A stretch of DNA of 32,000 nt from Lachnospiraceae bacterium (GTDB taxonomy: Bacteria > Bacillota > Clostridia > Lachnospirales > Lachnospiraceae): assembly GCA_045601405.1 (NCBI GenBank), contig JAZRZO010000053.1, positions 41,545-73,544 of the forward strand, given 5' to 3'. This document shows, in pieces, positions 1 to 32,000 of the stretch. Positions within the stretch are counted from its first letter, which is position 1, and every line of letters starts with the position of its first letter. The notes below the pieces were generated by a model, which saw only the letters and a program-made list of their open reading frames with translations, was not told the origin of the DNA and searched no databases. A program made the translations under genes and the position numbers.

Positions 1-1587
1 GAGAGACTTGCTCATCTTTCTTCCCTGATCATCCCTTACAAGACCGGTAAAAAGCACTGTGTCAAACGGCTTTTTACCCATGTGTTCATATCCGGAAAAT
101 ATCATCCTTATGACCCAGAAGAAGATGATGTCATACCCGGTTATCAAAAGATCAGTGGGATAAAAATATTCCAGATCCCCTGTCTTCTCCGGCCAGCCCA
201 GAGTTGAAAATGGCCACAGCGCCGATGAGAACCAGGTATCCAGACAATCTTCATCCTGAGTAAAGCCGGTGCAGCCGCACGCATCACACTTTTCAGGCAC
301 GGTTTTGGCTACGATCATCTTTCCGCATCCGTTACAGTAGTACGCCGGTATACGGTGCCCCCACCACAGCTGTCTGGATATGCACCAGTCTCTGATGTTG
401 TCCGTCCAGTTATGATAGAGCTTGCTCATCCTTGACGGTATCAGACGTACTTCGTTTTCATCCACAGCCTTTATGGCAGGCTTTATAAGCTCGTCCATCT
501 TCACGAACCACTGTTCCTTTATCATGGGTTCTATCACGGCGGAGCACCTGTCATGATGTCCCACTGCGTGTTCATGGTCTTTTATTCCGGCAAGAAGACC
601 CAGACTTTCAAGATCCTCAACCACACTCTTTCTTGCCTGCTCCGTGCTCATTCCCTGATATCTGCCGCCGTTTTCATTTATAGTCCCGTCATCATTGAAA
701 ACGCATATCTCTTCCAGAGAATGACGCTTTCCTATCTCGAAATCGTTAGGGTCATGCGCGGGCGTAACCTTCATTGCTCCCGTTCCGACCTCCATGTCGA
801 TATAATCATCTGCAAGTACCGGTATCCTTCTGTCCATCAGGGGAAGAATGCAGGTTTTGCCGATGAACCTGCGGTAGCGCTCATCATCCGGATGAACTAC
901 AACTGCCGTATCTCCCAGCATAGTCTCCGGCCTCGTCGTCGCTATCTCGATAAATTCATCCGTCCCTTCAACAGGATATTTAATATTCCAGAACCTGCCG
1001 CTTACATCAATGTGTTCCACCTCAGCGTCACTCACCGACGTCATGCACCTGGGACACCAGTTTATTATCTTGGTTCCTTTATAGATCAGGCCTTTTTCAT
1101 ACAGCTTTACAAAAACCTCCAGAACAGCATCAGATACACCTTTGTCCATTGTAAAGCGTTCTCTGTCCCAGTCCGCGCTGCTGCCCAGCTTCTTAAGCTG
1201 GTTCACTATCCGGTCTCCGTATTCCTCCTTCCATTGCCACGCTCGCTCAAGAAAGCCCTCTCTCCCCAAGTCCTCTTTATGTATGCCTTCTTTTTTTAGT
1301 TCTTCAATGATCTTTACCTCAGTCGCTATCGACGCATGGTCGCAGCCCGGCTGCCACAGCGCGTTAAAGCCCTGCATCCTCTTCTGCCTTATCACTATAT
1401 CCTGCAGAGTATTGTTAAGAGCATGCCCCATATGAAGCTGTCCGGTGATATTAGGCGGCGGCATGATGATGGTAAATGGCTTTTTACCCTCATCCGGCTC
1501 GGCATGAAAATATTTATTTTCTACCCAGTCATCATAGATGCGCTGCTCAATACTCTTTGGATCATATGTCTTAGCTAATTCTTTCAT
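1..1587 (-). CDS. valS: Valine--tRNA ligase, N-terminal 529 codons; the 3' end lies beyond the window start
   Basis: Absent from the ORF track because it has no stop inside the window. Minus-strand translation from ATG 1587-1585 reads [90 protein letters not shown]... The class I HIGH motif (HMGH) is present, and KMSKS lies in the same frame at nt 18-4 (..[10 protein letters not shown]). Plus-strand ORFs 553-1578 are its antisense shadows. Confidence 0.95.
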
Positions 1588-2374
1588 AGTAACTTTCTTT
1601 CCACCCGTTTATTATCTTTTCACTGTTTATACCATTTTCAAAATCATATATAAAACTTACGGTTTCCTCGTCCGTTTCTATATCTCTTTTCAGGGCAGCC
1701 ACTCTTGCTTTTACGCCCTCAAGCGCTTCATCCGAAATGCCGTACCTTCTGATAGTATCAAGCAGTTCCTCTTCATCATCACTGACAACAGACATATAAA
1801 GACATGCTTTTATGTATACCGGATCCGGGTACAGCTCGTACGCCTTTGCGAAAAAGGCGTTCGCATTTTTGCTCATGAACAGCCCGGCATATATAACACC
1901 TATCGCATATGCCGCCTTCGCGTAGAACGCCTCGCTCATCTCCTTCCGTTCCGCCTCTTTCAGTATCCCCAGATATATCCTGAGAGCACTGTCATACCTG
2001 CCCCTCTTATAATATCCGTCTGCCTCTATCTTCCGTCTCTCCACATCGCTCATCACGTCTATGTTCATAACATAAGCCGCAACCACACTGAGCTCCGACC
2101 GGCTGTAATAACCGCTTTCCATAAGTATGAAACGTACCAGATTCTTTATTTCGGCCTTTTCCTCACTGAGCTTCCTCAATCCGTCTGCTATATCCTTCCG
2201 CCCAATCTCATTATCGATATAGTCGAAAAGCTCATTGCTAAAAAATTCCCTGTATACCAGATTGATATGGTTGAAGATAAAATAATTTATCTCCTCCAGA
2301 GAATATACCTCTGTTTTTATCTCTTCGATATAATATGGTTTTTTTGCCATCGGCGAGGCAGTGTGCAGTGCCAT
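1571..2374 (-). CDS. Hypothetical protein, 267 aa, TPR-like helical repeats in the C-terminal half
   Basis: ATG 2374 is preceded by GGAGAAGG about 10 nt upstream. The stop TAA 1573-1571 lies 17 nt inside valS (ATGAAAGAATTAGCTAA). TPR-like helix pairs: [55 protein letters not shown]. No catalytic motif recognised. Confidence 0.75.
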
Positions 2375-2392
2375 TTCCTTTTATCCTTCTCC

Positions 2393-3667
2393 TTAAATGT
2401 AGCCCTTAAGATCCAGCTTTTCGCTCACCACAGCTCCGCTCGGTTCAAAGAAACCTCCAAAGCCCAGATCCTTCACGCTTACCGTACATTCATATTCATT
2501 TTCAAATTCGATCGCAAGCTCAACTCTTGTTGCCTTCCTCGGTCTTTTGGGAAAATCCGACAGATCGATATCTGTTATCCCCGTCTGTTTTTCTATCAAA
2601 GATGTGATGTGCAGCCTTATCCTTTCCGGCTCATCCAGGATGAACTCTCTCCGGCAGCCTGCCTCAAACCAGTCCTTTGGCGCAACTGACAGTTCGACCA
2701 GCTTTTTCTCTCCTCTGTCTTCAGCCTCTGCCGATATTGTGCACCTTGTGCGCCCGGCACAGATTATGCGATAATCCCTGCCTCCCGCGGCAGCCTTTAT
2801 AAGGCCGCAGCGGCATGCGCCCTTGGCGTAGATGTTGTTTCCCTTAAAAGCTCTCTTGCTCTCCGAAACAAGGGCAAGAGTCTTTTTAAACCACATATTC
2901 TGAAAGCCCTCACCCGTAAAATATACGCTCGATATCCTTGTGTCGGCGACTATTTCCGCAAAAAGAGCGGAAAGCCTCTCATCCATCTGGTCCATGAGTA
3001 CCTCATTCCCAAGGTTTTCCATGGAGAATTCCCCGGAATGCATACTTTCACTTATATATATGGGGGACAAAGGCTTGTTTCCTGTCACGGTAAGGATCTT
3101 TTCATAAAAACCGTCTCTGTTAAAATCAAAAAGCAGAACTCCCTTTTCCCATATTGCCGGATCCTCACCGAGCACGTAGTACGCAAAGCTCTCTGCGCAG
3201 GTTACAAGCTTTACCTTTTCCGCCGGGATGCGGAGCATCCTGAACACCTCATCCATCGCCCCTCTTATCTCGGGAGTAACGCGTCTGAAGTTCATCGTTA
3301 TATTCTCAACGCCCATTATGGAGGTTGCTGTCTGAGTGTATTCGATCATCTTTGCTATAAATATAGCGAAGAGCTGAGTGTAGGTATATTCCTGTCCGCC
3401 CGCGGTGCACTTTTCTCCTATGAACACATTTTCAAGGAGATCCTGGAAAAGGTAGTCCCCCTGCTCCCTGGCGTAGTCAATGGCACTCTGCCCTATCAGC
3501 CAGTCCTTTTCAGCTTCGTTATAGCTGATGGCAACAGGGATGAGATATCTTATCGCGTCTTTCCCGAAGGCCATTGACTCCGGCCGTCCGTGCCGCCTGG
3601 AGTAACAGCTTACCTGACAATATTCACCTGTATAATCGATCCCGATTATCAATCCTCTTTTTTCCAT
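2393..3667 (-). CDS. Divergent Hsp70/actin-fold (ASKHA) protein, 424 aa, with a short DnaK-like beta-domain tail
   Basis: By-eye motif matches to the Hsp70 nucleotide-binding domain: IIGIDYTGEYCQVS (cf GIDLGTTNSCVAV), VTCAESFAYYVLG (cf INEPTAAALAYG), VLLFDFNRDGFYEKIL (cf VLVFDLGGGTFDVSIL), VYFTGEGF (cf VLLVGGSTRIP). The C-terminal FPKRPRKATRVELAIEFENEYECTVSVKD resembles DnaK [27 protein letters not shown]. ATG 3667-3665 sits 1 nt after the upstream stop (3671-3669). Confidence 0.8.
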   Translation of the reverse strand: MEKRGLIIGIDYTGEYCQVSCYSRRHGRPESMAFGKDAIRYLIPVAISYNEAEKDWLIGQSAIDYAREQGDYLFQDLLENVFIGEKCTAGGQEYTYTQLFAIFIAKMIEYTQTATSIMGVENITMNFRRVTPEIRGAMDEVFRMLRIPAEKVKLVTCAESFAYYVLGEDPAIWEKGVLLFDFNRDGFYEKILTVTGNKPLSPIYISESMHSGEFSMENLGNEVLMDQMDERLSALFAEIVADTRISSVYFTGEGFQNMWFKKTLALVSESKRAFKGNNIYAKGACRCGLIKAAAGGRDYRIICAGRTRCTISAEAEDRGEKKLVELSVAPKDWFEAGCRREFILDEPERIRLHITSLIEKQTGITDIDLSDFPKRPRKATRVELAIEFENEYECTVSVKDLGFGGFFEPSGAVVSEKLDLKGYI

Positions 3668-3668
3668 C

Positions 3669-6600
3669 TTACGAGAATATTCTTTCTATAAGCCTGTCCT
3701 TAATAAAATATTCCTTTGCCGCCAGATTAAGGGCCACGGCGTTCCCCGTCTCGCTCATCTCTACTATATTGTTCAGCTGACTGTATCTGGAGCCGTCGTG
3801 GATTATGCCGAGCTCATCATAGGACGCCCCCTTTATCTCACCGCCATCCACGCTGTATGTAACGCTTTCGCCATAGAAAAGAGTGATGTACTTTGTATAG
3901 CAGCCTTCAAACACCTCCGTAAGCATTTCCTCCTTGAGCACCGCACCTTTGGATGTATGTATCTCAAACGCGATGGATGCCGGCCCTTTAAAGCTTGAGA
4001 TTATCACGGAATTGGAAAGCGCCGCCGGGAGCGGGAAATACTTCCTGTACCTTTTAAACTCCTCCAGCATTATCCCGGATGCCACCAGCTCCTTAATGTT
4101 ATGTTCAACCATTCTCATCCGGTTCACGCCGGATATATCACGCTCTGATTTATACTTAAGGTAAGCCGCCCTGGAAACAATGCTGAGCTGCTCATTTCCG
4201 AGGAGCGCTTTTTCTATATAATTGAAGAATTCTGTATCCTTTTCATTGTCTCCTCTCAGATATAACCCGGCTCTGTAGGTCATATAGTCTTTTTTAAGCT
4301 GCTCATCACCGCCCTCAGTATAATAGCTTGAGAATATCTGTGAGATCACGGGCTCGTCCATACCGGTCTCTATCGCCCTTCTTAATATCGTTTCGGGGAT
4401 ATTTCCGTGATCGGCTCCGAATGCCCTTCCGACCCTGTACAGCTCCAGCAGAACAGCTATGTCCTCATCATAATTATCCACCAGGAATTTATAGACAGCG
4501 CCTGTTCGCGGATCATCCATAAAGCTTTTTACGCACATATCCATCAGCAGACCGTCGCTGTTGAAATTACTGAGTCCGCACAACGCTTCGCACAGTCTTC
4601 CGAGATTCGCGCTGTCTACGTATTCTATGCCCTCTTCCCGGATCTTTTTATATGCGTCCCTGTATAGCTTCTGCTCTATCATTATGCTGATAAGCTTTCC
4701 TTTGGTCGCGCTCTCCAGGTCATATTTGAAAAATTCCATAAGATCTTCATATACGCCGCCCCGGCCTATATTCCGTGAAAAGTAAAGGACAGTATCATTC
4801 ATGAGCTTTTTAACATAGCCTGGTCTGAAAGCGGAGGTGCTCATCTTTGTAGTCATGTATTCAAGTATCTCCGCCGGGTCCTTATAGCCTCGGAGGAAAG
4901 GCATGGTATCACCCATAAGCATGTAATCGCTTATGGGAACTCCCTTTACACATACATCTATATACTCGTCGCTTTTTATAAGTTCTGTTTTTTCATATTC
5001 TATATTGGCATAGATGTTTCCGGTTATGTCTTTAAAGAGGATCACCGCGTCGTGTGAATATATCTTGACCCTTGCCCCTTTGTTCTTAAGAGGAATATCC
5101 TGATATACATTAAGCTCGTCATGAAACACCATGACATTTCTCATTTTTTCGTTATGGCATTTTATTTCCTTTGTGGAGATAACGTCGAAAAATCTTTTTT
5201 TCATTTCCGGCGTAAAGCTGTCCGATGCCACCATATCCATATATATAACGGCAAGATCATGGTCGATCGCGCCTGCCATCAGCTGCCTTGCTCCGTACTC
5301 ATTAAAAGCCTTTTCGTATGCTCTGTAGAATTCCGGCCGCTTCTGCCTGTTGTAAATGATATTGGCAAAAAAATACCTTCTGTGATCAAGCAGCACATCC
5401 ACATTTACTGTAAAATATTCCATTATCCTTACAGGAAGCGCTTCATAGCTGTTTTTATCTATAGTATAGATGTAATAGAAAAATATACCCGGAATGTCGT
5501 CCAGGTATTCCTTTACCGCCGCGTCGTAGTACGCGCCCGCCTCCGCGCTCCTGTCATCCGTAAATATCAGCACCCTGCAGATTATCCTGAGAAGGTCTCT
5601 TGTGGGGTATTTTCTATACATATATCTGAGCACATTCAGTGAAAGAGGGATGTTTCTCTCCTTAAGGTCATCCTCTGTCATCAGCTTAAATATCTCCGTG
5701 ACCCTTGAGCTCATGGTGGGACTGAAATAGTCCATCTTTGCCCCGAGGTTCAGGACTTTTATCTCAAATTCATCAGCATCCGACAAAAACCTCGGATACT
5801 GCCTGAATATATCCAGCGCCTCTAACAGCATTAGTGAGCTTGTGCATCCGGCATCCAGCTCCGCCGATATATCATCCAGCTTAAGCCCCGGAGACTCGTC
5901 ATAGTTTGGGTCCAGCTGAAAAAGCATCCAAAGGATCTGCCACGACGGATGAAGCTGATATTCAGACCTCAAGAGGCTTACAAACTCATCTGTTTTGCTG
6001 CTGTCTCCGTCCGCCAGGGTTTTTACAAAGCTGCAGTAATATTCAAGAACCCTGTCCGCCTCAAGCCTCGGAAGCAGGTCTGAAACATATTCCAGGATGT
6101 TATCCGCCTCCTCCAGCAGGCCTATCTCGATATAAAGCTGAGCCTTGAAAAGCATAAGGAAAACGGATTTATCATCCACCCCGTTGACCTCGCCTATTAT
6201 CTTCAGGGACCGCTGCGCCCACTGCACAGAATCCGTAAGTCCTTTGCGGAACGCAAAGTACACTTTGGTCAGCTCTATGTATTTTTTTCTGGGATTGTGA
6301 TCATCCAGAGTTGTGTTTAATCTCAAATCCACGGTAACAGGCACTGTTATCTCCTGATACGCGGTCCCAAAGGTTATCTTTCCGAAGTTCTTTCCTCTGT
6401 GGAGCTTGTTTTCCAGTATGTTTATCTGAAAGTCGTAGCTTCCCGCAGGAAAAATATCGGATGAGATCACCCTTCTTGAAAGAGAGATGAATTCATCTGC
6501 GGTATATGCTTCTATTTCCATATATCCGTCTTTGGCTATCGCAAGATGGATTACCTCCTGCGTGTCGGCTGTTATATCCGAAAGCTCTATGCTTTCCGGA

Positions 6601-6710
6601 TATACGGCAAAAGCGGCCGGCTCTTTTTTTCCCAGAGCCACCATATATTCTTCTCTTGCTATATTTTTATTTCTGCCTATCATTAAGGCTGATTGAAGCA
6701 GATCTGACAT
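3669..6710 (-). CDS. Large hypothetical protein, 1013 aa; beta-rich N- and C-terminal domains flanking a long alpha-helical repeat region
   Basis: Uninterrupted 3-kb ORF. ATG 6710 lies 6 nt after the rarA stop, with GAGGGGG about 12 nt upstream. The N-terminal ~130 aa look like a beta-sandwich (AFAVYPESIELSD...YQEITVPVTVD). The middle ~750 aa are helical/TPR-like. The C-terminal ~110 aa are beta-rich. No Walker, HExxH, CxxC or other catalytic motif seen. Confidence 0.85.
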   Translation of the reverse strand: MSDLLQSALMIGRNKNIAREEYMVALGKKEPAAFAVYPESIELSDITADTQEVIHLAIAKDGYMEIEAYTADEFISLSRRVISSDIFPAGSYDFQINILENKLHRGKNFGKITFGTAYQEITVPVTVDLRLNTTLDDHNPRKKYIELTKVYFAFRKGLTDSVQWAQRSLKIIGEVNGVDDKSVFLMLFKAQLYIEIGLLEEADNILEYVSDLLPRLEADRVLEYYCSFVKTLADGDSSKTDEFVSLLRSEYQLHPSWQILWMLFQLDPNYDESPGLKLDDISAELDAGCTSSLMLLEALDIFRQYPRFLSDADEFEIKVLNLGAKMDYFSPTMSSRVTEIFKLMTEDDLKERNIPLSLNVLRYMYRKYPTRDLLRIICRVLIFTDDRSAEAGAYYDAAVKEYLDDIPGIFFYYIYTIDKNSYEALPVRIMEYFTVNVDVLLDHRRYFFANIIYNRQKRPEFYRAYEKAFNEYGARQLMAGAIDHDLAVIYMDMVASDSFTPEMKKRFFDVISTKEIKCHNEKMRNVMVFHDELNVYQDIPLKNKGARVKIYSHDAVILFKDITGNIYANIEYEKTELIKSDEYIDVCVKGVPISDYMLMGDTMPFLRGYKDPAEILEYMTTKMSTSAFRPGYVKKLMNDTVLYFSRNIGRGGVYEDLMEFFKYDLESATKGKLISIMIEQKLYRDAYKKIREEGIEYVDSANLGRLCEALCGLSNFNSDGLLMDMCVKSFMDDPRTGAVYKFLVDNYDEDIAVLLELYRVGRAFGADHGNIPETILRRAIETGMDEPVISQIFSSYYTEGGDEQLKKDYMTYRAGLYLRGDNEKDTEFFNYIEKALLGNEQLSIVSRAAYLKYKSERDISGVNRMRMVEHNIKELVASGIMLEEFKRYRKYFPLPAALSNSVIISSFKGPASIAFEIHTSKGAVLKEEMLTEVFEGCYTKYITLFYGESVTYSVDGGEIKGASYDELGIIHDGSRYSQLNNIVEMSETGNAVALNLAAKEYFIKDRLIERIFS

Positions 6711-6716
6711 TATGTC

Positions 6717-8057
6717 TTATTTGCCCCCTCTGTTTTTTAGTCTTAAAAGCCGGTCCTTCATGGTCTTTTCATAGCCCAGATCTCCGGGCTCATAAAACAT
6801 TTCGTCCCTGATCTCGTCCGGAAGATACTGCTGCTCAACATAGTGCTCCGGAAAGTCATGGGCGTATTTATATCCCTTTCCCCTGTTAAGCTCTTTTGCT
6901 CCCGGATAGTGCGCGTCCTGAAGATGGGGCGGCACTGTTTTTATATCTGTATTCCTGACCACATCCATTGCCTTGTCTATGGCCATTACCGCCGAATTGC
7001 TTTTCGGGGCTCCGCATATATAAAGGACTGCCTCGGCCAGTATTATCCTTGCTTCCGGCATACCTGTGACATGTACAGCCTGCTGAGCGGCAACCGCCAC
7101 CTGCAGCGCTCGCGGATCCGCACAGCCCACATCCTCAGCAGCGCATATCATTATCCTTCTGGCAATAAAATTAACATCCTCACCCGCGTACAGCATCTTT
7201 GCCAGATAATATATTGCCGCGTCCGCATCGCTCCCTCTCATGCTCTTTATAAAAGCGGATATCGTATCGTAGTGATTGTCGCCGTTTTTGTCATAGTGTA
7301 CATTCTTTTTCTGTACGCACTGCTCTATCACCTCTGTTGTAAGGCGGATGACCGGGCGCCCGTCCTTGTCCTTAGCTGCCTCTGTCGTCATTACCGCAAG
7401 CTCCACGGCATTGAGCGCTATCCTTGCGTCACCTCCGGCAAGATCGCTCAAAAAATCCAGTGCGTCGTCATCCATTACCGCACCATATGAGCCCATGCCA
7501 CGTTCCTTATCCGTAAGGGCTCTGACTATTATCTTTTTTATATCCTCCCTGTCAAGGGGTTTAAGCTCAAATATGGTAGATCGGCTGATAAGAGCCGGAT
7601 TCACCTCAAAATAGGGGTTTTCCGTTGTGGCCCCTATGAGTATCACCGTACCGTCCTCAACAAAAGGCAGCAGATAATCCTGCTGAGCCTTGTTGAACCT
7701 GTGTATCTCGTCGATGAACAGTATGGTTCTGCGGCCGTAAGCCCCTCTTGTCACCTTTGCCTGCTCAACAATGTTCACCATATCCTTTTTCCCCGATATG
7801 GTCGCGTTTATCTGTTTAAACTCAGCCGCTGTCGTGTTGGCTATTACCCTTGCAAGCGTGGTCTTTCCGGTGCCGCTCGGCCCGTAAAAAATGACGGATG
7901 AAAGCTTGTCTGCCATAATGGAGCGGTAGAGATGACTGCCCTCCTTAAGGATATGCTTCTGTCCTTCAAACTCGTCGAGCGTCTCCGGCCTGAGTCTGGA
8001 TGCAAGCGGAGCCTCTTGTTTTATCTTATTTTTATGCGCGTACTCAAACAGGTCCAC
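6717..8057 (-). CDS. rarA: Replication-associated recombination protein A (AAA+ ATPase RarA/MgsA)
   Basis: 446 aa. Walker A GPSGTGKTT, Walker B LFIDEIHRFNKAQQD, MgsA-type C-terminal domain (HYDTISAFIKSMRGSDADAAIYYLAKML). The start is GTG 8057-8055, 2 nt after the citrate synthase stop TAG 8062-8060. Confidence 0.93.
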   Translation of the reverse strand: MDLFEYAHKNKIKQEAPLASRLRPETLDEFEGQKHILKEGSHLYRSIMADKLSSVIFYGPSGTGKTTLARVIANTTAAEFKQINATISGKKDMVNIVEQAKVTRGAYGRRTILFIDEIHRFNKAQQDYLLPFVEDGTVILIGATTENPYFEVNPALISRSTIFELKPLDREDIKKIIVRALTDKERGMGSYGAVMDDDALDFLSDLAGGDARIALNAVELAVMTTEAAKDKDGRPVIRLTTEVIEQCVQKKNVHYDKNGDNHYDTISAFIKSMRGSDADAAIYYLAKMLYAGEDVNFIARRIMICAAEDVGCADPRALQVAVAAQQAVHVTGMPEARIILAEAVLYICGAPKSNSAVMAIDKAMDVVRNTDIKTVPPHLQDAHYPGAKELNRGKGYKYAHDFPEHYVEQQYLPDEIRDEMFYEPGDLGYEKTMKDRLLRLKNRGGK

Positions 8058-8059
8058 TT

Positions 8060-9439
8060 CTATCTTTTACTTATCGGAACATACTTTTGGTGTTTAACAA
8101 CATTTTTATAAGCCGGACGTATTATCTTGTTCCCGGATGTAAGCTCCTCTATCCTGTGAGCCGACCAGCCCGCCATCCTTGATATGGCAAAAAGCGGCGT
8201 GAACAGCTCCTCCGGAAGACCCAAAAGCCTGTAAACAAAGCCGGAATAAAAGTCCACATTCACAGAGATATTTTCCCTGTACATGTACCGGTTGCCCGTG
8301 ATGACCTCCGGGGCGATATTTTCCACCCTTTCGTAGAAGGCGAATTCGTCCATTGCGCCCTTCTTTTCTGCAAGCGTCTTGGCGAACCGTTTAAGCAGAA
8401 CAGCCCTCGGGTCGGATATTGAATAAACCGCATGGCCGACTCCGTATATCAGCTTCTGCCTGTCGTATGCCCTGCCCTTAAGTATCTTTTCAAGCTGCTT
8501 TCTTATCTGTTCGTCGTCCGTGATGTCACTTACATTCTTTTTGATGTTGTCCATCATCCCCACGACCTTAATGTTCGCCCCGCCGTGCCTCGGCCCCTTA
8601 AGTGAACCAAGTGACGCCGCCATAGCGGAATATGTGTCGGTAAGTGTTGATGTCACCACCCTGTTCGTGAAGGTGGAGTTATTACCGCCGCCGTGATCCG
8701 CGTGAAGGATCAGGCACAGATCCAGCACCATCGCCTCTAATTTTGTGAAGCTGCTGTCGTCCCTTAAAAGGTGAAGAATTGTTTCTGCCGTTCCCATCTC
8801 TTCGGACGGCTGATGTATCACAAGGCTTCCGCCCTCTTTATAATGTTTAAAGGCCTGATATCCGTAAACAGTGAGCAGGGGCATTACCGATATAAGCTGC
8901 ACGCACTGCCTAAGCACATTGTCTATTGAAACATCATCCGCCTTGCTGTCATATGGATATAGCGTAAGTATGCTCCGGGAAAGAGTATTCATCATCTCTT
9001 TGCTGGGAGCCTTCATTATCACGTCCCTTACAAAGTTTGTGGGCAGGCTTCTGTATGATGAAAGAACCTGTGTAAATTCCTTCAGCGCTGCGCGCTTCGG
9101 CAGTTCTCCGAAAATGAGCAGATATGCCGTTTCCTCAAACCCGTACCTTTGCTCCTTCGCGATAGCCTTTACCAGATCCTCAACATTATATCCCCTGTAA
9201 TAAAGTTTTCCGGGACACGGTACTATCTCATCATCATCGATGGTATAGGACTTTACTTCCGCTATATTTGTAAGGCCGGTGAGCACGCCCTTTCCGGTAA
9301 GGTCTCTGAGTCCTCTTTTAACATTGTATTTACTGTAGAGTCCGGTATCTATCTTATTATTTGTCGCGCAAAGCTGCGCCAGCTTTTTTATCTCCGGAGT
9401 TGTATCCGAATAGATGTTTACTTCCTTTTTCTTCGTCAT
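8060..9439 (-). CDS. Citrate synthase
   Basis: 459 aa. Citrate synthase signatures LILHADHGGGNNSTF, GPRHGGAN, GVGHAVYSISDPRA, NVDFYSG. SD AAAGGAG lies 5 nt upstream of ATG 9439. Confidence 0.9.
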   Translation of the reverse strand: MTKKKEVNIYSDTTPEIKKLAQLCATNNKIDTGLYSKYNVKRGLRDLTGKGVLTGLTNIAEVKSYTIDDDEIVPCPGKLYYRGYNVEDLVKAIAKEQRYGFEETAYLLIFGELPKRAALKEFTQVLSSYRSLPTNFVRDVIMKAPSKEMMNTLSRSILTLYPYDSKADDVSIDNVLRQCVQLISVMPLLTVYGYQAFKHYKEGGSLVIHQPSEEMGTAETILHLLRDDSSFTKLEAMVLDLCLILHADHGGGNNSTFTNRVVTSTLTDTYSAMAASLGSLKGPRHGGANIKVVGMMDNIKKNVSDITDDEQIRKQLEKILKGRAYDRQKLIYGVGHAVYSISDPRAVLLKRFAKTLAEKKGAMDEFAFYERVENIAPEVITGNRYMYRENISVNVDFYSGFVYRLLGLPEELFTPLFAISRMAGWSAHRIEELTSGNKIIRPAYKNVVKHQKYVPISKR

Positions 9440-9488
9440 CTACACTCCTTTCATTATCATTTTCATGTCTGAAAACAGGCAAATTTAA

Positions 9489-9517
9489 ATGGTAAATGAT
9501 TGAAAATATTTTGTCAA
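9489..9517 (-). promoter_or_regulatory. Candidate sigma-A promoter for the citrate synthase-to-valS string
   Basis: Minus strand: TTGACA (9517-9512), 17 nt spacer, TACCAT (9494-9489), about 45 nt upstream of ATG 9439. This is the only promoter-like signal I see upstream of the 9.4-kb gene string. Confidence 0.4.
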
Positions 9518-17556: not shown

Positions 17557-17716
17557 AGTCTTCCTCCTCCGGAATGATGACGTTGTGGTCTGCAACAGCC
17601 TTCCCCCCCTCCGGGGGAAGGTGTCGCCGCAGGCGTATGAAATCTTACAATCCCGCCTCGGAGCATATATACCTCCGGGCGATGATGCCGGTTTAATCGC
17701 CCGGAGGTATATATGC
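17557..17716 (+). repeat. Copy A of a structured C-rich intergenic element (hairpin with CCTCC loop plus terminal 21-bp hairpin)
   Basis: The 67-nt core 17557-17623 is identical at 54 of 67 ungapped positions to the reverse complement of 21548-21614. Hairpin 17599-17621 is CCTTCCCCC[CCTCC]GGGGGAAGG. Further conserved blocks are CTTACAATCCC and ATATATACCTCCGG. A perfect 21-bp inverted repeat lies at 17663-17683 and 17696-17716. Confidence 0.75.
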
Positions 17717-17775
17717 TGTTTCATCGTGAGCTCATACCATGCCGGAGCGCGGCGAACGACATTCTTCCAAAGTCT

Positions 17776-17804
17776 TTGACATTGCAGTTGCTGATAAATA
17801 AAAT
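17776..17804 (+). promoter_or_regulatory. Sigma-A promoter of the malic enzyme-permease operon
   Basis: TTGACA (17776-17781), 17 nt spacer, TAAAAT (17799-17804). SD GGAGGAA at 17814-17820, ATG at 17828. Confidence 0.65.
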
Positions 17805-17827
17805 AGTGAAAATGGAGGAATGAAAAA

Positions 17828-19009
17828 ATGAACATTGCTGATGAGAGTCTTGCCCTGCATTATGAAAAAAAAGGCAAGATAGAAATAGTGTCAACCGTAG
17901 AGGTAAAGGATAGTCACGATCTTTCGCTGGCATACACGCCGGGTGTGGCCAAGCCGTGTCTCGAGATACAAAAGGACCGGGCGCTTTCATTTGACCTTAC
18001 AAGAAGATGGAATCTGTGCGCGGTCATCACTGACGGCAGCGCGGTGCTGGGTCTCGGAAACATCGGGCCGGAGGCGGCCATGCCGGTCATGGAGGGCAAA
18101 TGTGTTCTGTTTAATGAGTTCGGCGGTGTTGACGCCTTTCCTCTCTGTGTGGACACACAGGACGTTGATGAGTTTGTTGAGACCGTATGCAATATTTCCA
18201 AAAGCTTCGGTGGGATAAACCTGGAGGATATCTCTGCTCCGAGGTGTTTTGAGATAGAAGAAAAACTTAAGGAAAGATGCGATATTCCGATCTTTCATGA
18301 CGACCAGCACGGAACCGCTGTGGTAGTGCTGGCAGGTATGATCAACGCACTTAAGGCTGTCGGAAAGGAAAAAGAGACTCTCAAGGTCGCAGTGAGCGGA
18401 GCGGGAGCCGCAGCTACAGCAGTTGTAAAGCTGCTGCTTGGCTTCGGGATAAAAAATATCATCATGTGTGACAGCAAAGGAATACTAAGTAAAAACAGAC
18501 AGGATCTGAATCCGGCAAAACTGGCAATGGCCGGGATAACAAACCCCGGTGAGGCGGAGGGAACACTCAGGGATGCTGTTATGGGAGCGGATGTCTTTAT
18601 CGGTGTGTCTGCTCCGGGACTGCTTACAGGAGAAATGATCAGGTCTATGGCATGCGACCCGGTGATATTTGCCTGCGCCAACCCGACTCCGGAGATCTTT
18701 CCGGATGAGGCGATGGCCGCGGGAGCAGGGATAGTGTGTACGGGCAGAAGCGACTTTCCGAACCAGGTCAATAATGTGCTCGCGTTTCCCGGGATATTCA
18801 GAGGCGCGTTTGACGTAAGGGCAAAGGATATAAACGAGGAGATGAAGCTGGCGGCTGCTAATGCCATAGCGTCGCTGATATCTGATAATGACATTGCAAA
18901 CGGCAGGATAATACCGGAGGCGTCAGACTTGAGAGTGGGAGAGGCTGTCGCAAAGGCAGTTGCCGGGGCCGCCATAAGAACGGGCACGGCACAGAAGGGA
19001 AATGAATGA
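17828..19009 (+). CDS. NAD(P)-dependent malic enzyme (short, ~390-aa type)
   Basis: 393 aa. LSLAYTPGVAKPCLEI, GSAVLGLGNIGPEAAMPVMEGKCVLF, INLEDISAPRCFEIE, FHDDQHGTAVV, GAGAAA dinucleotide loop. Confidence 0.92.
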   Translation: MNIADESLALHYEKKGKIEIVSTVEVKDSHDLSLAYTPGVAKPCLEIQKDRALSFDLTRRWNLCAVITDGSAVLGLGNIGPEAAMPVMEGKCVLFNEFGGVDAFPLCVDTQDVDEFVETVCNISKSFGGINLEDISAPRCFEIEEKLKERCDIPIFHDDQHGTAVVVLAGMINALKAVGKEKETLKVAVSGAGAAATAVVKLLLGFGIKNIIMCDSKGILSKNRQDLNPAKLAMAGITNPGEAEGTLRDAVMGADVFIGVSAPGLLTGEMIRSMACDPVIFACANPTPEIFPDEAMAAGAGIVCTGRSDFPNQVNNVLAFPGIFRGAFDVRAKDINEEMKLAAANAIASLISDNDIANGRIIPEASDLRVGEAVAKAVAGAAIRTGTAQKGNE

Positions 19010-20280
19010 GTAAGTTTATTATAGCTATAATTATTTTTGCGTTGATGTATGTACTGCTGCTGATCTTTTCCAAGGTCAGGTGGATCACGGTGCTGGCGGC
19101 GGCGGCACTTTTCGTGATACTGGGAATACTCCCTGCGGGGCAGGTCTTTTCCGCCATAAACTGGAATGTGATCATGATGCTCCTGGGCACTATGATCACC
19201 GTTACATTTTTTACTGAAAGCAAAATGCCGATGCTGATGGCCGAAAAGCTTCTGAAGATAGTACCGAATGTAAAGTGGGCCGTCGTGATGCTCAGTATGT
19301 TTTCCGGGATAATCTCGGCATTTGTGGATAATGTCGCTACTGTGCTGATGCTGGCGCCGGTGGGGCTTGCGGTATCAAAGGAACTGAAGGTAAATCCGAT
19401 CCCTGTGATAATATCCATAACCGTTTCGTCTAATCTTCAGGGAGCGGCAACACTTGTTGGCGATACCACCTCCATACTTCTTGGCGGATATGCAAACATG
19501 AGTTTTAATGATTTCTTCTGGTTTAACGGCAGGCCGGGCATCTTTTTTGCGGTCGAGATAGGGGCTCTTGTTTCGATACCGGTCCTCCTTTTTATTTTCC
19601 GCAAGGAAAACGCCAAAGTGGAGGCGAAGACCACGGTAAAGGTTACAAACTATATGCCCACGATACTGCTGGGGGCAACCATTCTTCTTCTGATAGCGGC
19701 TTCGCAGCTGCCGTCAAAACCGGAGCTTACCAACGGATATATCTGCTGCGGCCTGGCGCTTATCGGTCTGATATACGAAGCGATAAGAAACAAGGGTATA
19801 AAACCTTCCGCGGACGCGATAAAGTCGGTGGATTACAAGACTCTGATACTTCTTGCCGGACTTTTTGTTGTTGTCAGGGGAGTGACTGAGGCAGGCGTGA
19901 TAGACATGATCGCAAACTTCTTCATAAGGCTCGGCGGCAACTCAACTCTCCTTATGTATGTGATGATTGTGGGATTTTCCGTTATCTTCAGCGCATTTAT
20001 AGACAACATTCCATACGTTGCAACCATGCTGCCCGTAGTACAGGGAATTGCATTATCGCTCGGCCAGGAGCCGTATCTCTTATACTTCGGGCTTCTTATA
20101 GGCGCGACCCTGGGAGGGAATATCACTCCGGTGGGCGCGTCGGCAAACATAACTGGGATAGGTATCCTTCAAAAAGAAGGATATACCGTATCAACCGGGG
20201 ATTTCATGCGCATCGGGGTTCCCTTTACCCTCATAGCCGCATTTACAGGGGCGTTGTTCAACTGGATATTCTGGAGCTGA
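19006..20280 (+). CDS. Ion-transporter superfamily permease (ArsB/NhaD/CitMHS-like), likely a carboxylate transporter
   Basis: 424 aa and highly hydrophobic (10 or more TM helices). FSGIISAFVDNVATVLMLAP and the repeated FSAFIDNIPYVATMLP motif indicate the inverted-repeat architecture of this superfamily. Its ATG overlaps the malic enzyme stop (ATGA at 19006-19009). Confidence 0.8.
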   Translation: MSKFIIAIIIFALMYVLLLIFSKVRWITVLAAAALFVILGILPAGQVFSAINWNVIMMLLGTMITVTFFTESKMPMLMAEKLLKIVPNVKWAVVMLSMFSGIISAFVDNVATVLMLAPVGLAVSKELKVNPIPVIISITVSSNLQGAATLVGDTTSILLGGYANMSFNDFFWFNGRPGIFFAVEIGALVSIPVLLFIFRKENAKVEAKTTVKVTNYMPTILLGATILLLIAASQLPSKPELTNGYICCGLALIGLIYEAIRNKGIKPSADAIKSVDYKTLILLAGLFVVVRGVTEAGVIDMIANFFIRLGGNSTLLMYVMIVGFSVIFSAFIDNIPYVATMLPVVQGIALSLGQEPYLLYFGLLIGATLGGNITPVGASANITGIGILQKEGYTVSTGDFMRIGVPFTLIAAFTGALFNWIFWS

Positions 20281-20284
20281 CAGC

Positions 20285-21429
20285 TCAGAAGCGCAAGGGG
20301 GCGTCATCGTTGAGATATCCGATGACTTCCCCGAATATGTCTGATATCACGCCCTTTTCGGCAAAGTCTTCAAGTCCGATCTGCTCCACAACACTCTTAT
20401 AGTCGTATTTATACGCTCCGGCGGCGACCAGGTCCTCCCAAAGCTTTACGGCATGAGGATTGATCATCAAGACTTTCCTTCCATATCTGAAGAGCGACAA
20501 AGGCGCTTATCGCGCAGCTTATGCAGTACATCGGTGAGGAAAAGTTATGGGAGTATATGCACCAGGAATGTTCCATTGAAGAGTAGGGGGTCTCTCCGTA
20601 TTCAAGGCAGATCTCCTTGTAGAGACTGCTCATCTCGTCCACTGTCATGTCCGGATTTTTATATACCGCTCTCTTCCAGTCATCCAGCTCACAGCCTTCC
20701 ACGATAACATCTGCCACATCTGTAAGATTGGCCTTATTGAACGCGGCGGCATCTCTGCCGAAGACCCTGCCTGAATATTTATGCAGTTCATCTATATCAA
20801 AACCGCCTGTGCTTACAGCTTCACGTCTGCCGGCGGCCGAATCTCTGTGTTCTGATGATACAGTTCTGACCTCTGATTTCATCTGTTCAAGATCTTTTTC
20901 CGGGTAATTACGCTCATATATTATGTCGTCAGCATAGTCAACATAGTTGTCATAGCCGTTCATCTGCGCTATATCCGTTCTTACGGATACGAGTTCCATA
21001 AAGATCCCGCCTGCTTTTTCCGCAAAGGAGGCCATGCACTTTTCGACTATATCTGTATAGAGGTTATCATCGAACAGAACCTCAAGTCTGGGCTTATCGC
21101 CAACGGCATCATCTAAGGTGCAGGTCTTTCCGTCTATCTCGCAGGATGTATTATAAAGGGTGCTGAGAAGGGAGTTGTACTCCTGCTGTATCCCCTGCGT
21201 CGTAAAGCTCCTTCATCCTGCTGCATTTTGAGGTGAAGGCTGTTATGTCTGTGTAGGTCGCTTCAAGCTCCGCTGTTTCAAAGCGGGTATCTTCTCTCCC
21301 GGAAGAAGATGACGGCGCCAGCACGTTGCGGATAGCCTGATTCAGGCCGGAGAAGATGTTATCAGGTGTGCAGGTGGAAAGCGTTGCAGCGGTTGTGATT
21401 CAAAGTATGATTGCGGTTATTTTTTTCAT
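20285..21429 (-). pseudogene. Decayed lipoprotein gene related to M3 (oligoendopeptidase F-like) peptidases
   Basis: ATG 21429 with SD GAAAGGA. It reads MKKITAIIL*ITTAATLSTC: a lipobox with an in-frame TGA at 21402-21400. There is a frameshift near 21130-21210 (frame 1 ends ..HPL*; the next frame continues QQEYNSLLSTLYNTSCEIDGK..MASFAEKAGG). A second frameshift near 20450-20500 lies between the 208-aa and 71-aa ORFs. Blocks ELVSVRTDIAQMNGYDNYVDY and WCIYSHNFSSPMYCISCAISAFVALQIW resemble M3B peptidases, but no HExxH is present. Confidence 0.6.
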
Positions 21430-21483
21430 GATGGTCCTTTCTTCTGGTTGGTCTGCCGCCGGTCATACAACATCTATGTGTTT

Positions 21484-21614
21484 TTCCTGCGGTCACCACC
21501 GGAAGATAAAATGAAGCTATGGGAATCGTAAGCCTCACCGTACACATAGCCTTCCCCCGGAGGGGAGGAAGGCTAATGCTGACTGCTACGCCTTCATGCC
21601 GGTGGAGGAAGACT
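21484..21614 (-). repeat. Copy B of the structured C-rich intergenic element
   Basis: The reverse complement reads AGTCTTCCTCCACCGGCATGAAGGCGTAGCAGTCAGCATTAGCCTTCCTCC[CCTCC]GGGGGAAGGCT...CTTACGATTCCC...TTTTATCTTCCGGTGGTGACCGCAGGAA. Main hairpin at 21548-21574; second hairpin at 21484-21504. Confidence 0.75.
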
Positions 21615-21646
21615 GGGGATTTCAAAAAAGCTTGACAATATTTTGG

Positions 21647-21674
21647 TTGAATAGTTTTATCAGCAGCATATAAT
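21647..21674 (+). promoter_or_regulatory. Candidate promoter of the GH2 gene
   Basis: TTGAAT (21647-21652), 16 nt spacer, TATAAT (21669-21674). SD GTGAGGAAA lies about 9 nt upstream of ATG 21727. A consensus TTGACA at 21632-21637 has only a weak -10 (TTTTAT). Confidence 0.5.
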
Positions 21675-21726
21675 TTAGATAGACAGTCACACCGACTCAT
21701 CAGTTTTACAGTGAGGAAATACCAAA

Positions 21727-24054
21727 ATGATCAGACTTAATAACAGCTGGCAGTTTATTTACGAATGGTCCGATGACTTTATGAAGGAATTTATTGACGG
21801 CGAGGAAGTCCGGCTTCCCCACACTGTCAGGGAAATCCCTCTTCACTATCCGGACCCTTCAGACCACTCCACTGTCTGCGGCTACAGAAGATATATCGAC
21901 CTTCCCAAAGAAGTGATCGGAAGCAGGATATTCCTTAAGTTCGAGGGCGCCGCGCATATAGCCGGGATATACATCAACCACACCGCTGTCGGAACGCACC
22001 GCTGCGGATACACCGCATTCACACTTGATATCTCAGACTACGTTCATGCGGGCAAAAACCAGATCGCCGTAAAGCTTGACTGCAGGGAAAACCCCGATAT
22101 TCCCCCCTTCGGAGGAACACCGGACAACCTTACATACGGCGGACTCTACCGTGATGTCTGGCTGGATATAAGACCCGAAACCTATATAGAGGACGTTTTT
22201 GTATATGCTAAAGATGAAAACAATATCCATGTCGATATCACCTGCTGCGGCCAGCCGATGCTCAGGGACATAGATATCTACAGCCCGAACGGAAATCTGG
22301 CGGCATCTGTTAAGGACTGCTCTGACAGCGAGGATATATATATCCCCCATCCTATGCTCTGGTCCGTCGAACATCCCAACATATATAAATGCGTTGTGAC
22401 CATAAAGCATGAGGATGCTATAGACACCTTTGAGACAGGCTTTGGCATACGCCTTTGCGAATTCCGCGGCGACGCGTTCTATCTGAACAGAAAGCCGATG
22501 TTCCTGAGAGGCCTTAACCGCCACCAGTGCTTCCCTTACATAGGGGATGCTGCGCCGGAGCATCTGCAAAGAGAAGACGCGCGCATACTCAAGGAAGAAC
22601 TTGGCGTCAACGCCGTGCGCGCCGCCGGTGCTCCTCCCAGCCGGTATTTCATCGAGGAGTGCGACAGGCTTGGCATTTTAGTTTTTATGGAAATGCCCGG
22701 CAGCCGGTACATCGGAGATGACACATGGAAGGAGCAGGCTCTCGTCAACCTGCGCGAGATGATACTTCAGAACAGAAACCATCCATCCGTTATCCTCTGG
22801 GGCGTGCGCGTCTGCGACAGCTCAGATGATGACGAATTCTACATTAAAACAAACGCGATCGCCGGCGAACTTGACCCGTCCAGACAGACAGGCGGCGCAA
22901 GATGCTTAAAAAAAGGCCGTCTGCTTGAAGATGTTTATACATACGATGACTACTCACACGACGGAGCCAACCTCGGCTGCCTGCCAAAGGAAAAGGTGTT
23001 ATCCGACAGATTTAAACCCTATCTTATAAGCGCTCATAACGGGCATATGTTTCCTGCAAAGACCTTCGATGGCCGATCCATGCTTACAGAGCAGGCGCTC
23101 AGACATGCAAGAACTATCGATGCTGCAATGTCCAATGGCAATATCTCAGGTTGCCTGGGCTGGTGCATGTCCGACTATCCCTCTCACAAAGAATATGGTT
23201 CCGGAGACCGGGTCTGCTATCACGGCGTAACAGATATGTTCAGAAATCCCAAAAGCGCAGCCTACACCTATGCAAGCTTCGGAGATGACCTTGTCTTTCA
23301 TCTTGCTTCATCCTTTGAATCCGGGGATAACCCCCGGGGAAAAAGGGGAAGCATGTATGCCTTCACAAACGCGGATGAGATAAAGCTGTATAAAGACGAT
23401 GTATTTGTTAATTCCTTTTACCCCGCCGGCTGGGACTCTCTCCCGCACGGGCCGATAGAGATAAACGATACCATAGGCAGTCTTCTTACTGAAAAAGAAG
23501 GCTTCGCTCCCGGAAAAGCCGCTGCTGTCAAAAAACTTCTCCTTACCATTGACAGATACGGCATCCAGCGCATAACACCGTTTATCAGGCTTAGGATGTT
23601 CCTCATAAAAAAACTGTATCATCTGTCCTTTGCCGACATCGTTGAACTGTACAATAAATATGTTTCAGATATATCAAAAGAACCTGCTATATGGCGCATA
23701 GACACCATTAAAGGCGGAGAAATTGCAGGCTCTTCCATCTTCTCCCGCTCGGCAAGGCTGCACATAGAAGCAAAGGCCTCCGCTATCAATCTTACGGAAG
23801 GCTCATGTTATGACATGTCTCTTGTAAGGATCCGCATAGTTGATGAAAACGGCAACACGGCAAGCTTTGACCAGGAACCTCTGATCCTGACTGCCGAAGG
23901 AACAGTAAGCATAGTCGGACCACAGGTGGTAACAGCAGAGGGCGGGATGTGCGGCACCCTTGTCCGCACCATCGGCCAGAGCGGCGGCGGAAGTCTATCC
24001 ATATATACAGAAAGCGGCATGAAAACATCCATAGGCTTTTCCGTCCATATATAA
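21727..24054 (+). CDS. Glycoside hydrolase family 2 homolog, probably non-catalytic
   Basis: 775 aa. GH2 sugar-binding domain (YGGLYRDVWL), TIM-barrel blocks RGLNRHQ, NHPSVILWG and YGSGDRVCYHGV. The expected acid/base NE and nucleophile E positions are substituted (see findings). Confidence 0.85.
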   Translation: MIRLNNSWQFIYEWSDDFMKEFIDGEEVRLPHTVREIPLHYPDPSDHSTVCGYRRYIDLPKEVIGSRIFLKFEGAAHIAGIYINHTAVGTHRCGYTAFTLDISDYVHAGKNQIAVKLDCRENPDIPPFGGTPDNLTYGGLYRDVWLDIRPETYIEDVFVYAKDENNIHVDITCCGQPMLRDIDIYSPNGNLAASVKDCSDSEDIYIPHPMLWSVEHPNIYKCVVTIKHEDAIDTFETGFGIRLCEFRGDAFYLNRKPMFLRGLNRHQCFPYIGDAAPEHLQREDARILKEELGVNAVRAAGAPPSRYFIEECDRLGILVFMEMPGSRYIGDDTWKEQALVNLREMILQNRNHPSVILWGVRVCDSSDDDEFYIKTNAIAGELDPSRQTGGARCLKKGRLLEDVYTYDDYSHDGANLGCLPKEKVLSDRFKPYLISAHNGHMFPAKTFDGRSMLTEQALRHARTIDAAMSNGNISGCLGWCMSDYPSHKEYGSGDRVCYHGVTDMFRNPKSAAYTYASFGDDLVFHLASSFESGDNPRGKRGSMYAFTNADEIKLYKDDVFVNSFYPAGWDSLPHGPIEINDTIGSLLTEKEGFAPGKAAAVKKLLLTIDRYGIQRITPFIRLRMFLIKKLYHLSFADIVELYNKYVSDISKEPAIWRIDTIKGGEIAGSSIFSRSARLHIEAKASAINLTEGSCYDMSLVRIRIVDENGNTASFDQEPLILTAEGTVSIVGPQVVTAEGGMCGTLVRTIGQSGGGSLSIYTESGMKTSIGFSVHI

Positions 24055-24068
24055 AAAGACCTGTATGA

Positions 24069-24098
24069 AAAAGGGACGGTGATCAAGCCGTCCCTTTT
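24069..24098. terminator. Bidirectional rho-independent terminator between the GH2 gene and the M23 peptidase gene
   Basis: 11-bp stem AAAAGGGACGG / CCGTCCCTTTT (24069-24079 and 24088-24098) with an 8-nt loop. A-run on the 5' side and T-run on the 3' side. Confidence 0.7.
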
Positions 24099-24130
24099 AT
24101 CTTTATTATATTCCCGTATGTTACAAAATT

Positions 24131-32000: not shown

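Follow-up and report, generated by a model that had tools for sequence, protein, structure and literature searches.

A degenerate Hsp70-like protein encoded with a TPR-like protein and a repeat scaffold in Lachnospiraceae: candidate subunits of a non-enzymatic complex

DnaK is a protein of about 610–640 residues in which an actin-like nucleotide-binding domain (NBD), a hydrophobic linker and a beta-sandwich substrate-binding domain (SBD-beta) are followed by an alpha-helical lid (SBD-alpha) and a C-terminal tail; its catalytic set we take to be D8, K70, E171, D194 and the G196-T199 loop (DnaK numbering), and its subdomain IIB holds the GrpE binding site together with much of the adenine pocket. 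In the ribosome-associated Ssz1-Zuo1 system of fungi (RAC), as in HSPA14-MPP11 of mammals, an atypical Hsp70 with a shortened, lidless SBD is joined to a J-domain protein, and Ssz1 shows no ATPase cycling and stays permanently bound to its partner. Hsp70-family proteins are also paired with TPR adaptors such as Hop/Sti1, SGTA, CHIP, Tom70 and Tah1, those of the Hop/SGTA type clamping a free EEVD-COOH tail, and long right-handed arrays of helical hairpins work as binding platforms in Ctr9, Ski3/TTC37, Naa15, IFT-A and the TPR subunits of the APC/C. We describe here a bacterial gene trio which can be compared with each of these systems, two members of which belong to families that Pfam catalogues only as DUF5716_C (PF18980), DUF5717_N (PF18984) and DUF5717 (PF18983), the third being without any entry; a literature search on DUF5716/DUF5717 and on atypical bacterial Hsp70s returned nothing relevant.

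The trio lies in the window, by which we mean the whole analysed stretch of 32,000 nucleotides of a Lachnospiraceae contig (JAZRZO010000053.1), and its features are collected in the table below. The initial annotation had described three minus-strand reading frames packed between rarA and valS, and a new reading of the sequence gave the same layout: genes 1 and 2 are separated by one nucleotide (position 3668), genes 2 and 3 by 18 (2375-2392, with an AAGGAG inside), the ATG of gene 1 stands 6 nt past the rarA stop, and gene 3 overlaps valS by 17 nt. We found no convincing intrinsic terminator at any gene boundary of the trio, whose products may be made in fixed stoichiometry. Its composition is native, there are no signs of mobility, and in the window it forms part of a tightly packed string of constitutive housekeeping genes.

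Table. Positions in the window of the three genes, their junctions and neighbours, and the domains assigned to their products
Feature	Position	Strand	Basis
Gene 1, DUF5717 protein, 1013 aa	3669..6710	-	ORF list and Pfam
Gene 2, DUF5716 protein, 424 aa, predicted lidless mini-Hsp70	2393..3667	-	Pfam, profile vs PDB, AF2, Foldseek
Gene 3, 267-aa protein, no Pfam/NCBIfam family	1571..2374	-	ORF list, profiles
TAA-G-ATG junction of genes 1 and 2	3665..3671	-	Sequence reading; coupling of termination-reinitiation type
Overlap of gene 3 end and valS start, 17 nt	1571..1587	-	valS ATG at 1587; gene 3 stop at 1571-1573
rarA/mgsA, context, outside the module	6717..8057	-	MgsA_C 6e-71, AAA
valS, 5' part, context	1..1587	-	N-terminus with HMGH motif
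Gene 2 aa 1-295, Hsp70-type NBD, degenerate catalytic set, IIB as two helices	2783..3667	-	hhalign to DnaK, column statistics
Gene 2 aa 305-424, predicted SBD-beta-like sandwich	2396..2755	-	Foldseek on lid-truncated DnaK; motif alignment
Gene 1 aa 33-129, N-terminal beta-sandwich (ASH/PapD/Ig-like)	6324..6614	-	DSSP of model; local Foldseek
Gene 1 aa 140-511, first alpha-solenoid (TPR-like helical pairs)	5178..6293	-	Model, Foldseek
Gene 1 aa 513-576, central small beta-domain	4983..5174	-	Model, conservation
Gene 1 aa 580-899, second alpha-solenoid	4014..4973	-	Model
Gene 1 aa 901-1012, C-terminal beta-sandwich (901-963) and helical hairpin (975-1012)	3675..4010	-	Model, conservation
Gene 3 aa 107-200, 2-3 TPR-like repeats, sub-threshold	1775..2056	-	Pfam TPR_12; profile vs PDB

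The DUF labels suggested in the initial annotation were borne out by Pfam: the product of gene 2 matches DUF5716_C over residues 123-420 (3.2e-72, 243.4 bits with the cut-off at 34.7), and that of gene 1 matches DUF5717_N (5e-148, 494.9 bits) and DUF5717 (2.8e-43, 148.7 bits), both above the gathering threshold of 25, so that the two proteins are clear members of these families. NCBIfam, PADLOC and the PHROGs assigned none of the three proteins to a family, and single-sequence phmmer searches of the PDB found no match to them. In line with the earlier remark that the trio shows no enzymatic motif, comparison by Pfam, NCBIfam, PDB and Foldseek brought up neither an enzyme family nor an enzyme fold.

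The gene 2 protein had been taken for a degenerate Hsp70. Its profile finds the DnaK NBD in the PDB (1.2e-5; probability 89 % by hhalign), and its AF2 model (pLDDT 91, pTM 0.88) has lid-truncated DnaK (7krv/7kru) as its best Foldseek matches (E 1e-20, TMq 0.61-0.63, about 530 columns), all of the top 50 matches being Hsp70, Hsp110 or Ssz1, with the RAC-type structures 6sr6 and 7x3k among the matches. The model thus predicts an actin-like two-lobed NBD followed by a beta-sandwich SBD, the arrangement that defines the Hsp70 superfamily, in the same order and with the same hydrophobic linker as in DnaK, and equivalents of DnaK motifs can be pointed out in the NBD (GIDxG, (N)E..A.AY, xGG, A.GAA) and in the SBD (PxRP...D.G.G). 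Local hhalign against DnaK gave no alignment for the second NBD lobe, which is assigned by structure, and the SBD-beta assignment likewise comes from the predicted structure with weak backing from sequence, in which the motif P373-x-R375-P...D400-x-G402-F-G404 aligns to DnaK 454-495 at E 0.014. Neither Pfam HSP70 (PF00012) nor the NCBIfam DnaK models matched gene 2 at E <= 0.1.

What sets the gene 2 protein apart from DnaK is how much has been removed from it. The chain stops at residue 424, only 4-5 residues past the last beta-strand, without alpha-lid or C-terminal tail, and this lidless ending is common to all 58-75 aligned DUF5716 homologues. The distance from D181 to G252 is 71 residues, against 147 in DnaK, which indicates that IIB has been largely deleted. 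In an alignment of 75 DUF5716 members, the only canonical catalytic residue kept is the D8 of DnaK (D11 in gene 2, conserved in 71/75), whereas conservation is lacking for the catalytic Lys, the Glu and P-loop 2: the K70 column holds Asp in 47 of the 75 members and Gln in the window protein (a Lys stands adjacent to it in 21/75), the E171 column holds Leu, Gln, Ile or Met, and the G196-G198/T199 loop is variable. The phosphate-2 Asp, D194, is retained in 54/75 and replaced by Ala in a subclade. Profile searches (Pfam/NCBIfam) for a J-domain (DnaJ) or a GrpE-like protein found none among the three proteins or their conserved neighbours, so that, in contrast to DnaK, no J-protein or GrpE is encoded alongside. 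We consider that the gene 2 protein is probably ATPase-dead, and that its action may be independent of nucleotide. Since the cleft glycines and E159 are conserved, with G9, D11, E159, G252, G254 and G283 at least 92 % conserved in DUF5716, nucleotide binding, and even a non-canonical hydrolysis via E159, is possible.

Gene 3 encodes a conserved N-terminal domain (aa 1-100, with a motif starting PYYI), TPR-like repeats (aa ~107-200) and a variable helical tail. The TPR likeness noted earlier held up, although weakly by sequence: the Pfam models TPR_12 (7e-4, 20.2 bits against a cut-off of 30.1) and TPR_2 (19.7 against 27) stay below threshold, and the profile against the PDB reaches a designed TPR at 0.004 and SGTA at 0.0075, followed by Tom70 and Tah1 (range 0.004-0.1), so that the TPR domains of SGTA, Tom70 and Tah1 are its nearest natural sequence matches there, weak as they are. 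Its homologues P0167, P0170 and P0173 carry precomputed Pfam TPR matches. There are also in-frame fusions of DUF5716 with gene 3, in the form of five cluster representatives of 702-726 aa that are mutually less than 50 % identical; one fusion (P0337) matches TPR_1 with an E-value of 4.1e-5, yet with 23.6 bits against a cut-off of 27.8, and a fusion of 709 aa in Ca. Scybalocola recurs in assemblies, on dozens of independent contigs. Such natural fusions support a physical interaction of the two separate proteins. As for the mode of interaction, a Hop/SGTA-style clamping of the C-terminal tail of gene 2 (EGYI-COOH) by the gene 3 TPR was considered and rejected: this tail is kept only in the clade of the window, other DUF5716 proteins ending in FLIS, ELLL, TVEW and others, and a carboxylate clamp is unlikely because the DUF5716 C-terminus varies and, in the fusions, is continued into gene 3 and therefore not free. 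That the PYYI segment of gene 3 serves the SBD as a pseudo-substrate is speculation; the segment itself seems to belong to a folded domain.

Gene 1 encodes the short form of its family, its match to DUF5717_N starting at profile position 167 of 875, which means that it lacks the first N-terminal domain, of about 160 aa, found in homologues of 1180-1205 aa. Beta-sandwiches near both ends and helical repeats between them had been described, and both are present in the AF2 model (pLDDT 86), with TPR-like repeats over ~690 aa rather than the about 750 aa of the first description, to which we add a central beta-domain that divides the helical region into two. With a mean top-residue frequency of 0.46, this central domain is the best-conserved folded domain of DUF5717, exceeded only by the short N-terminal helices (0.52), and Phe1012, at the end of the C-terminal hairpin, is near-invariant. 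The N-terminal sandwich matched the OCRL1 ASH domain (3qbt_F, TMt 0.61), Caf1M and a GH115 C-domain in local Foldseek, while the DUF5717 profile had no match in the PDB. Foldseek of the whole model gave only generic TPR/HAT scaffolds (Ctr9, Ski3, IFT-A, Naa15) and Ig-like domains, and no enzyme fold. In this model, Ig-like beta-sandwiches break up the TPR-like superhelix of gene 1 and cap it, giving a fold that is not that of an enzyme. The likeness to the TPR/HAT scaffolds is one of architecture, with TM-scores of only 0.1-0.2 and no sequence similarity, and the bacterial protein differs from them in having three Ig-like or small beta-domains interspersed among its repeats.

Homologues of the three genes stand in the same order at more than 140 independent loci, the trio thus being near-obligatorily syntenic. 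Gene 3 directly follows gene 2 in 77/77 DUF5716-centred loci, which rules out its being limited to a close clade, and gene 1 adjoins gene 2 in 64/66 of these and in 68/68 DUF5717-centred loci; counted from DUF5717 in a metagenome scan that had a four-sequence alignment of long forms as its query, the synteny of the trio held in these 68/68 and in 62/62 loci. The co-occurrence asked about earlier was found in every set of loci counted, save for the two of 66 in which gene 1 was not adjacent. One apparent DUF5717-DUF5716 fusion (L034) was discarded as a probable frameshift artefact, its junction translating to low-complexity junk. Where gene 1 is adjacent, the median spacers are 12-14 nt. The linkage to rarA and valS, which had been raised as possibly conserved, proved so in part: rarA is adjacent in 31/60 loci and valS in 15/64, and another 13/64 have valS no more than 6 kb away, so that the linkage is not constant, being an ancestral synteny and not an obligatory one.

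Compared with a 96 %-identical relative, the trio shows dN/dS values of 0.080, 0.063 and 0.037, and its neighbours citrate synthase, rarA and valS show 0.044, 0.086 and 0.055. Given that these values fall in the range of the neighbours and that gene order is retained in more than 140 loci, the three frames are real genes under purifying selection. Over long distances the trio retains 23-28 % identity, against about 65 % for rarA and valS, diverging 2-3 times faster, and this shared divergence is co-evolution-like.

We tentatively propose, as the likeliest reading though one with somewhat less than an even chance of being right, that the trio encodes the subunits of one stable, non-enzymatic, cytoplasmic and Lachnospiraceae-specific complex that has a pseudo-Hsp70 at its centre and works as an assembly scaffold or in the manner of a chaperone. 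The core of the complex would be the gene 2 protein, an Hsp70 descendant whose NBD would be kept docked to SBD-beta. Given the non-conserved catalytic Lys, Glu and P-loop and the loss of lid and IIB, we propose that it has lost the ATP-driven clamp cycle, and it would instead serve as an adaptor, either structural or constitutively gripping peptides, permanently partner-bound as Ssz1 is in RAC. As its obligate partner in a 1:1 ratio, the gene 3 protein would be attached close to the C-terminal end of the beta-domain; gene 1 may join them, its superhelix and Ig-like domains offering a platform that binds other proteins, and translational coupling would see to it that the subunits are made together. 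The output would then be the holding, assembly or tethering of client proteins instead of catalysis, so that a chaperone or assembly role may be supposed. RAC is a close parallel, with differences that have to be kept in mind: gene 2 would be partnered by a TPR-like protein and a giant solenoid where Ssz1 has a J-domain protein; the NBD of Ssz1 is full-size and that of gene 2 reduced, their origins being independent; and ribosome association is a trait of the Zuo1 system. A bolder version, which we think rather doubtful, would make the trio a new class of bacterial Hsp70-derived machine, composed of a lidless nucleotide-independent pseudo-Hsp70 wired firmly, in some cases by fusion, to a TPR-like adaptor and carried on a giant TPR/Ig scaffold, with a family-specific core task such as RAC-like co-translational or assembly chaperoning, of independent origin and without J-protein or exchange factor.

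The trio might also be an active, specialised Hsp70 machine with a dedicated client cycle, its ATP site rewired around D11, E159 and, in some lineages, Lys76, and with gene 3 and/or DUF5717 replacing the J-protein and the exchange factor. Dedicated Hsp70 systems with private partners do exist, HscA/HscB for example, the NBD-linker-SBD architecture is wholly retained in gene 2, and the cleft residues (G9, D11, E159, G252, G254, F255, G283 and A284) are the most conserved in DUF5716. However, such a cycle would have to run without conserved K70 and E171 columns or GGG-T loop, in a subclade also without the phosphate-2 Asp, with IIB and much of the adenine pocket missing, with no lid for trapping substrate and with no J-domain in the module, and we hold it to be unlikely. 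Still a little less probable is a membrane-proximal or cytoskeleton-like assembly, a coat or tether for envelope, division or shape, in which gene 1 would be architectural and genes 2 and 3 would form a pair of assembly or disassembly factors. The combination of beta-sandwich and alpha-solenoid is typical of such proteins, Foldseek does return IFT-A and nucleoporin-type matches, the module has a high rate of evolution, as is usual in structural proteins, and a fourth, coiled-coil protein with a transmembrane hairpin is encoded 0-43 nt past gene 3 in 16 of 80 loci. But this membrane partner is missing from the window and from the other 64 loci, the three proteins read as having neither signal peptide nor transmembrane segment, the TM-scores to coat proteins (0.1-0.2) amount to generic repeat similarity only, and the linked genes include none for division or shape, so that the cytoskeleton-like alternative offered in the initial annotation gained no support.

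Two further readings fare worse. Restriction to one family of Clostridia would suit a sporulation or germination morphogenetic module, as would the Bacillus valS-folC region, which presumably neighbours spoVID; yet the carriers include genera not known as sporulating (Blautia wexlerae, Butyrivibrio, Catonella), and the tight packing with constitutive housekeeping genes in the window, with no sporulation genes nearby, makes this very improbable. The least credible reading, largely refuted, is an anti-phage defence or other conflict system with an Hsp70-like sensor and repeat-protein partners. Hsp70-like NBDs and TPR proteins do occur in some predicted conflict systems, and the three proteins diverge fast over long distances; against this, the PADLOC defence models and PHROG gave 0 matches for all three, no effector domain is present, dN/dS (0.04-0.08) equals that of the neighbours in a native composition, and the chromosomal position is fixed, with vertical inheritance among housekeeping genes across the family.

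With the proposed complex around a pseudo-Hsp70, two DUF entries and one unclassified family become a definite hypothesis that can be put to the test. In the gut of humans and animals the Lachnospiraceae rank among the most abundant bacteria, and the trio is family-wide and strongly selected in them. For the chaperone field, the reading of gene 2 would supply a bacterial counterpart of the structural Hsp70s, so far mainly eukaryotic (Ssz1, HSPA14). The natural fusion of Ca. Scybalocola is a ready-made construct for structural work, and genetics is made feasible by cultured carriers, among which are Blautia wexlerae, Cuneatibacter caecimuris and [Clostridium] asparagiforme.

Between rarA and valS, the three consecutive minus-strand ORFs of the initial annotation were reproduced exactly in the window, its flanking genes were confirmed as rarA/mgsA (MgsA_C, 6e-71) and the N-terminal part of a ValRS carrying the HMGH motif, and its labels DUF5716 and DUF5717 proved correct by Pfam: gene 1 matches DUF5717_N (5e-148) and DUF5717 (2.8e-43), and gene 2 matches DUF5716_C (3.2e-72). 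Gene 3 has no Pfam or NCBIfam family, with TPR matches below threshold only. On the coding strand, the rarA TAA is followed after 6 nt by the gene 1 ATG, whose G-rich ribosome-binding site lies within the rarA 3' end; genes 1 and 2 meet as TAA-G-ATG; the gene 2 TAA is separated from the gene 3 ATG by 18 nt containing AAGGAG; and the valS ATG (1587) lies 17 nt inside gene 3. The GTG start codon of rarA follows the citrate synthase stop after 2 nt, and no credible intrinsic terminator was found at the boundaries from citrate synthase through rarA and the trio to valS. The remaining window contains ordinary chromosomal housekeeping genes (nrdD/nrdG, M18 aminopeptidase, malic enzyme, purL), with an even base composition throughout. 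Positions 1-17500 form a nearly unbroken co-directional minus-strand string (nrdD/nrdG, a PAP2-domain protein, M18 aminopeptidase, citrate synthase, rarA, trio, valS), with a negative GC skew all along it that flips sign near 18 kb. The public gene calls for gene 1 (P0121, 1004 instead of 1013 aa) and gene 3 (P0140, 259 instead of 267 aa) use later starts (window 6684-6710 and 2351-2374, respectively); the longer gene 1 start is favoured because residues 2-10 (SDLLQSAL.) are kept across homologues.

Features of the three-gene module (window coordinates for genes, residues or alignment columns for their parts; catalytic columns tallied over 75 family members, labelled by DnaK residue number)
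Feature	Position	Strand	Description	Basis
Gene 1	3669-6710	minus	1013 aa	ORF
Gene 1, part	1-25		helices	AF2 model
Gene 1, part	33-129		beta-sandwich	AF2 model
Gene 1, part	140-511		alpha-solenoid	AF2 model
Gene 1, part	513-576		small beta-domain	AF2 model
Gene 1, part	580-899		alpha-solenoid	AF2 model
Gene 1, part	901-963		beta-sandwich	AF2 model
Gene 1, part	975-1012		helical hairpin	AF2 model
Gene 2	2393-3667	minus	424 aa	ORF
Gene 2, DnaK D8	D11		Asp in 71/75	
Gene 2, DnaK K70	column 75		Asp in 47/75; Gln in window	
Gene 2, DnaK E171	column 155		Leu, Gln, Ile or Met	
Gene 2, DnaK A175	E159		Glu, 92 % conserved, four residues downstream of E171 position	
Gene 2, DnaK D194	D181		Asp in 54/75, Ala in 8	
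Gene 2, DnaK G196-G198/T199 loop	columns 183-186		variable	
Gene 3	1571-2374	minus	267 aa	ORF
Gene 3, N-terminal domain	~100 residues		well conserved; motif PYYI...	
Gene 3, repeats	~107-200		2-3 TPR-like repeats	profile vs PDB
Gene 3, C-terminal part			helical tail, variable	

The three genes belong together. Among 80 genome loci reached through DUF5716, DUF5717 lies directly upstream of it in 64/66 evaluable cases and gene 3 directly downstream in 77/77, with median spacers of 12-14 nt within the trio, while in 80 metagenome loci reached through DUF5717, many of them near-identical contigs, so that their diversity is below what the count suggests, DUF5716 follows in 68/68 and gene 3 comes next in line in 62/62. 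The initial annotation had raised this co-occurrence together with a conserved rarA/valS linkage, and the latter held only in part: rarA adjoins the trio in no more than 31/60 loci, and valS does so in just 15/64 (with 13 more at ≤6 kb), which looks like eroding ancestral synteny and not functional coupling. DUF5716 matches at least 563 species genomes, almost all of Lachnospiraceae, with cultured carriers including Blautia wexlerae, Cuneatibacter caecimuris, [Clostridium] asparagiforme, Hominifimenecus and Fusibacillus, and MAG carriers including Butyrivibrio and Catonella. At two loci (L039:9932-12187 and L076:8436-10502), DUF5716 and gene 3 have unrelated genes directly upstream where DUF5717 is expected. 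The module also appears on contigs labelled Ruthenibacterium lactatiformans (L014, a short contig with the DUF5716 end, gene 3 and valS only), Treponemataceae bacterium (L015) and Anaerotignum sp. (L016), the latter two with the complete rarA-trio-valS order; all three are of Lachnospiraceae type, their DUF5716 being 38-43 % identical to that of the window, and they likely represent bin contamination or mislabelling, not occurrence beyond the family.

The three ORFs are real genes under selection: when the window is compared with its 96 %-identical relative L084, genes 1, 2 and 3 have dN/dS values of 0.080, 0.063 and 0.037, and this genome pair gives 0.044 for citrate synthase, 0.086 for rarA and 0.055 for valS. 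Over long distances, the trio members diverge jointly and far faster than the neighbouring genes (median identity to the window of 23, 27 and 28 % vs. 65 % for rarA and 64 % for valS), a behaviour that fits co-evolving interaction surfaces better than enzymes.

Gene 2 is an Hsp70 in ancestry and architecture, and a degenerate one. Hsp70-like landmarks are visible in the alignment of 58 homologues; a PDB search with its profile reaches the nucleotide-binding domains of DnaK at 1.2e-5, and hhalign pairs gene 2 with DnaK at 89 % probability over residues 5-197. The confident AlphaFold2 (AF2) model (pLDDT 91, pTM 0.88) retrieves exclusively Hsp70, Hsp110 and Ssz1 structures among the Foldseek top 50, the best being lid-truncated DnaK 7krv and 7kru (E 1e-20, TMq 0.61-0.63), aligned over ~530 columns that comprise the nucleotide-binding domain and the beta substrate-binding domain. 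Sequence-level support for the latter is weak (window residues 364-405 vs. DnaK 454-495, E 0.014; FPKRPRKATRVELAIEF...VSVKDLGFGG against INPAPRGMPQIEVTFDI...VSAKDKNSGK). Given that the C-terminus comes 4-5 residues past the last beta-strand, the helical lid is missing. Also largely gone is subdomain IIB, to which GrpE binds in Hsp70 and which there forms much of the adenine pocket, since D181 and the G252-x-G254 motif are 71 residues apart vs. 147 in DnaK and the model has just two helices there. A Lys one column past the K70 position occurs in 21/75 homologues, never in the window's clade.

In-frame fusions of genes 2 and 3 were found in five cluster representatives mutually <50 % identical (P0250, P0281, P0321, P0323 and P0337; 702-726 aa), each with a complete DUF5716 (DUF5716_C at 1.6e-54 to 6.3e-90, all signature motifs kept), a 20-30-residue linker and a complete gene 3. 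In the Lachnospiraceae genus Candidatus Scybalocola, dozens of independently assembled contigs carry a 709-aa fusion (37 of them P0352), and the fusion locus (L081:4444-10130) is a two-gene module of DUF5717 (1181 aa) and, after 11 nt, the fused gene, with no separate gene 3 and valS ~4.7 kb off; related uncultured Lachnospiraceae also carry the fusion. No stronger evidence is available for the Hsp70-like and TPR-like proteins working as a single unit; the fusion also places the gene 3 N-terminus near the C-terminus of the gene 2 beta-domain, and it speaks against EEVD-style clamping of a free C-terminal tail. An apparent DUF5717-DUF5716 fusion (L034:6383-11263, 1626-aa ORF) was rejected, its ~60 junction residues being low-complexity junk; the single ORF probably stems from a frameshift or a misassembly in the MAG.

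In the N-terminal domain of gene 3, P13, Y14, E27, E28 and Y31 are each at least 91 % conserved, and the repeats match a designed TPR (0.004) and SGTA (0.0075), followed by Tom70 and Tah1. When 1.84 billion representatives were searched exhaustively by HMM, 981 relatives reached E ≤ 1e-10; of the best 150, nearly all are 235-295 aa long. Gene 1, by its AF2 model (pLDDT 86, pTM 0.52; single domains good, mutual orientation uncertain), is a predicted scaffold, for which Foldseek returned only generic TPR/HAT superhelices (Ctr9, Ski3/TTC37, IFT-A subunits, Naa15, APC/C; TM 0.1-0.2), beta-sandwiches resembling ASH/PapD/Ig-like domains and no enzyme fold. Outside the window's clade (1011-1060 aa), most DUF5717 homologues have 1175-1205 aa, with one extra N-terminal domain of ~160 aa that the window protein lacks; from the look of its sequence (P0134-P0139, aa 1-~165, vs. 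window 6210-6710), it may be another beta-sandwich.

We tentatively favour a stable, non-enzymatic cytoplasmic complex, either chaperone-like or an assembly scaffold, in which DUF5717 would be the large binding platform and gene 2 a pseudo-Hsp70 adaptor, constitutively peptide-binding or structural, that would have gene 3 as its obligate partner. Functionally, the complex would most resemble the Ssz1-Zuo1 ribosome-associated complex, from which the trio differs in its independent origin and its partners. A canonical ATPase cycle in gene 2 is unlikely, and the protein may retain some nucleotide binding; that the trio is a rewired yet active, ATP-dependent specialised Hsp70 system seems to us unlikely. 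Somewhat less probable again is a membrane-proximal or coat-like structural assembly, hinted at by a coiled-coil/transmembrane fourth gene in 16/80 loci. A sporulation module is improbable, as the trio is carried by some genera that, to our knowledge, are not known to sporulate, and a defence system is the least credible reading, PADLOC and PHROGs having given no matches.

The DUF5716 and DUF5717 sequences are not new, being already catalogued as DUFs, on which the papers searched say nothing; we found no prior description of the Hsp70 nature of gene 2, the obligate three-gene organisation, the gene 3 family or the gene 2-gene 3 fusion, and we rate the trio as an atypical Hsp70 system. It occurs throughout a family of dominant gut commensals, and the favoured hypothesis of a non-enzymatic complex is directly testable.

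The fourth gene lies directly 3' of gene 3 with a spacer of 0-43 nt, or a 16-nt overlap in L038 (examples are L017:12142-13380, L018:7305-8483, L023:12105-13298 and L039:12187-13377). Its product, of 372-412 aa with a central two-helix transmembrane hairpin, has no Pfam family; the gene is lineage-specific (Butyrivibrio-type and others), absent from the window, and could encode a membrane anchor for the module in its lineages. In 14/80 loci (e.g., L026:15212-16693), valS is followed downstream by a gene for a protein of 436-493 aa, which has a zinc ribbon and then TPR repeats on either side of a TM segment; its recurrence probably reflects just local synteny.
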